64,000 nucleotides of DNA from Candidatus Latescibacterota bacterium (GCA_965248355.1 OZ252098.1:4128001-4192000); one strand, 5' to 3'; shown: positions 1-64,000, counted from the stretch's first letter. Numbers and translations: made by a program. The notes: a model not told the origin generated them from the letters alone.

Positions 1-701
1 AGGCTCTCAACTTCGGCGATATCCCGATCACCACCGAGGATCAGCCGGACGGAACGGGGGGCGAATTCTCTCCGACATTCTTCACCTTGGGGCTCCACTA
101 CGGCCGTAACCTGACCGACCGCATCTCGGTTGGCGGCACGTCCCACTACGTCATCAACCGCATCGAGCGGGTCGAGGGCACCGCCCTGTCCTTCAGCGCC
201 GGTCTGCAGTACGCGAATCTGGCCGACGTGGACGGACTGAATCTCGGCGTGGCCGTCAAGCATATCGGCCAGCGCATGCAGTACGACGGCCCCGGCCTGC
301 TGCGCCGCGGCGGTCTCGACGGCCTGCGCCGGCCTCCGGCGGACTACAAGGTGCAGGCCTCCTCGGCCGACCTGCCGTCCCTGTTCGAGATCGGTCTTGG
401 CTACCGCTATCGTCCGTCCGGTCTCGGCGAGCTCAACATCCACTCCGTGTTTCGCCACAACAACTACACCTACGATCAGTTCCGCACCGGCGTGGAGTAC
501 GGCGTGACCAGGATGCTCAGCCTGCGTGCGGGCTTCGATTACGCCTCGAGCTCCGACGAGGACTACCTCTACGGCACGAGCTTCGGTTTCGGCCTGCGGA
601 CGGATCTCGGGGCGTTGCAGGATGTCCGTGTCGACTACGCGTACACCTCGGTCGACCTCTTCGACCCTCTGAACACTTTTACCTTCCAGGTGGGCTTCTA
701 A
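1..701 (+). CDS. PorV/PorQ-like outer-membrane beta-barrel protein, 5'-partial
   Basis: Frame appears open from the window start; alternating beta-strand pattern, LRAG and VDYAY motifs, C-terminal Phe (TFTFQVGF). Confidence 0.7.
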   Translation, partial: ALNFGDIPITTEDQPDGTGGEFSPTFFTLGLHYGRNLTDRISVGGTSHYVINRIERVEGTALSFSAGLQYANLADVDGLNLGVAVKHIGQRMQYDGPGLLRRGGLDGLRRPPADYKVQASSADLPSLFEIGLGYRYRPSGLGELNIHSVFRHNNYTYDQFRTGVEYGVTRMLSLRAGFDYASSSDEDYLYGTSFGFGLRTDLGALQDVRVDYAYTSVDLFDPLNTFTFQVGF

Positions 702-705
702 CAGG

Positions 706-1725
706 GTGCGCCGGTCACTCCCTCGTCTCGGGGCCGCACTCCTTCTGGGGTGTGGCCCCGTCCTGTTCGGCTGCCAGAGCTCGGCGCTCACGGCGGGAAA
801 GCTCTACGTCAATCAGGAGAAGTACGATAAGGCCCGGGAGCAGCTCGAGCTCGCGGTCGAGGAGAAGCCCGACGACCCCGAGGCGTTCTTCCACCTGGGA
901 TGGGTTCTCGGCCTGCAGGGCGACTACCGGGCCATGGCCGATGCCTTCGACCGGGCCGGGGAGCTGAGTTCCCGGTTCGACGAGAAGATCGCGGAAGAGC
1001 GACGGCGTTACGGGACGCGGATCTACAACCACGGGGTCCTCGCCGCCTCCGGCGACGACCCTGATCTGGAGGCCGCGCGGCGTCACTTCACCCTCACCGT
1101 GCGGGTACTGCCACAAGAGCTCACGGCCTGGCGCAACCTGGCCGTGATCGACTATCAGCTCGGGGATCTGGATGACGCCGTCGCCGGGTTCGAGCACGTT
1201 GTCTCCCAGGCGCCCGACGATACCTCGACCTACCGTATGCTGGGCGACCTCCACCTGAGCCAGCGGCGCTACGAGGAGGCGGGCCTCTGCTTCGAGGAGG
1301 TGCTGAAGCACGGCGACCATCAAGGCGCTCTGGTCCACCTGGCCATGGTCCGCATGGATCAGGACCGGCCGGCGGAGGCCGGGGAGCTGCTGCGGCGCGC
1401 CCTGGCCGCGAACCCGGACTGCTTCGGATGCCACTTCACCCTGGGCAACCTGCACTGGTCCGCTGAGGAATACGAGGTGGCCCGCGGGCACTTCGAGCGA
1501 GCCGTCGACCTGGACGACGGGGACGCGGACGCTCGTTTCAATCTCGCCATCACCTACCTTGCCCTGGAGGAGCTGGATCTCGCTCTCCCCCTGCTCGAGC
1601 GGCTGTCCACCGAGCTTCCGGAAAACGCCTCGGTGTGGCGCGAGCTTGGCCGCATCTACGCCCTGAGGGCCCGTATCCAGGAGAGTGAGGCGGCCTACGA
1701 GAGGGCCACCGCCCTCGGCCAGTAG
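706..1725 (+). CDS. TPR-repeat lipoprotein
   Basis: Signal peptide with lipobox LFGC; multiple TPR-like repeats (AFFHLG, AWRNLA, ARFNLA). Confidence 0.8.
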   Translation: MRRSLPRLGAALLLGCGPVLFGCQSSALTAGKLYVNQEKYDKAREQLELAVEEKPDDPEAFFHLGWVLGLQGDYRAMADAFDRAGELSSRFDEKIAEERRRYGTRIYNHGVLAASGDDPDLEAARRHFTLTVRVLPQELTAWRNLAVIDYQLGDLDDAVAGFEHVVSQAPDDTSTYRMLGDLHLSQRRYEEAGLCFEEVLKHGDHQGALVHLAMVRMDQDRPAEAGELLRRALAANPDCFGCHFTLGNLHWSAEEYEVARGHFERAVDLDDGDADARFNLAITYLALEELDLALPLLERLSTELPENASVWRELGRIYALRARIQESEAAYERATALGQ

Positions 1726-1842
1726 CATCCCCGAAATCGGTCGAGGTCCCAGGAAAGACAGTTCCGCCCGATCCAGAAGGCCCCTGCCAGAGGGAGGTTC
1801 AGAGGTCCGCTGCCTGAGGCGACCTTCCCGGACCAGCATGCC

Positions 1843-2898
1843 ATGCCCATCTCCCGCGCCCACGCCCTGCGACATTTTGTCCTCCGGCGCCTGCTCCTGA
1901 TCCTGCCCACCTTGCTGGGCATCACCTTTCTCGTCTTCCTCCTGTGCCAGTTCGTGCCGGGCGGTCCCATCGACCAGATGAAGATGCGCATCGCCGGGGC
2001 CGATCAGGCCGGAGAGGCCGGGGTGGCGGGCACCCGGCGCCTGTCGTCCGCCGAAATCCCGGAGGCGGATCTGGAGAGCCTGCGGCGGTACTACGGCTTC
2101 GACCGCCCCCTGCTGGTGCGCTACGGTCTGTACCTGGCGAACCTGGCCACCTTCGACCTGGGCGATTCGTTCCGCTACACGATGCCGGTGGAGGACCTCA
2201 TCGTCACCCGCCTGCCCATCTCCGTCTACTTCGGCGGGATTGCCTTCCTGCTGACCTATTCGGTCTGCATCCCTCTCGGTATCCTCAAGGCCCTGCGCCA
2301 CAAGACCAGCTTCGACAACCTCACATCGTTGCTCATCTTCCTCGGGTACGCCATCCCGGGGTACGCCCTGGGGGCCGTGCTGCTGGCCCTCTTCGCCGTG
2401 CAACGGGACTGGTTTCCCCTGGCCGGATTCGAGAGTCAGGGCTTCGCCGACCTGAGCCTGTTCGGCAAGATCCAGGACCGCCTGCACCACACGGCGCTGC
2501 CCGTCCTCTGCTTTGCCATCCACCTCTTCGCCTTCATGACGATCCTCATGAAGAACAGCCTGCTGGAGAGCATGGGGGCCGACTACGTCAAGACCGCCCT
2601 CGCCAAAGGCATGACCTGGAGGCGCTCGGTCTTCGTCCACGCCCTGCGCAATTCGCTGATCCCCATCGCCACCAGCTTCGGGAACAACATCTCCCTGATC
2701 CTCGCCGGCTCCCTGCTCATCGAGCGGGTCTTCGGGATCCCCGGCATGGGCCTGCTGTTCTTCGAGGCCATCACGGCGCGCGACTATCCCGTGGTGATGG
2801 GTTACATCTTCATCTCCTCGGCCCTGCTGCTGGTGGGGAACCTGCTCAGCGACCTGTGCGTGGCGGGGGTCGATCCGCGGGTGAGGTTCGGCGAGTGA
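1843..2898 (+). CDS. Oligopeptide ABC transporter permease (OppB/YejB-like)
   Basis: LRRLLLILPTL N-terminus, PGGP, DYVKTALAKG EAA-loop, HALRNSLIP. Confidence 0.92.
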   Translation: MPISRAHALRHFVLRRLLLILPTLLGITFLVFLLCQFVPGGPIDQMKMRIAGADQAGEAGVAGTRRLSSAEIPEADLESLRRYYGFDRPLLVRYGLYLANLATFDLGDSFRYTMPVEDLIVTRLPISVYFGGIAFLLTYSVCIPLGILKALRHKTSFDNLTSLLIFLGYAIPGYALGAVLLALFAVQRDWFPLAGFESQGFADLSLFGKIQDRLHHTALPVLCFAIHLFAFMTILMKNSLLESMGADYVKTALAKGMTWRRSVFVHALRNSLIPIATSFGNNISLILAGSLLIERVFGIPGMGLLFFEAITARDYPVVMGYIFISSALLLVGNLLSDLCVAGVDPRVRFGE

Positions 2899-3959
2899 TC
2901 GGCCTTCGCCCGGACCCGGTCACGCGCCTTCGCCTGCGCCGGTTCCGGCGCATCCGCCGAGGCTATTGCTCCTTCCTGATCCTGTTGGGTCTCACGGTCC
3001 TGTCCCTGTTCTCCAACTACATCGCCAACCGGCGGGCCATCGTCGTCTGCCATGAGGGGGAGATCTACTTCCCCACCTTCCGCTTCCATGACATGGCCAC
3101 CTTCGGCCAGCAGGACGAGTACGGGTTCGACGACGTGGAGGCCGACTACGCGGCGCTGCGGACGCAGTTCGAGGAGGCGGCCGCCGGCGACTGGGTGTGG
3201 ATGCCGGTGGTGCCCTTCGACCCCTACGAGCCGGACTTCAGCTATGACGATCCGCCGCCGAACCCCCCGGATTCGCGGCACTGGTTCGGCACCGACTCCC
3301 AGGGCCGGGACGTCTTCGCCCGGCTGCTCTACGGTTTTCGCATCTCCATCCTCTTCGCCGCCGCCCTGGTCTTCACCGGCCAGACGGCGGGCACCGTCAT
3401 CGGCTCCCTCCAGGGATTCGTGGGCGGCCGCTTCGACATCCTCAGCCAGAGGTTCATCGAGATCTGGTCCACCCTGCCCTTCCTGTACGTGGTGATCCTC
3501 CTGGCCACCTTCTTCAAGCCCAGCTTCGGGCTGCTGCTGGTGATCATGGGCCTCTTCGAATGGATCCGCATGACCTACTACATGCGCACCGAGATGTACC
3601 GGGAGAAGACACGCGACTACTGCCTTGCGGCGCGTTCCTTCGGTGCTTCGCGCTGGCGGCTCATCTTCCGCCACCTGCTGCCGAACTGCCTCACCCCCCT
3701 GGTGACGATCACGCCCTTCGCCGTGGTCGGCGCCATCAGCGCCCTCACGGCCCTGGACTATCTCGGGTACGGCCTGCCGGCGCCGACGCCGAGTTGGGGG
3801 GAGATGATCGACCAGGCCCTGGACAGCCAGAACCGGGACAAGATCTGGCTCTCCGTGGCCCCCTTTTCCGCCCTCTCCGTAACCCTGGTGTTGGTCACCC
3901 TCGTGGGCGAATCCATCCGCGAGGCCTTCGATCCCAAGCAGTACGCCCACTACCGCTAG
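2895..3959 (+). CDS. Oligopeptide ABC transporter permease (OppC/YejE-like)
   Basis: GTG start overlapping upstream TGA; HWFGTDSQGRDVFARLLYGFRIS, PTPSWGEMI. Confidence 0.92.
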   Translation: MIGLRPDPVTRLRLRRFRRIRRGYCSFLILLGLTVLSLFSNYIANRRAIVVCHEGEIYFPTFRFHDMATFGQQDEYGFDDVEADYAALRTQFEEAAAGDWVWMPVVPFDPYEPDFSYDDPPPNPPDSRHWFGTDSQGRDVFARLLYGFRISILFAAALVFTGQTAGTVIGSLQGFVGGRFDILSQRFIEIWSTLPFLYVVILLATFFKPSFGLLLVIMGLFEWIRMTYYMRTEMYREKTRDYCLAARSFGASRWRLIFRHLLPNCLTPLVTITPFAVVGAISALTALDYLGYGLPAPTPSWGEMIDQALDSQNRDKIWLSVAPFSALSVTLVLVTLVGESIREAFDPKQYAHYR

Positions 3960-3973
3960 ACGAAAGGACCGCC

Positions 3974-5794
3974 ATGGGGCGTCGATTCCCTCTCTTCATC
4001 CTTCTGCTGCTCGCCATGGGCGCTCGCTCAGGCGCCGCGGATCTCTCGTCCATCGAGTGGGTGACCAACGCCGAGGATCCGCCCATCGGCGATCCGGCCG
4101 CCCAAGAGGGGGGCGAGATCCGCCTGTACATGACCGCCTATCCCCTGACCCTGCGCATCGTCGGTCCCAATTCCAACGACGCCTTCGCTGCCTGGAAGCG
4201 GGCCTTCACCATGGCTCTGACCATGGTCACCCGGCACCCGACGACGGACCGCCACATCCCGGTCATGGCGACGCACTGGTCGGTGCAGGCGGACGGGCGC
4301 ACCGTCTACTACAGGCTGGATCCCGACGCCCGCTGGAGCGACGGGAGGCCGGTCACGGCGGAGGACTACGTGCACACCTGGCGGATGATGCGCAGCGAGC
4401 ACATCGTCGATCCGTTCTTCAACCAGTACGCCGAGGACTACTTCGAGGAAGTCGTGGCCCTCGAGCCTCACGTGCTCAAGATCGTGGGCAGGTTCGAGAG
4501 CTGGCGGCCCCTGGACATGTTCGATCTCTGGGCCACCCCGAGGCACGCCGTCACCCTCGAGGAGGGGTTCCCCGACCGCTACAACGACGCGGTCCTGCCG
4601 GTGCAGGGGGCGTACGTGCTCACCGAGCGGGTCCCCGGGCAGTACGTCGTGTTCGAGCGCCTCGAGGACTGGTGGGGCCGGGACAAGCGCTACATGCAGG
4701 GCCTGTTCAACGTGGACCGCATCCACGTGCGCGTCATCGACGACTCGGATCGCGCCTTCGACTTTTTCAGGAAGGGAGAGCTCGACTGCTACGGCGTGAA
4801 CACGGCCCGCATGTGGGCCGAGGAGATGGACTTCGAGGCCCTGCAGAAGGGCTGGGCCCACCGCAAGCGGCTCTTCGTCGACTATCCCCAGGGCGTGTAC
4901 GGCTTCGCCATGAACCTCGAGCGGCCGATCTTCCAGAACAAGGACTTCCGCAAGGCGATCCAGTACCTCTTCCACTTCGAGGAGATCAACACCAAGCTCA
5001 TGCACGGCGCCTACTACCGGCAGGTCTCGGCCTTTACGGGCACAGAGTACCAGAACCGGGATCTGGTGCCGTACGCCTTCGACCCGCGCAAGGCGCGCGA
5101 GCACCTGAGGGCCGCGGGCTTCACCGGGCGGGGGGAGGACGGCATCCTGGTCGACGGGAATGGCACCCGCGCCGCCTTCACCCTCTCCTATGGGAGCAAG
5201 GGCCTGGAGCGGCACATGACGGTGGTCAGGCAGACCTTCCAGCGCTTCGGCGTCGACATGGCGCTGCGCCTGCTGGAGCCCGGCACCGCCTTCCGCAACG
5301 GTCTGGAGCGCGAGTACGAGATGACCATCATGGGGCGCACCGCCGGCCTCTTCCCGAGTCCCCATCAGTACTTCTCCTCCGTCTACAAGGAGTCGAAGAA
5401 CAACAACAACGTCTGGGGCTTCGGGACCGCCTACACGGATTCCCTCATCGACGTCTACCGCTTCGACACGGACAAGGAGCGCCGTCTGGCGGCGATGCAC
5501 GAGCTCGACGCCATCGTCCAGGACGAGGCCTTCTACGTGCCTTTCTGGCAGGCGCCCTTCATTCGTTTCCTGCACTGGGACCACGTCCGTTTCCCGGAGT
5601 TCTACTTCCCCAAGCGCACCCAGCAGATGACCGACTGGCAGGTGTTCTGGGTCGACGAGGAGCGGGGCCGGCGCCTGCGGGAGGCCATGGCGGAAGGCCG
5701 TTCCCTCGGCCAGGACACGGTCGTCGACATCGACCCCTACCAGGTGAAGGACCGCATCGAAGCCGCCCTGAGGGCCGCGGCCGGCTCGGAGTAG
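3974..5794 (+). CDS. ABC transporter extracellular solute-binding protein family 5 (YejA-like)
   Basis: AAGGA RBS, signal peptide, ARWSDGRPVTAED motif. Confidence 0.9.
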   Translation: MGRRFPLFILLLLAMGARSGAADLSSIEWVTNAEDPPIGDPAAQEGGEIRLYMTAYPLTLRIVGPNSNDAFAAWKRAFTMALTMVTRHPTTDRHIPVMATHWSVQADGRTVYYRLDPDARWSDGRPVTAEDYVHTWRMMRSEHIVDPFFNQYAEDYFEEVVALEPHVLKIVGRFESWRPLDMFDLWATPRHAVTLEEGFPDRYNDAVLPVQGAYVLTERVPGQYVVFERLEDWWGRDKRYMQGLFNVDRIHVRVIDDSDRAFDFFRKGELDCYGVNTARMWAEEMDFEALQKGWAHRKRLFVDYPQGVYGFAMNLERPIFQNKDFRKAIQYLFHFEEINTKLMHGAYYRQVSAFTGTEYQNRDLVPYAFDPRKAREHLRAAGFTGRGEDGILVDGNGTRAAFTLSYGSKGLERHMTVVRQTFQRFGVDMALRLLEPGTAFRNGLEREYEMTIMGRTAGLFPSPHQYFSSVYKESKNNNNVWGFGTAYTDSLIDVYRFDTDKERRLAAMHELDAIVQDEAFYVPFWQAPFIRFLHWDHVRFPEFYFPKRTQQMTDWQVFWVDEERGRRLREAMAEGRSLGQDTVVDIDPYQVKDRIEAALRAAAGSE

Positions 5795-5806
5795 CCGGGC
5801 AGCCCC

Positions 5807-6777
5807 ATGACGCTGCTGCGAGTCGAGGACCTGCGCACCGTGTTCCACACGGAGGAAGGCGTGGTGCAGGCGGTGGACGGCGTCTCCTTCGACGTCCGTG
5901 CCGGCTCGACCCTGGGGATCGTCGGGGAGTCGGGCTGCGGCAAGAGCGTCAGCGCCATGTCGGTGATGCGGCTCATCCCCGACCCGCCCGGGCGCATCGA
6001 GGGCGGCCGGGTCCTGTGGAAGGGGAGGGACCTGCTCGCCCTCGACGCCGACGACATGCCCGGCATCCGTGGACGGGAGATCGCCATGATCTTCCAGGAC
6101 CCCATGACCTCCCTCAACCCGGTCTTCACCGTCCGCCGGCAGCTCGGGGAGGTGCTCGAGAAGCGTTTCGGGATGCGAGGGGAGGCGGCCGACGCGCGCA
6201 TGGTGGAGATGCTGCAACGGGTGGGCATCGCCGATGCGGAGGATCGGCTGGTCCAGTATCCCCACGAGCTCAGCGGCGGCATGAAGCAGCGCATCATGAT
6301 CGCCATGGCCCTCATGTGCGAGCCGAACCTGCTCATCGCCGACGAGCCTACCACCGCCCTCGACGTGACCGTGCAGGCCCAGATCCTGCATCTGATGAAG
6401 CAGCTCCAGCGAGAGCTCGGCACGGCCATCCTGCTCATCACCCACGACATGGGTGTCGTGGCCGAGACCTGCGACGAGGTGGTGGTCATGTACGCCGGCA
6501 AGGTGGTGGAACGCTGCGGAGTGATGGAGCTCTTCGAGGGGAGCCGCCACCCCTACACGCGGGGCCTCCTCGAGAGCATCCTGCGGCCCGGCCGGCCGAG
6601 AGGCGCCGGCGTGCCCACCATCGAGGGTGTCGTGCCCTCCCTCCTGGATCCTCCGCCCGGCTGCCGCTTCGCCGACCGCTGTCCCCGCGCCGAGGAGCGG
6701 TGCCGCCGGCAGGACCCGCCCCTGGAGCCGGTCGCCGACGGCCACCAGGCCGCCTGCCACTTCCCCCTGGATCCACG

Positions 6778-6781
<4 letters not shown>
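5807..6781 (+). CDS. Peptide ABC transporter ATP-binding subunit (OppD/DppD)
   Basis: [27 protein letters not shown]-terminal Cys cluster. Confidence 0.95.
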
Positions 6782-7755
<974 letters not shown>

Positions 7756-7769
7756 CTGCGAGGGCAGTC

Positions 7770-7791
7770 CCCCCGGGGCCCCCCCCGGGGG
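7770..7791. terminator. GC-rich hairpin between convergent operons (possible terminator)
   Basis: CCCCCGGGG-CCCC-CCCCGGGGG inverted repeat; no U-tract. Confidence 0.35.
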
Positions 7792-7812
7792 AGGCGCGGC
7801 GCGGCCGGCGCC

Positions 7813-8538
7813 CTACATCAGGTGGAGCCAGTCGTCGAGCAGGAAGCTGACGCGCCCGATGAGGAGGGACAGGCGGGCCATGACCGTGTACCCGAAGGAG
7901 GCGCCGAAGGAGATCATCAGGAACCAGATGCCGACCTTGGAGGCGTGGCCAACGGCGCCGGTGTGCTCCACGGAGAAGAAGAAGTAGATGAGCACCGTCA
8001 GGACCCCCACGAGGATCAGGATCAGGTTCAGGCCCTCCAGAGACAGGGTGATCGGTCTCAAGCTGGGCTCGATCTGGGCGAGCACGAAGGAGGACAGGTA
8101 CCGGGGGATGGTAAGGCCGGCACCGACGCCGACGACGAAGGCGAAAGACAGGCGACTGAGCCAGCCGAAGCGGCGGGAGAACCGGGTCAGCATCAGCAGG
8201 CCCAGGAAGGTCGGGAACAGCATCACCCAAGGGTCGTGGCCCCCGGCGCCGGCTCCGCCCAGATCGAAGAAGGTGCGGATGATGTCGTCGAGGAAGACGT
8301 TGTACCAGGTGATGCCGAAGACGTACGCGGCGGCCACGCCCACATACACGTGCTCGGCGACCTTGAAGAGGGGGTTGTCCTTGTAGAGGAAGCTGTACAG
8401 GGACAGGGTGAACCCGGCGGCGACGATGACGCCCACGCCCTCCCAGTCGAGGCCGAGAAGCCCGTTGCCGATGAGCACGGCGTTGGCCGCGGCGAAGAGG
8501 GCGACGAAGCCGGCGAAGAGGTACAGGTCTCGAGTCAT
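7813..8538 (-). CDS. Conserved multi-pass membrane protein of the GlmL-like cluster
   Basis: Mostly hydrophobic, several TM segments; YSFLYKDNP, YFFFS and FGASFGYTVMARLSLL motifs. Confidence 0.8.
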   Translation of the reverse strand: MTRDLYLFAGFVALFAAANAVLIGNGLLGLDWEGVGVIVAAGFTLSLYSFLYKDNPLFKVAEHVYVGVAAAYVFGITWYNVFLDDIIRTFFDLGGAGAGGHDPWVMLFPTFLGLLMLTRFSRRFGWLSRLSFAFVVGVGAGLTIPRYLSSFVLAQIEPSLRPITLSLEGLNLILILVGVLTVLIYFFFSVEHTGAVGHASKVGIWFLMISFGASFGYTVMARLSLLIGRVSFLLDDWLHLM

Positions 8539-8545
8539 GGCGGCC

Positions 8546-9376
8546 TCAGGCCTGCCCGTCCCGCCGGCGGGCGGCGAAGTAGGCGACGTTGCCCAGGATG
8601 ATGAACAGGACGATGATCACGTGGGTCACGGACTGCGGCTCCATGCCCTCGGTGGCTCGACCGGGTGCGTCCACGAGCGTCTCGTACTCGGCGGCCCCCG
8701 CCAGCCCGCCGAGGAGGCCGACGAGCTGCCCCGACTGCAGGAAGGGGTAGAGGTCGGGCGCCATCACCGCGGTGCAGCCGCCGCCGAAGGGGAACCGGTG
8801 CTTCTCCTGGCCGTACGGGATCCACCAGAACTCCATGGAGTCGCCGGCGGCGAAGTCGAAGACGAAGGAGAAGTCCTTCAGGCTCTCCACGCCCTCCATC
8901 ACCGGCAGATGGCCCACCGGGGTACCCTCCGTGTCGAAGGGGAAGGTGTCGGCCACGCTCTGCCCCATGTTCAGGATCACCGCCTGATAGCCGATCTTGT
9001 AGCCCAGAAAGGCGTAGTCGACGCCGTACCGGCGGCCGAACTCGGCGGCCAGCTCGTCCATCACCGGCTGGGCCAGCCCCACCGCCTCCGGCCACAGGCA
9101 GATGGCGACCACCTTCAGCCCGCGCTCGAAGAGGTGGCGCAGGACGGCGCGGGTCATGGGCACCATCTCCGGCTCGGTGCTGGCGCCGTACGAGAACGAG
9201 ACCAGCACCGGCCGGCCGGCGTCCTCCGCAGCCACCCTCTCGATCTCGTCGTACACCGAGCGCACCGTGGGAGACGGCTTGATCGGCAGGGGGATGTCCA
9301 CGAGCAGGGGGATGGCCACGCCCAGGAAGACGAAGACGAAGATGTAGCGGCGGTCCAGGTTGATCAGTCGGTCCAT
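8546..9376 (-). CDS. Membrane-anchored protein (TM - soluble domain - TM) of the GlmL-like cluster
   Basis: ATG at 9376 after GGAG RBS; N- and C-terminal TM helices; YPFLQSGQLVGLLGGLAGAAEYE. Confidence 0.8.
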   Translation of the reverse strand: MDRLINLDRRYIFVFVFLGVAIPLLVDIPLPIKPSPTVRSVYDEIERVAAEDAGRPVLVSFSYGASTEPEMVPMTRAVLRHLFERGLKVVAICLWPEAVGLAQPVMDELAAEFGRRYGVDYAFLGYKIGYQAVILNMGQSVADTFPFDTEGTPVGHLPVMEGVESLKDFSFVFDFAAGDSMEFWWIPYGQEKHRFPFGGGCTAVMAPDLYPFLQSGQLVGLLGGLAGAAEYETLVDAPGRATEGMEPQSVTHVIIVLFIILGNVAYFAARRRDGQA

Positions 9377-9378
9377 GG

Positions 9379-10047
9379 TTACTCCTCCTCCTCCTCCCCC
9401 CCGCCGCCGAGGTAGGAACGCTCGATGCCGAAGATGATCCGCAGGGAGGTGGCGATGGCGCCGAGACTGACGCCCAGGAGGATGCCGCGCTTGGCCGCCA
9501 GGTTGGGCACCGTCATGAGCCACCGCATGCTCTCGGGGAGGGCCTCGGAGATGTAGCCGCCGATCGGCACCCGTCCGAGCATGACGATCACCGCCGAGAC
9601 CAGCAGGATGGCCGCCTCGGGCGTGCGCGCCCGGAAGGTGCGGTAGGCCGCCGAGGAGATGAAGAAGGCGAGGGTGGAGAACATGGTGGCCGAGCTGGCC
9701 ACCTGGATGTTGGTGAACATCCACTGGTAGGCGCCGGTCTTCGACTGCGCCTCCAGGGGGCCGAGGCCCTCGTTGTAGAGGACGAAGAGGCACATGACGC
9801 CGAAGCTGATGTAGACGACCAGGCTGTAGGCCCAGCCCGCCTGCCGCAGCCGGATCTTCGACCAGTGCAGGTTGAGGAGGCTGTAGAGACCGAGGAAGTA
9901 GGCGAAGGCGGAGACCACCCGCAGCCACAGGGCGAAGGCCTGCGTCGTCTCTTCGGCATAGGGGTGGGGGCTGTAGAAGATGGCGAAGCCGGTGACGCCG
10001 AAGAGGAAGCAGATGACGAAGGGCAGGGTCCGTGTCAGGAATGGCAT
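9379..10047 (-). CDS. Multi-pass membrane protein of the GlmL-like cluster
   Basis: Hydrophobic; TMFSTLAFFISSAAYRTFRAR motif; acidic tail. Confidence 0.8.
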   Translation of the reverse strand: MPFLTRTLPFVICFLFGVTGFAIFYSPHPYAEETTQAFALWLRVVSAFAYFLGLYSLLNLHWSKIRLRQAGWAYSLVVYISFGVMCLFVLYNEGLGPLEAQSKTGAYQWMFTNIQVASSATMFSTLAFFISSAAYRTFRARTPEAAILLVSAVIVMLGRVPIGGYISEALPESMRWLMTVPNLAAKRGILLGVSLGAIATSLRIIFGIERSYLGGGGEEEEE

Positions 10048-10057
10048 CGGCTTCCTC

Positions 10058-11272
10058 TCACAGGGAGGCGAGCAGGTGGGTCAGGAAGTCGACGCCGGCC
10101 GTGGCCAGGGCGGTGCCGGCCAGGAGCACGAGGATGAGCACGGCCTTGCCCACGTCCTGTCCCCGCAGGCTGCCCAGGAGGCGCGGCTCCTTCGACAGGT
10201 AGGCGCTGGCCGCGTAGAGCTCCTCCCCCATCAGGGTGTAGTCGCAGGTGGTGACGAAGAACGGCAGCTGCGTGTACGCGTCGGTGCCGGCGATCTGGAT
10301 GGCGCCGGTGGTGCTGCCGGTCTCGGCCAGCAGCAGTGACTCGGCGTAGAAGTAGCCCATCATGATGTGCGCCGCCGGACGGTCCCGGACCATGATGCCC
10401 TCCAGGGCCGCGGCGTAGGAGAACTGCTCGGTGCCGGCTATGAACACGTCATCGGGCCGGTAGGCGTCGGGCCGGCCCTCCTCCAGGCAGGCCTCCTTCA
10501 CCACCTCCTGGCTCACCGACATGACCACGGGGTCGACGTTGGCCACCCGCAGATGGGCGTCGAGGCGCGCCGTGCGCCGGGCCACGCGTCCGAGGATGTT
10601 GACCGCGGCGATCGTCGGGATCTGGTCCATGCCCTTCAGACCGTGGACGAACAGCACTGAGCGGCCCATCTCGGTGGCGCGCCCCAGGGCCTCGTCGAGC
10701 GCTTCCAGGCCGGCGATGCGCCGGATGTACAGCTCCCGGCGCCTGGCCACGGCGATGAACAGGAGGATGACCACCGACAGGGCCACGGCGAGCACGAGGT
10801 TGTTCAGCTTGGCGGTGTTGAACAGGTTGGCCGCCGGCGCGGCCTCGGCCACCGGGCTGCGTCTCGCCGCCGCGCCGTCCCCGGCGACGAGTCGGGCATA
10901 GTAGGTCCTGCCGTCCTCCAGCGGCGTCGGCTTCTCCTCCCCTTTCGGGGTGTAACCGGTGAGGTGCAGAACGTGGTGGTCCGCGTTGTTGGGATCGAGA
11001 CCGAACAGGGCCGGCTCGTCGGACTTGCGCCCCGGGGCCAGGGTCTCGGCGGCCGGGTGGAAGGGACCCTCCGGGGATTCGGCGAGGTAGACCCGGTAGC
11101 CGCCGTCCTCGGGGGCGGCTGCGGCACGCCAGGTCAGGCTCAGACCCCCGCCGGCGTCGTTCGGCGTGTCGAACAGATCGATGTCGATCACCGGGGTTTC
11201 CTGCGCCCCGGCCGCGGCGAGCAGCCCGAGCACGGCGATCAAGGGCAGGGTTGTTCTCAAGCCTCCAGTCAT
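10058..11272 (-). CDS. Secreted FN3-like domain plus DUF6754-like membrane domain protein
   Basis: Signal peptide, DTPND-GG-LSLTW beta-sandwich start, IRRIAGLEALDEALGRATEMG, GEELYAASAYL. Confidence 0.75.
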   Translation of the reverse strand: MTGGLRTTLPLIAVLGLLAAAGAQETPVIDIDLFDTPNDAGGGLSLTWRAAAAPEDGGYRVYLAESPEGPFHPAAETLAPGRKSDEPALFGLDPNNADHHVLHLTGYTPKGEEKPTPLEDGRTYYARLVAGDGAAARRSPVAEAAPAANLFNTAKLNNLVLAVALSVVILLFIAVARRRELYIRRIAGLEALDEALGRATEMGRSVLFVHGLKGMDQIPTIAAVNILGRVARRTARLDAHLRVANVDPVVMSVSQEVVKEACLEEGRPDAYRPDDVFIAGTEQFSYAAALEGIMVRDRPAAHIMMGYFYAESLLLAETGSTTGAIQIAGTDAYTQLPFFVTTCDYTLMGEELYAASAYLSKEPRLLGSLRGQDVGKAVLILVLLAGTALATAGVDFLTHLLASL

Positions 11273-12396
11273 CCCGCGATCAGCTCCACGTTGGCCCGTG
11301 GGACCACGGCCCGCGAGCCGTCCTCGAACTCCACCTCCAGCACGCGCACCGAAGCGCCGGACTCCACCTGGCGAAGATCGGGGGTCAACTCCATCACCCG
11401 GCCGATGCGGCCGAAGTACGGGGCCCGGATGACGCGCAGCGCATCCCCCCGCGCCATGCCCTCTCCGCCGCCGGCCTCACCCTCTTCCGCGTCTCCAGGT
11501 CCCGACGGGCCCGACACGATGATCTCGGGACGCATCACCCCCGCCCGGATCTGGGTCGCCCCCGAGATCGAGGCCTGCCGGCCCTGGCAGTCCCGGAGGA
11601 TCTCGAAAGTCCGGCGGGCCATGGCGATCTCGCCGAACCCCTCGGTGACGACCACGGTCAGTCCGATGCTCTCGGTGCCGGTTATGGCCACGCCCAGGTC
11701 GTATCCCAGCAGCCGCCGCATGTCCCGGTCGCGAAGGCCGCCGCCGATCACGCCCGCCGCACCCACCTCCCGCGCGCGGTCGATCGTCTCGTAGGACAGC
11801 AGGCCCGTGGCCACCACGATCCGTCCCGAGCATTCAGCGCCGATCTGCTCCGGTGTCAGCGGCTCGCCGGGCCTCTCGGTGAGCAGGTGCAGGGGGCCGT
11901 AGCGCTCGCCGCCGACGCCGAAGATCCCCTGAACGAAGGCGCCGCGGGTCTCGACCACCACCCCTTCGCCCTCGAGGATCTCCACCACCTGACCGTCGAC
12001 GTAGGCCAGCACCTCCACCGGCAGGGGCGGCTCTCGCAGCAGGACCTGACCCGTCACCGGCGAGACGCTGTCCACGGTGCCCTCGATCGGCGACGGCACC
12101 GTGGTCTTGAACCACTTGATGAAGGGCCGCGTCTCCGCGATCGGCTCGCCCGCGCTCACCGGGTCGCCCTCGGCCTTGAGCATGTACCCGGGCAACTCCT
12201 CGGCCGTGATGCCCAGCCGGTTGACGACGTTCACCGTGGACACCCTGCCGGGCAGCTCGGTGCGGGCCACCACCTGCTCCCGCTCGACGACGTCGCCCAC
12301 GGCGGCCAGCACCTGGCCTTGAACCGGCAGCCGGCGGGTCCGCCGGAGAACGGTGTGGCGGGTGACGCGCAGGCCCGGGGTGTAGGCGTGGGCCAT
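11269..12396 (-). CDS. Soluble conserved protein with barrel-sandwich-hybrid-like repeats and a C-terminal KOW-like domain
   Basis: MAHAYTPGL start coupled to upstream stop; V.GD.V...Q/E.IA repeats, SPIEGTV, VTEGFG, VRVLEV...VPRANVE. Confidence 0.75.
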   Translation of the reverse strand: MAHAYTPGLRVTRHTVLRRTRRLPVQGQVLAAVGDVVEREQVVARTELPGRVSTVNVVNRLGITAEELPGYMLKAEGDPVSAGEPIAETRPFIKWFKTTVPSPIEGTVDSVSPVTGQVLLREPPLPVEVLAYVDGQVVEILEGEGVVVETRGAFVQGIFGVGGERYGPLHLLTERPGEPLTPEQIGAECSGRIVVATGLLSYETIDRAREVGAAGVIGGGLRDRDMRRLLGYDLGVAITGTESIGLTVVVTEGFGEIAMARRTFEILRDCQGRQASISGATQIRAGVMRPEIIVSGPSGPGDAEEGEAGGGEGMARGDALRVIRAPYFGRIGRVMELTPDLRQVESGASVRVLEVEFEDGSRAVVPRANVELIAG

Positions 12397-14264
12397 CAGT
12401 CCGTCTCCCCGTAGAGCTGGAGGGCCCGGCTCCATTCGTCGATTCGGGAGCGCCGCTCCCCGTCCTCCTCCGGCAGGCTCAGGGGCCGGCCCCGGCCGTC
12501 GAGGATCAGTCCGACGACGCCGCCCCGGACTCTGGCGCGATGTTCCTGTCCGGGGCCGGATCCCGCGTCCCGGCCGCGGCCCGGGGAGATCGTCATCTCC
12601 GCCTCCTCGTCCTCGGCCAGCGGCAGCAGGCTCAGCTCACCGCACCGCAGCTCGCCGCGGCTCTCTGCGTCCGCCGTGCGCAGCTCGTACGTGGAGCACA
12701 CCTCACCGGGCTTGCCGTCTCCCGAGGGGGCGACGCAGGTCCCCAGGTAGACGATGCAATCCCGCTCGAAGACGTCGGCGGCGGCCTGCTCGTCCACGGA
12801 GGCCAGCACGCCGAGGTGGGGCATCATGAAGATGCTGTCCACGGCGAGCTGGGTGACGCCCTCCGGCTGAAAGGCGTCGACGAGCATGGCGGCCGTCTGG
12901 GCCCGGCGAGGCGCGTGGGAGAGCACGCCTCCGCTGCCGACCAGCAGGTCGAGGACCATCATGTCCACCAGGCTGCCGCCGGTGGCCTCCTGATCGAAGA
13001 CATCGGACAGGGTGCGCTCGGTCTGCACTCCCTTCAGACCCACGGCCAGCTCGCGGTGCTGGAGGAGGGCCAGCCGCAAGGCCTCCCGGGCCACGGCGTG
13101 CTCGATCCGCAGCTCCTCGAGCATGTGGGGGATCGTCGTGGGGCGAATCATCTTGTTCTTGATGCGGTCGCGCAGGTCGGCCTCGTCGATCTCGAAGGGG
13201 ATCCAGCGCACGACGTTCTCCAGCGAGGCCTCGGCCAGGACGTTGGAGATGCTGTACGACATGCCGAGGTTGGCGCTCACGGTCCGGTTGAAGACGGGGC
13301 TCGAACCCTCCGTCGCCGAGGGGTCCGTCCCGGCTTCCGGGGGAGCGGGATCGGCCTGTCCGTCCCCGGCCGTGTGGAATACGCTGAAGACGTCCGTCGT
13401 GGCGCCGCCGATGTCGACGCCGAGCACGTCGATGCCCTTGCGCCGGGCGATGGCCTGCATGATCCGGCCCACCGCCGCCGGCGTGGGCATGATGGGCGCC
13501 GCCGTCCACGACATGAGCCTGGAGTACCCGGGCGCCTGGGCCATCACGTGCTCGAGGAACAGGTCGTGGATGACGTGCCGCGCCGGGCCCAGGTTCTCGC
13601 GCTCCAGGACGGGGCGCAGGTTCTCGGTCAGGTGCAGGGCGGTCCGCTCGCCGAGGACGCGTTTCACCTCGGGTCCCGCGTCCTGGTTGCCGGCGAAGAT
13701 CACGGGAAGCTCGAAGCCGGCGCCGAACCGGGGGCGGGGGTCGGCGGCGGCCACGTACTCCGCCAGCTCGACGACGTGGGACACGGTGCCGCCGTCGGTG
13801 CCGCCAGACAGCAGCACCATGTCGGGGCGCAGATGGCGGATGCGCTCGATCTTCTCGTGGGGCTGGCGGCCGTCGTTGGAGGCCAGCACGTCCATGACGA
13901 TGGCGCCGGCCCCGAGAGCGCAACGCTGGGCGCTTTCCCCGGTCATGGTCTGCACGACGCCGGCCACCATCATCTGCAGTCCGCCGCCGGCGCTCGAGGT
14001 GGAGATGTAGATGTCCACGCCGCGCCCGTCCGCCGCCGGCGTGATGATGCGCTCGCCGTCGAGGATCTGCCGCCCGGAGAGCTCCTCCACCTCCTGGATG
14101 GCGTTCAGCACGCCGCGGGTGACGTCCTCGAAGGGAGCCTCCACGGTGGTCGGGGCCTCGCCGCGGAAGGTCTGCCGGTAGCCCTCCGCCAGGCGCTCGA
14201 TGAGGATCGCCTTGGTGGTGGTGCTGCCGCAGTCGGTGGCGATGATGATCCCGGGCCTATCCAC
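12396..14264 (-). CDS. GlmL/MutL (glutamate mutase reactivase-like) ASKHA-fold ATPase
   Basis: DCGSTTTK and DIGGATTDVFS phosphate motifs, SSAGGGL, SGGTDGG, SGGVLSHAP. Confidence 0.85.
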   Translation of the reverse strand: MDRPGIIIATDCGSTTTKAILIERLAEGYRQTFRGEAPTTVEAPFEDVTRGVLNAIQEVEELSGRQILDGERIITPAADGRGVDIYISTSSAGGGLQMMVAGVVQTMTGESAQRCALGAGAIVMDVLASNDGRQPHEKIERIRHLRPDMVLLSGGTDGGTVSHVVELAEYVAAADPRPRFGAGFELPVIFAGNQDAGPEVKRVLGERTALHLTENLRPVLERENLGPARHVIHDLFLEHVMAQAPGYSRLMSWTAAPIMPTPAAVGRIMQAIARRKGIDVLGVDIGGATTDVFSVFHTAGDGQADPAPPEAGTDPSATEGSSPVFNRTVSANLGMSYSISNVLAEASLENVVRWIPFEIDEADLRDRIKNKMIRPTTIPHMLEELRIEHAVAREALRLALLQHRELAVGLKGVQTERTLSDVFDQEATGGSLVDMMVLDLLVGSGGVLSHAPRRAQTAAMLVDAFQPEGVTQLAVDSIFMMPHLGVLASVDEQAAADVFERDCIVYLGTCVAPSGDGKPGEVCSTYELRTADAESRGELRCGELSLLPLAEDEEAEMTISPGRGRDAGSGPGQEHRARVRGGVVGLILDGRGRPLSLPEEDGERRSRIDEWSRALQLYGETD

Positions 14265-14589
14265 GGTCGCGGTTTTCCCGTTCGGTGATGGCCTCGATGA
14301 TCCAGTCGACGCTGCGGCGCCTCTCCAGCAATCCCTGCAGGCTGTCGTACTCCGCCGGGGAGAAGGCGATTTTGAGCATGGGACCGGCGAAGGCCAGCAG
14401 CTGGCTCCCCATGAAGCTCAGGGGCCGGGTGCTCTCCAGAGCCATCAGGGCCGGCGCCGTCATGCGGCGGCGCACGACGAGACGGGCGACGCGGTCTACG
14501 AGGGCTTGCTCCTCCTCGGAGAGGGGATCCCCGGAGTCCAGGGCAAAGGCGTAGCCCCAGCCGCGGCGCAGCCGCTCAAGCCGGGACAC
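14257..14589 (-). CDS. Small conserved hypothetical protein
   Basis: Overlaps both neighbours; LESTRPLSFMGSQ motif. Confidence 0.65.
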   Translation of the reverse strand: MSRLERLRRGWGYAFALDSGDPLSEEEQALVDRVARLVVRRRMTAPALMALESTRPLSFMGSQLLAFAGPMLKIAFSPAEYDSLQGLLERRRSVDWIIEAITERENRDRG

Positions 14590-14983
14590 GAGCCCGTGCC
14601 AGGGCGACGACCGCGTCGGCGTCGACGCCGGGGCCGAAGCGCAGGTAGACCCCCCGGAAGGAGTCGAGCCGGCTCGGCCGCCGAAAGGGACTCAGAAAGA
14701 TGCCGTCGGCGTGGCGGTCGATGCGGCGGAAGGCCGACCAGGACCTGCGACGCCAGGTCAGATGGCGCCAAGCCGCCTCCCGGTCGTCGAGGACGTACCG
14801 GGTGGGCAGCAGGTAGCGGGCGGTGGAGCCCGCGAGCACGACCAGGGAAATCAGTCCGTAGACGGCGCCGCCAAAGCCGGAGGCCGCCAACGCCGAGAGT
14901 CCGACGATCACCGCGCCCAGGGCCGCCGACTTCCAGGCGGGCTCCTCGCGGAGCGGGTGGGCCGTCCAGGCGAGAGAAGGCAT
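14576..14983 (-). CDS. Hypothetical 2-TM protein with PH-like C-terminal domain
   Basis: W..HP start, two TM helices, LSPF..PSRLDSFRG. Confidence 0.65.
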   Translation of the reverse strand: MPSLAWTAHPLREEPAWKSAALGAVIVGLSALAASGFGGAVYGLISLVVLAGSTARYLLPTRYVLDDREAAWRHLTWRRRSWSAFRRIDRHADGIFLSPFRRPSRLDSFRGVYLRFGPGVDADAVVALARARVPA

Positions 14984-15050
14984 CTGCCGAAATATAGATC
15001 CACCCGGCGGCCGGCAGCGAATCCGGAGGCCGCGCGGTCTCCGTCCTGGC

Positions 15051-16328
15051 TCAGAGGAGGAAGGCGGGTACGGACTCGTTCGCGGTCACCTGGTCCAGCG
15101 TCTGGCGCTTCCGCAGCAGGTGGAAGCCGCCATCCGTGCCCAGCAACACCTCCGGCGCCTCTGGGAAGGAGTTGTAGTTCTTGGCGGACATGGCCGAGCA
15201 GTAGGCTCCGGCGCCCCCGATGACGATGGCGTCGCCCACGCGCGCCTCGGTGAGGGTGCGCACCTCCAGCGTCTCCGGGTCGCCCGGGGCCGGGGTCAGG
15301 ACGTCGCCGCTCTCGCAGCAGTGACCGACGACGAGGTACTCCCGCAAGGGAGGGCTGCCGCCGTCCCGCGGCACCACGGTGACGGGATGCTGAGCGCCGT
15401 ACATGCTCGGACGCAGGATCTCCGTCATCCCCGTGTCGGTCTTGAGGAAGGAGTAGCCTTCCTTGCCGGTGTCCACCACGTCGATGACGCTGGCCACCAC
15501 GGCGCCGGCGTTGCCCACCAGGAAGGTGCCGGGTTCGATCTCCAGGCGCAGTCGGCGCCCATCACCGGCGAAGCGGCGCAACTCGTCGACGATCGGTCCC
15601 GCGGCGTGGAGCAGGTCGGTGGACGACTCGACGCTCATCCGCCCGATCTTGTAGCCCCCGCCCAGGTTGACGTCGGTGACGTCGGGGAGGTGCCGGGCGA
15701 GGTTCAGGGTCAGGCGCGCGCAGTGCTGCCACACCTCCGGATCGCTGCCCGAGCCGATGTGGGTGTGCAAGAGGGTGATGCGCAGGTCGCGGGCGCGGGC
15801 AGCCTCGAGGACCCGTTCCAGATGCGTGTGCCAGATCCCGAAGCTGGCGGAGGGACCGCCGACGTTGGTGCGATTGGAGTGGCCCGAGCCGAGTCCCGGG
15901 TTGAAGCGGACGCCCACCTCCTTACCCGGGAAACGCTCGCCGTAGGCCGTGAGCTGGCCGAGGGAGCAGGCGTTGAAGCGGACCCCCAGGCCGACCAGAT
16001 CCTCGAGGTCGTTGGGCTGCTGCTGGGCGGTGAGCAGGATGTGCCCCGGGGGCACGCCGGCGGACAGGGCCCGTCTCGCCTCCCAGCCGGAGCTGGCGTC
16101 GATCTGCAGTCCCGCCCGCGTCAGCACGCGCAGCACTCCTGCCGACGGGCAGGCCTTCATGGCGTAGCGAACGGTCAGACCGAAGGGGGCGGGCAGCTGG
16201 AGGGCCCGTTGCGCCTGGGCTTCCAGCGTCGCCTGGTCGTACACGTAGAGCGGCGTGCCGAAGCGCTCCTGCAGGGTTCGAGTCTGCTCCTCGGTGAGGA
16301 AGCGGAGGGGCTCGGGGGAAGTCGCCAT
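15051..16328 (-). CDS. lysA: Diaminopimelate decarboxylase
   Basis: FGTPLYVYD, YAMKA (PLP Lys), HIGS, NLGGG, EPG, CESGD, GAYC; ATG at 16328 with AGGA RBS. Confidence 0.93.
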   Translation of the reverse strand: MATSPEPLRFLTEEQTRTLQERFGTPLYVYDQATLEAQAQRALQLPAPFGLTVRYAMKACPSAGVLRVLTRAGLQIDASSGWEARRALSAGVPPGHILLTAQQQPNDLEDLVGLGVRFNACSLGQLTAYGERFPGKEVGVRFNPGLGSGHSNRTNVGGPSASFGIWHTHLERVLEAARARDLRITLLHTHIGSGSDPEVWQHCARLTLNLARHLPDVTDVNLGGGYKIGRMSVESSTDLLHAAGPIVDELRRFAGDGRRLRLEIEPGTFLVGNAGAVVASVIDVVDTGKEGYSFLKTDTGMTEILRPSMYGAQHPVTVVPRDGGSPPLREYLVVGHCCESGDVLTPAPGDPETLEVRTLTEARVGDAIVIGGAGAYCSAMSAKNYNSFPEAPEVLLGTDGGFHLLRKRQTLDQVTANESVPAFLL

Positions 16329-16383
16329 GGATGTTCCTATGTTGCTATTTTTACTGGTAGTTGGTAGGTTCTGGGGCAGGTGG

Positions 16384-16412
16384 ATTATCGGCTCCGTTTC
16401 GCACTTCGTCAA
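16384..16412 (-). promoter_or_regulatory. Putative sigma70 promoter of lysA
   Basis: TTGACG-17 nt-GATAAT on the minus strand. Confidence 0.6.
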
Positions 16413-16528
16413 GCCGTGGATCGATCACTCGATCGGCGGTGGCTCCCGCTCCACGCGGTGGACATTCCGCCGGACGGAGAGACATCTTCACAAGGTCGGG
16501 GAGCACGACCGCCTGGCGCTGCTCCTCG

Positions 16529-16557
16529 TTGATCGCGTCATGAGCGGTGGTTATATT
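16529..16557 (+). promoter_or_regulatory. Putative sigma70 promoter of the tadA-tRNA operon
   Basis: TTGATC-17 nt-TATATT. Confidence 0.55.
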
Positions 16558-17032
16558 GCGAACCCGGGGCAGGTCGACGCCTTCTGGATGTCGCGGGCCC
16601 TCGATCGGGCGCGCTTGGCCGCCGCATCGGGCGAGGTTCCGGTCGGCGCTCTCGTCGTACGCGACGGCGCGATCCTGGGCGCCGGCAGCAACGCGACCGA
16701 GCGGTATCAGGATCCGACGGCGCACGCGGAGATGATCGCCATTCGGCAGGCGGCCGAGGCGATCGGGTCGCGCCGGTTCCAGCACACGGCGTTGTACGTG
16801 ACTCTTGAGCCGTGCGCCATGTGCGCCGGAGCGATCGTCCTGGCACGGATTCCGCGCATCCTGTTCGGGGCCTACGATCCCAAGGCCGGCGCCTGCGGAA
16901 CGTTGCGCAACGTGGTCCGGGATCCGCGGCTCAACCATACCTGCCAGGTCGTCGGCGGAGTGATGGAGAGCGAGTGTGCCGGTCTGCTGCGTGAGTTCTT
17001 CTCCGACCTGAGGTCGGAACGATCAGCGGTGC

Positions 17033-17123
<91 letters not shown>

Positions 17124-17124
17124 C

Positions 17125-17217
17125 GGAGAGATGACCGAGTGGTCGAAGGTGCACGACTGGAAATCGTGTGTGGCGTTTATAGCGTCACCGAGGGTTCGAA
17201 TCCCTCTCTCTCCGCCA
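17125..17217 (+). tRNA. tRNA-Ser(GGA)
   Basis: GGAGAGA/TCTCTCC stem, CT-GGA-AA loop, long variable arm, CCA; 1-nt spacer from the previous tRNA. Confidence 0.95.
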
Positions 17218-17232
17218 GTTCAAGAATCCGGT

Positions 17233-17308
<76 letters not shown>

Positions 17309-17361
17309 TTTTCCTCGATGGGGCCGCCCGGGGCAGATCTCTCGGGCTGGCTCCCGCAGCA

Positions 17362-17636
17362 GCAGGCCGTGCTAGATGGGGAGTTAGCGGTGCCCTGCAC
17401 CCGCAATCCGCTCTAGCGGGATCGAATCCCCGTCCGAGGTCCACAAGTCGTCTGCCGGCCGGAAACCGGAGGGCGTCGAGAGCCGGATTCCGCGCAACGC
17501 GAGGCTTCCGAACCCCGTCAGGACCGGAAGGTAGCAGCGGTAAGAGGCTGACGCGTGTGCCGCGGAGGTCTCTGGCTGGAGCCCGGCGGTCACGGGCGGT
17601 TGGCGGCGCGGGATCGAAGACGGGTGCACGGTCTGC
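17362..17636 (+). ncRNA. ffs: Large bacterial SRP RNA with Alu domain
   Basis: Helix 8 TCAGGACCGGAAGGTAGCAGC at ~17518; 5' GCAGGCCGTGC pairs with 3' GCACGGTCTGC; 5' GGGGAGTTAGCGGTGCCCTG Alu motif; directly upstream of dnaX. Confidence 0.88.
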
Positions 17637-17715
17637 GTTCTTCCCGCGGGCTGGCTGCGGGCGCAGCGAGCCCCTTGTCGCCGTGGAGCCCGGCCGCCTC
17701 GTTTCCGATCGGTCC

Positions 17716-19425
17716 ATGTCTTTTCAGGTCACAGCCCGCAAGTGGCGCCCCCAGCGGTTCTCCGAAGTCGTCGGCCAGGAGCATATCACGGCCACGCTGA
17801 CGAACGCGTTGGCCAGTGACCGGGTGGCCCAGTGCTATCTGTTCTGCGGACCCCGCGGCGTCGGCAAGACGACGACGGCGCGCATCCTGGCCAAGGCCCT
17901 CAACTGCGCCGGGCGCGGCGGTGAGATCGATCCCTGCGGCGAGTGCCCGTCCTGCCGGTCGATCACCGACGGCACGAGCATGGACGTTCTGGAGATCGAC
18001 GGCGCTTCGAACAACAGCGTCGATGACGTGCGGGAGTTGCGCGAGGTGGTGCGCTACATCCCCACCCAAGGCGCCCACAAGATCTACATCATCGACGAAG
18101 TCCACATGCTTTCCAGGCCGGCCTTCAACGCCCTCCTGAAGACCCTCGAGGAGCCGCCCGAACGGGTGGTCTTCGTCTTCGCCACCACCGAGGTCCAGGA
18201 GGTACCGGAGACGATCCTGTCCCGCTGCCAGCGGTTCAACTTCCGGCGCATCTCCACCTCCACGATCGCCGGGCACCTGGAGAAGATCACCGTCGCCGAG
18301 GGGATCGAGGCCGACCGGGAGGCCCTCTACCTGTTGGCCCACCGGGCCGACGGTGCCCTCAGGGACGCCGAGAGCCTCCTCGATCAGGTCGTTTCCTTCG
18401 GAGGCCGGGTGACCACCGAGCACGTCCGGGAGGTCCTGGGTCTGGTCGACCGGGGGGTGTTCTTCGAGGCCACCTCGGCCATTGCCGCCGGCGACGGGGG
18501 CCGGCTGCTCGACCTCGTGGGGCGGGTCCTCGAGGAGGGCGGAGACCTCGAGGAGTTCGTCCGCGGGCTGGTGGAGCACGCCTCGCAACTGCTGTTTGCC
18601 AAGGTGCAGGGATCCGCCGCCAAGCTCGAGGTCAGCGAGGAGGAGCGCCGACGCTGCGAGGAGGCCGTCGGTCCGATGGCCGAGGAGGATCTGCTGCGCA
18701 TCGTGCAGACCCTGATGGAGCTCGAGGTGGAGGTGCGCAAGTCGCTGCAGCCGAGGTTCCGCACCGAGCTGGCCCTCGTCCGCCTGGCCGGCATGGGCCG
18801 GGCCGTGGACCTGGGGCGGCTCCTTGGCCGCCTGTCCGCCCTGGAGGCCGCCGTCGTCAATGGTGGCGGGACCCCGGCTGCCTCCGAACCGCGGCGGAGG
18901 CCGCCGCCGCAGGTACCGGCGCCCGATCCGGGGCCGCCTGCTGTCCCGTCTCCCGGCCCGCAGGAGGATCCGGAACCGGCACCCGGACCCGGGGGCTCGG
19001 AGCCCGCCGGGGTGGCCTCTCCGGCCGAGGCCTCCTCCCAGGCCGAGGACCAGGATACGATCCAGGAGTTGTGGGCCCGCGTCACCGACCACCTCCGGGA
19101 GGACCAACCGGCGACGGCGGGTTTCCTCGGGGACGTCACCCGCCTGGAGTTGAAGGGCGCGGTCCTCACCCTGTTCTTCGACGGGGCCAGCCGCTTCGCC
19201 ATGGACCAGGTGGGCAGGGCCGGGGGCGCCATAGCCGAGGCCCTGGCCCGTCTCGGCGGCCCTCAAGTGCGCCTCCGCTGCAGCGTCGACGACCGCGGCG
19301 ACGGCGGGGCTCCGGCCGCGAATCCGCCATCGTCTGCCTCCGGCCCGGCGCGGCCCTCCCCCGAGGCGAGCCTCGACCCGAAGGTGCGGACCGTCCTCGA
19401 AGCCATCGACGGGGAGCTCGTGTAA
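17716..19425 (+). CDS. dnaX: DNA polymerase III subunit gamma/tau
   Basis: ARKWRPQ, GPRGVGKT, IIDEVHML, NALLKTLEEPP, SRC. Confidence 0.96.
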   Translation: MSFQVTARKWRPQRFSEVVGQEHITATLTNALASDRVAQCYLFCGPRGVGKTTTARILAKALNCAGRGGEIDPCGECPSCRSITDGTSMDVLEIDGASNNSVDDVRELREVVRYIPTQGAHKIYIIDEVHMLSRPAFNALLKTLEEPPERVVFVFATTEVQEVPETILSRCQRFNFRRISTSTIAGHLEKITVAEGIEADREALYLLAHRADGALRDAESLLDQVVSFGGRVTTEHVREVLGLVDRGVFFEATSAIAAGDGGRLLDLVGRVLEEGGDLEEFVRGLVEHASQLLFAKVQGSAAKLEVSEEERRRCEEAVGPMAEEDLLRIVQTLMELEVEVRKSLQPRFRTELALVRLAGMGRAVDLGRLLGRLSALEAAVVNGGGTPAASEPRRRPPPQVPAPDPGPPAVPSPGPQEDPEPAPGPGGSEPAGVASPAEASSQAEDQDTIQELWARVTDHLREDQPATAGFLGDVTRLELKGAVLTLFFDGASRFAMDQVGRAGGAIAEALARLGGPQVRLRCSVDDRGDGGAPAANPPSSASGPARPSPEASLDPKVRTVLEAIDGELV

Positions 19426-19428
19426 GCC

Positions 19429-20025
19429 ATGGGCCCGCAGGCACTCGAGGATCTGGTGACCGCCCTGGCGCGGCTGCCCGGGATCGGCCGGAAGACGGCC
19501 CAGAGGCTCGCCCTCTACATGCTGAAGTCCCCTCCGGAGGAGGCCGCCGCCCTGGCCGATGCGATCCACGGGGCCCGTGAGCGGATCGGGCACTGCACCC
19601 TGTGCTACAACCTGACGGAGAGCGACCAGCCTCTGTGCCGTGTCTGCCGGGACGAGCGTCGGGACCGCCAAGTGATCTGCGTCGTCGAAGAGGCCAGCGA
19701 CGCCCTGGCCCTGGAGCGTAGCGAGCTGATGCAGGGCACCTATCACGTATTGGGGGGCGCCCTGTCGCCTCTCGATGGCATCGGGCCGGACGATCTGCGC
19801 ATCTCGGAGCTTCTCGAGCGGGTGCGCCGCGACGGCGTGCGCGAGGTGATCCTGGCGCACAACGCCAGCGCCGAGGGCGAGGCCACCGCCGAGTACATCC
19901 ACCAGCGGCTGGATTCCCTGACCCGAGTCACCCGCCTGGCCCGCGGCCTGCCCGCCGGTTCCGATCTCGACCTCGCGGATCGAACCACTCTCGCTCACGC
20001 CCTGCAGGGACGCACGACCTTCTGA
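19429..20025 (+). CDS. recR: Recombination mediator RecR
   Basis: LPGIGRKTAQR, C4 zinc finger, YHVLGG, EGEATA. Confidence 0.96.
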   Translation: MGPQALEDLVTALARLPGIGRKTAQRLALYMLKSPPEEAAALADAIHGARERIGHCTLCYNLTESDQPLCRVCRDERRDRQVICVVEEASDALALERSELMQGTYHVLGGALSPLDGIGPDDLRISELLERVRRDGVREVILAHNASAEGEATAEYIHQRLDSLTRVTRLARGLPAGSDLDLADRTTLAHALQGRTTF

Positions 20026-20621
20026 TGGCCGCCCAAAAGGCAAACCCGACCCGCGGCATCCTCAACCTGCCCAACCTGTTGACGATCTCCCGGATCTTCG
20101 CCACTCCTCTCTTTCTGGCCATGCTCTTCACCGACACTTGGTACTGGCGTTCGACCGCCGTCTTCGTCTTCGCCGCGGCGTCCCTCACCGATCTCTACGA
20201 TGGGCGTCTGGCCCGGGCCCGGAACTCGGTCACCGAATTCGGCCGCTTCATGGATCCCCTGGCCGACAAGATCCTGGTGACCTCCGCCCTGATCGCCTTC
20301 GTCCTCGGCCGCATCGTCCATGCCTGGATCGTGGTGCCCATCGTGGTGCGCGACGTGGTGATCACGGCCCTCCGTCTCTACGGCCTGCGCCAGGGCCGGA
20401 TGATGGAGACCTCCCTCCTCGCCAAATGGAAGACCATGGCCCAGCTGGTCACGGTCGTCCTCATCCTGGCCCTCATCGGACTTCAGGAGTTGGCCAGCCA
20501 GTTCCAGTGGAGCGGAGTGCTGGCCCACGGGGACTGGATCCAGCTTCTGACCAACGGCCTGATGGCCGGCGTCCTCCTTCTTACCCTGCTCTCCGGTTTT
20601 CACTATTTTCTGCGGACCTGA
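20025..20621 (+). CDS. pgsA: CDP-diacylglycerol-glycerol-3-phosphate 3-phosphatidyltransferase
   Basis: NLPNLLT, TDLYDGRLAR...FGRFMDPLADK. Confidence 0.93.
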   Translation: MAAQKANPTRGILNLPNLLTISRIFATPLFLAMLFTDTWYWRSTAVFVFAAASLTDLYDGRLARARNSVTEFGRFMDPLADKILVTSALIAFVLGRIVHAWIVVPIVVRDVVITALRLYGLRQGRMMETSLLAKWKTMAQLVTVVLILALIGLQELASQFQWSGVLAHGDWIQLLTNGLMAGVLLLTLLSGFHYFLRT

Positions 20622-20640
20622 CAGCGGGTCCCCGGATCGC

Positions 20641-21111
20641 ACTTCCCGGCGCGCGGTCGATCTCTTCCGCGCCGCCATCGCCACGGTCCTGTTCTCCGGC
20701 CGGTCGCCGGTCGCCCCCGGCACCGCGGGTACGGCGGTGGCCGCGGTGGCCTACCTGGCCCTGTGCGATTCCCTGACCACCGGCGCGTGGGTCGTCCTGC
20801 TGATCACCGCCACGGCCGTGGCCGTGATCAGCGCCGGCGCCGAGGCCAGGGCCCGGAACCAGGAGGATCCGGGACCGGTGGTGATCGACGAAGCCGCGGG
20901 ATATCTGTTCGCGGTGGCCTTTCTCCCCCATGGTCCGGTGACCGCCATCGCCGGTTTCCTGGTGTTCCGGGCTCTCGACATCCTCAAGCCGCCGCCGGTG
21001 CGACAGCTGGAGCGCCTTCCCGGGGGATGGGGGATCGTCCTCGACGACGTTGCCGCCGGCCTTCTCAGCCACTTGGTGCTTCGGGCGGGCTGGGCCCTGG
21101 CCGGGCGCTGA
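20641..21111 (+). CDS. pgpA: Phosphatidylglycerophosphatase A (start unresolved)
   Basis: SPVAPGTAGT upstream of the first GTG; DPGPVVIDE, FRALDILKP, GIVLDDVAAG. Confidence 0.85.
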   Translation, partial: TSRRAVDLFRAAIATVLFSGRSPVAPGTAGTAVAAVAYLALCDSLTTGAWVVLLITATAVAVISAGAEARARNQEDPGPVVIDEAAGYLFAVAFLPHGPVTAIAGFLVFRALDILKPPPVRQLERLPGGWGIVLDDVAAGLLSHLVLRAGWALAGR

Positions 21112-21132
21112 GAAACCCGAGGGGAGCAAGAC

Positions 21133-22179
21133 ATGGCCAAGAGCCTGGCAGCGGATGGTGAGCGCGAGCAGGCCTTGCACCTGGCCATTTCCCAGATCGA
21201 GAAGCAGCACGGCAAGGGCGCCATCATGCGCATGGGGGAGGAGGGCGGCATCGTCGAAGTCGACGCCATTCCCTCGGGTTCCCTGGCCATCGACGCGGCC
21301 CTGGGCATCGGCGGCTTCCCGAGGGGGCGGATCGTCGAGATCTACGGGCCGGAAGGGGCGGGCAAGACCATGGTAGCTCTGCATGTCATCCGCGAGGCCC
21401 AGCGGGCCGGGGGCACGGCGGCCTTCATCGATGCCGAGCACGCCCTCGACGTCGGTTTTGCGCGCCGCATCGGCGTGGACGTGGAGAACCTGGTCATCTC
21501 CCAGCCCGACTCCGGCGAGCAGGCCCTGGAGATCGTCGACACCCTGGTGCGCTCAGGCGCCCTCGACGTCATCGTCCTAGACTCCGTGGCCGCCCTGGTT
21601 CCCCAGGCCGAGCTCGAGGGAGAGATGGGCGACTCCCACATGGGACTGCACGCCCGCCTCATGTCGCAGGCTCTGCGCAAGCTCACCGGCAGCATCAGCC
21701 GGTCGCGCACGTGCGCCATCTTCATCAACCAGCTGCGCATGAAGATCGGGGTGATGTTCGGCAATCCCGAGACGACCACCGGAGGCCGGGCCATGGGGTT
21801 CTACGCGTCGGTCCGCGTCGACATCCGCCGCATGGGACACATCAAGGACGGCGACAGGACCATCGGCAGCCGGGCGCGGATCAAGGTGGTGAAGAACAAG
21901 CTGGCGCCTCCGTACCGGCAGGCCGAGTTCGACATCTACTACGTCGGCGACCAGATCGGTGTGTCGAGGGAGGCCGATCTGCTGGACATAGGACTCGAGC
22001 AAGGTCTGGTGGACAAGGCCGGCACCTGGTTCTCCTGCGACGGCGAGCGCCTCGGTCAGGGCCGGGAGCGCGCCCGTGCCTTCCTGGCCGCGAACCCGGA
22101 GGTGGCGGAGGGACTCGAGTCGCGCCTGCGGGCCAAGCTCGGCATGGAGCCGCCGCCGGCCCCGCCCAAGCCGGAGTGA
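21133..22179 (+). CDS. recA: Recombinase RecA
   Basis: [44 protein letters not shown]. Confidence 0.97.
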
Positions 22180-22182
22180 GCC

Positions 22183-22686
22183 GTGGCGTCCGAGGTCGAA
22201 GAGCGCGAGAGCGCCCGGCGGATCGCCCTCGACCTGCTCGAGGTGCGCGACCGCACGGTGAAGGAGATCCGCGAGAGGCTGCACCGCCGCGGCTGCTCGC
22301 CGGAGGCCATTGACAAGGCAGTGGTTGATCTGGAGGCTATGCGCCTGCTCGACGATCGCGCCTTCGCCCGGCGGTGGGTCGAGGGCCGGAGGTCCCGCCG
22401 GCCCGAAGGGGCTCCGAAGATCAGCCGCGATCTGGCCAGGCGGGGGATCGACCCGGCCGTGATCGGCGAGGTGCTGGCGGAGTACGGTGACGATCTCGGG
22501 TCCGGGGCGGAGGCCCTGTCCTTGCTGCGTCGGCTGCAAGCCCGCTACCGGGGACTCGACCGGGACACCGCCCGCAGACGCATGTACGGGCTGCTGGGGC
22601 GTCGCGGATTCGAGCCCGACACGGTCCGGGAGGCCGTGGAGCGGGCCTGGTCCGAAATCGAAAGCGCGCAAGAGAAGAAGAGATGA
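22183..22686 (+). CDS. recX: Regulatory protein RecX
   Basis: Follows recA; LDD.AFA, L.RRGI and L.RRGF repeats. Confidence 0.9.
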   Translation: MASEVEERESARRIALDLLEVRDRTVKEIRERLHRRGCSPEAIDKAVVDLEAMRLLDDRAFARRWVEGRRSRRPEGAPKISRDLARRGIDPAVIGEVLAEYGDDLGSGAEALSLLRRLQARYRGLDRDTARRRMYGLLGRRGFEPDTVREAVERAWSEIESAQEKKR

Positions 22687-25298
22687 AGTCCCACGAGATC
22701 CGCGAGACCTTCCTCTCCTTCTTCGAGAACAGGGGCCACGCCCGCGTGCCGAGCGCGCCCGTGGTCCCGGCCGACGATCCCACCCTGTACTTCACCAACG
22801 CCGGCATGAACCAGTTCAAGGACGTCTTCCTCGGGCTGGGCCGCAGGCCGTACACGCGGGCCGTGGACACGCAGAAGTGCATCCGCGTCTCCGGCAAGCA
22901 CAACGACCTGGAGGAGGTGGGGATCAGCCCCTGGCATCACACCTTCTTCGAGATGCTCGGCAACTGGTCCTTCGGCGACTACTTCAAGGAAGAGGCCATC
23001 CGCTGGGCCTGGGAGCTGGTGACCGGGCCGTTCGGTCTGCCCAGGGAGCGTATCTGGGCGACCGTGTTCGAGGGCGGCGAAGGCGTCCCCGCCGACGAGG
23101 AGGCCGAGTCCCTGTGGGGCGAGGCGACCGGCCTGCTCCCGGGCCGCGTCCTGCGGCTGCCGGCCAAGGAGAACTTCTGGGAGATGGGCGCCACCGGCCC
23201 CTGCGGCCCCTGCTCCGAGATCCACTACTACCTCGGGGACGATCTCTCCCGCCAGAGCGCCGACTTGCTGCTGCAGGACGGTCCCGAGTTCGTCGAGATC
23301 TGGAACCTGGTCTTCATCCAGTTCAACCGGGACGAGTCAGGGACCCTGCACCCGCTGCCGGCACGGCACGTCGACACCGGTATGGGTTTCGAGCGCATGT
23401 GCACCCTGCTCCAGGGCGCGGACAGCGCCTACGACACCGATCTCTTCCGGCCGCTGATCGAGGGCATCGCCGAGGTCACGGGCGCCGACCCGGGATCCGG
23501 GGCCGGACGGGTGCCGTCCCGGGTGATCGCCGACCACGTGCGCGCGCTCACCTTTGCCATCGCCGACGGCGTCCTGCCCTCCAACGACGGACGGGGATAC
23601 GTGCTGCGCCGCATCCTGCGGCGGGCGGCCCGGTTCGGCCGCCAGCTCGATCAGCACGAGCCGTTCCTGCACAAGGTGGTGCAGCCGCTGGTCGATTCGA
23701 TGGCTCACGTCTTCCCCGAGGCCAAGGAGAAGGCCGCCCACGCGGCCATGGTGATCCAGGCCGAGGAGCAGTCCTTCGGGCGCGCCCTCGACCGCGGGCT
23801 GGAGATCTTCGAGCGCATCAGCAGCAAGGGCGAGATCTCGGGCGCCGACGCCTTCCGCCTCTTCGACACCTACGGGTTCCCCCTCGATCTCACCGAACTG
23901 ATGGCGCGCGAGCGCGGCCTGCCGGTCGATACCGCCGGCTTCGAGGCCGAGCTCGAAGGCCAGCGGCAGCGGGCTCGGGCGGCGACGAAGGATCGCTTCG
24001 CTGCCTCCGAAGGAGTGGGTGACGTCGTCGAGGGCGAGCACTCCCGGTTCGTCGGCTACGACGAGCTGGAGATCGAGGCGCGGGTGATGGACGCGGAGAT
24101 CGTCGACGGCCTGGTGCGGGTGGTGCTCGACCGCACCCCGTTCTACGCCGAGTCCGGCGGGCAGGTCGGTGACCGCGGGATCCTGGCGGCGGACGGCCTG
24201 AAGATCGGCGTGGAGAGGACGCTGAAGGGGCGGGGAGGCATCGTCCACGAGGGCCGGCTGGTCACGGGTGACCCGCCCGGCCCGGGGCAGGTCGTACGCG
24301 CCTCGGTCGACCGGGAGGCCCGCGAGGCCGCGGCCCGCAACCACACCGCCACGCATCTGCTCAACGAAGCCCTGCGCCGGGTCCTGGGGGATCACGTGGC
24401 GCAGATGGGCTCTCTCGTGGCGCCGGATCGCCTGCGCTTCGACTTCTCGCACTTTCATGCCATGGACTCCGGGGAGCTGGAGGAGGCGGGACAGCTCGTC
24501 AACGGGTGGATCCGCGAGGATCTGGAGGTGTCCACCTTCGAGGAGGACCTCCTGCGCGCCAGGCGGATGGGGGCCCAGGCGCTGTTCGGCGAGAAGTACG
24601 AAGACCGGGTGCGGGTCGTGAAGATCGGCGATTTCAGCCTCGAGCTGTGCGGTGGGACCCACGTCACCCACACCGGACAGATCGGCCTGTTCGACCTGAT
24701 CGCCGAGAGCGGCATCGCCGCCGGCACGCGCCGGGTCGAAGCCCTCACCGGCAGCGGCGCCGAGGCGGCCGCCCGCCGGCACCGGGCCCTGCTCGGAGAG
24801 ATCGGCCGCCTGCTGAACGCCGGCGACGAGCCGCTGCCCGACCAGGTGCGCCGCCTCCAGGAGCGCAACCGCGACCTGGAGAAGGCCATCGCCGAGGTCC
24901 GCCGTCAGGCCGCCGGGGAGAGTGCCGGGGCCCTGGCCGCAAGGGCCGTCGAGGTGGACGGCGTGAGTGTCGCCGCCTGCCGGGTCGAAGCCGAGGACGT
25001 GCCCGCCCTGCGGAATCTCGCCGACGGCCTTCGCGACAACCTGGGCTCCGGGGTCGGCGTGCTCGGCGGCGAGGTGAGGGGCCGGGTCTCCTTCATCGTG
25101 GTCGTCACCGACGACCTGATCCAGGCGCGCGGGCTGAAGGCCGGGGAGATCGTCAAGCAGGTCGCCCGGATCGCGGGTGGATCGGGCGGGGGCCGGCCCC
25201 ACATGGCGCAGGCCGGCGGCCGGGATGCCTCCAGGATCGACGAGGCCATCGCCGCCGCCCCCGATATCGTGCGCCGGAGCCTGGAGGACGGACGCTAG
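22683..25298 (+). CDS. alaS: Alanine-tRNA ligase
   Basis: FTNAGMNQFK, HHTFFEMLGNWSFGDYFK, HTATH, ELCGGTH, GGGRP. Confidence 0.98.
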   Translation: MKSHEIRETFLSFFENRGHARVPSAPVVPADDPTLYFTNAGMNQFKDVFLGLGRRPYTRAVDTQKCIRVSGKHNDLEEVGISPWHHTFFEMLGNWSFGDYFKEEAIRWAWELVTGPFGLPRERIWATVFEGGEGVPADEEAESLWGEATGLLPGRVLRLPAKENFWEMGATGPCGPCSEIHYYLGDDLSRQSADLLLQDGPEFVEIWNLVFIQFNRDESGTLHPLPARHVDTGMGFERMCTLLQGADSAYDTDLFRPLIEGIAEVTGADPGSGAGRVPSRVIADHVRALTFAIADGVLPSNDGRGYVLRRILRRAARFGRQLDQHEPFLHKVVQPLVDSMAHVFPEAKEKAAHAAMVIQAEEQSFGRALDRGLEIFERISSKGEISGADAFRLFDTYGFPLDLTELMARERGLPVDTAGFEAELEGQRQRARAATKDRFAASEGVGDVVEGEHSRFVGYDELEIEARVMDAEIVDGLVRVVLDRTPFYAESGGQVGDRGILAADGLKIGVERTLKGRGGIVHEGRLVTGDPPGPGQVVRASVDREAREAAARNHTATHLLNEALRRVLGDHVAQMGSLVAPDRLRFDFSHFHAMDSGELEEAGQLVNGWIREDLEVSTFEEDLLRARRMGAQALFGEKYEDRVRVVKIGDFSLELCGGTHVTHTGQIGLFDLIAESGIAAGTRRVEALTGSGAEAAARRHRALLGEIGRLLNAGDEPLPDQVRRLQERNRDLEKAIAEVRRQAAGESAGALAARAVEVDGVSVAACRVEAEDVPALRNLADGLRDNLGSGVGVLGGEVRGRVSFIVVVTDDLIQARGLKAGEIVKQVARIAGGSGGGRPHMAQAGGRDASRIDEAIAAAPDIVRRSLEDGR

Positions 25299-25344
25299 CC
25301 CGGGGCCGAGGTCCGGCGTGGGCGGCGCACCCCCAACGGTGACG

Positions 25345-26094
25345 ATGAAGAGCACTCTCGAACAGCTCCTCGAAGCACGGGCCCGTCGCGGCGCGGGCTA
25401 CCTCACCCTCCTCGACCCCGACCGCCTGCCGCTGGAGGTGCTCGAGAGGCGCGCCGCGGTCTGCGCCGAGGCCGGCGCCGACGCGATCCTCGTGGGCACG
25501 AGTCTCATGCTCTCGACCACGCGCAACGCCGACCTCTTCGACCGGCTGCGCACGGTCGTGCAGATCCCCGTCCTCTCCTTCCCGGGCGACGCCGGTCAGG
25601 TGGTGCGCACGGCCGACGCGATCCTGTTCCTGTGCATGGTGAGCGGGCGCAACCCCGAGCTGCTGATCGGGCAACAGGTCCGGGCCGCACCCCTGCTGAA
25701 GGAGTACTGCATGGAGGTCATCGCCACCGCCTACATGCTGGTCGAGTCGGGCACCCTCACCTCCACCGAGTTCATGAGCTCCACGCGGCCCATACCCAGG
25801 GACAAGGACGACATCGCCATGGCCCACGCCCTGGCCGCCCAGTACCTGGGCATGAAGCTCGTCTACCTCGAGACCGGATCCGGCGCCCGCGATTCCGTGC
25901 CCACGCCCATGGTGCGGGCCGTGTCCCGATACGTCGATCTGCCGGTGATCGTGGGCGGCGGCATCCGCGACCCGCAGACGGCCCGCGACAAGGTCGAGGG
26001 AGGGGCCTCCTTCGTGGTCACCGGCACGGCGGTGGAGGACGATCCGGGGCGGCTGCGGGAGCTGAGCGCCGCGGTCCACATCACCGAGGGCTGA
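25345..26094 (+). CDS. Geranylgeranylglyceryl/heptaprenylglyceryl phosphate synthase (group II-like)
   Basis: LLDPD, SGRNPELLIG.Q, TAYMLVESG, YLETGSGA, VGGGIR. Confidence 0.88.
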   Translation: MKSTLEQLLEARARRGAGYLTLLDPDRLPLEVLERRAAVCAEAGADAILVGTSLMLSTTRNADLFDRLRTVVQIPVLSFPGDAGQVVRTADAILFLCMVSGRNPELLIGQQVRAAPLLKEYCMEVIATAYMLVESGTLTSTEFMSSTRPIPRDKDDIAMAHALAAQYLGMKLVYLETGSGARDSVPTPMVRAVSRYVDLPVIVGGGIRDPQTARDKVEGGASFVVTGTAVEDDPGRLRELSAAVHITEG

Positions 26095-26129
26095 AGGACC
26101 TGCGGCGGTCTCGCCCCCACGGGAAGCGC

Positions 26130-26399
26130 ATGTTTCGGAAGAGCGTGATAGTCGTCAACAAGCTGGGCATCCACGCCCGCCCCGCCACTCTGCTCGTCCA
26201 GGCGGCTTCCCGGTACGAGGCCGATGTATTCCTGAGCAAGGGCGACGTGACCCGCATCAACGGCAAGAGCATCATGGGGGTGATGATGCTCGCCGCGGAG
26301 CGCGGCTCCGAGGTGGTGGTCGAGGCCGAGGGGCGCGATTCCGAGGCCGCCGTGGAGGCGGTGACCGGCCTCCTCGGCGGGGACTTCGAGAACACGTGA
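26130..26399 (+). CDS. ptsH: HPr phosphocarrier
   Basis: GIHARPA (His15), NGKSIMGVMML (Ser46). Confidence 0.93.
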   Translation: MFRKSVIVVNKLGIHARPATLLVQAASRYEADVFLSKGDVTRINGKSIMGVMMLAAERGSEVVVEAEGRDSEAAVEAVTGLLGGDFENT

Positions 26400-26409
26400 G
26401 GGACCGGCC

Positions 26410-28200
26410 GTGATCCAATCCGCCAGGCGGGGGGCCTACCAGAGGATCGATGGCATCCCGGCCTCTCCCGGGATCGCCATCGGCAAGGCCTTCACCCATC
26501 GGGTGGAGCGTCCAGCCGCCAGCTCTCCGAGGAAGGTCCCCGCCCACCGCGTGGAGGCCGAGGTGGGACGCTTCCGCGCGGCCCTCGAGGCGGTCGCCGA
26601 GGACGTTCGGCGCACCCGGCAGCGCGTCGAGCACGAGCACGGCTCCGACCTGGCCCTGATCTTCGACGCCCAGCTGATCATGCTCGAGGACGTCCAGGTG
26701 CGGGACGCGACCATCGAGCGCATCCGCGCCTCCAACCGCTCGGCCGAGGCGGCTTTCTTCGACACCATGAGCGCCCTGCGGCTCGAGTTCGAGAAGATCG
26801 ACAACGAGTATCTGCGGGCCCGCGTGGGGGATCTGAAGGACATCGAGCAGCAGGTCCTCGTGCACCTGGCCGGCGGCGGCCTGTCCGGCCTGCAGACGCT
26901 GCGTTCCAACACCGTGATCGTGGCTCGGGACCTGCTGCCCTCCGAGGCCGCCCAACTCGCCCGGCGGCTGGTCATGGGGCTGGTCACCGACGTGGGAGGG
27001 GCCACCTCCCACACCAGCATCATCGCCCGGTCCCTCGGCCTGCCCACGGTGGTCGGAACCGGAGACGCCTCGTGGACGGTGCGCGCCGGGGACCTGCTGG
27101 TCGTCGACGGGGATGAGGGCACCGTTCATGTGCGTCCCGACGCGCCGACCCTGCGCCACTTCCGGACCCGGCGCCGGCGGCAGCTGCGCCGCGAGCGGGA
27201 GCTGAGCCGGCGCGCCGACCTGCCCACCGTGACCCGCGACGGCGAGGAGGTGGTCCTGCTGGCCAACCTCGACCTGCCCCAGGAGATCGACCTGGCGGTG
27301 CGCAACGGGGCCAGGGGCGTGGGCATGTTCCGCACCGAGTTCCTCTATCTCGGGTACGGACTGCCGTCGGAGGCCGACCAGCTCGACTGCTACGCCAGGA
27401 TCGTCAAGGCCATGGCCCCCGAGCCGGTGGTCATCCGCACCATGGACCTGGGGGGGGACAAGCTCATCCACGCCGTCGACTCCCCGCCGGAGGCCAACCC
27501 CTTCCTCGGGTGGCGAGGCATCCGCATCTGTCTCGACAATCCCGACTTGTTCAAGACCCAGTTGCGGGCCATTCTGAGGTCCGCCGTTCACGGTGAGGCG
27601 CACATCCTGCTGCCGATGATCAGCGGTCTGGACGAGGTCCGCCAGGCCCGGGAGATGATCGCCGAGACCGCGGCCGAGCTCGGGCGGGAGGGCGTCGACC
27701 ACAGTCCGGAGTGCAAGGTGGGGGTGATGATCGAGGTCCCGTCGGCGGCGATCACCGCCGAGCAGCTGGCCAGGGAGGTCGACTTCTTCAGCCTGGGTAC
27801 CAACGACCTGGTCCAGTACACTCTCGCCGTCGACCGGGGCACGGCGCGCGTGGCCGGGCTCTACCAGCCCCTGCATCCCGCCGTCCTGCGCCTGATCCAG
27901 CGGGTCACCGAGGCCTCCCACGGGGCGGGGATTCCGACGAGCATCTGCGGCGAAATGGTCGCGGATCCAGTGGCCGCCCTGTTGCTCATGGGCCTCGGAG
28001 TGCGCCAGTTGAGCGTGAGCCCCCCGCAGATCCCGGAGGTCAGGGAGCTTCTGAGGGTCACGGAGATCGGGCAGACCGCGGCGCTGGCGCGGCAGTGCCT
28101 GACCCTGACATCGGCCCGGGAGGTCCGCGAATGCGTGGAGGCCGAGATGGCCGAGGTGCTGGCCGAGGCCCGCCCTCCGGACGACGGAGAGGGAGGGTGA
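26410..28200 (+). CDS. ptsI: PTS enzyme I
   Basis: [44 protein letters not shown]. Confidence 0.95.
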
Positions 28201-28234
28201 CCGTGCATGGACCCCAGACGAGGAGAGGGATGAA

Positions 28235-29395
28235 GTGAGTCACCTGTTCACCTCCGAGTCGGTCTCCGAGGGACATCCCGACAAGGTGGCCGATCAGATC
28301 TCGGATGCCGTTCTCGACGCCATGCTCGCCGGGGACCCGCAGTCTCGCGTCGCCTGCGAGACCCTGGTCACCACCGGGCTCGTGGTCGTGGCCGGGGAAA
28401 TCACCTCCAGGGCGCAACCCGACATCCAGGCCACGGTTCGCCAGGTCATCGCGGATGTGGGCTACACCGATCCCGAGCACGGATTCGATCACCGGTCCTG
28501 CGGAGTCGTGGTCGCCCTCGACAAGCAGTCTCCCGACATCTCCCAGGGAGTGACCGAGTCGGAAGGCCTGCACCAGGAGATGGGGGCCGGGGATCAGGGC
28601 ATGATGTTCGGCTACGCCTGCCGCGAGACGCCGGAGCTGATGCCGCTGCCGATCACCCTTTCCCACGAGATCCTGCGGCATCTGAGCCGGCTCCGGAAGG
28701 AAGGAGCCGTCGGCTACCTGCGGCCCGATGCCAAGTCGCAGGTCACGGTCGAGTACGAAGGCATCGAGGCCAGGCGGGTCACCACCGTCGTCCTGTCGAC
28801 GCAGCACGATCCGGATGTGGGACACTCCCGCATCGAGAGCGACATGATCGCCGAGATCAGGAAGGTGATACCCGAAGAGCTGCTCAGCCCCGAGACGGTC
28901 TACCACGTCAACCCCACGGGCCGCTTCGTCGTCGGCGGCCCCCATGGCGACTGCGGCCTGACGGGGCGCAAGATCATCGTCGACACCTACGGAGGGGCCT
29001 GTCCCCACGGCGGCGGGGCGTTCTCGGGCAAGGACCCGACGAAGGTGGACCGCAGCGCCCACTACATGGCCCGCTACGTGGCCAAGAACCTGGTCGCCGC
29101 GGGGCTGGCGGAACGCTGTCAGATCCAGCTGGCCTACGCCATCGGGGTCGCCCGGCCGGTGTCGATCCTGGTGAACACCTTCGGCACCGGCGGACTGCTG
29201 AAGGACGAGGAGATCGAGGCCGTGATCTCCGAGGTCTTCGACCTGACTCCTCGGGGCATCATCGAGCACCTGGAGCTGCGTCGTCCCATCTACCGCAAGA
29301 CCTCCAACTACGGCCACTTCGGCCGCCGGGACGACGACTTCACCTGGGAGAGGACCGACAAGGTTCCCGACCTGAAGAGGGCCGCCGGAGTCTGA
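28235..29395 (+). CDS. metK: Methionine adenosyltransferase
   Basis: [28 protein letters not shown]. Confidence 0.98.
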
Positions 29396-29411
29396 GCGGC
29401 GCTTCCCGGCG

Positions 29412-31559
29412 ATGACCACGCGCGGCCAGAAGTTCCCCCGGGCGACTCCGCGGGGGATCCCCGGACCCGGCGGGGGGCCGCACCCGGTGTCCGCCGTCCT
29501 CGCCGCGGTCCTGCTCGCCGCCGGATGCGCGGTGGAGAAGCCGCAGGTTCCGAGATCGGCCATCGTCCTCCGCGTTCCCGTGGCCAACGACACGACGGCC
29601 CTCTCCCAGATCGTCGAGGCGGAGTCGGACTACCTCGCCATCCGCGGGGACGGCGGCATCGTCCTGCGCTACAACCGCGAGTTCAGCGATGTCCAGGCCA
29701 GGACCGAGGTCGGCGACCACCTCTCGGTCACCCCCCGGGGCGCCCGCTTCGCCGCCCCGATGGGGGAGATCTCGATCCCCGCCCGGGAGATCGCCTTGCC
29801 GCCGCTCGCCGCCGGCGATCTGCTGCCCGAGGATCTCCTCGGCCGGGAGGTCCCGCTCCCGGAAGGGGCCTCCCTGTCCGGCATCGAGGTGGAGATGCCC
29901 CTGGCCGGTGTCGAGTCCCTCCAGCTGGCCTCGGGGAGTCTGACCCTGGAGATCGCCAACGGGCTGCCGCTGGACCTCGTGGACCTGGACTTCGCCCTGG
30001 TCGACAAGGGCCGCGGCGGCCGCATCGTGCAGACAGCCGGGATCGGCCGCGTCGACGCCGGCGCCAGCGGGTCGGCGGTCTTCGACCTGGGGGGTCAGCG
30101 GATCTCGGGAGAGCTTGCGCTTCTCCTGCGGGGCGCGGGCCTGGAGGCGGAGGCGGAGACCGTCACCCTGCGCTCCGACGACGCCATCGGGATCACCCTC
30201 CTCCTGGGCCGGCTCGGCGTGCAGGAGGCCACCGCCGTGGTCGAGCCGCAGGTCGTCGCACCCGCCGAGCCGGCCGTGCTGGAGTTTTCCGACGATCGCA
30301 TCCAGCTGACCCGGGCGGTGATCGAGAGCGGCCGTCTGACCCTGATCGTCGCCAACGAGCTGCCCGTGGCGATGGAGGTGACCCTGGAGCTGCCCGAGGT
30401 GATCGATGCGGCGACCGGCAGCCCGGCAACCCTGGTCATCGATAATCTGGAGAAGGGGATGCCCCAGGAGGTCGTGTTCCATCTGGACGGCCATGTCCTT
30501 CGGCCGCGGGACCCGCTCGCGATGCGTGTCGGGTACGAGGGCCGCACGCACCCGTCGGGGGAGGCGGTGACCATCCGCTCCGACGCGGGACTGCTCGTGG
30601 AGGTGGTTCCGGAGAAGCTTGCCTTCCGCGAGATCAGCGGCCGGCTCGATCGCCTTCCCTTGCCGAAGATCGATCCGCAGACCCGGCACGTGGACCTGCC
30701 CACGGGAGCCGACACGATCAACGCCGTGACCTTCGACTCGGCGGGCATGAACGTGACCTGGACCAGCGCCGTCGGGGTACCCGCGACCATGGCCCTTCGC
30801 ATCGTCGGGGCCGACTCGGCCATTCCCGACTCGGCCGGGCTCGAGCGCACCCTGGGTCTCGAGGTGGAGACGGAGCCCGGATCCCCGGACGACCCGGTGA
30901 CGCGCACGGTCGACATCGCTCCCGGCCGGCTTGCAGGCTTCCTCAACTTCCTGGCCACGGAGGTCACCGTGCACACCGACTCCGTGCTCATCGGCCGGGG
31001 AGGCGGGCGTGAGGACACCGCCATCGTCCGGTCCGATCACTGGGTCCGGCTCGACAACGTGGCCTTCGTGGCCCCGGCCCGCCTGAGGGCCGACACTTCC
31101 TACTTCGAGAGCAACCCGCGCTCACAGGGGGCCTTCACCGACGCCGAGGCCCGCCGCCGGATCAACGCCAACATCGAAGGGGCCCTGGTGACGACCACGA
31201 TCCTGAACAAGACGCCCCTGGCCATCGGCGTGCGCCTGTCCACCGCCTACGACCCCGGCCTCGTGTTCTCCGATCCGATCCTGACGCTTCCCAAGGAGGA
31301 GGGGGAGTACTTCAGCGTCGACCCGGACGCGCCGGCCATCCGGCAGGTCTCCCTGAGCGCCGATGACCTGCGCCTGCTGCTCGATATCGATCCGGACGAT
31401 CCGGGGCCGTCCGCCGCCGGCCAGGTGCGGACCCTGTACAGCGGCGTGAAGGTCCGTCTGGCGGTGCCGTCCCTGGACCAGATCTACGGCGACGACATCG
31501 TCGTCGTGCAGGCCCAGGCCGAGATCTTCATCGAGCTCAACGAATCCCTCCTCGAGTGA
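29412..31559 (+). CDS. Large beta-rich lipoprotein of unknown function
   Basis: Lipobox LAAGC; internally repeated beta modules (LTLEIANGLP / LTLIVANELP / TILNKTP). Confidence 0.7.
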   Translation: MTTRGQKFPRATPRGIPGPGGGPHPVSAVLAAVLLAAGCAVEKPQVPRSAIVLRVPVANDTTALSQIVEAESDYLAIRGDGGIVLRYNREFSDVQARTEVGDHLSVTPRGARFAAPMGEISIPAREIALPPLAAGDLLPEDLLGREVPLPEGASLSGIEVEMPLAGVESLQLASGSLTLEIANGLPLDLVDLDFALVDKGRGGRIVQTAGIGRVDAGASGSAVFDLGGQRISGELALLLRGAGLEAEAETVTLRSDDAIGITLLLGRLGVQEATAVVEPQVVAPAEPAVLEFSDDRIQLTRAVIESGRLTLIVANELPVAMEVTLELPEVIDAATGSPATLVIDNLEKGMPQEVVFHLDGHVLRPRDPLAMRVGYEGRTHPSGEAVTIRSDAGLLVEVVPEKLAFREISGRLDRLPLPKIDPQTRHVDLPTGADTINAVTFDSAGMNVTWTSAVGVPATMALRIVGADSAIPDSAGLERTLGLEVETEPGSPDDPVTRTVDIAPGRLAGFLNFLATEVTVHTDSVLIGRGGGREDTAIVRSDHWVRLDNVAFVAPARLRADTSYFESNPRSQGAFTDAEARRRINANIEGALVTTTILNKTPLAIGVRLSTAYDPGLVFSDPILTLPKEEGEYFSVDPDAPAIRQVSLSADDLRLLLDIDPDDPGPSAAGQVRTLYSGVKVRLAVPSLDQIYGDDIVVVQAQAEIFIELNESLLE

Positions 31560-32938
31560 ACTCCGCAGCCGCAGCCCTCGCCATCCTTCCGGTCGCCCTG
31601 GCCGCCACGGGAGCCTTCGGCGGCGTCGGTGACAACTCGCCCCGGGCCCTGGCCCTCGGGCGCTCGTACACGGCCCTGGCCCGGGGGCCGGAGGCCGCGT
31701 TCTGGAACCCGGCCAACCTGGGCTTGAGGAGCAGCCCCCGCTTCAAGTGGGAGATGCTGGCCGCCGGCATCGGCCTGGTGGCCGAGAACAACGCCTTCTC
31801 GGTGAAGGCCTACAACGACCACTTCACCGACGACGAGCACATCCTCACCGACAGGGACAAGCAGGACCTGCTCGGCGAGGTGCCGGGGAGCGGTCTGAGG
31901 TTCAACCTGGACCTCATGCCTTCGGTCATCGCCGGCCTCCCCCTCAACGGCGGCGCCGCCTTCCCCATGCCCTGGGGCATCCACGGCGCCGTCACCACCG
32001 GCTTCGCCGTCGGCGCGGAGGGCGAGCTGCCGAAGGACATGTTCCACCTGATGTTCTACGGCAACGAGTTCGATCGTCCCTACGACATCTCCGACTGGGA
32101 CGGCTCCGGATGGGCCGTGGCGAGCCTGAACCTGTCGGGCGCCAGGCCGTGGCTTCCGCCGGAGCTGCAGCCCTTCCTGGGGGAGCTCTCCTTCGGCCTG
32201 ACCCTCAAGCTCCTCGGGGGCGGCTACGGTGAGATCGTGGAGACCGGGGGCGTTCTCGAGGTCCTTCCCGTGGGTGCCGAGCTGGACGACCTGCAGGGAC
32301 TGGCGCAGTTCGGGGGCGGCATCGGATTCGGCATCGACCTCGGCGTCGCCGCCGTCACCCGGGATCGCCGGACGACCTTCGGCCTCGGTGTGCTGAACCT
32401 GCTCGACGCCATAAGCTGGAGCATCTCGGCGGAGCAGGACTCGTTCTACGCCTCCGCCAGGGGCCTCCGGGTGACCCGTCTCCTCGACGTGGAGAACCTC
32501 TGGGACATCCTCGACAAGGCCGACCTGAACGGGGACGGCGTCGAGGAGCTGGTGGAGAGGGTCGGCACGGAGGGTTTCTGGCGCTCCCTGCCGGCCCAGG
32601 TGCGCGTTGGTGTGGCCCATCGGCGGACCTCGCAGTTGACCCTGCTCGGGAACTACGACCAGGCCCTGACCGAAGGGTTCGGGATGACGACGGCGCCCAG
32701 GGTCTCCCTCGGAGCCGAGTACCGGCTGGTCCGCTGGTTGCCGGCGCGGTCGGGTATCTCCCTGGGTGGGCGCAGCCCCAGCACCGGGGTCGGTTTCTCC
32801 TTCGGGCCATTCACCATCCGGCGCACGGAGCTGGAGCTCTTCGACTTCGCCTACGCCACCCGGGGTGGCCTGGTGCCCGGCTCTTCCAAGGGCTCGGCCC
32901 TGTCCCTCACGTTCTTCCGGTTCAGCCTCATTTCCTGA
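31556..32938 (+). CDS. Outer-membrane beta-barrel protein (DUF5723/FadL/TraF-like)
   Basis: Signal peptide, RALALG...WNPANL motif, GFGIDLG, SLGAEYR. Confidence 0.65.
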   Translation: MNSAAAALAILPVALAATGAFGGVGDNSPRALALGRSYTALARGPEAAFWNPANLGLRSSPRFKWEMLAAGIGLVAENNAFSVKAYNDHFTDDEHILTDRDKQDLLGEVPGSGLRFNLDLMPSVIAGLPLNGGAAFPMPWGIHGAVTTGFAVGAEGELPKDMFHLMFYGNEFDRPYDISDWDGSGWAVASLNLSGARPWLPPELQPFLGELSFGLTLKLLGGGYGEIVETGGVLEVLPVGAELDDLQGLAQFGGGIGFGIDLGVAAVTRDRRTTFGLGVLNLLDAISWSISAEQDSFYASARGLRVTRLLDVENLWDILDKADLNGDGVEELVERVGTEGFWRSLPAQVRVGVAHRRTSQLTLLGNYDQALTEGFGMTTAPRVSLGAEYRLVRWLPARSGISLGGRSPSTGVGFSFGPFTIRRTELELFDFAYATRGGLVPGSSKGSALSLTFFRFSLIS

Positions 32939-33036
32939 AGTCGCCGGCGCGTTGCCGGCCCGGTGAGCGTCCGCTACCTTGGGCCAAGGGCGCCGGAGCG
33001 CGTACCGGCCGGCCCCCGCGGAGCCAGGAGGATCGG

Positions 33037-33882
33037 ATGGGCAAGACCAGGAAGCAGGACCAGGGCGGCGGCAACGCCGTCGAGGGGGGCATCTACAAGA
33101 AGAGCGGCCGGTTGAAGGCCGGGTTCTACGAGCGCGAGCTGCTGCGGCTGCAGAACGAGCTCGTCAACCTTCAGTACTGGATCAAGGACCGCGACCTTCG
33201 GGTGGTGCTCCTCTTCGAAGGACGCGGGGGGGCCGGCAAGGGAGGGGCGATCCAGCGCATCACCGAGCCTCTCAACCCCCGGGGTTGCCGCGTCGTGGCC
33301 CTGGCCAAGCCCTCGGACCGCGAGCGCACCCAGTGGTACTTCCAGCGCTACATCTCCCACCTGCCGTCGGCGGGCGAGATCGTGATCTTCGACCGCAGTT
33401 GGTACAACCGGTCCGGCGTGGAGAAGGTCATGGGGTTCTGCACCGACAAGCAGTACCGCGAGTTCCTGCGCTCCTGCCCCGAGTTCGAGCGCATGCTCGT
33501 GCGCGACGGCATCACCCTGCTCAAGTACTGGTTCTCCGTGAGCTCCGAGGAGCAGGAGAAGCGCTTTCAGGCGCGCGCCACCGATCCCACGAAGCGTTGG
33601 AAGCTGAGCGACATCGACCTGGCCGAGCGCGACCGGTGGGTCGACTTTTCCCGGGCCAAGGACGAGACCTTCTTCTACACCGATATGGAGGAGGCGCCCT
33701 GGAGGGTGGTGCTCTCGGACGACAAGAAAAAGGCGCGGCTGAACTGCATCCGAGACATACTGAAAGCCATGCCCCACAAGGACATTACGCCACCCGACGT
33801 GGCCCTGCCGCCGCGGGCCGATCCGGAGCCGTACAAGCGTCCGCCGCGCGAGGAGCAGCACTTCGTGCCGGAGGAATACTGA
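33037..33882 (+). CDS. ppk2: Polyphosphate kinase 2 (class I-like)
   Basis: FEGR..AGKGG, QWYFQRY, FDRSWYNR, KRWKLS, DDKKKARLNCI. Confidence 0.93.
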   Translation: MGKTRKQDQGGGNAVEGGIYKKSGRLKAGFYERELLRLQNELVNLQYWIKDRDLRVVLLFEGRGGAGKGGAIQRITEPLNPRGCRVVALAKPSDRERTQWYFQRYISHLPSAGEIVIFDRSWYNRSGVEKVMGFCTDKQYREFLRSCPEFERMLVRDGITLLKYWFSVSSEEQEKRFQARATDPTKRWKLSDIDLAERDRWVDFSRAKDETFFYTDMEEAPWRVVLSDDKKKARLNCIRDILKAMPHKDITPPDVALPPRADPEPYKRPPREEQHFVPEEY

Positions 33883-34096
33883 CCGCCTCACCCCACGCTG
33901 GCAGGTCCCCTTGAACCCGCTGCCCCCACCCTGACCAAGCCGGGGCGCTCCGTCCTCGGTAGCTCGGCCACCTGGGCGAAGACAGCCCAAGCGGGACTCC
34001 GTTGGCTCACCACGGCCGAAGTGAGCCTGATCGGCACTACTCCAGTCCGATTTCCCCGGCAAACGTGCCGATCAGGCAGATTCTTGCCCGGGGTAC

Positions 34097-34115
34097 GCCT
34101 TTTGCGGCAAAAGGC
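34097..34115. promoter_or_regulatory. Perfect 8-bp palindrome upstream of clpB (possible operator)
   Basis: GCCTTTTG-CGG-CAAAAGGC. Confidence 0.3.
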
Positions 34116-34159
34116 GGGCAGGTAATGGAGCGACCCCGGTGACAGGTTGAAGCCAGGCC

Positions 34160-36131
<1,972 letters not shown>

Positions 36132-36136
36132 GCACC

Positions 36137-37573
36137 GTGAACAGAGCGATCTCGACGGCCGTTACGGCCGCCGTCTTGTGGTCCGCGCAGGCGTCCCCCG
36201 GGTCCGCGGCCGGGACCGAGGAGCTGCAGCGCCTCTCCAAGGCCTTCTCCGAGCTGGCCGAAGCCGTGAAGCCGGCGGTGGTGGCGGTGAAGACCGAAAA
36301 GGAGGTCCGCATGGAGTACGGGTCCCGCCGGGGCTCGCCCTTCGAGGACTTCTTCCGCGGCCACCCCTTCTTCCAGCAGCCCGAGGGGGGCCTGCAGAAG
36401 GGACTCGGGTCCGGGGTCATCGTCTCCGCCGACGGCCACATCCTCACCAACAACCACGTGATCACGAGCGGGCGGCGCCCCGGGGACTCCCCGGCCGACC
36501 GCATCCTGGTGGAACTGTCCGACGGGCGCACCTTCGAACCCCGTATCGTCGGCCGGGATCCGGGCACGGATCTGGCCGTGCTGAAGATCGAAGCGGAGGA
36601 GGACCTGCCCTTCCTCGTCTTCGGGGACTCGGACCAGCTCGACGTGGGCGAGTGGGTGGTGGCCGTTGGCAACCCCTTCGGTCAGCTCCACACGGTGACT
36701 TCCGGGATCGTCAGCGCCCTCGGCCGCAGCGCCCGGATGTCCCAGTACGAGGACTACATCCAGACCGACGCGGCGATCAACCCGGGCAACTCCGGCGGGG
36801 CCCTGATCGACCTGGGCGGCGAGCTGGTGGGCATCAACACGGCCATCGCCTCGCGCTCCGGCGGCTACCAGGGGATCGGTTTCGCCATCCCCGTGAACCT
36901 GGCCCGCAAGATCATGGGCCAGCTCGTCGAGCACGGGCAGGTCCGCCGCGGGATGCTCGGCATCTACATGGACGAGATCGACTCGGACATGTCGGCCACT
37001 CTCGACCTGGATGCGCCCAAGGGCGTGCTCGTGGCCGAAGTCATGGAGGACACGCCCGCCGAGGAAGCGGGTCTGAAGACCTACGACGTGATTCTGGCCG
37101 TCGACGACACCCGCACCGACGGTCCGGCGGCGCTGAGGAACTACATCGCCCACCAGCCGCCCGGCACCGAGGTCGAGCTCACCGTGCTGCGCGATGGCCG
37201 CGAACGCAAGGTCACGGCCGAGCTCGCCCCGCTCGACGAGGAGCTGCTCGCCGCGGCCCCGGAGCCTCCGGAGGAAGGGAAGCTGGGCATGGCCGTGAAG
37301 GACCTCACCCCGGAGTTCGCCGCACGTCTCGGGTTGGAGGAGGAAGAGGAGAGCGGGGTGCTCATCTCCGAGGTGCAGCGGGGCTCGCCGGCGGCCCGGG
37401 CCGGTCTGCGTCCGGGAGACCTGATCATCGAGATCGACCGGGAGCCGGTGGACGGCGTGCGCGAGTACCAGGAGGCCATCGCAAAGGCCGACGGCCGCGC
37501 CCTGCTGCTCATCCGCAGGAACATCCGCGGGCGCCTGCAGAGCGACATCGTCGCCCTGAGGATTCCCGACTAG
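36137..37573 (+). CDS. degP: DegP/HtrA (Do family) serine protease with two PDZ domains
   Basis: GSGVI, LTNNHV, DLAVL, QTDAAINPGNSGG; GAGGTG RBS before GTG. Confidence 0.92.
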   Translation: MNRAISTAVTAAVLWSAQASPGSAAGTEELQRLSKAFSELAEAVKPAVVAVKTEKEVRMEYGSRRGSPFEDFFRGHPFFQQPEGGLQKGLGSGVIVSADGHILTNNHVITSGRRPGDSPADRILVELSDGRTFEPRIVGRDPGTDLAVLKIEAEEDLPFLVFGDSDQLDVGEWVVAVGNPFGQLHTVTSGIVSALGRSARMSQYEDYIQTDAAINPGNSGGALIDLGGELVGINTAIASRSGGYQGIGFAIPVNLARKIMGQLVEHGQVRRGMLGIYMDEIDSDMSATLDLDAPKGVLVAEVMEDTPAEEAGLKTYDVILAVDDTRTDGPAALRNYIAHQPPGTEVELTVLRDGRERKVTAELAPLDEELLAAAPEPPEEGKLGMAVKDLTPEFAARLGLEEEEESGVLISEVQRGSPAARAGLRPGDLIIEIDREPVDGVREYQEAIAKADGRALLLIRRNIRGRLQSDIVALRIPD

Positions 37574-37634
37574 ACGCTTCCCGGAGCGCGGACGGCCGCT
37601 TGACGGCGGCGACGGCAATCCCGTTCTACCGTCC

Positions 37635-39767
37635 GTGAGTCATCGACCCATCCGACATGGTCCAGGCTGCGGTGCGCTCCTGCTCCGCCGCAGCCTGGTC
37701 CTCGAGGGACCCTGCCGCGGCGGACGGCTGCGGGTGGCCGCCAACGCACCCGTGCAGCTCTACGTGGACGGCCTGCGGGTCGGCGGCGCCCCCGGCGGGG
37801 CGATCGCCGAGCGCCCTCTGTGGCAGCCCCTCGTTCTGCAGGGCGTTCTGGAGGCGGGTCACCACGAGTTGCTCGCCGTCGTGGGAGCGTCCCCCGACCG
37901 CCGGCCCTCCTGGTTCGCCTGCGACGGCCGCCTGGAGGCCGGCGCCGGAGGTTTCGACCACCCGGTCGTATCGGACCTCCGCTGGCAGGCGTTCCCCCTG
38001 CCCCCGGCCGCCGCGTACCCGCGAGCCTCCGAGCGCTACTCGGCCGCGGAGGATCGTCCTCTCGAGGAAGAAGACTGGGAGGGAGTCGAGACGGCCCCGG
38101 GGATCGAGGTCGTCGACGAGGCCCCGCAGACCGAGGAACGGCTGGTGGCCGCGCGCCGGTTCGCGGCCTTCGAGGAGACCCGCCCCGGTGGCGATCTCTC
38201 CTTCGCTCCCGAGTCCGTAGGGCCCGGGCGCAGCAAGTGCGTGCACCGGGACGGATTGCTCGCCCTGTCGGGGGCGACCTCGGTGCTCACCGGCCAGGAG
38301 CGGGGCATCTCCTTCGTCCTCGACTTCGGACGCGTCGTCACCGGCTATCCCTGCCTGCGCCTGCGGGAGGGGTGGGGCGGCGTGATCGAGGCCGGCGCGG
38401 CGGCCGCCTGGGGCCGCGTCGACCACGAGTTGCGCTACGTCTGCGGCTCCGGCCGGCAGGATTGGTACGGGTTGTCCCCGGTGCGTTGCCGCTATCTCGT
38501 CGTGCGCCTGAGCCGTTTCGAGGAAGAGGTCCGGATCGAGCGCCTGGCCATGGCCGAGCGTTTCGTGCCGGCCGGCGGCGAAGCCGGGCTTTCGGCCGGC
38601 GCTGGCCACGACCTGGCCTGGGAGGCGGGCCTCCCCTCCCTCCAGGGCAGCCGGCTCGACGCCTATCTCACCCATCCGCCGCCATCGACCTGCGACTGGT
38701 GGGGCACGCGGGCCCTGTTGCTGGCCGACGCCGTGCGAACCGGCCACCTGGCCGCCGGCCGGGCTACGCTGGTGGGGCGGGCCCCCGACCCGGGCCGCCC
38801 GGGGCCGGAGGACCGCCCCTTCCCGGTCTGTCTCGAGGCCTATCACGACTACTCGGGGGACGCGGACACCCTGGGGCGGCTGCTGCCGGCGGCCTTGGAG
38901 GTGGCTCTGCGGGAGTCCGATGCCGACGCCGTCTCCTTGGCCACGGCCGCAGGGGCCGCAGAGGCCACGGCCCGTCTGTGCCGGTGGGCGGGTCGGGACT
39001 CGGACGCCGAGCGCTGCCATGCGGCCGAGGCGGCCGCCCGGGAAGGTCTGGAGCCGCTGTGGCGGCCGGAACAGGGCCTCTACGCCGACGCCGCCGGGGG
39101 CGGCTGCAGCCAGCGCGCGAACGGTCTGATCCTGGCGGCGGGCGCCGCCCCCGGAGTCCGTGTCGGGCCGATGGCCGCGGGCCTGCGCGGCCACGGGGTG
39201 GCGCCGGTGGCCGATCTGACGGAGGCGGTCCTGCTGGCCGAGGGGCTCTGGCGCTCCGGGCAGGGTGCGCGTGCCCTGGAGGCGATCGACACCTGGTGGC
39301 TGCGGATCGTGGGACGGGATGGTCCTGCCTGGCGCGACAAGCGGGGGCCCGAGGCGTCGGCGGCCGCCCCCGGTCCCGACTACCTGCTGGGCCGGTTCCT
39401 CCTCGGTATCTCACCGTCGGAGCCGGGCTTCGCGAGCCGAAGGGTGGAGCCCGCCCTGTCCCTGGCCGACAGCGCCCGGGGCCGTCTGCCGACGCCGGGG
39501 GGAGATCTGTCCCTCGAGTGGCGCACCGCCGAGGTGGACGGCGTGGTGCGCACGACGGTGCGGCTCGCGGCGGCGGCCCCCGGGGAGACGGCCCTGGTCC
39601 TGGATCGCGGGGGACGCCGCCGGCCGACGCTGAGCGTCAACGGCGAGGAGGTCTGGCGCAACGAGAAGATCCACCTGAACGCGAGCGTCCGGGAGATCGC
39701 CGCCGAGCCCGGGGCGGTGGTCCTCATCTTCCATGGACAGGGCGACTGGGAGGTGATTCTGGAATGA
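37635..39767 (+). CDS. Alpha-L-rhamnosidase (GH78)-like protein, divergent
   Basis: LYVDG, VLDFGR.VTG, RYL, C-terminal LGI.P.EPGF...A.G..PTP.G. Confidence 0.55.
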   Translation: MSHRPIRHGPGCGALLLRRSLVLEGPCRGGRLRVAANAPVQLYVDGLRVGGAPGGAIAERPLWQPLVLQGVLEAGHHELLAVVGASPDRRPSWFACDGRLEAGAGGFDHPVVSDLRWQAFPLPPAAAYPRASERYSAAEDRPLEEEDWEGVETAPGIEVVDEAPQTEERLVAARRFAAFEETRPGGDLSFAPESVGPGRSKCVHRDGLLALSGATSVLTGQERGISFVLDFGRVVTGYPCLRLREGWGGVIEAGAAAAWGRVDHELRYVCGSGRQDWYGLSPVRCRYLVVRLSRFEEEVRIERLAMAERFVPAGGEAGLSAGAGHDLAWEAGLPSLQGSRLDAYLTHPPPSTCDWWGTRALLLADAVRTGHLAAGRATLVGRAPDPGRPGPEDRPFPVCLEAYHDYSGDADTLGRLLPAALEVALRESDADAVSLATAAGAAEATARLCRWAGRDSDAERCHAAEAAAREGLEPLWRPEQGLYADAAGGGCSQRANGLILAAGAAPGVRVGPMAAGLRGHGVAPVADLTEAVLLAEGLWRSGQGARALEAIDTWWLRIVGRDGPAWRDKRGPEASAAAPGPDYLLGRFLLGISPSEPGFASRRVEPALSLADSARGRLPTPGGDLSLEWRTAEVDGVVRTTVRLAAAAPGETALVLDRGGRRRPTLSVNGEEVWRNEKIHLNASVREIAAEPGAVVLIFHGQGDWEVILE

Positions 39768-40444
39768 GTGAGCCGGCCCCCCTGCACACGGCCGTGAGGG
39801 AACCGCGGATGGCCGGATCCGGTGCGCCGCCGCTGCTGGTGATGCTCCACGGGTACGGCAGTGACGAGGCCGATCTGCTCGGTCTGACCGACTTTCTCGA
39901 TCCCCGGCTGCGCGTCCTCAGCTTTCGCGCCCCGATTCCCCTGGACATGGGCGGCTACGCCTGGTTTCCCCTCGAGATCACCGCGGTGGGCCTGGCCGCC
40001 GACTACGAGGCGGCCGAACGCTCCCTGGCCCGGCTGGGACGGCACCTCGACGCTGTGCAGGGCGAGCAAGGCGAGGGCGCCGGGGACACCTTCGTGCTCG
40101 GCTTCAGCCAGGGCGGCGCCATGGCCCTCGAGCTGCTGCTGGCGCGGCCCTCGACGGTCTCCGGAGTCGCCTTTCTCAGCGGCCTCTGGTCGAAGAAGCG
40201 GATGCCGCAGGATCCGGCGAGGAGGGCCGCGGTGAAGGGCAGGCCCGTGTTGCAGACCCATGGCGCCGGCGACCCGCTGATCCCCCTCGCCGAGGCGCGT
40301 GCGTCGCGGGCCCTGCTCGAGGAGCTCGAGGTCGACCTCACCTACCGCGAGTACGACATGGGCCACCAGATCGACAAAGCCTGCCTGCGCGACCTGATCG
40401 CCTGGGTCGGAGATCGGGTAGAAGCCTCCGCTTCCGGCGCCTAG
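39764..40444 (+). CDS. Phospholipase/carboxylesterase (alpha/beta hydrolase)
   Basis: LHGYG, GFSQG nucleophile, HG..DP, MGH. Confidence 0.9.
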   Translation: MSEPAPLHTAVREPRMAGSGAPPLLVMLHGYGSDEADLLGLTDFLDPRLRVLSFRAPIPLDMGGYAWFPLEITAVGLAADYEAAERSLARLGRHLDAVQGEQGEGAGDTFVLGFSQGGAMALELLLARPSTVSGVAFLSGLWSKKRMPQDPARRAAVKGRPVLQTHGAGDPLIPLAEARASRALLEELEVDLTYREYDMGHQIDKACLRDLIAWVGDRVEASASGA

Positions 40445-40456
40445 TCCCTTCCTGGC

Positions 40457-41506
40457 TCAGCCGCCGTCGTCGTTCGCCCAGCCCGAGGCCTCGGCGCGCA
40501 CGATCTCCGCCATGGCGTCGAGCCAGCGCGGGTGGTCGTTCAGGCACGGAGCCAGGTGCAGGGACCGCCCGCCCGCCTCCCGGAAGATCTCCCTTCCCTC
40601 GTTGCCGATCTCGTCGAGCGTCTCCAGACAGTCGGCGGTGAATCCGGGGCAGGCGGCCAGCAGGCGGCCGGCCCCCCGCGCGGGCAGCTCGCCGAGGAGG
40701 TCCTCGGTGTACGGCTGCAGCCACTCCTCCTTGCCGAAGCGCGACTGGAAGCCCAGCGCCCACTGCTCCGGAGCCAGTCCGAGGCTCGCGGCCAGCAGGC
40801 GCGCCGTCTCCCCGCAATGGTCCCGGTAGGGATCGCCCTCCTCCACGTAGCGCAGGGGGATGCCGTGGAAGGTGATCAGGTAGCGGTCGGGCGGGGTGTC
40901 GAGCTGCGCCGCCTGCTCCTCGAGGATCGCCCGCAGGCTGTCGATGTAGGCCGGGTGGTCGTAGTACGGAGGCACGAAGCGCAGCGTGGGCATGCGGCGC
41001 CTGCGGTCGAAGAACCAGGTGCAGCGGCGGCCGAAGGCGGCGCGGGTCACGGCGTCGTAGATCGAGCCGGTGGTGGAGCAGGAGAACTGGGGGAACATGG
41101 GCAGGACGAGGATGCGCTCGATGCCCTCGCCGGTGAGGGCGGCCATGGCCGACTCGAGACTGGGCTCGCCGTAGCGCATGCCCAGGACGACGCGGTAGGC
41201 CGGGCCCAGCCTCTCCCGCAGGCCGCGCTCCTGGGCCCGCGAGTGGACCATCAGCGGCGAGCCCCGGTCGGTCCAGATGCGGCGGTAGAGGCGGGCCGAG
41301 CGCGCCGGCCGCCGGGTGAGGACGAAGAGATGGAGGATGGGCCACCACTTCCAGGGGCTCAGGTCGATGACCCGGCGGTCGCCGAGGAACTGGCGCAGGT
41401 AGGGTCTCAGGGCCCGCGCCTCGGGGGCGGCGGGCGTGCCCAGCTGGGCCATCAGCACGCCCACCGGGGGGGTCGGCGCGGAGGCTGGCGCGGGGGGCTC
41501 CGTCAT
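40457..41506 (-). CDS. hemH: Ferrochelatase
   Basis: LGTP, YL.QFL.D.RV, MRYGEP, FHGIP, FQSRFG.EEWLQP, DCLETLDEI. Confidence 0.95.
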   Translation of the reverse strand: MTEPPAPASAPTPPVGVLMAQLGTPAAPEARALRPYLRQFLGDRRVIDLSPWKWWPILHLFVLTRRPARSARLYRRIWTDRGSPLMVHSRAQERGLRERLGPAYRVVLGMRYGEPSLESAMAALTGEGIERILVLPMFPQFSCSTTGSIYDAVTRAAFGRRCTWFFDRRRRMPTLRFVPPYYDHPAYIDSLRAILEEQAAQLDTPPDRYLITFHGIPLRYVEEGDPYRDHCGETARLLAASLGLAPEQWALGFQSRFGKEEWLQPYTEDLLGELPARGAGRLLAACPGFTADCLETLDEIGNEGREIFREAGGRSLHLAPCLNDHPRWLDAMAEIVRAEASGWANDDGG

Positions 41507-41590
41507 TCTCGTGTGGTGGCCGGCCGTGGAGGGGCTGACTAATATACCGCCGCATCGTCGCGGCGGTTGCAATCAGCGAAAGGACACCGG

Positions 41591-42310
41591 ATGCGTTGCG
41601 TCTTCGTCGGCATCGAGTACGCCGGCAAGTCGACCCTGATCGACCTGCTCATCGAATACTATCGCCATCGCAGTCAGCGCGTCCACGTGGACGACCACTT
41701 CACCATTCCCGACTCCACTCTCAGTCCCGAGTCGCGGGCCCTGTACGTCGACTTCCCCGACGACGTCAAGGAGCGCATGCAGCGCATGCAGCTCCAGTAC
41801 CACGTGGAGGTCATCAAGAACTACGACCACGTGATGATCAGCGGCTGGCACATGGAGGAGTCCATCTACTCGGCCTTCTACGGGGAAGATCCCGGGCACC
41901 CGTACTACCCTCGCTACGCCCGGAGTCATCACCGGCTCTACGAGGTCCAGGTGCTGGAGGCGCGGCTGCCCGACCTGGCCCTGATCCACGTGACCGCCTC
42001 GGACGAGGCCATCCGCGAGCGCATGGAGTCGGACCCGCACGAGTACCAGATCATCCGGCCGCCGGACGTGGCCGAGTTGAAGGCGAGGTTCACGGAAGAG
42101 GTGGCCGACTCCCTGTTCACCCACAAGCACCGGCTCATCGAGCTGGACACCACGGACCGGAGCCCCGCCGAGTCCCTCGACGAGCTGCTGCTCGAGTCGG
42201 AGCCGCTGATCACCCAGGGCGAGCTGGCCTTGAGGAGCCTGCCGGTCCCGGAGAGCGAGTACGACGTGGTCTACGAGAACGGCGTGCGGCGCACGGTGCC
42301 CAGGACCTGA
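41591..42310 (+). CDS. P-loop nucleotide-kinase-like hypothetical protein
   Basis: GIEYAGKST Walker A near the N-terminus; AAGGA RBS; NMP-kinase-like size and lid. Confidence 0.6.
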   Translation: MRCVFVGIEYAGKSTLIDLLIEYYRHRSQRVHVDDHFTIPDSTLSPESRALYVDFPDDVKERMQRMQLQYHVEVIKNYDHVMISGWHMEESIYSAFYGEDPGHPYYPRYARSHHRLYEVQVLEARLPDLALIHVTASDEAIRERMESDPHEYQIIRPPDVAELKARFTEEVADSLFTHKHRLIELDTTDRSPAESLDELLLESEPLITQGELALRSLPVPESEYDVVYENGVRRTVPRT

Positions 42311-42381
42311 ACGGAGTGCCCGGCCGGCTACCGTTCCCGGCGGCCGGACCGTTCCTCAAACCCCTCCCTCGGGCAGAACCC

Positions 42382-42846
42382 ATGTGCGGACCCCGGTCTT
42401 CGGCGGGCATCTCCCGGCGGCTGGTCAACGCCCTCCTGGGCGCGGGCCTCGCGGGGGTGGTGAGCGGCTTCGCCGGAGCCGTCCTGGCCTACCTGTGGCC
42501 GTCCGGCCGCGCCGGCGGCGGCACTGACCTCCTCGTCGATGCCTCGGGTCCGGTCGATCCCGCCGGGATCGGACCCGGCGAGAGCGTCGTCGGCCGCTGC
42601 CGCGCCGGCAAGGTGCTGGTGATCCGCGGGGAGGAAGAGCTCGTCGGCCTCAGCGCCACCTGCACCCACCTCGGCTGCACGGTGATCTGGAACGCCGCCT
42701 CGCGGCAGGTCGAGTGTCCCTGTCACGGCGCCGCCTTCGACCTGCGAGGGCAGGTGCTGGGCGGGCCCGCCCGCGCGCCCCTGGCCGTCATGGAGGTGAC
42801 CGTCGAGCAGGGAGCGATCCAGGTGCGGCCCACGGCCGGGGGCTGA
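42382..42846 (+). CDS. Rieske 2Fe-2S subunit
   Basis: Tat-like SRRLVN plus TM helix, CTHLGC and CPCHG. Confidence 0.92.
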   Translation: MCGPRSSAGISRRLVNALLGAGLAGVVSGFAGAVLAYLWPSGRAGGGTDLLVDASGPVDPAGIGPGESVVGRCRAGKVLVIRGEEELVGLSATCTHLGCTVIWNAASRQVECPCHGAAFDLRGQVLGGPARAPLAVMEVTVEQGAIQVRPTAGG

Positions 42847-44003
42847 TGCCGCTGCGGTCGCGCCTGCGGCTCTGGATCGACGAGCGCCTGCCCGTCTCCG
42901 GCGCCGCCGCGGCGGTGCGCCGGAACCTGCGCCGGCCGCTCCCGGGACATGTGAACTGGCTCCACACCCTCGGCGCCGCCCTGGTCCTGCTGCTCCTGGT
43001 GCAGGCCGTGACCGGCGTCCTGCTGATGGTGTACTACAAGCCGTCGGCGCAGGAGGCCTTCGCCAGCGTCGAGAGGATCGTCTCCGACCTCCGCCTGGGC
43101 TGGCTCTTCCGGTCCGTCCACGTCTGGGGATCCCACCTCATCCTCCTTCTGGTGCTGGCCCACCTGTTCCGCGTCTTCCTCTACGGCGGCTACAAGCGCC
43201 CCCGCGAGCCGACCTGGATCGTCGGCGCCGCCCTGCTGGCGGTGGTCCTCGCCTTCGGTTTCACCGGATACGTGCTGCCCTGGGACCAGGTCGCCTACTG
43301 GGGCACCGTGATCGCCACCGAGGCGCCCGCCTCGATACCGGGGGCGGGCCCGGTGATGCGCGGGCTCCTCATCGGCGGCGGCGAGGTCGGCGATCCGACC
43401 CTGGGCCGGTTCTACGTCATCCACGTGCTCCTGCTGCCCCTGGCCCTGCTCGGCCTGGTGGGCGTGCACCTTTTCCTCGTCCGCTGGCAGGGGTTCTCCT
43501 CCCTGCGGCGCACCGATGAGCGGGAGCCCGAGGAAGAGGGCGGTGTCCCCTACTTCCCCCACCACTTTCTGAAGGAAGGGGCCGCCACGTACGTCGCCCT
43601 CGGCGTGCTGCTCTCCCTGGCCCTGCTGTGGCCGGCGGGCCTCGGAGAGCCGGCCGATCCCCTGAGCACGCCGGCCGGCATCAAGCCGGAGTGGTACTTC
43701 CTGCCGGCCTACCAGCTGATGAAGTACGTCCCGGGGCCCGCGGGGGTGATCCTGCCGGCCCTGGCGTTCCTGGCGCTGCTGGCCCTGCCGCTGGTCGACA
43801 CCTCTCCCGAGCGCCATCCCGGCCGCCGCCGGCGGGTCGTGGCCGGCTGGCTGGCCGTCTGGGCGGTCATCGGCGGCCTGGGGGTCCTCGGGCATCTGTC
43901 CGAATCGACCCGAACGATCTTCGGCAGGACCTGCCACTTCGACGTGATGGGTTGGCCGCGGCAGGTCGCCCCGCCGCAGGCGCAAGCGGAGGGCGGCGGG
44001 TGA
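42846..44003 (+). CDS. Cytochrome b (unsplit b6 + subunit IV type)
   Basis: R.VH.W..H...H, GY.LPWDQ.AYW, RFY.IH..H, KPEWYFL. Confidence 0.93.
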   Translation: MPLRSRLRLWIDERLPVSGAAAAVRRNLRRPLPGHVNWLHTLGAALVLLLLVQAVTGVLLMVYYKPSAQEAFASVERIVSDLRLGWLFRSVHVWGSHLILLLVLAHLFRVFLYGGYKRPREPTWIVGAALLAVVLAFGFTGYVLPWDQVAYWGTVIATEAPASIPGAGPVMRGLLIGGGEVGDPTLGRFYVIHVLLLPLALLGLVGVHLFLVRWQGFSSLRRTDEREPEEEGGVPYFPHHFLKEGAATYVALGVLLSLALLWPAGLGEPADPLSTPAGIKPEWYFLPAYQLMKYVPGPAGVILPALAFLALLALPLVDTSPERHPGRRRRVVAGWLAVWAVIGGLGVLGHLSESTRTIFGRTCHFDVMGWPRQVAPPQAQAEGGG

Positions 44004-44842
44004 GAGGCCTGGCCGCCTGCGCCACCCTGCTCGCCGTCCTGGCCCAGCCCCAGGAGGCCTCGGCGCGGGAGGAGAACGGAGTGTCTGGACAGGGTTCACT
44101 GGACGATGTCTGGTGCGCCGTCTGTCACTGGACGCAGGCGGACCTCTTCGCCACAAGCGTCCACTATCGGCAGGGGCATATGCTGTGCGACGACTGTCAC
44201 GGCGGAGACCCGGCGGATCCGGACCCGGAGACGGCCAAGGCGCCGGCCACCGGCTTCATCGGCCGTCCGGACCGCGGCCAGATCGCCGGGCTGTGCGGGG
44301 GATGCCACAAGGGGCCGGCCGAGTTCTTCCATCAGGGGCCGCATCACGATCCCGGCATCGCGGGCAATCCCACCTGCGTCACCTGCCATCACAACCACGG
44401 CGTCCTCGACGCCACCCTGGCCCTGATGGACACGGCCTGCGTCTCCTGCCACCGGCAGGAACCGGCGCCCCTGCAGCGCGCCTCCGACCTGCAGGGGGCG
44501 ATCCGCGCGGCGAAGGGGCGCATCGCCGTGACGCGGGTCCGCTTCGACAGCCTGAGGGCTCTCGAGCCGGGTCTGGCGCGTTCGGCCTACCTCCTGGAGG
44601 GGGCGGCCTCCGCCCTGAGGGAGGCGGCGCCGCGGACCCATGCCCTCGACGCCGCCCTCGTGACCGAGTCCCTTCTGGCCGTCGACGGGGAGCTGGCCGC
44701 GTGGGGAGAGGTGATGGACCGGGCCGAGAGGTCGAGGGACCGGCGCCGATGGGCCCTGTGGGGGGTGTGGCTGTTCGTCGCCGTCAACCTGCTGCTGCTG
44801 TGGGTGCGGCGCCGTCAGCTTTCGACTGGGGAACGGGGCTGA
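44000..44842 (+). CDS. Membrane-anchored pentaheme cytochrome c
   Basis: GTG overlapping upstream stop; signal peptide; CAVCH, CDDCH, CGGCH, CVTCH, CVSCH; helical region; C-terminal TM. Confidence 0.85.
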   Translation: MRGLAACATLLAVLAQPQEASAREENGVSGQGSLDDVWCAVCHWTQADLFATSVHYRQGHMLCDDCHGGDPADPDPETAKAPATGFIGRPDRGQIAGLCGGCHKGPAEFFHQGPHHDPGIAGNPTCVTCHHNHGVLDATLALMDTACVSCHRQEPAPLQRASDLQGAIRAAKGRIAVTRVRFDSLRALEPGLARSAYLLEGAASALREAAPRTHALDAALVTESLLAVDGELAAWGEVMDRAERSRDRRRWALWGVWLFVAVNLLLLWVRRRQLSTGERG

Positions 44843-44846
44843 CGCC

Positions 44847-45383
44847 GTGCTGCCGCTGCGCAAGGTCGAGATCCGGAGGCTCTTCGAGCAGGCCGCGCGC
44901 GACTATCCGCCCCGGGCGGAGCTCGCCTTCCTGCTGCAGAGCATGGAGGACCCGCGCAACGTGGGCTCCCTGTTCCGGGTGGCCGACGCCGTCGGCGCCC
45001 GCGAGCTGGTGCTGGCGGGCCGGACCCCGGCGCCCCCCGACGAGGAGATCGACCGCACCTCCCGCGGCCACGACCGGCGGGTACCGTGGAGGCGCATGGC
45101 CGACACCCAGGCGGCGGTGCGCGCGCTGCGGGAGGAGGGGTATCACCTGGTCGCCCTGGAGACCGCCCGGGGGGCCCGGTGCTACCTGGAGTATCCGTAC
45201 ACGGACAAGGTCTGCCTCGTCCTCGGCAACGAGTCGAAGGGCGTGTACCCGGCGACCCTGGGCCTGTGCGACGGCGCCGTGTTCGTGCCCATGTACGGCA
45301 AGGGACCGTCGATGAACGTGCACGTGGCCGCCGCCCTGGTGGCCTACGAGGCGGTGCTGCGCAGGGGCGGGAAGGCGGGCTGA
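44847..45383 (+). CDS. TrmH/SpoU family RNA methyltransferase
   Basis: DPRNVGSLFR.AD, LVLGNE..GV, VPM.G...SMNV.VA. Confidence 0.9.
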   Translation: MLPLRKVEIRRLFEQAARDYPPRAELAFLLQSMEDPRNVGSLFRVADAVGARELVLAGRTPAPPDEEIDRTSRGHDRRVPWRRMADTQAAVRALREEGYHLVALETARGARCYLEYPYTDKVCLVLGNESKGVYPATLGLCDGAVFVPMYGKGPSMNVHVAAALVAYEAVLRRGGKAG

Positions 45384-45434
45384 GCGGTTGCGGGGCTCGG
45401 GCGGATCGAGCGGATCGGAGAAGGCCCAGGTCGC

Positions 45435-46247
45435 CTAGCGGAGAGCCGCCATGGTCCGCTCCATCGACCTGCGGAACGGCTCCGGCAGCGAGTCGAGATA
45501 GGCCGGCTCCGCGTATTCCGGCTCACGCGCCCAGTCGCTGACCACCGACGACTCTCCCGCCAGTTCGGCGCTTCCGTAGATGATGAAGAGGGACCGGCGG
45601 CGGACGCCCGGTCCCTTCAGCCCGCGGTGGATCCCCCGTGCGTCGAAGGGTGCGGCGCTGCCGGCCCTGAGCCGGATCTGCAAGGCGCCGGGGAACCCGT
45701 CCTCGTTCCAGCCGGTGATCCCTTCCTCGTACCGCGCTTCCTCCTCCCTGGTGTTGGCGCGGCTGTGGGAGCCGGGGACGTACCAGAAGGAGGCGTCGTC
45801 CTCGAGGGCCACGAGGACCTGCGTCGCGGGAAGCCTCTCGATCTCCCGGAGCCGTCTCTCCGTGGGCGAGTCCTTCCCCCACGCGAAGTAGGAATCGCGG
45901 TGCCAGTTGGTGCGGTAGTCGAACTCGTCGTTCATGGCGAAGGCGGCGACTCCGTGCATGGCCGCGTCTTCTCCGCAGAGCCGCTGCGCAAAGGCCAGGA
46001 TGCCGGGAGCACCGAGCGTCTCCATCAGAGGCCGCCGCGCCAGGGAGGGGTGGTGGGGATTCTGGAAGCGGTAACCCTGGAGGAACCCCGTGGACTCGTC
46101 CCTCCGGGCGTGCCCGAGGCTCAGGGCCGCCTCGATCGTCTCCTCGTAGCTCTGGCGTACCTGGGGCAGGGACGCGGGGGGGATAACGTCCTTCAGGATT
46201 GCGTATCCTTCACGGTCGTAACCTGCCATCATCCCGTCGGTGATCAT
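45435..46247 (-). CDS. Phytanoyl-CoA dioxygenase (PhyH) family protein
   Basis: Y.REGY, WHRD, VPGSH, IHRG. Confidence 0.85.
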   Translation of the reverse strand: MITDGMMAGYDREGYAILKDVIPPASLPQVRQSYEETIEAALSLGHARRDESTGFLQGYRFQNPHHPSLARRPLMETLGAPGILAFAQRLCGEDAAMHGVAAFAMNDEFDYRTNWHRDSYFAWGKDSPTERRLREIERLPATQVLVALEDDASFWYVPGSHSRANTREEEARYEEGITGWNEDGFPGALQIRLRAGSAAPFDARGIHRGLKGPGVRRRSLFIIYGSAELAGESSVVSDWAREPEYAEPAYLDSLPEPFRRSMERTMAALR

Positions 46248-46307
46248 GGATCATCTTCCTCCTGAACCGCGCCGGCAGCGACCGGCGCCGGGCACCGGCG
46301 ATCCCTC

Positions 46308-47492
46308 ATGAAGGGGCGTCCCGACATCGTCACGCGGCACGTCGACAGCCGCGAGACCTCGAGGCTGGGCCTGCCCCTGGGCCGGAAGATCGGCCGGCTG
46401 GACACGACGACCAACTTCGTCCTGGACGACCGCTTCGATCACGGACCGTACGACGAGCTGCACCGGCGGCTCACCGTGGTCGACGCCTACTCGGCCGCGG
46501 TGGACCTGGAGGAGATCCTGCGCGGGGGCATCGACGTGGCCATCCAGGCCTTCGGGGTGGAGGAGCGCTACGTGGCCGAGGCGCCGCTCCTCGATCCCCT
46601 GGCCGAGCCGGTCCGCGGCGCCCGGCAGTGGGAGCCCTTCTTCGAAGGGGAGGAGCTGGGCGAGCGCGTGCTGATGAACCTCGACGAGCACCGCCAGTTC
46701 GCCGAGGCCTGCGCGGAGCACGTCGAGGTTGCCTGCTCCGGCGATGATGTGTCCAGGATCGTCGCGGGGGGCCGGGTCGCCATGGTGCTGATGCTGGTGA
46801 GCGGCTTCATCGCCGACAGCCTCGACGTGCTGCGCGAGTACCACCGACGTGGCGTGCGGGTCCTGTGCCCCAGCCACCTGAGCGCGACCTCCTGGGCCGA
46901 CTCGAGCGCCGAGCTGAACGATCCCCCCGGCCTGAACCGCTTCGGGCGCGACGTGATCCGCACCTGCGGCGAGCTGGGCATCCTCGTGGACCTGGCCCAT
47001 TGCTCCGACTACACCTGCCGGGACGCCCTGGCCGTGGCCACCCGGCCGATGATCGCCACCCACACCAAGGCCCGGGCCCTCAGCCGGAGCCTGCGCGACA
47101 TGCCGGACGACCTGATGCGGGGAATAGCAGATGGAGGAGGAGTGATCTGCGCCCTGGCGCCGGCGCCGAGAAGCCCTCTCGAACGCCACGAGGCCCGGCG
47201 CCGGCGCGACGACGCCCTGCACCGGCGCTATCCCGATCCCTTCGAGCGCGCCCGCGCCAAGCTGGCCGACGCCGAGGTCTGGGGCACCCGACTCGACTTG
47301 GCCACCATCGACCACCTGGTCGAGGTGGCCGGGATCGATCACGTGGGCCTGTCCAGCCACGCCCAGAGCGTGCCCCAGTGGAAGGAGTACACCGCGGACC
47401 TGATCGGCCACGGCTACTCCGAGAGGGACGCGGCCAGGATCCTGGGCGAGAACGTCCTGCGGGTGCTGTCCTCGGCCGGCGCCGCCGGCTGA
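46308..47492 (+). CDS. Membrane dipeptidase (M19)-like amidohydrolase
   Basis: GL..FGRDVI, ILVDLAH, IATH, R.MPDD, HL..VAGIDHVG, ILGENVLRV. Confidence 0.75.
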   Translation: MKGRPDIVTRHVDSRETSRLGLPLGRKIGRLDTTTNFVLDDRFDHGPYDELHRRLTVVDAYSAAVDLEEILRGGIDVAIQAFGVEERYVAEAPLLDPLAEPVRGARQWEPFFEGEELGERVLMNLDEHRQFAEACAEHVEVACSGDDVSRIVAGGRVAMVLMLVSGFIADSLDVLREYHRRGVRVLCPSHLSATSWADSSAELNDPPGLNRFGRDVIRTCGELGILVDLAHCSDYTCRDALAVATRPMIATHTKARALSRSLRDMPDDLMRGIADGGGVICALAPAPRSPLERHEARRRRDDALHRRYPDPFERARAKLADAEVWGTRLDLATIDHLVEVAGIDHVGLSSHAQSVPQWKEYTADLIGHGYSERDAARILGENVLRVLSSAGAAG

Positions 47493-47498
47493 GACCCC

Positions 47499-49529
47499 TC
47501 AGCCCGAGGGCGCCACGTAGGCCGAACCCGACCTGCCGGCCGCCTCGAGGTTGACCGGAAAGGGGATGGGGATCCCGTCCCCGTGCCAGGGGAAGGCGTA
47601 GCTCGGATCGTTGCTGAACCGGGAGAGGCCGGCCTCCAGGCGGACCCTGGTGGCTGGAGGCAGGTCGACGGCGACGTAGCGGCCGTTGACGGCTGTCGCA
47701 ACCGGCGCCTCTCCCTCGCCGCTGTCAGCCTTCACCTCGGTGAAGGTGTGCTCCCCGAAGGCGCCGGCCTGCACGATCAGGCGGCGGGACTCCTCCCGGC
47801 TGCAGTTGACCAGCTGGACCCCCACGGAGCCGGCGTCGAGATGGTCGACGAGGGCGGCCACGTCGGCGGGCAATCCGGGACGCTGCCCGTCCCCGTCGAA
47901 ATAGCGGACCGTGGCGCGCAGGAGCCCGCCGTTGTAGATCGACTGGGGGGCCCCCATGGTCACCTGGGTCAAGCCCTTGGTCAGGACCGGGTTGGCGGGA
48001 ATGGCGTTCGCCTGCAGCCTCTCGATCGCCGTGCGCCCGTCCTTGCGCATCTCGTCGATGGCCTTCATCGACCACTCCGCCTCGGCCGTCAGGATCTTCT
48101 CGGGCCAGTCCGGGTTGCTGCCTTCGTAGTACTGGAACCGGGCGAACTCGGTCTGGCCCCCGTTCTTCTCGCTGCCGGTGTCGCTCACCGAGTTCCAGTC
48201 GCGCTCGACCTCGCCCTCCCGCACCCGCTCGATCAGCTCGCGGTCCTCCGCGGACATGGAGGCGTGGTAGAGGTGGGCCAGCTCCTGCATGCGCCAGGGC
48301 ATGGGGCCCGTGTAGACGTGGCGCATGGGCACGATCGTGTCCTCCCGGCGCGGCAGGGGCGGGTCGTACTGCCATCCGGAGGGGCCGTAGCGGGTCGGCA
48401 TGATCAACTGGCCGTCCTCCCTCGTGATGGAGGCGTCCAGGAGGACCTTCACCTGGTCTCGCAGCAGGTCGAGATATCCGTAGTCGCCGGTGAGCAGCAG
48501 GGCGCACTCGGCGGCGATGTTGAGGCTGTGGAACATGATGTTGAAGCCCTGGTAGTGGTTCCACCCGTACTGGCCGCCCCAGAAGTTGCCGTTGCGGCGC
48601 TCGCCGACGATGCCGGTGGGCCCCACGTTGTCGGGCATGATGCCGCCGTTCTTCGCCGCCCGGTCCATCCACGCCTCGGTGTACTCCAGCACCCAGCGCT
48701 TGTACCTCTCGTCCCCCGTGTACAGGTAGGCGTGGGTCATCAGGGCGGCGGCGCCCAGGTTGTTGGGCGTGTCCGCCTGCAGGACCAGCTTGTTGAAGAG
48801 GTCGACGATCTCCTCCCGGCGCGCCGGGTCCTCCCACCAGTGGAGCTCGAGGTCCTCCACGATCGGATAGAGGCTGGCGCGGACCCCGTAGTAGTTGACC
48901 TCGCTGCCCAGCCAGCGCCCCGCCAGGAGCATGGCGTGGGCGGTCTCGGCGCTCGCTTCCTGCAGCGGACCCTGGCTCGACTGGAAGGGCGACCGGAGGA
49001 CCTTGTGGACCGGGTCGTAGTTGGGGGCCTCGGGGTCCTCGCCCGTGTAGAACCCGGCGAAGAGCTGGGCGCGGCGGGCCATCTCCGAGATCGTCGGGTC
49101 GGCGACGCCGAAGTCGTAGAAGGCCATCATGCCCTCGCCGAGATGGTGCCACTCCATGGCCTGCCGCAGGTTCCAGAACTCCCGCCTCGCCGAGGGCCGG
49201 AAGACCTTCTTGTGGTCGTTGAACCGGGTGCGGTGGACGACGTTCTCGTCGCTGATGCGGGCCGTCGCATTCCAGGCCGTGGCTGCCATCTCGAGGAGGC
49301 TGTCGTCCGCCCCCATGGCGTAGAACAGGCCCCAGTTGTAGAACTGCTCGAAGAGGTCGTCGAAGTCCTCGGCGTAGAGGATGGCCCCGCCGCGCTCCGT
49401 GCACTGGCGGAACCGCAACCGCGCCGCCTCCTCCATCTGGGCGATGAGATTGCGTTCCAGCAGGGCCCACGCGGGGGGCGCGCCAGCCTGGGTGGCGGTG
49501 ATCCGGGGCATGGCATTGGTATCGGTCAC
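47499..49529 (-). CDS. Conserved hypothetical protein, possibly (alpha/alpha)-toroid glycoside hydrolase/lyase-like
   Basis: Host-like codon usage; DD..EQFYNW, EWHH.GEG, PDNVGP.G, RPGLP.DVAALV. Confidence 0.7.
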   Translation of the reverse strand: MTDTNAMPRITATQAGAPPAWALLERNLIAQMEEAARLRFRQCTERGGAILYAEDFDDLFEQFYNWGLFYAMGADDSLLEMAATAWNATARISDENVVHRTRFNDHKKVFRPSARREFWNLRQAMEWHHLGEGMMAFYDFGVADPTISEMARRAQLFAGFYTGEDPEAPNYDPVHKVLRSPFQSSQGPLQEASAETAHAMLLAGRWLGSEVNYYGVRASLYPIVEDLELHWWEDPARREEIVDLFNKLVLQADTPNNLGAAALMTHAYLYTGDERYKRWVLEYTEAWMDRAAKNGGIMPDNVGPTGIVGERRNGNFWGGQYGWNHYQGFNIMFHSLNIAAECALLLTGDYGYLDLLRDQVKVLLDASITREDGQLIMPTRYGPSGWQYDPPLPRREDTIVPMRHVYTGPMPWRMQELAHLYHASMSAEDRELIERVREGEVERDWNSVSDTGSEKNGGQTEFARFQYYEGSNPDWPEKILTAEAEWSMKAIDEMRKDGRTAIERLQANAIPANPVLTKGLTQVTMGAPQSIYNGGLLRATVRYFDGDGQRPGLPADVAALVDHLDAGSVGVQLVNCSREESRRLIVQAGAFGEHTFTEVKADSGEGEAPVATAVNGRYVAVDLPPATRVRLEAGLSRFSNDPSYAFPWHGDGIPIPFPVNLEAAGRSGSAYVAPSG

Positions 49530-49559
49530 GACAGTCTCCTCGGGTAAGCGGGGCGGCCC

Positions 49560-49620
49560 AAGCTAGGAAAACCCGCATTGGGGGACAACGCTGGACGCAC
49601 CCGGAGAGTCCGGCTATCCT
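49560..49620. promoter_or_regulatory. Back-to-back putative sigma70 promoters
   Basis: Minus: TTGTCC-17-TAGCTT (49588-49560); plus: TGGACG-17-TATCCT (49592-49620). Confidence 0.45.
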
Positions 49621-49634
49621 CTCCGGCCTTCGCC

Positions 49635-51188
49635 ATGACCTCGAGAACCCCACCGCCGCGCTACCGCGTCATCTTCAACTGGGACGGCGACAGCCTGGCC
49701 TACGGCGAGCATCCGCAGTCGGCGGAGCAGCTCGTGGACCACATGTACGGCTCCCTCGAGGGCACCCAGGTGGACGCCGTGTTCTGGAGCATCGGCAGCC
49801 ACGAGGCCCTCTGGCCTTCCGAGGTGCACGAGCGGGAAGGGGAGCGCACCGGCCGCGTCTACGCCTCCATGCGCGCCATGCGCCACGCCGAGAATGTGTG
49901 GAGCCTCTTCGAGGCGGGCGAGAACGTGTACCAGGCCATGGTCGAGCGCGGACATCAGCTCGGGATGCACGTCTACGTCTCGATGCGGATGAACGACAAC
50001 CACTTCTACAACACCCGTCCGCGGGAATTCAAGAAGCTCGACAAGGGCACGAAGCTGCGGCAGGACCACCCCGAGTGGCTGCTGGACGTCGACGACGTGC
50101 CCGAGAGCCGCGGCATCGGCTCCTGGAACTTCGCCCACGCCGAGGTCCGGGAGCACAAGCTCTCCTACATCAGCGAGGCCTGCGCCCTGGCCGACTGGGA
50201 CGGCGTCGAGCTCGACTGGCAGCGCCATCCCTTCCATCTGCCCCAGCACGACGGCTACCGGCTGCGCTACGTGCTCACCGACCTGCAGCGCGCCGTCCGC
50301 CGCATGGCCGACGGGATCGCGGCGGAGAAGGGGCGCCCCTTCCACGTGGCCTCGCGCGTGGCCACGACCCTCGAGTCGTGCCGGCGCATCGGCTACGACG
50401 TCCCCCGCTGGTGCAGCGAAGGCCTGTGCGACGTCCTCATCGGCGCCGGCGGCTCGTCCACCGACCCCGGCTTCGAGGTGGCCGGGTTCAGGCGCCATTC
50501 CGACGGCACCGGCATCCGCCTCTACGGCGGCTTCGACAGCTCCTACCGGCAGGAGGCCGCCCGCCTGGTGAGCCGCGTCGAGTGGCGCGAGGCCTTCTTC
50601 CGCGCCGTGGCCGCGGGTTATCTCGACGAGGGGGCGGACGGGATCTACACCTTCAACTGGTTCCCGAAGAAGGCCGACTGGACCGGGCTCCTGAGCACCC
50701 TCGGCGCCGAGGAGACCCTGCGGGGCAAGGACAAGATCTACTCGGCCCTGCGCCGCGGTCCTACCTGGCTGGACGACCCCTCGGCCAACGCCGTGAACGA
50801 CCGCATCCACGGCGAGACCTCCGTGGCGCTGATGCCCGGCCTCACCGGGGACGGACCCACCTTCACGCTCAGCTTGCACGACGACTTCTCGGCCGGGGCG
50901 CCAAGGCCGGGTTCCCTGCAGCTGCAGATCGAGATGGCCCACTGGGCGCCCGGGGACGCCGTCAAGGTCACCCTCGACGGCGAACCTCTCGGCGAGCCGG
51001 CCATCCGCGACGCGGCGGAGAGCGGCCCTCCCTACGTATCGGAGAACAAGTGGCTCCTCTGGGACCTGGATCCCGAAGGCATGGGAAAGGGTCCGCACAC
51101 CGTAAAGGTCGTCCTGATCAACCGTGACTCGCGGCTCGACCCGCCCCTCAGCGTCGAGCACGTCGACCTCCACGTGAGCTACCGGTAG
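49635..51188 (+). CDS. GHL10-like TIM-barrel putative glycoside hydrolase
   Basis: YRVIFNWDG, SMRMNDNH, HPEW, DWDGVELDWQRH, GADGIYTFN. Confidence 0.65.
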   Translation: MTSRTPPPRYRVIFNWDGDSLAYGEHPQSAEQLVDHMYGSLEGTQVDAVFWSIGSHEALWPSEVHEREGERTGRVYASMRAMRHAENVWSLFEAGENVYQAMVERGHQLGMHVYVSMRMNDNHFYNTRPREFKKLDKGTKLRQDHPEWLLDVDDVPESRGIGSWNFAHAEVREHKLSYISEACALADWDGVELDWQRHPFHLPQHDGYRLRYVLTDLQRAVRRMADGIAAEKGRPFHVASRVATTLESCRRIGYDVPRWCSEGLCDVLIGAGGSSTDPGFEVAGFRRHSDGTGIRLYGGFDSSYRQEAARLVSRVEWREAFFRAVAAGYLDEGADGIYTFNWFPKKADWTGLLSTLGAEETLRGKDKIYSALRRGPTWLDDPSANAVNDRIHGETSVALMPGLTGDGPTFTLSLHDDFSAGAPRPGSLQLQIEMAHWAPGDAVKVTLDGEPLGEPAIRDAAESGPPYVSENKWLLWDLDPEGMGKGPHTVKVVLINRDSRLDPPLSVEHVDLHVSYR

Positions 51189-51219
51189 CGCCGCCGCCGC
51201 GCACCCAGGAGCAGCCCCC

Positions 51220-52758
51220 TTGGCCGAGAGACCGTACCGGATCATCTACAACTGGGATGGCGCCCCCCACCACTACGACGAGCACCCCCAGGCGATGGAG
51301 TCCTTCCTGCGGAGGGTCTATGCCCCGCTGGCCGGCACCCAGGTGGACGCCCTGTTCTGGTGCATGGGGATCCACGAGGCCACCTGGCTGTCCGACGACC
51401 TGGCCGTGAAGGGGGATTCCGCCGCCCGGGTCTACGACAGCGTGCTGGTCATGAGGGATGTCGAGAACCTGCGGTCCATGCTCGAGGGGGGCGAGGATCC
51501 GTACGCGGCCATGGTCGCCCGGGGGCGCGAGCTGGGCATCGACGTCTGGCCTTCGATCCGCATGAACGACCAGCACTTCTGGAACATCCAGGACCTGGAG
51601 ACGATGCAGCGGTCCACGGTCAACGAGATGACGGCGCTGCGCAAGGAGCATCCCCAGTGGTGTCTGGGGGAGCACGCCCCGGGCTGGTGCGCCACCTCGT
51701 GGAACATGGCCGTCCCCGAGGTGCGCGCCCACAAGCTCGAGATGATCACGCAGGCCTGCCGGCTGGCCGACTGGGACGGCGTCGAGCTGGACTGGCAGCG
51801 CCACGCCTTCCACCTGCCCGCCAACCACGAGTACCGGCTGCGCTACGCCCTCACCGACCTGCAGCGGGCCGTGCGCGAGATGACCCGGGGGCTGGCCGAG
51901 GAGCGGGGCCGGCCCTTTCCCGTGGCCGTCCGCGTCGCCGCCACCCTGGAGTCCTGCCGGCGCGTCGGCTACGACATCGAGACCTGGGTCGAGGAAGGCC
52001 TGTGCGACATCCTCATCGGCGGCGGCAACTCCGGCACCGATCCGTGCTTTGAAACGGAGGAATTCCTGAGACTGGTGGAGGGCACCCAGATCCAGGTCTA
52101 TCCGGGCTTCGACTTCGACACCCGGCAGCAGGCTGACCGCCTGATCCCCCACGGCCGCTGGCGGGACCGCTGGTTCGCCGGCATGGCGCAGGGCCACCTC
52201 GACCGCGGCGCCCACGGCATCTACGTCTTCAACTGGCACGCCGACGAGACCATGCGCCGGGAGTCGTTGACCACGATCGGTTCCACCGGGACCCTCCGCG
52301 GCCTGGACAAGGCCTACACCGCCGTGCACCGCAGCACCGGCGGGAACCCCCTGCGCAAGGACGCCGAGCGGGACGACCGCATCTACGGCGAGGCCCCCGT
52401 CGACCTGCACCGCACCCTGACCGGCGACGGCCCCACCTTCCACCTGACCACCCACGATCCCGGGGCCGCCGGCGTGCAGCTGCTGATCGAGATGGCCCAC
52501 CACTCCCCCACCGGCGACGAGGTGGCCGTAACCCTGGACGGCGCGGTTCTGGGCGCGCCCGAGGTGCGCAACCACGTAGCGGAGAATCCCCAAAACCCCG
52601 CCGACGTGGACGAGAACAGCTGGCTGGTGTGGGACCTGGATCCGGCCCAGGCCGCCTCCGGGGCCCACGAGATCCAGGTCGTCCTGCTCAAGCGGGATCC
52701 GCGGATTCGGCCGCCGCTGACGGTGGCCAACGTCGAGATCTGGACGAGCCATGACTGA
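51220..52758 (+). CDS. GHL10-like TIM-barrel putative glycoside hydrolase (tandem paralog)
   Basis: Same motifs as the upstream gene, including identical ADWDGVELDWQRH and LTGDGPTF. Confidence 0.65.
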   Translation: MAERPYRIIYNWDGAPHHYDEHPQAMESFLRRVYAPLAGTQVDALFWCMGIHEATWLSDDLAVKGDSAARVYDSVLVMRDVENLRSMLEGGEDPYAAMVARGRELGIDVWPSIRMNDQHFWNIQDLETMQRSTVNEMTALRKEHPQWCLGEHAPGWCATSWNMAVPEVRAHKLEMITQACRLADWDGVELDWQRHAFHLPANHEYRLRYALTDLQRAVREMTRGLAEERGRPFPVAVRVAATLESCRRVGYDIETWVEEGLCDILIGGGNSGTDPCFETEEFLRLVEGTQIQVYPGFDFDTRQQADRLIPHGRWRDRWFAGMAQGHLDRGAHGIYVFNWHADETMRRESLTTIGSTGTLRGLDKAYTAVHRSTGGNPLRKDAERDDRIYGEAPVDLHRTLTGDGPTFHLTTHDPGAAGVQLLIEMAHHSPTGDEVAVTLDGAVLGAPEVRNHVAENPQNPADVDENSWLVWDLDPAQAASGAHEIQVVLLKRDPRIRPPLTVANVEIWTSHD

Positions 52759-52820
52759 GGCCGTGTCGAAACCCACGTACCGCGCCGCCATCATCGGGGC
52801 CGGCCGCATGGGCGGCCTCC
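52751..52820 (+). pseudogene. N-terminal stub of a Gfo/Idh/MocA oxidoreductase cut by the group II intron
   Basis: ATG overlapping the upstream gene end; MTEAVSKPTYRAAIIGAGRMGGL Rossmann GxGxxG, then intron GTGCG. Confidence 0.75.
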
Positions 52821-54758
52821 GTGCGCCGGTCACACCGGCGAGGTGTAAGATGTGAAAGTCATCTGTGTCGAAGGTGTAGCGAACCACGACAGCCCCGAGT
52901 CATGCGTCGGTGCGGGTAACCGTAGTGGCGAAGCGTTGGCAGGGGGAGGTGTAGGTCCGGTATTGAGCCGCGAAAGCCATGAACCACTCCGGGAGGCCGA
53001 GACGGTGGAGGACGAGCGAAGGCCATACCTGACGCTGCGATATCGCGAGCGGTGTCGGGCTCCCGCGCGGTCAGAGACCCGGTGCATGCACCCAAGCACC
53101 TCGTGCGGGAACCGGGAGGTCCCGCGCCTGGCCCGGCCGGATGGCGGCCGGGTCCGCAAAAGGAACCCGTTCAGGGGACACTGGCGATGAACGGGCGCGG
53201 GAAGTCGGACAGCCCCATAGTACCTGCGAAGCCCTCGAACCAAGGCCGCGCGGCTGCGACGCGGCCGGCGGAGGGGGTGGAGGGAAGGGGGGGTTGCCCA
53301 AGGGCAACTCGGGCGAGCCCACCAGGTCCCGGACGCAGAGCCGGTCCGACCTGCAACAAGCGCTTGACCGGGTGCGCCAGGCAGCGGTTCGAGATCGGAA
53401 GGGGCAGTTCACGGCGCTCTGGCACCACGTCTACTGTGTGGATCGTCTCCGGCAGGCCTACTTCGGCCTGAAGCGCAACGCCGCCCCGGGGGTGGACCGC
53501 GTGACGTGGCACAGCTACGGCGAGGATCTGGAGGCGAACCTGACAGATCTGTCGGCGCGGCTGCGACGCGGAGCCTATCGAGCCCGGCCGGTGAGGCGGA
53601 CCTACATCCCGAAAGCGGATGGACGGCCGCGGCCCCTCGGCGTGACCGTGCTGGAGGACAAGATCGTCCAGCGGGCCACCGTGGAGGTGCTCAACGCCGT
53701 GTACGAGGCCGACTTTCTCGGATTCAGCTACGGTTTCCGCCCGGGACGCTCGCCGCACATGGCGCTGGACGCGCTGGCGGTGGGGATCCAGCAGCGGAAG
53801 GTGAACTGGGTGCTGGACGCAGACCTTCGTGGCTGCTTTGACGCCATCGACCACGATTGGCTGATGAAGTTCGTCGAGCACCGGATCCGCGACCGGCGCG
53901 TCCACCGCCACCTGAAGAAGTGGCTGAAGGCGGGCGTGCTGGAAGAGGGGCAGTGGCGGCAGGTGGAGGCGGGCGTGCCTCAGGGGTCCAGTGTAGGCCC
54001 TTTGTTGGCCAACGTCTACCTGCACTACGCCTTCGACCTGTGGGCCCAGGACTGGCGGCGGCGGCACGCGAGCGGGGACGTGGTCCTCGTGCGCTTCGCC
54101 GACGACATCGTCTGTGGGTTTCAGCAACGGTCGGATGCCGAACGCTTCCAAGCCGAGTTTCGCGTACGCCTGGCGAGGTTCGGCCTGGCGGTGAACCCCG
54201 AGAAGACGCGCCGGGTCGAGTTCGGCCGCTTTGCGGCGGCCAATCGACGGCGGCGCGGCGAGGGGAAACCCGAGACCTTCCACTTCCTCGGCTTCACGCA
54301 CAGTTGCGACAAGACGAAGAAGGGGAGGTTCATCGTGCTTCGGCAGACCCAGAAGACGCGCATGCGGCGCAAGCTGAAGGAGGTGAAAGCCGAACTTCGG
54401 CGACGGCTGCATGACCCCGTAGACGACGTAGGAGCGTACCTGCGGAGCGTGGTGGTCGGGCACTTCCGTTACTATGGGGTGCCTCGTAACGGTCCGGCGT
54501 TGAGCTCGTTCCGCCATGCCGCGGTCTGGCTGTGGTGGCGTAGCCTTGCAGCGACGGACCCAGCGTCACCGATCGCATCGCAAGCTCCTGCGGCGTTTCC
54601 GCGTATGGGTCGCGCACTTCATCCCCTCGGCGCATATCCTCCAGCCCTATCCCGAGCAGCGCCTGCGCGTCATGACCCAAGGGAGGAGCCCAGTGCGCTA
54701 ACCGCGCTCGCTGGGATCTGTGGAGGGGGCTGTGGGCAACCATGGTCCCTACTCCGAC
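52821..54758 (+). mobile_element. Group II intron, copy 1 (IIB-like, En-minus)
   Basis: 5' GTGCG; domain V GAGCCCAGTGCG...CGCTGGGATCTG at ~54686; domain VI ending CCCTACTCCGAC at 54758; RT ORF in domain IV. Confidence 0.93.
53187..54701 (+). pseudogene. ltrA: Group II intron reverse transcriptase/maturase with apparent frameshifts
   Basis: APGVD, YIPK.DG..RPLG, SYGFRPGR, VLDAD, GVPQG, RFADD, FLGF; frame breaks at the G7 run ~53287-53293 and at ~54548 (C-terminal PYP in another frame). Confidence 0.88.
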
Positions 54759-55692
54759 TTACGCTTCCGCTTCGATTTCGTCGATGAGTTCCTTGAGACG
54801 AGCATAGTTCGTCCGCATCGCATCGACGGGGGAACCACCGGGGGGACGGAAATGGGTCGCCACCGCCAGCACCGCGTCGCATCGGTAGTCGCGCAATTGA
54901 CGCAGGACCGCTCTGAAATCCACATCCCCATCGCCGATGGGACGGTACTCGAATTGCAGATGCTCACCATCGGCGAGGTGCAGGTCCTTTGATGTGGAGC
55001 CCGTGCAGATATGGCCGCACATTGTCGAAACCGGCAGAGGTCACATCCGCCTCGCCGCAGTTGAGGTTGTCGGCCGGACCCCACATGACCTTGATTCTCG
55101 GTGAGCCGACGCTTTCCGCAACGCGCCGGAAGTTCCCGGTCGTGTTGGTGTAATTCCAGGGCATCATGGAGAGGGCAACATCGACGTCGTATTTCTCGGC
55201 TTGCTCCACGACCAGCGAGAACGCCTTCACCAGTTTCTCCATATCCGCATCGGCGATGATGCCACCGCGGGTGTGCCAGCGCATCGGCCAAGTGGGCTTG
55301 CCGCCGCCGTACTCCCCGGGCCAGGCAAAGGTGAACGAACAGACAGCGCCGACTCCCAGGCGGGAGGCGATCTGCATCGCGCGGACCAGATTGTCGAAGT
55401 CACAGCGGAATTCCGGATGCTCCTGCATCCCATCCAGGTCGAGCTCGGTCAGGTGCACCTTCTTGAACGAGTTTTCCGCCGCTATGAGGTGGAGCTTGAG
55501 GCCGTGGTTGGACACGCGGGCAGCCATGTCGTCTACCTGGGCATCGGTCATTTCGGCGATCGGGGTCTCATCGCGCAAGCGCGGGAACCAGACGTACTCG
55601 GCACCGATATCCTTCGCCGTAGCCAGGGCCTGGTCAAAGGGCAGGTCCAATTCGGGTAAGTACATGCCGAGCTTGAACCGGTAATCTGCCAT
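54759..55692 (-). pseudogene. Sugar phosphate isomerase/epimerase (xylose-isomerase-like TIM barrel) with a 1-nt frameshift
   Basis: AGGAGG RBS; LHIK / DLH broken at ~54988; IGDGDVDF in the second frame; stop TAA at 54759 abuts the intron 3' end. Confidence 0.8.
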
Positions 55693-55811
55693 CAGTTACC
55701 TCCTGAACGTAGTGGGTGAAGACGCCGATCAGGTCGCAATTGCTCCCTCCTGTTCAAGCTAGCGTTTGAAATTGAATCGCCCCGAGTTTTCCGGAGACTC
55801 GGTTGTTTGAG

Positions 55812-57034
<1,223 letters not shown>

Positions 57035-57257
57035 GACTCCAATCCTCTCAAGAAATGGAGCCTCCGGCAACCCCGGGGCGGTTCACTCGACGGGAGGCGA
57101 GGGTTTTGGTGACTTCGCCTCTCACGAGGGTCAGTTGATCCTCAACCGGGATCGCACCTGGCCGCGGGCGGGAATGCGCCTACGGCCGCGAGGGGACTGA
57201 GCCTCGATCGGAGGCGAGGGCTTCGGCTCTCGCCTCTTTCTTGTTCTGCCCACGGAC

Positions 57258-57468
57258 CGACAGACCGATACGAGTGCAGAGCTTGCTGTGAGGGCTTTGT
57301 GCAGGGAAGTTGGATTGGCCTATCGGATCAGCAACCGTGACCTTCCTGGAAGCCCAGACATAGCCAACCGATCCAAGAAATGGGCGATCTTCGTCAACGG
57401 ATGTTTCTGGCATGCCCACCGGAACTGCCGTCGCCTTGCCCCGGGCCGCGACCACACGCCAAGGACTA
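57258..57468 (+). pseudogene. Vsr (very short patch repair) endonuclease fragment
   Basis: RQTDTSAELAVR, LPGSPDI, IFVNGCFWH; cut by ISAzo13. Confidence 0.7.
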
Positions 57469-58766
57469 AGGCTTTGTCCCGAAACAGATGATTCACTTCA
57501 ACCCTCAGTGGCCGGCCGGATCGTGTAGTTCCAATCCCCGTGGAACGCATGGGGCGAGAGATGGATCCGCTCCATTTGCTCGTCCTTGACGACCACGGCC
57601 TTGGGATACGCTCGCTTGTCGATCTCGGCGCGCACGCGAAGCCCTTTCTTCGTTGTCGTCCGGCCGATCAGGTTGACTACCGTGGCCAGACTGACCAGAG
57701 GTTGGCCTCGCCAGTTCATGGCGATATAGGAGAACAGGCGATGCTCGATGCGGTTCCACTTGCTCGTGCCCGGAGGATAGTGGCAGACCGTGATCGTCAG
57801 GCCCGTGCGATCGGCCAAGCGCTGCCATTCCCATTTCCACAGCCGCAGTCTCGGACCGTTGCGGCCCCCCGCATCGGCCGTGATCCACAGGTGCGAGGCC
57901 GCCGGGTAGGCCGGACGACCCATGCGTTTCCACCAGCTGCGGATGGCGTTCACCGCGAAGTGGGCGGTGTCGTGGTCGACGCCGACGCTGACCCAGCCCT
58001 CGTTGCGGCCCAGGTCGTAGACCCCGTAGGGAATCGCCTGGCCCTGGGCCGGGATGATGAAGTCGTGGACCTTCACGCGCTCCGGCTCGCCCTTCGGACG
58101 CCATTGGCGACCCACGTTCTTGAAGTCGCCGATCAGCTCCTTCTTCTTGGTGTCCACCGAAATGACCGGCTGGCCTTGGGCCTGGGCCCTTCGGACCTGG
58201 TCGTGGAGGTAGTGAAACGGGGCGTCCCGATCCGGGTGTTGCGTGCCTTCTTTCGTCTTGCGATTCGCCTGCAGCGTGTAGCCGAGCTCGTGCAACAGTC
58301 CGTGGACGAGGCCAGGACTCACCGAATGGCCCAGGGCCTGCAACTCGACCGCCAACTTGCGGACGCTCTTCGACGTCCATCGCAAGGGGCTGTCGTCCGG
58401 CGCCCCGGCGGTGACCGGCTCGAGCAGGGCGTTGAGGTCCGACAACAGCGTCACGTCGGTGTCGACGCGCCGCTTGCGGCCGCCGCCCGGCCGACGCACA
58501 CGGCCGGAGTCCAACGGGGCGTCCGACCGCAGTTCCTGCAGGCCGCGAGCGATCCGGGTCCGCGACAGGCCCGTCGCACGGGCCACCACCGCAATGCCGC
58601 CATGTCCCAGGGCTTGCGCCTCCGACGCGGCCCACAAGCGTCGCGTGCGCTCGTTCAACACCGGCGTCAAGGCTTCGTATTTCGCCCGCAGGGTGCTTTC
58701 CGTGTCCACCCGTCAAGGATAACACCTTTCTATCAGAAAGAACAGCGTTTATTTCTGCGCAGTGCC
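57469..58766 (-). mobile_element. ISAzo13 family insertion sequence
   Basis: Imperfect TIRs GGCTTTGTCCCGAAAC / GGCACTGCGCAGAAAT, flanked by TAA on both sides. Confidence 0.8.
57498..58709 (-). CDS. ISAzo13 transposase
   Basis: LNERTRRLWAA, RRPGGGRK, ISVDTKKKE, YPPGTSKWNRIEHRLFS, FHGDWNY. Confidence 0.92.
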   Translation of the reverse strand: MDTESTLRAKYEALTPVLNERTRRLWAASEAQALGHGGIAVVARATGLSRTRIARGLQELRSDAPLDSGRVRRPGGGRKRRVDTDVTLLSDLNALLEPVTAGAPDDSPLRWTSKSVRKLAVELQALGHSVSPGLVHGLLHELGYTLQANRKTKEGTQHPDRDAPFHYLHDQVRRAQAQGQPVISVDTKKKELIGDFKNVGRQWRPKGEPERVKVHDFIIPAQGQAIPYGVYDLGRNEGWVSVGVDHDTAHFAVNAIRSWWKRMGRPAYPAASHLWITADAGGRNGPRLRLWKWEWQRLADRTGLTITVCHYPPGTSKWNRIEHRLFSYIAMNWRGQPLVSLATVVNLIGRTTTKKGLRVRAEIDKRAYPKAVVVKDEQMERIHLSPHAFHGDWNYTIRPATEG

Positions 58767-59014
58767 TAAGTGGTTGATTGCGTTACGTGGTCCGGCAGCG
58801 GTGACCCGACGAAGATGATGTCGACATCGCTGCCCAGGAGATCCTCGAACCGGGTATAGGCCTGGGGAATATTGTACCTGTCGGCGATGGGCCGAACGGT
58901 CTCTTCGTGGCGGGTGCAGAACGCCGCCACCTCCGTCTCCGGCATCACCCTGAAACACTGGAGTGCCCCTTCCCCGCGCTTGCCCACGAATCCGACCTTG
59001 AGTGGCAGGTTCAT
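58766..59014 (-). pseudogene. Gfo/Idh/MocA oxidoreductase truncated by ISAzo13
   Basis: ATG coupled to upstream TGA; LKVGFVG, DVDIIFVGSP.P.H then ends at the IS end. Confidence 0.75.
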
Positions 59015-60048
59015 CAGACGTTGTCTCCAAACTGTTCGATGCTGGCCGGCAACTCGCCATCGGGCAGGTAGAAGTCCGCGCTCAAATCTACGGCGACCGG
59101 CTGATTGGTCTGCATCGCTTCCACCGCTTTTTCGACGATGAGCGTGGGGATGCAGGCTTCCCAAACATCCATGGGGCTTTCACCACCGTCAAGGCAGTAC
59201 TTCGCAAACATCTCCATCTCTTCATCGAAGCCGTTGTGATAGGCATTCTCTTCGATGCCAGGCTCATCGGTTCCCTGGAAGATGAGATTGCCAAAGCGGA
59301 CGGTCGCGGCGCTGATCGGTCCGGCCATGACCTCGGCGTAATGCTTGGGCAGATATCCACCCTGGCCGACGACGCCGTACACGGAGGTGGCGAGCCCGCC
59401 GTTGGCGAAACGGATATTGATAGTGCTGGTGTTGCTCGGTTCACCACCGTACCCCATGGCGTTGATTTCGACCGGCTGTGAACGCATGACATGCCAGATC
59501 CAGTGGAGGTTGTAACCGGCCGCATCGAGTACGCCATTGCACCCCAGGGGCCCCTCGGGATCATTCGGTTTGGCGTTCTCGTAGCGCGTGCTCGAGAGTC
59601 GGCACAGGAACAGGACGAAATACGGTTGAGGGATGACCTCGCGCAGTCGTTTGGTAACCGGTGAGTGTTTGAACCACCAGCCACCCATGAGCTTGACTCC
59701 TGACTCGTGGACGGCCTGCTGCAGACGCCGGGCTTCGTCGAGGGTGATGGCCAACGGTTTCTCGGCGTAGATGTGCTTGCCGGCGGCGCAGGCGTCGATC
59801 GCTATCTCGGCGTGGGTATCGTGAGTCGAGAAGATGAGGACCGCATCGATGGAATCGTCCGCGAGGACGCGCTCCATGTCGGTGGTGTGGTAGGAGGCGC
59901 CGTACTCCTCCGCACGACGTCGAGCAGCCTCTTCCGAGATGTCCATGGTGGCGACCAGGTGCATGTCGGGTGACTCGAGCACCCTTGGCAGGTGGGCGCC
60001 GCTTATTCCGCCGCAGCCGATGGCGGCCACATTGAGACGGGTGGTCAT
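59014..60048 (-). CDS. Gfo/Idh/MocA family oxidoreductase
   Basis: IGCGGI, IDAVLI, AGKHIYAEKP; GGAG RBS at 60057-60054. Confidence 0.9.
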   Translation of the reverse strand: MTTRLNVAAIGCGGISGAHLPRVLESPDMHLVATMDISEEAARRRAEEYGASYHTTDMERVLADDSIDAVLIFSTHDTHAEIAIDACAAGKHIYAEKPLAITLDEARRLQQAVHESGVKLMGGWWFKHSPVTKRLREVIPQPYFVLFLCRLSSTRYENAKPNDPEGPLGCNGVLDAAGYNLHWIWHVMRSQPVEINAMGYGGEPSNTSTINIRFANGGLATSVYGVVGQGGYLPKHYAEVMAGPISAATVRFGNLIFQGTDEPGIEENAYHNGFDEEMEMFAKYCLDGGESPMDVWEACIPTLIVEKAVEAMQTNQPVAVDLSADFYLPDGELPASIEQFGDNV

Positions 60049-60189
60049 GACAGCTCCGTGCGCCGGCTAAACCGGCGAGGTGTAAGATGTGAGAGTCATC
60101 TGTGTCGAAGGTGTAGCGAACCACGACAGCCCCGAGTCATGCGTCGCGTCGGGTAACCGACGAGGCGAAGCGTTGGCAGGGGGAGGTGT

Positions 60190-61585
60190 GAGGTCGTGTC
60201 AAAAGGTGTGTAAACGAGATCAGGCGGCCCTCTTGTTCCCTTCCCTGGTAGAGGCGTCCTCTTGGATCGGTTTTCCGTCCTGGTATCTCCGACCGGCGTA
60301 GACCGCCGGCAGGAGCTCGGGCGCGTTGAGCTTGCGGAATCGTGTCTCGGCCACCCTCAGCAGGCGCCAGATGAGGGCGGTGGCCCCCTGGACTCGCTTG
60401 TAGCGCTTGCCCGCGTTGGTCCGCAGACGGACCGAGGCAAAGGGGCTCTCCACCGGGTTCGTCGTTCGCAGATGTTTCCAGTGCGCCTCCGGGAAATCGT
60501 AAAACGTGACCATGCGATCCCAGTCGCGCTCGAGGGTGGCCGCCGCGGCCGGATAGGCCTCGCCGTAGCGAGCCACGAAGCGATCGCGTCGTCTCTGGGC
60601 TTGCTGACGGGTCTTGGCCGTGGGGATCTGCGTCAGCAGCGCCCGGGCGGCGCCCTGCACGCGCTTGGGCAGGTCGTCGAGGACGTTGAGGATCTTGTGA
60701 TTCCAGCAGCGCTGCTGCGCGGCCTCGGGCCAGACCTGGTCGACGGCGCTCCAGATCGGCAGGCCGCCATCGGCCAGCATCAGGCGCGGCGCCGGCAGCC
60801 CGCGGTCGCGAAGATCGCGCAGCACGGCTCGCCACGACTCGGTGGACTCGCGATGGCCGGGCCGTATCGCCAGGATCTCCTTGCGGCCGTCGCTCAGGGC
60901 CCCGATGACGACCAGCAACGCCGCCTTGTCCTTCTCCAGGCCGGCCTTCACGTAGATGCCGTCGGCCCAGGCGTAGACCAACTCCCGGTCGTCCAGGCGC
61001 CGCTGCTGCCAGGTCTCGAACTGCTCTTCCCAGGTGGCCCGCAGACGGGCGATGGACGAGGGCGACAGAGGCGCCCCGTCGCCCAGCAGGCCCCGCAAGG
61101 CCAGCTCGAAGTCGCCCTGCGACAGCCCGTGCAGGTAGAGTTCGGGCAGCAGCCGGGTCACCTCCTGCGTGCGTCGCTGGAACAGCGGCAGGATGCGGCT
61201 CTCAAAGCGCTCCTCCAGGCCTCGAATCCGCGGCCGTCTCACCTCGATGGGGCCCGACATCAGCGCCAGCCGCCGCGGCTTGCCGTAGCCGTTGCGCGAG
61301 CCCGGGGCGTCCACCGCCGACCGGCGCGCATACCGCGTACGCCCGAGCGCTTCGGTCACCTCCTCCTCCAGGATCCGCTGCAGCAGGTCCTGGATCCAGC
61401 CCCGGACCCATCCTTCCAAGGTCTCCCAGGTGGGCATGGACGCGCGGGGGATCTCCAACATAGATTCCTTCACGGCGACTCTCTCCTTCCAAGCCCGGCG
61501 TCATCCGGGCGGTTTGTGGTGTGCTGCTAAAATAGGAAGGGTAGGGTCGCCTTTTCTCTTTTTCCACACCTTTCGATAGTAACTC
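60190..61585 (-). mobile_element. IS256 family insertion sequence
   Basis: Imperfect TIRs GAGGTCGTGTCAAAAGGTGTG / GAGTTACTATCGAAAGGTGTG; 8-bp target duplication GGAGGTGT (60182-60189, 61586-61593). Confidence 0.92.
60220..61473 (-). CDS. IS256 (Mutator-like) transposase
   Basis: RNGY, LYLHGLS.GDF, WADGIY, QRCWNHK, LRTTNPVES. Confidence 0.93.
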   Translation of the reverse strand: MKESMLEIPRASMPTWETLEGWVRGWIQDLLQRILEEEVTEALGRTRYARRSAVDAPGSRNGYGKPRRLALMSGPIEVRRPRIRGLEERFESRILPLFQRRTQEVTRLLPELYLHGLSQGDFELALRGLLGDGAPLSPSSIARLRATWEEQFETWQQRRLDDRELVYAWADGIYVKAGLEKDKAALLVVIGALSDGRKEILAIRPGHRESTESWRAVLRDLRDRGLPAPRLMLADGGLPIWSAVDQVWPEAAQQRCWNHKILNVLDDLPKRVQGAARALLTQIPTAKTRQQAQRRRDRFVARYGEAYPAAAATLERDWDRMVTFYDFPEAHWKHLRTTNPVESPFASVRLRTNAGKRYKRVQGATALIWRLLRVAETRFRKLNAPELLPAVYAGRRYQDGKPIQEDASTREGNKRAA

Positions 61586-62030
61586 GGAGGTGTAGGTCCG
61601 GTATTGAGCCGCGAAAGACATGAACCACTCCAGGGGGCCGAGACGCTGGAGACCGAACGAAGGCCATATCCGGCGCCGCGATATCGCGAGTGGCGCTGGG
61701 CCCCTGCGCGGTCAGAGACCCGGAGCATGCACCCAAGCACCTCGTGCGGGAGCCGGGAGGTCCCGCGTCTGGCCCCGGTCGATGGCGACGGGGTCCGCAA
61801 AGGGAACCCGAATAGGGGATACCGGCGATGAACGGGCGCGGGAAGTCGGACTGCTCCGCAGTACCTGCGAGCCGGAAGTGTACCCCGTCAACTGGACAGG
61901 AATTGGGCTTGTACAAGCGAGAGTCTCGAGATGTAATGGAGCCGTACTGCGCCCCGGCGCTGGGACCGAAGCCCCGCCTCCCGGACTTGCACCCAGGCCG
62001 GGCCACCGAGGCCGTGAGGAGCCCCCGCGC

Positions 62031-62858
62031 TCAGGCCGCCCGGTGGTAGACATCGCTGGGGGTCTCGTAGTCGAAGGCCTGGTGCGGCCGCTCGAGGTTG
62101 TAGAAGCGGAAGTAGGCCGCCACGCCCTCGATCAACTCGGGGACGCTGTCGTAGGCCTTCAGGTAGATGTCCTCGTACTTCAGGGAGCGCCACAGCCGCT
62201 CGATGAAGATGTTGTCCAGCACCCGGCCGCGGCCGTCCATGCTCACCCGGGCCCCGGCCGCCTCGACCCGCCCGGTGAAGGCGGTGCTGGTGAACTGGGC
62301 CCCCTGGTCGGTGTTGAAGATCTCCGGCCGCCCCTGGCTCAGGGCTTCCTCCAGGGCCTCCAGGCAGAAGGCCGCGTCGAGGGTGTTGGAGACCCGCCAG
62401 GCCAGCACGTAGCGGCTGAACCAGTCCATGACCGCCACCAGGTAGACGAAGCCGGAGGGCATCGGCAGATAGGTGATGTCGCTGCACCACACCTGGTCCG
62501 GCCGGTTCACGGTCACCCCTCGCAGCAGATACGGATAGACCCGGTGCTGAGGGTTGGGGGTAGTCGGTCGCGGCCGGGGATAGATCGCCTGCAGGCCCAG
62601 GGCCTTCATCAGGCGGTGCACGCGCTTGGGATTGACCGGGTAGCCGTCCCGCCTCAGGGCCGCGCAGATCCGGCGCACGCCGTAGACCGGGTGCTCGGTG
62701 TAGATCCGGTCGATGGCGTTCATCAGGTCGAGGGTGAGCCGATCCGGCGCCTCCGGGCGGTAGTAGAAACTGGAGCGGGCCAGCCCGAGCAGTTGGCACT
62801 GCCGATGCACGCTCAGCGGGCCGGGGTGCGGCTCGATGAGGGCGCGGCGCTCAGCCAC
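62031..62858 (-). CDS. IS3 transposase OrfB
   Basis: [38 protein letters not shown]. Confidence 0.92.
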
Positions 62859-63144
62859 CGAGAGCCTCGTGTTTTTTTTGAAGCCACTCCAGTTCCATCT
62901 GCAGCCGCCCGATCTGCTGGTAGAGCTCGGGCACCAAGGCGGCCTCGTCGTCGGCCCGGCGGGTCCCGGGGCCCCGGAAGACCTCGGGCAGCCGCTCCAG
63001 CAACTGCTTCTTCCAGCCGTGGATCTGGCTGGGGTGGACGGAGAACTTGTGGGCCAGCTCGTTGACTGTCTGCCGTTCGCGCAGAGCCTCCAAGGCCACC
63101 TTGGCCTTGAACTGCGCCGAATGCGTCTTGCGTTTCCTCGTCAT
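62851..63144 (-). CDS. IS3 transposase OrfA
   Basis: [34 protein letters not shown]. Confidence 0.92.
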
Positions 63145-63222
63145 CCAAGCCCCTCCGGACAGTGGGTCGGTGGACGCAAAGTCTCGCTTAGCCACCTGTC
63201 CAGGATTTGGGGTACACTACCG

Positions 63223-64000
63223 CCCTCGAACAACGGCGGCGTGGCTGTCACGGCGCCGGCGGAGGGGGTGGAGGGAAGGGGGCAGCCCAAGGGCAACTCG
63301 GGGGAGCAAACCAGGTCCCGGGCGCAGATCCGGAGCGACCTGCAACATGCGCTCGACCGGGTACGTCAGGCAGCGGAACGTGATAGGGAACAGCAGTTTG
63401 CGGCGCTCTGGCACCACGTCTACCACGTTGACCGACTTCGGGAGGCCTACCTCGGCCTCAGGCGCAAGGCCGCACCGGGGGTGGACGGCGTGACGTGGCA
63501 CAGCTACGGGAAGGATCTGGAGGCGAACCTGACAGATCTCTCGTTGCGGCTGCAACGCGGAGCGTACCGAGCCAAGCCGGTGAAGCGGACCTACATCCCG
63601 AAGGAGGATGGACGGCAGCGGCCCCTCGGCGTGACCGTGCTGGAAGACAAGATCGTCCAGCGCGCCACCGTGGAGGTGCTCAACGCCGTGTACGAGGTCG
63701 ACTTTCTCGGTTTCAGCTATGGTTTCCGCCCGGACCGCTCGCCGCACATGGCGCTGGACGCGCTGGCGGTGGGCATCCAGCAGCGGAAGGTGAACTGGGT
63801 GATCGACGCGGACATTCGAGGTTGCTACAATGCCATCGACCACGAGTGGCTGATGAGGTTCGTCGAGCACCGGGTGAGCGACCGGCAGGTCCGGCGGCAC
63901 ATCAAGAAGTGGCTGAACGCCGGGGTGCTGGAAGAAGGGGAGTGGCGGCGAGCGGAGGAAGGTGTGCCGCAGGGCTCCAGTGTCGGGCCCTTGCTGGCCA
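63223..64000 (+). CDS. ltrA: Group II intron RT/maturase of copy 2, partial (5' part cut by IS3; runs off the window)
   Basis: APGVDG, YIPKEDG.QRPLG, SYGFRP, VIDADI, GVPQG. Confidence 0.88.

Follow-up and report, generated by a model that had tools for sequence, protein, structure and literature searches.

Shine-Dalgarno-complementary insertion sites of a group II intron lineage, and a gene-exact segment between two of its copies in a Candidatus Latescibacterota bacterium

The exon-binding site of the group II intron lineage described here is itself a Shine-Dalgarno (SD) sequence, and copies of the lineage sit antisense at the 5' edges of genes in at least four phyla. Two copies lie in the window analysed, a 64-kb stretch of DNA from Candidatus Latescibacterota bacterium, where they bracket a segment (the "cargo") running from the ribosome-binding site (RBS) of one gene to the stop codon of another (Table 1). 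The sequence-only reading had proposed a gene-capture system, which would have been a new gene-shuffling route; what the evidence suggests instead is that a repeated retroelement was the site of an ordinary rearrangement or of an assembly join. We consider it probable (roughly 0.6) that the region is a decayed patch of mobile and foreign DNA edging a core chromosomal segment, with gene-exact ends that stem from SD-antisense insertion and not from a capture device.

Table 1. Features of the two introns, their flanks, and the segment between them (window coordinates).
Feature	Position	Strand	Evidence
5' stub of a Rossmann-type NAD-binding gene, probably Gfo/Idh/MocA	52751..52820	+	23 codons + 1 base; read from sequence
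Group II intron copy 1 (W1), 1938 nt	52821..54758	+	Rfam RF02005, 174.9 bits; D5/D6 covariation
EBS1 (GGAGG), domain I hairpin loop of copy 1	53007..53011	+	Pairs with CCTCC closing the 5' exon
Intron-encoded reverse transcriptase/maturase (IEP) of copy 1, pseudogene	53141..54787	+	Pfam RVT_1, E 8e-39
Xylose-isomerase-like TIM-barrel (sugar phosphate isomerase/epimerase) gene, frameshifted	54759..55692	-	Pfam PF01261 split over two ORFs
IS3-family element of the cargo, ends approximate (by eye)	55706..57086	-	Rfam RF01497, 101.9 bits; Pfam; NCBIfam transpos_IS3
Its orfA	56714-57070	-
Its orfB	55812-56717	-
Its ALIL frameshift pseudoknot	56640-56756	-
Vsr (very-short-patch repair endonuclease) gene fragment	57201..57491	+	Pfam PF03852, E 4e-17
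ISAzo13-family transposase gene	57498..58709	-	Pfam PF07592, E 2e-135; NCBIfam NF033519, 562 bits
Second Gfo/Idh/MocA gene, N-terminal fragment, ~80 codons	58766..59013	-	Pfam PF01408; sequence
Gfo/Idh/MocA oxidoreductase, intact, 344 aa	59014..60048	-	Pfam PF01408, E 1e-24; NCBIfam matches below cut-offs only
GGAG SD core of the 344-aa Gfo gene; as CTCC on +, IBS1 of copy 2	60054..60057	-	Sequence read
Group II intron copy 2 (W2), L007-like	60058..64000	+	Rfam matches 60092-60222, 61576-61721; repeat offsets; BLAST against copy 1
IS256-family element inside copy 2	60190..61585	-	Pfam PF00872; NCBIfam NF033543
IS3-family element inside copy 2	about 61874..63221	-	orfA 62851-63195, orfB 62031-62858; 28-nt imperfect inverted repeats

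Placement of the intron lineage

Both copies have the features of group II introns. They begin with GTGCG, at 52821 and 60058, in the same orientation, and copy 1 ends with GAC, its D5/D6 region terminating in ..CTACTCCGAC at 54758; its RF02005 score of 174.9 bits compares with a gathering score of 49, and RF00029 gave no match at E<=1. The consensus fold of 12 relatives contains the domain V hairpin and the bulged A of domain VI, with compensatory changes in 11 of the 28 predicted D5/D6 pairs, a bulged TA in D6, and ends in ..GAC or ..GAU. Pfam RVT_1 matches both copies, though both are disrupted, and the intact IEP of the related copy L004 passes TIGR04416 with 349 bits (cut-off 300). The IEP has no endonuclease domain and starts about 370 nt after GTGCG.

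The EBS1 of copy 1 pairs with the end of its 5' exon, and the partners covary among relatives: AGGAGG with CCTCCT in L001, UGGAGA with TCTCCA in L002, and GGACAC with GTGTCC in L012. This pairing spans 4-6 bp; copy 1 and L004, which are 94% identical, are unrelated at positions -6 to -12, and no fixed IBS2 was evident when the sites were compared.

By the 5' conserved core of the lineage, we counted 13 copies from five phyla (W1, W2, L001-L009, L011, and L012), in 10 of which the 3' end is also readable (D6 GGAGGGGG..CUACUCCGAC, with AAC in L012); records with the lineage include Gemmatimonadota-like ones and others from Latescibacterota, Planctomycetota, and Betaproteobacteria. The 5' exon ends with CTCC plus 0-1 nt and carries CAT 5-10 nt upstream in 12 of the 13. 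Since CTCC with an upstream CAT is the antisense of an SD followed by ATG, the intron sits antisense, 5' of GGAG-N5-10-ATG. For comparison, of 2161 CTCC sites in five 20-kb loci and the host part of the window, 180 (8.3%) have a CAT in such a position; the limits of 4-11 nt for CAT were chosen with the data already in view. At 8 of the 12 CTCC sites, the ATG opposite CAT opens an antisense ORF of at least 54 codons. Five sites have family or annotation support, namely the Gfo gene at copy 2 and Pfam matches at L001, L006, L008, and L011, and the annotated start of the L008 CDS lies 11 nt from the intron. The antisense ORF at L007 leaves the contig after 33 codons, the site of copy 1 is a mimic inside a gene, and no convincing antisense gene was found at L004 and L009 (2/12).

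An empty site is available in Ralstonia RS24 (L021), which is contiguous and intron-free across 1454/1455, the exact position of the intron in L011. The insertion point lies 5' of the GGAG of an SRPBCC gene, within the end of an upstream arsR-type gene. Judged from these two sequences, an ordinary copy has perfectly matched exons, which shows a past precise insertion of a relative.

We show here, by sequence comparison, the EBS1-IBS1 pairing, SD-antisense placement throughout the lineage, and matched exons in an ordinary copy. The earlier claim that the introns were inserted at SD sites holds across the lineage (12 of 13 copies), and this placement just upstream of SD sites accounts for the gene-exact ends of the segment in the window. 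A preference for real SD sites over CTCC sites in general has no explanation in these data, and selection after insertion could produce part of the SD-site pattern. We found no description of antisense-RBS targeting by group II introns in the literature searched. If the pattern reflects a true preference and not survivorship, how so short a pairing finds real start sites becomes a question, polar effects on operons are predicted, as the Ralstonia copy lies in the end of an arsR-type gene, and the lineage becomes a candidate for targetron-type tools directed at gene starts.

The two introns and the segment between them

The left side of the window is core chromosome (alaS, dnaX, metK, ptsI, hemH). 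At its edge, the ATG at 52751, as read from the sequence, overlaps the stop codon of an upstream 512-aa gene and opens the stub whose 23-codon N-terminus, MTEAVSKPTYRAAIIGAGRMGGL, is of Rossmann type; tblastn found no continuation of this gene anywhere in the 64-kb window. The stub is the 5' exon of copy 1, and its last bases, CATGGGCGGCCTCC, mimic an antisense SD-ATG. Directly after copy 1, TTA at 54759-54761 reads on the opposite strand as TAA, the stop codon of the isomerase ORF identified by Pfam. The frame across the joined exons reads GGLLTLPLRFRR-stop, confirming with the coordinates the earlier statement that the 3' flank does not continue the Gfo-type 5' exon. The IEP of copy 1 carries two indels relative to intact L004 and L007, +2 near 53294 and +1 near 54544, which throw about 36 N-terminal and about 75 C-terminal codons out of frame.

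At the other end, CTCC at 60054-60057 (complement GGAG) lies 5 nt upstream of the Gfo ATG at 60048, so that the cargo does end at the RBS of a Gfo gene adjoining the co-oriented copy 2, as previously read. Copy 2 is in three pieces (60058-60189, 61586-61873, and 63222-64000), and the window ends before its 3' end. Its IS256-family element is bounded by terminal inverted repeats of 25 nt and has duplicated 8 bp of the target, GGAGGTGT. Both introns are thus defective: copy 1 by two frameshifts in the IEP and copy 2 by two IS elements.

Aligned over 1188 bases, the two copies agree at 1031 (86.8%). Copy 1 shares 94.1% identity with L004 and is L004-like over its whole length, with no internal switch, whereas copy 2 is 94.7% identical to L007 and L007-like over all 1188 visible bases. 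As each is closer to a copy in another MAG than to its neighbor, they appear to be of independent origin, and they belong to two sublineages. That copy 1 shows no mosaic tells little: its sequence matches the L007 type without a difference over 74 nt at the 5' end and over 50+60 nt at the 3' end, and a crossover inside these runs would leave no trace.

The cargo, first described as an RBS-to-stop cassette, is not a clean one. Besides the frameshifted isomerase gene it contains two IS elements, the Vsr fragment, and two Gfo genes, of which one is truncated and the other, of 344 aa, is alone among the non-mobile genes in being intact. About half of the segment is other mobile DNA or fragments. 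The isomerase stop codon at 54759 is real, yet the gene is not intact; the frameshift falls near 54964-55022, with PF01261 profile positions 2-187 in ORF 54964-55692 and positions 183-247 in ORF 54759-55022. The second Gfo gene has its ATG at 59013, immediately after the stop of the first, and is truncated by the ISAzo13-family element; tblastn did not find its remainder in the 64-kb window. Although the Gfo and isomerase genes are antisense to the introns, as had been said of all cargo genes, the Vsr fragment is not.

The lower GC of the cargo was borne out by computation, both in GC (58-63% versus 68-72%) and in GC3 (0.76-0.79 versus 0.85-0.97, with about 0.92 on the left side). The IS elements inside this lower-GC3 segment have a GC3 of 0.85-0.94, which fits residence of the segment in a high-GC genome. 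Among the 13 ORFs submitted from 51-64 kb, Pfam found no recombination or mobility enzymes other than the reverse transcriptase and IS transposases, and no tyrosine-recombinase integrase as an integron or gene cassette system would have. A composite transposon also does not fit, its flanking copies here being 86.8% identical and both defective.

Origin of the copy 1 joint

Retrohoming copies the intron RNA only and not flanking DNA, and when two copies take part in a deletion, an inversion, or a co-integration, the usual trace is a hybrid element lying between halves of two different target sites. The exons of copy 1 cannot be a natural pair, and therefore an intron copy must have been the place of either a rearrangement or an assembly join.

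In the history we favor, a lineage with EBS1 GGAGG inserts antisense to the gene, into the strand complementary to the SD and immediately 5' of GGAG-N5-10-ATG. In tight operons, where a stop codon can adjoin the next SD (TAA/GGAG), such copies would automatically bound DNA "from RBS to stop". Copy 2 would be an ordinary old insertion upstream of the Gfo SD, later struck by two IS elements. Copy 1 would join the 5' exon of one site, the SD-ATG mimic on the sense strand inside the host Rossmann gene, to the 3' exon of another, the isomerase stop codon, whose lost 5' exon partner presumably ended in CTCC. A single homologous recombination between two co-oriented intron copies may have made this joint; we infer both the event and its direction, the simplest version being deletion of everything between the two copies. 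The IS elements of the cargo, the Vsr fragment, the truncated Gfo gene, the split isomerase gene, the IS pair in copy 2, and the IEP frameshifts of copy 1 argue for decay.

Alternatively, two SD-site introns in a donor operon could have recombined and excised a circle of intron plus RBS-to-stop cargo, which integrated by homologous recombination at an intron already present in the host Rossmann gene and left copies 1 and 2 as the two recombinant joints. The SD-site insertion of the lineage, the co-orientation of the copies, and the lower GC3 of the cargo agree with such a single capture, and the identical end runs of 50-74 nt would permit a traceless crossover between sublineages. We nevertheless regard it as rather unlikely. 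It needs four steps versus one for a deletion; the L004-like character of copy 1 extends to its last variable position and the L007-like character of copy 2 over all 1188 visible bases, which confines the crossover to the last 60 nt; the contents of the cargo do not form a coherent cassette; and it is not evident how a non-replicating circle would enter the recipient. The window stops within copy 2, and deletion and circle integration look alike in its sequence.

The joint could also be a chimera of the assembly, in which 52.8 kb on the left and 9 kb on the right, from two organisms or distant loci, were connected through a near-identical intron copy and would not adjoin each other in any cell. 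GC3 drops from about 0.92 to 0.76-0.79 exactly at the repeat, the left side is core chromosome, the two introns have their nearest relatives in MAGs that belong to different phyla, and no repeat of at least 100 nt except the intron links the sides. An abrupt GC3 change exactly at a repeat common to several phyla is also expected of a chimera. Against this, the GC3 of the right-side IS elements falls within the range of the left side, their insertions have proper target duplications, so that this part at least is correctly assembled, and copy 1 is L004-like throughout. No one of these observations decides the matter, and we hold a chimera to be somewhat unlikely.

A dedicated system, by which the lineage would routinely package and move RBS-to-stop blocks, is highly improbable. 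Gene-exact placement is a property of the lineage, and group IIC-attC introns, which have been proposed to aid cassette formation (PMC3001079), set a precedent in concept. However, a bracketed segment was seen only once, both introns of the window are defective, and no integrase or other recombinase except IS transposases was found in 51-64 kb. None of five related 20-kb loci contained a second intron copy within 10 kb or an intron-cargo-intron array, for which the capture proposal had suggested searching other genomes, and the ordinary Ralstonia copy has matched exons. A recurrent integron-like or composite-transposon-like route finds no support, and the alternative offered alongside it, a one-off rearrangement between copies, reads better given the mosaic cargo, the lack of arrays, and the matched exons. 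The combined proposal, that a widespread lineage homes to the antisense strand of initiation regions, that recombination between copies moves RBS-to-stop blocks, and that the window holds one such block after integration, appears quite improbable.

Comparison with known intron systems

Group IIC-attC introns (S.ma.I2 and relatives) use the bottom strand of attC as their insertion site and so come to lie between genes in arrays; they have been proposed to act in cassette formation, and the next gene is driven by outward promoters in the intron (PMC3001079). Like them, the present introns are bacterial and lie on the strand opposite to neighboring genes at a recurring gene-boundary signal. The target of the IIC-attC introns, however, is the attC stem-loop of integron cassettes, whereas here it is the complement of an SD beside a start codon; we found no integron integrase among the ORFs of 51-64 kb, noted no attC in the window, and detected no outward promoter-like site. 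The ribozyme matches RF02005, a match that does not establish class C membership.

With class C (IIC) introns that insert after intrinsic terminators, among the target types listed in a 2015 review (PMC4424553), the lineage shares the lack of an endonuclease domain and the use of a generic gene-boundary signal in place of one homing site, and it may resemble them in its short EBS1-IBS1 pairing and in having no evident fixed IBS2. Neither junction has a terminator-like site or upstream hairpin, as class C terminator or attC stem-loop targets would, and the sites are translation-start regions on the opposite strand. A true preference for them would form a fourth target class beside the homing sites, terminators, and attC of that review.

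The IIB1 start/stop-codon lineage (Michel 2007, as described in PMC12584367) is likewise a group II lineage linked to translation start and stop signals, but its members are in sense orientation, are spliced from mRNA, and have an insertion of 300-700 nt at the base of domain I. Here, the intron runs antisense to its neighboring gene at 11 of 12 CTCC sites, and all of the ribozyme sequence 5' of the ORF amounts to only about 370 nt, which sets the present copies apart from that lineage.

Compared with homologous recombination between dispersed repeats in general, such as IS elements or introns, the present case involves a retroelement that targets gene boundaries, and its recombination breakpoints therefore fall exactly at gene ends.

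Copy 1, its exons and the cargo

The first 52.7 kb of the window is core chromosome with a GC3 of 0.85-0.97, carrying alaS, dnaX, metK, ptsI, hemH, cytochrome b, SRP RNA and tRNAs. Three tRNA genes followed by a bacterial large SRP RNA (162 bits) lie just 5' of dnaX; in a genome of 70% GC, this SRP RNA form may give a clue to the taxonomy. The two tandem paralogues at the end of this part, which share a 300-nt stretch of 75% identity, found no match in Pfam or NCBIfam. The Atlas clusters that resemble them have PF02638 (GHL10) in 14-24% of their members, a lead only; the proteins may be glycoside-hydrolase-like enzymes whose genes share an operon with the truncated Rossmann gene. The ATG of the latter overlaps the stop of the 512-aa gene and opens a typical Rossmann N-terminus (MTEAVSKPTYRAAIIGAGRMGGL), which continues for 70 nt up to the group II intron copy 1. 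A 553-codon antisense ORF at the same 5' exon was rejected as a shadow of the plus-strand 512-aa gene, because only the plus frame passes the GC3 filter and has GHL10-type clusters (a lead only) as look-alikes.

Copy 1 starts with GTGCG, matches Rfam RF02005 (174.9 bits), encodes an RT/maturase and ends in a domain V/VI pair, in which 11 of 28 pairs are compensated across 12 relatives. Its RT gene contains +2 and +1 indels relative to intact relatives. Among PDB entries, the IEP matches the GsI-IIC RT best, though by a narrow margin; in rhizobia and Ralstonia, introns like these are called class E. In a distant DNA search of a plasmid collection, copy 1 matched 4440 records at 60-80% identity, 3707 of them from Klebsiella, and only 8 of the 4440 span 80% or more of the intron. 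The hits in Klebsiella may represent a different intron class with a common RT region.

Features of the window discussed in the text
Feature	Position	Strand	Remarks
Three tRNA genes, large SRP RNA	17033-17631
Two tandem paralogous genes (536 + 512 aa)	49578-52758	+ (512-aa gene)	End of core-chromosome part
Rossmann gene, 5' stub	52751-52820	+	5' exon of copy 1
Intron copy 1	52821-54758	+
Domain I hairpin loop GGTGGAGGAC	53004-53013		In copy 1
TTA, complement of TAA stop	54759-54761	-	Xylose-isomerase-like TIM-barrel gene
End of cargo IS3-family element	55693-55710		About 5 nt from isomerase SD (AGGAGG, minus strand)
CTCC, complement of GGAG	60054-60057		5 nt 5' of ATG of 344-aa Gfo/Idh/MocA gene
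Intron copy 2	from 60058	+	Co-oriented with copy 1
IS256-family element	60190-61585		In copy 2; 25-nt inverted repeats, 8-bp duplication GGAGGTGT
IS3-family element	about 61874-63221		In copy 2

We read both cargo junctions directly and confirmed the coordinates and the joined frame of the sequence-only reading, which had described cargo running from RBS to stop codon. The observation holds, but that description was incomplete: the 5.3-kb cargo is a mosaic and copy 2 is broken twice. The isomerase is split over two frames, with positions 2-187 and 183-247 of the Pfam profile in separate ORFs. Just upstream of its own SD lies an IS3-family element with an ALIL frameshift pseudoknot, so that the isomerase start is also cut off from its former upstream DNA. 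Next come a Vsr fragment on the plus strand and an ISAzo13-family element, which leaves only the first 80 or so codons of a second Gfo gene; the remainder of that gene is absent throughout the window. The 344-aa Gfo gene is the only intact non-mobile gene of the cargo, and nothing in the cargo and intron region is now mobile by its own means.

Antisense placement at Shine-Dalgarno sites

Scanning a genome collection with a 32-nt conserved stretch revealed seven loci. We aligned all 13 copies with the 5' conserved core of the lineage, comprising the two window copies, the seven MAG loci and four plasmid copies from Burkholderia, Variovorax, Ralstonia and Paraburkholderia; the domain VI of the lineage (GGAGGGGG..CUACUCCGAC, with AAC in locus L012) is also visible in 10 of them. 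Twelve of these 13 copies have a 5' exon that ends with CTCC plus 0-1 nt and carries a CAT 5-10 nt upstream, which reads GGAG-N5-10-ATG on the opposite strand. For comparison, across five 20-kb loci and the host part of the window, CAT is similarly placed at 180 of 2161 CTCC sites (8.3%), using a CAT window of 4-11 nt that was set after the data had been seen but matches normal SD spacing. At 8 of the 12 sites, that ATG opens an antisense ORF of 54-1051 codons, and five of these ORFs are supported by annotation or a family match (Gfo, F5/8-CHU_C, periplasmic-binding, PTA_PTB and AHSA1 matches); for the Burkholderia copy, the annotation places a CDS start 11 nt from the intron. The antisense ORF at L007 runs off the contig, the L004 and L009 sites show no convincing antisense gene, and the 5' site of copy 1 is an SD-ATG mimic lying inside the Rossmann gene, on its sense strand. 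The gene-exact ends of the cargo thus follow from the antisense position of the lineage at SD-ATG sites.

The exon-pairing partner (EBS1) is the domain I hairpin loop, of which the GGAGG covaries with the exon: AGGAGG faces CCTCCT in L001 and UGGAGA faces TCTCCA in L002, while L012, the sole exception to the CTCC sites, combines the loop GGACAC with the exon GTGTCC. Two other tracts were considered as EBS1. The GGGGGAGG tract (52939-52946) was rejected, as betaproteobacterial relatives carry GGGGTACG there yet use CTCC sites, and the GGGAGGCC tract (52991-52998), located within a paired segment of the Rfam consensus, was set aside. By eye, no fixed IBS2 or upstream hairpin is consistent across the copies.

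At two Latescibacterota loci, just the first ~138 nt (L005, 9948-10085) and ~175 nt (L006, 10084-9910) of the intron are left, still adjoining the GGAG-ATG of intact 289- and 449-codon genes. L005 is broken off after GGAGGYGT, the intron position at which the IS256-family element entered copy 2.

Unlike copy 1, the Ralstonia UW386 copy (L011), a normal member of the lineage, has matched exons when compared with an empty site. Its 5' flank is present in 42 other Ralstonia megaplasmids, and both exons are contiguous without an intron in Ralstonia RS24 (L021, between 1454 and 1455). Here the intron entered immediately 5' of the GGAG that precedes an SRPBCC gene, within the last codons of the upstream arsR-type gene. 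Comparison of L021 1436-1460 with L011 1489-1501 indicates that this regulator gene overlaps the SRPBCC start by 8 nt; the intron replaces the last codons of the regulator and is expected to be polar on the downstream gene. A search for an empty site of the Burkholderia copy (L008) found no other record.

Nine plasmid copies form a sister group, which differs in its domain VI (GCGGGGGG..CUACCGCGAU) and has unrelated 5' exons. Two of its introns, on a Cupriavidus oxalaticus plasmid (L017, 1130-1200) and a Ralstonia solanacearum megaplasmid (L020, 1130-1200), directly follow the near-perfect palindromes CTGTATGAATATACAGT and CTGTATGGATATACAGTA, which we take to resemble a LexA/SOS box (CTGT-N8-ACAG) and which may be another operator-type target. 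On a Burkholderia anthina plasmid (L019, 1195-1205), an intron of this group begins at the base immediately following an annotated porin CDS (142-1200), in sense orientation, also a gene-edge placement but of a different kind.

Origin of the arrangement

Copy 1 is 94.1% identical (1818/1931) to L004 from a Gemmatimonadaceae MAG and copy 2 is 94.7% identical (1125/1188) to L007 from a Planctomycetota MAG, whereas the two share only 86.8% identity (1031/1188); judged by their sequences, they are not duplicates of each other. Copy 1 is L004-like along its entire length in 100-nt windows. A mosaic test for recombination between the two copies, powerless at the conserved ends, detected no breakpoint. 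The copy 1 and L007 types agree without a mismatch over 74 nt at the 5' end and over 50 + 60 nt at the 3' end, so the uniform L004-likeness is compatible with a crossover at the intron ends.

Copy 2 is an ordinary insertion of the lineage at the SD of the Gfo gene. The 5' junction of copy 1 (CCTCC followed by GTGCG) is legitimate, and its 3' junction fits a site where a TAA stop abutted the GGAG of the next gene. The two exon halves of copy 1 stem from separate locations, and the Rossmann gene is broken off exactly at the edge of the intron. A single homologous recombination between two co-oriented intron copies would have produced these mismatched exons, with a deletion between them as the shortest path. 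Excision of the cargo and integration at a resident intron, the path suggested previously, is possible, but it takes more steps than a deletion and its crossover must lie in the terminal 60 nt. An assembly join through the intron repeat would look the same as recombination: GC3 steps sharply from 0.92 to 0.76-0.79 at a repeat common to several phyla, as such a join would produce, although high-GC3 IS elements (0.85-0.94) inside the lower-GC segment argue mildly against it.

The candidate gene-capture system proposed from the sequence is not supported: besides the mosaic cargo, the defective, non-duplicate copies and the matched exons elsewhere, no further intron copy lies within 10 kb in any of the five 20-kb MAG loci. 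What remains of interest from the observation is the SD-antisense placement of the lineage.

Comparison with known intron targets

A 2015 review (PMC4424553) distinguishes homing sites, terminators and attC as the three target types of bacterial group II introns. To these, a 2025 paper (PMC12584367) adds a sense-oriented IIB1 lineage that sits at start or stop codons and contains a large insertion in domain I. Introns of the IIC-attC type target the bottom strand of attC; they bear outward promoters, and a role in cassette formation has been proposed for them (Léon & Roy 2009 model, as cited in PMC3001079). In contrast to these promoters, a crude, E. coli-centred scan of the intron 5' end revealed no sigma-70-like site at either junction here. 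A full-text literature search, with the subscription papers of Michel et al. (2007) and Toro et al. (2002) outside it, turned up no account of intron lineages that target ribosome-binding sites in antisense. Within the literature searched, antisense-RBS targeting therefore appears to be new.

Follow-up and report, generated by a model that had tools for sequence, protein, structure and literature searches.

Two intron copies in a Candidatus Latescibacterota genome belong to a large, apparently undescribed family of group II introns whose EBS1, very probably, mimics the Shine-Dalgarno (SD) sequence and directs insertion at many unrelated genes, in antisense orientation just ahead of the SD and the start codon. 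Both copies begin in the window, the whole 64,000-nt stretch of DNA analysed here (GCA_965248355.1 OZ252098.1:4128001-4192000). The intron RNP would pair with the DNA strand complementary to the mRNA at 5'-CAT-N5-9-(T)(T)CTCC|T-3' and then reverse-splice into the same strand, which would place the intron antisense, just upstream of an SD and a start codon that both stay intact, either between two genes or between a promoter and the SD. Retrohoming is presumably the route of insertion. The original prediction had proposed, from the window, a lineage with an SD-mimic EBS1 that inserts antisense at ribosome-binding sites (RBSs), and family-wide data from outside the window support it.

Two intron copies and their exchanged flanks

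Both elements are copies of one compact group II intron. Copy 1 (52821..54758, plus strand, 1938 nt), delimited with RF02005, RVT_1 and reading frames, starts with GTGCG at 52821, directly after GGCGGCCTCC, and ends with ...CTACTCCGAC at 54758, followed by TTACGC. Its IEP, a reverse transcriptase/maturase, spans 53187-54701 and contains two apparent frameshifts, possibly assembly errors, at about 53275 and 54540; the intron ORF carries an RVT_1 domain (Pfam, E=8e-39). Domain V (54686-54718) has the 5-nt loop UAACC (GCGC-UAACC-GCGC), and the bulged A of domain VI is found at 54751, 7 nt from the 3' end. The GTGCG 5' end, domain V and the bulged A identify the element as a group II intron. The RF02005 scores of the window introns are 174.9, 88.2 and 83.0 bits, the highest being that of copy 1, which spans the whole model (1-225) against a gathering score of 49.

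Copy 2 (plus strand) starts at 60058, directly after CATGACAGCTCC, and continues past the window end at 64000 to window-equivalent position 64746 (genome 4192746), as assembled from blastn pieces and matches to RF02005, Transposase_mut and rve. It is interrupted by an IS256-type element (60190-61585; Transposase_mut) flanked by an 8-bp duplication, GGAGGTGT, and by an IS3-type element (61874-63221; rve) flanked by a 3-bp duplication, GCC. Both copies look dead, one split by two IS elements and the other with two apparent frameshifts. Copy 1 is 88–99% identical to the relative L004 per 100-nt segment, and copy 2 is 94–97.5% identical to L001. The candidate loops of the original prediction were confirmed, as GGAGG at 53007-53011 and GGAG(AC) at 61648-61653: EBS1 is GGAGGA (53007-53012) in copy 1 and GGAGAC (61648-61653) in copy 2. 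In copy 1, the internal loop that is the EBS2 candidate occupies 52973-52988 and contains CAUG (52978-52981).

The flanks of the two copies are swapped. The bases quoted around them in the original prediction are present where it placed them, but the joined flank CCTCC|TTA, which it took for a pre-insertion site, is a chimera of two sites, A and B, whose proper halves are contiguous in other genomes. At site A, copy 1 follows the first 23 codons (MTEAVSKPTYRAAIIGAGRMGGL; 52751..52820, plus strand, ATG at 52751) of a Gfo/Idh/MocA oxidoreductase gene, which resumes in frame right after the 3' end of copy 2, at genome position 4192747, beyond the window. The 5' flank of copy 1 and the 3' flank of copy 2 are contiguous in three genomes of the same genus (L226-L228), one of which encodes an uninterrupted 381-aa ortholog (L227:1432-2577). 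Because its flank consists of codons 1–23 of a plus-strand gene that is uninterrupted in these genomes, the CCTCC before copy 1 is not an RBS. A minus-strand ORF that starts from an ATG near this CCTCC was rejected as an antisense artefact; the real gene is the plus-strand Gfo/Idh/MocA gene. The 5' exon ends in CATGGGCGGCCTCC, the opposite strand of which reads GGAG-N7-ATG, a look-alike of an SD with its ATG. Site A is a decoy within a gene, entered by the intron in sense orientation, while site B is an RBS as predicted.

The 5' exon of site B (59014..60057, minus strand) comprises a second Gfo/Idh/MocA gene (59014-60048; Pfam GFO_IDH_MocA) and its SD, GGAG (60054-60057). The GCTCC preceding copy 2 is indeed this RBS: the minus strand reads GGAG-CTGTC-ATG, with the SD 5 nt ahead of the ATG and the intron abutting the SD. 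The 3' exon (54759..55692, minus strand) is the body and end (…EAEA-TAA) of a xylose-isomerase-like TIM-barrel gene (Pfam AP_endonuc_2, translation) that seems to be frameshifted close to its 3' end, and the TTA that follows copy 1 is the TAA stop of this gene. Together, the 5' flank of copy 2 and the 3' flank of copy 1 form one intergenic site, TAA|GGAGCTGTCATG, and they are contiguous in another genus (G424/L236) as ...GAATAA|GGAGATATGCCGATG. The Gfo/Idh/MocA gene of site B is present in G424 and had no match, with the query used, in nine genomes of the same genus. As a target, site B (TAA|GGAG-CTGTC-ATG) is typical of the family.

The cargo between the copies also contains an IS3-family element (55812..57070, minus strand; orfB 55812-56717, orfA 56714-57070; Pfam rve/HTH_21) with its frameshift pseudoknot (56640-56756, minus strand; Rfam ALIL, 101.9 bits), and an ISAzo13-type DDE transposase gene (57498..58709, minus strand; Pfam DDE_Tnp_ISAZ013, E=2.1e-135). 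The two genes of site B and the two IS elements make up 5.3 kb of foreign DNA, bracketed by both copies and inserted at site A, most likely through recombination of a circular, intron-bearing DNA with a resident intron. Chimerism, the expected footprint of such recombination, was found neither in copy 1 (L004-like throughout) nor in copy 2 (L001-like throughout), and the longest run identical between the two is 53 nt. With no chimerism visible in either copy, a crossover within the conserved ends must be assumed for the recombination model to hold. Under this model, the window is an example of two introns serving as recombination handles for foreign DNA.

EBS1 pairing and target sites across the family

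The proposed GGAG loop is EBS1, as the original prediction had it. It covaries with IBS1 in about 15 divergent relatives, pairs over 5–7 nt in the family, and follows individual exons beyond the SD core. In 56 intron/exon pairs, the mean number of contiguous Watson-Crick pairs counted from the junction is 5.61 vs 1.58 ± 0.29 in shuffled pairings, and none of 1000 shuffles reaches the observed value. The SD is carried by EBS1 in three registers (GGAGNN, AGGAGN and AAGGAG). When introns are grouped by their own sequence alone, those with a GGAG EBS1 follow CTCC in 41 of 42 cases and have an antisense ATG at a spacer of 5–9 nt in 39 of 42, whereas none of the seven relatives with a different EBS1 has an antisense ATG nearby.

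The collection of homologues, which had been suggested as a check, yielded 121 junctions, 100 of them non-redundant and 94 evaluable. The three junctions of the window are by themselves too few to beat chance; the family-wide counts suffice. The 5' exon ends in CTCC, CTCCT or CTCCTT in 69 of the 94 relatives, and the remaining 25, caught by the same search pattern, differ in both EBS1 sequence and target. An antisense ATG is located 5–9 nt past the GGAG at 66 of the 69 CTCC-type sites vs 18 of 336 control GGAG occurrences in the same flanks (p=5e-55), an enrichment measured on survivors in assembled genomes, to which selection against gene disruption adds a share. An ORF is found at 57 of the 69 sites vs 10 of 336 controls (p=9e-47). 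Genome-wide in G000, only 5.4% of GGAG sites and 7–11% of SD-like 7-mers bear an ATG. Spacers of 5, 6, 7, 8 and 9 nt occur at 12, 14, 19, 10 and 3 sites, respectively, and lie within the usual SD-to-AUG range. Six of six further non-redundant sites in genomes of the same phylum fit the pattern. The first base of the 3' exon is T in all eight CTCC-type copies with both junctions, a set to which the 3' exons are limited and which does not include metagenome copies. Viral contigs gave one pattern match.

The target genes are diverse. Pfam matches were obtained for 25 of 49, belonging to 20 families, and the matched domains begin at the predicted N-terminus. One recurrent site, the start of a glyoxalase-family gene, is occupied in L071, L093, L107, L164 and L183; it has been entered at three registers, each time by introns with a matching EBS1. 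A second sense-oriented insertion inside a gene, in addition to site A, is that of L091 (DUF1003), and both decoys carry GGAG-N6/7-ATG. Sense ORFs at L141, L155, L066 and L080, considered as further decoy sites, had no Pfam support.

The start codon and alternative explanations

A second, weaker contact is likely, in which an AUG in the EBS2 loop may read the start codon. Among SD copies, this AUG is present in 10 of 11 of the window type and 14 of 14 of the hairpin type, i.e. in two of three sublineages; the largest one (AAGGAG/AGGAGA) has no conserved AUG in this loop. The start codon is perhaps also read, given the two inside-gene decoys and the AUG conserved in two sublineages. A rigid start-codon contact is disfavoured because the spacer varies from 5 to 9 nt. 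EBS2-IBS2 was rejected as a strong general pairing, since its excess over the control is weak (mean best run 4.24 vs 3.81 ± 0.13); many copies have merely 3–4 pairs, and long matches occur in a few (9 bp in L078, 7 bp in L155). A C before the ATG, tried as a signature of CAUG pairing, was likewise set aside (36/70 vs 51/126 in a rough control that includes spurious GC-rich ORFs). In the broadest form of the idea, these introns are a widespread family that recognises translation-initiation regions generally instead of a single homing site. Domain I would hold the signals of the mRNA in RNA form, with EBS1 standing for the Shine-Dalgarno and EBS2 for the AUG, both pairing with template-strand DNA on either side of a spacer of flexible length, and two such introns together can also take up foreign DNA and integrate it through recombination. 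This extended version is a genuine possibility, to which we give somewhat less than even credence.

A simpler scheme, in which EBS1 alone targets any (T)(T)CTCC, the ATG is not read, and the link with start codons comes from selective loss of insertions inside genes, appears unlikely, albeit the most serious of the competing explanations. The weak EBS2 pairing, the main sublineage devoid of a conserved AUG and a spacer distribution like natural SD-AUG spacing all fit it, and the available text on IIE/IIF introns describes self-splicing in vitro that can do without EBS2 (PMC3753933). Against it, SD-like 4- to 7-mers are at ATG-bearing sites in merely 5–11% of cases in G000, vs 66 of 69 for the introns. 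Furthermore, both proven inside-gene sense insertions (site A and L091) bear the ATG look-alike, an ATG is still present at 9 of 12 CTCC sites that have no ORF evidence, and sense insertions inside genes are rare though expected to be spliceable and tolerated. It is extremely improbable that the family consists of conventional homing introns, each site-specific for one conserved gene start, with an SD-like IBS1 that is incidental. The five copies at the glyoxalase-family start and the long EBS2 matches of L078 and L155 would suit such introns, but the 25 assignable targets fall into 20 Pfam families, of 42 introns with a GGAG-type EBS1, 41 are found at CTCC and their spacers are unrelated, and even the glyoxalase start was entered at three registers with matching EBS1.

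The SD-like EBS1 could instead serve another purpose, either pairing with the 16S rRNA 3' tail for ribosome association or recognition of rDNA as the primary target, with the RBS insertions as a by-product. The 16S 3' end, in which CCUCC|UUA is the anti-SD, agrees with the IBS1+IBS3 consensus, CCTCC|T(TA), and the Ll.LtrB RNA is described in the available part of PMC3851717 as associated with ribosomes. We nevertheless consider this very improbable: none of the 5' flanks inspected by eye resembled a 16S 3' end, the flanks encode diverse proteins, and EBS1 covaries with each exon past the SD core. That three junctions in a GC-rich genome coincided with SDs by accident has next to no probability. 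CTCC is common (87,708 GGAG sites on both strands of G000) and one of the two supposed RBS sites of the window is not an RBS, but the family-wide statistics contradict coincidence.

Relation to known introns

Group IIC introns, which insert after intrinsic terminators or at attC sites, sit downstream of a gene, in the orientation of that gene. The family resembles them in being small and endonuclease-less, in using, in place of one long homing site, a generic motif that marks gene boundaries throughout the genome and in keeping its specificity across many hosts, according to the accessible portions of PMC4424553 and PMC12584367. Unlike group IIC, which reads a DNA hairpin and a 3–4 nt IBS1 without EBS2, the family has an EBS1 of 5–7 nt, an EBS2-type loop and an SD (+ATG) motif, and is inserted antisense and upstream of the gene, with antisense gene starts rather than terminators as 5' exons. 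The IIB1 clade of Avi.groEL and EcKTE56.groEL is also associated with translation signals at gene ends; in the available text of PMC12584367, its members lie in or beside the start codon or stop codon of certain housekeeping genes, are removed from the gene's transcript by splicing and hence are sense-oriented, and carry a domain I insertion of 300–700 nt. In contrast, members of the family lie antisense and 5' of the SD, target unrelated genes and have a compact domain I, a domain V loop of 5 nt and about 420 nt of ribozyme without the ORF (1938 nt minus 53187-54701), slightly under the 450–700 nt range of IIE/IIF.

The family is IIE/IIF-like by its 5-nt domain V loop, which in that group replaces the GNRA tetraloop (PMC3753933, as far as its available text goes); relatives have 5-nt loops of the same kind, judged by eye. 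IIE/IIF introns (Cl.be.I2, Pe.th.I2, Ge.ur.I1, So.us.I2) share with it a small ribozyme, an IIB-like EBS1/EBS2 layout in domain I, an endonuclease-less IEP, a dominant EBS1 and a weak EBS2, and differ in that the available parts of PMC3753933 and PMC3552965, the sources of this comparison, report no SD/RBS target preference. The IEP of the relative L004 scores 349.6 bits with TIGR04416 (cutoff 300), and a Pfam search for a nuclease domain in the IEP found RVT_1 alone and no HNH. RmInt1 (class D), as portrayed in the accessible part of PMC8914252, is similar in being endonuclease-less, in relying on base pairing for insertion, at what are presumably replication forks, and in avoiding host genes, but has a single long specific homing site in ISRm2011-2, whereas the family uses many unrelated gene starts.

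No description of SD-antisense targeting was found in the literature searched; Simon et al. 2008, Dai & Zimmerly 2002 and Michel et al. 2007 could hold a remark on it. The available text of PMC4424553 gives three target specificities for group II introns in bacteria, namely long homing sites, terminators and attC, to which that of PMC12584367 added, in 2025, only the IIB1 clade of start and stop codons. The family, if read correctly, would represent a fourth kind of specificity, with a universal safe harbour ahead of thousands of genes in most bacteria, and antisense-RBS targeting would be a further answer to the need of selfish elements for abundant, conserved and harmless sites. Insertion spares the coding sequence, the SD and the ATG but parts the gene from its promoter or upstream cistron, and therefore could silence or rewire genes. 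A promoter facing outward from the intron's antisense 5' end could have kept the target gene expressed; a search of L186 2900-3500 gave 0 sigma-70-like sites. The family also offers a natural test case of specificity built from short, split RNA-DNA pairings and a possible chassis for targetrons that place cargo just upstream of any SD. A minor peculiarity concerns the domain V triad, in which a G is opposite A (GGAUC), not U, in most family members.

Intron copies in the window and their insertion sites

In a blastn search across the 5.5-Mb genome, the first element, a group II intron, is present in just two copies. Copy 1 (52821–54758, 1938 nt) begins with GTGCG and has a 5-nt loop on domain V and a bulged A 7 nt before its 3' end. 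Copy 2 runs from 60058 to genome position 4192746 (equivalent to window position 64746), aligns in three blastn pieces of 92.0, 87.4 and 86.6% identity, and is interrupted twice: by an IS256-type element with an 8-bp duplication (60190–61585, Transposase_mut) and by an IS3-type element with a 3-bp duplication (61874–63221, rve). Rfam model RF02005 (group II intron domain I–IV) matches the window at 52855–53080, 60092–60222 and 61576–61721. The RT ORF of copy 1 is readable end to end only with two frame changes, which could be true decay or homopolymer errors. The intron-encoded proteins (IEPs) of two close relatives, L001 and L004, are intact (503 and 502 residues); they score above the TIGR04416 cutoff, and no nuclease domain was found in them.

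The original prediction joined the flanks of copy 1 into one site, CCTCC|TTA. Every base it quoted is present in the window sequence, but uninterrupted sites in relatives reveal that these flanks come from two different sites. On its 5' side, copy 1 is flanked by the beginning of a plus-strand gene whose product opens with a Rossmann N-terminus (MTEAVSKPTYRAAIIGAGRMGGL), and the DNA right after copy 2 belongs to the same gene, in frame (LEDEQPPNTF..., 365 codons). This site, A, is uninterrupted in three same-genus genomes (L226–L228), where it reads ...CATGGGCGG(C/T)CTCC|T(C/T)GAGGA..., and L227 codes for the unbroken 381-aa protein. Judged from these sequences, site A is within a gene, with the intron in sense orientation. 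A minus-strand ORF at the same flank was rejected as an antisense artefact of the plus-strand gene. The 5' flank of copy 2 is the Shine-Dalgarno (SD) sequence and start of a Gfo/Idh/MocA gene (59014–60048), and the 3' flank of copy 1 is TAA and the end of a TIM-barrel gene (54759–55692). Site B is uninterrupted in genome G424 (...GAATAA|GGAGATATGCCGATG in the gene sense); by this comparison it is an intergenic site that separates one gene's stop codon from the SD of the next gene, and the intron in it is antisense. The TIM-barrel gene has a frame change ~70 codons ahead of its stop, and this and the changes in the copy 1 ORF may reflect decay or assembly errors.

With the 5' and 3' exons of each site numbered accordingly, the order along the DNA is A5, copy 1, B3...B5, copy 2, A3. 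The copies are in direct orientation and 86.6–92.0% identical, and the entire 11.9 kb lies within one gene. The intervening 5.3 kb, which contains both site B genes, an IS3-type element (55812–57070) and an ISAzo13-type element with its transposase gene (57498–58709), looks like foreign DNA taken up by intron–intron recombination. The simplest reading of the layout would be that a foreign circular DNA, its site B already occupied by an intron, recombined with the intron resident at site A. With the one query used, none of 9 same-genus genomes searched yielded the Gfo/Idh/MocA gene. No chimerism is visible between the copies: over their full length, copy 1 resembles L004 and copy 2 resembles L001, so a crossover, if any, would fall within the conserved first ~90 nt or last ~140 nt. 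Four IS elements (IS256-type, two IS3-type and ISAzo13-type) are found in 8 kb, two of them nested in copy 2.

Guide-loop pairing and the family-wide target

The hairpin loop proposed as EBS1, the guide that pairs with the 5'-exon end (IBS1), proves to be just that. In an alignment of 21 relatives over their initial 340 nt, the terminal loop, which is the hairpin tip in the Rfam structure, has 6–7 nt following GU that complement each intron's own exon end, whatever its sequence (EBS1/exon: GAGAGUCA/TGACTCTC, CGAGGAC/GTCCTCG, UCUGUUG/CAACAGA, ACAACG/CGTTGT). Over 56 intron/exon pairs, the Watson–Crick run from the junction averages 5.61 vs 1.58 ± 0.29 with shuffled partners, and none of 1000 shuffles reaches 5.61.

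A scan of metagenome contigs with a pattern from intron nt 5–38 matched at least 120 stretches; among the matches listed, the 5' end resembles that of an intron in 111, and the other 9 are chance matches. Adding 8 copies from genomes and both copies of the window brings the total to 121 junctions. Of these, 100 are non-redundant, differing at more than 6 of the last 24 exon bases, and 94 of the 100 have at least 100 nt upstream. The exon ends in CTCC, the antisense of GGAG, or in CTCCN or CTCCNN in 69 of the 94, among the matches listed, and the register agrees with the EBS1 type (GGAGNN, AGGAGN or AAGGAG). On the opposite strand, again among the matches listed, an ATG lies 5–9 nt past GGAG in 66/69 CTCC sites, and 57/69 also have an ORF (60 codons or longer, or running open to the fragment end over 25 or more codons), vs 18/336 and 10/336 for other GGAG sites of the same flanks (Fisher p = 5e-55 and 9e-47). 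This strong excess supports the interpretation in the original prediction that the introns insert antisense at ribosome-binding sites. The background in genome G000 is such an ATG at 5.4% of 87,708 GGAG sites and at 7–11% of SD-like 7-mers. Grouped by the intron alone, CTCC precedes 41 of 42 introns with a GGAG-type EBS1 (ATG at 39/42); introns with other EBS1 have an ATG nearby in 0/7. Start codons at the target genes are ATG (59) and GTG (2), with SD–ATG spacers of 5 (12 sites), 6 (14), 7 (19), 8 (10) and 9 nt (3), and one each of 2, 10 and 18 nt. The 3' exon begins with T in all eight CTCC-type copies with both junctions known; together with the CTCC end, this places the intron at A|(A)(A)GGAG in the gene sense, leaving SD and ATG intact. 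A further six non-redundant sites, taken from same-phylum genomes, conform to the pattern without exception.

Possible start-codon recognition, and target genes

Whether the introns read the start codon as well as the SD is a separate question, and such bipartite recognition strikes us as possible, a little short of an even chance. SD-like words by themselves are far from specific, and both proven in-gene sense insertions bear GGAG-N6/7-ATG on the opposite strand. These are site A and L091 (positions 1–700), where a family member lies in sense orientation within a DUF1003 membrane-protein gene (E = 4.5e-9) at ...GCCATGGCGGCCTCC|, nearly identical to the site A decoy. The ATG is also still there in 9 of 12 CTCC sites without ORF evidence, but some short-ORF sites may be true small genes or broken genes. 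The EBS2 candidate, AAAGCCAUGAACCACU, is an internal loop just upstream of the EBS1 hairpin in the Rfam structure. Read by eye, this loop contains AUG in 10/11 parsed window-type and 14/14 SD-type (SD sequence in EBS1) hairpin-insert copies; however, AUG is not conserved there in the largest sublineage, the spacer length varies, and the EBS2–IBS2 excess is small overall (4.24 vs 3.81 ± 0.13, reached by 1/500 shuffles). IIE/IIF introns do not need EBS2 for self-splicing in vitro, according to PMC3753933. Selection against gene disruption surely contributes to the SD+ATG pattern.

The predicted targets are real genes, unrelated to each other: Pfam recognises 25 of the 49 antisense ORFs (E ≤ 1e-4), with 20 different top families (glyoxalase, tautomerase, MIP, NmrA, TctC, cytochrome P460, ArdC, DUF736, resolvase and IS3 orfA among them), and their domains start at the predicted N-terminus. 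The ArdC, DUF736, resolvase and IS3 orfA targets (L081, L135, L083, L147, L144) are genes typical of plasmids or integrative elements, a location that would aid intron spread. One glyoxalase-family gene start (…TTTTCATTTCGTTTCTCC…) is occupied in five loci from different samples (L071, L093, L107, L164, L183). It is entered in three registers, after CTCC, CTCCT and CTCCTT, with EBS1 in agreement where readable, which points to one ribosome-binding site invaded independently several times.

Relation to known introns and distribution

By the criteria given in PMC3753933, the ribozyme is IIE/IIF-like: it is small, its domain V loop has 5 nt and its IEP has no endonuclease. The family shares with IIC introns the aim at a generic gene-boundary motif but falls outside the IIC definition. 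Compared with the IIB1 start/stop-codon clade described in PMC12584367, its orientation, position, structure and host genes are all different. Zimmerly and Semper 2015 (PMC4424553) name three target specificities, and a full-text literature search, incomplete in its coverage of older intron literature, found no description of an SD-antisense lineage. SD-antisense targeting probably adds a new target specificity to an already known kind of element.

Matches occur in 21/401 genomes of one phylum, at low copy number (1–5 matches in five genomes), and the intron pattern is present in 6/168 same-phylum genomes, G000 included. Nothing stated here relies on the unpublished genome G054, whose locus L215 was left out. 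A quick, short and poorly resolved tree of 86 domain I sequences (63 SD-type) places the SD-type introns in three well-separated groups (window-type, hairpin-insert type and a large AAGGAG/AGGAGA type), with lineages of other EBS1 interspersed among them. This poorly resolved tree requires 9 state changes, of which starred branches force at least 3, and 0/500 label shuffles are as low.

In L201, L216, L217 and L223 (genomes G313 and G397), a relative of these introns whose EBS1 is non-SD forms head-to-tail tandem copies, in which the 3' end ...CCCTACCGCGAC passes straight into the GTGCGCCGG of the next copy; the same intron occurs as single copies in L203 and L218 (G322). In L191/L194 (G003:C15), a second copy in one genome has lost intron nt ~814–1678 and carries a short 3'-end duplication.
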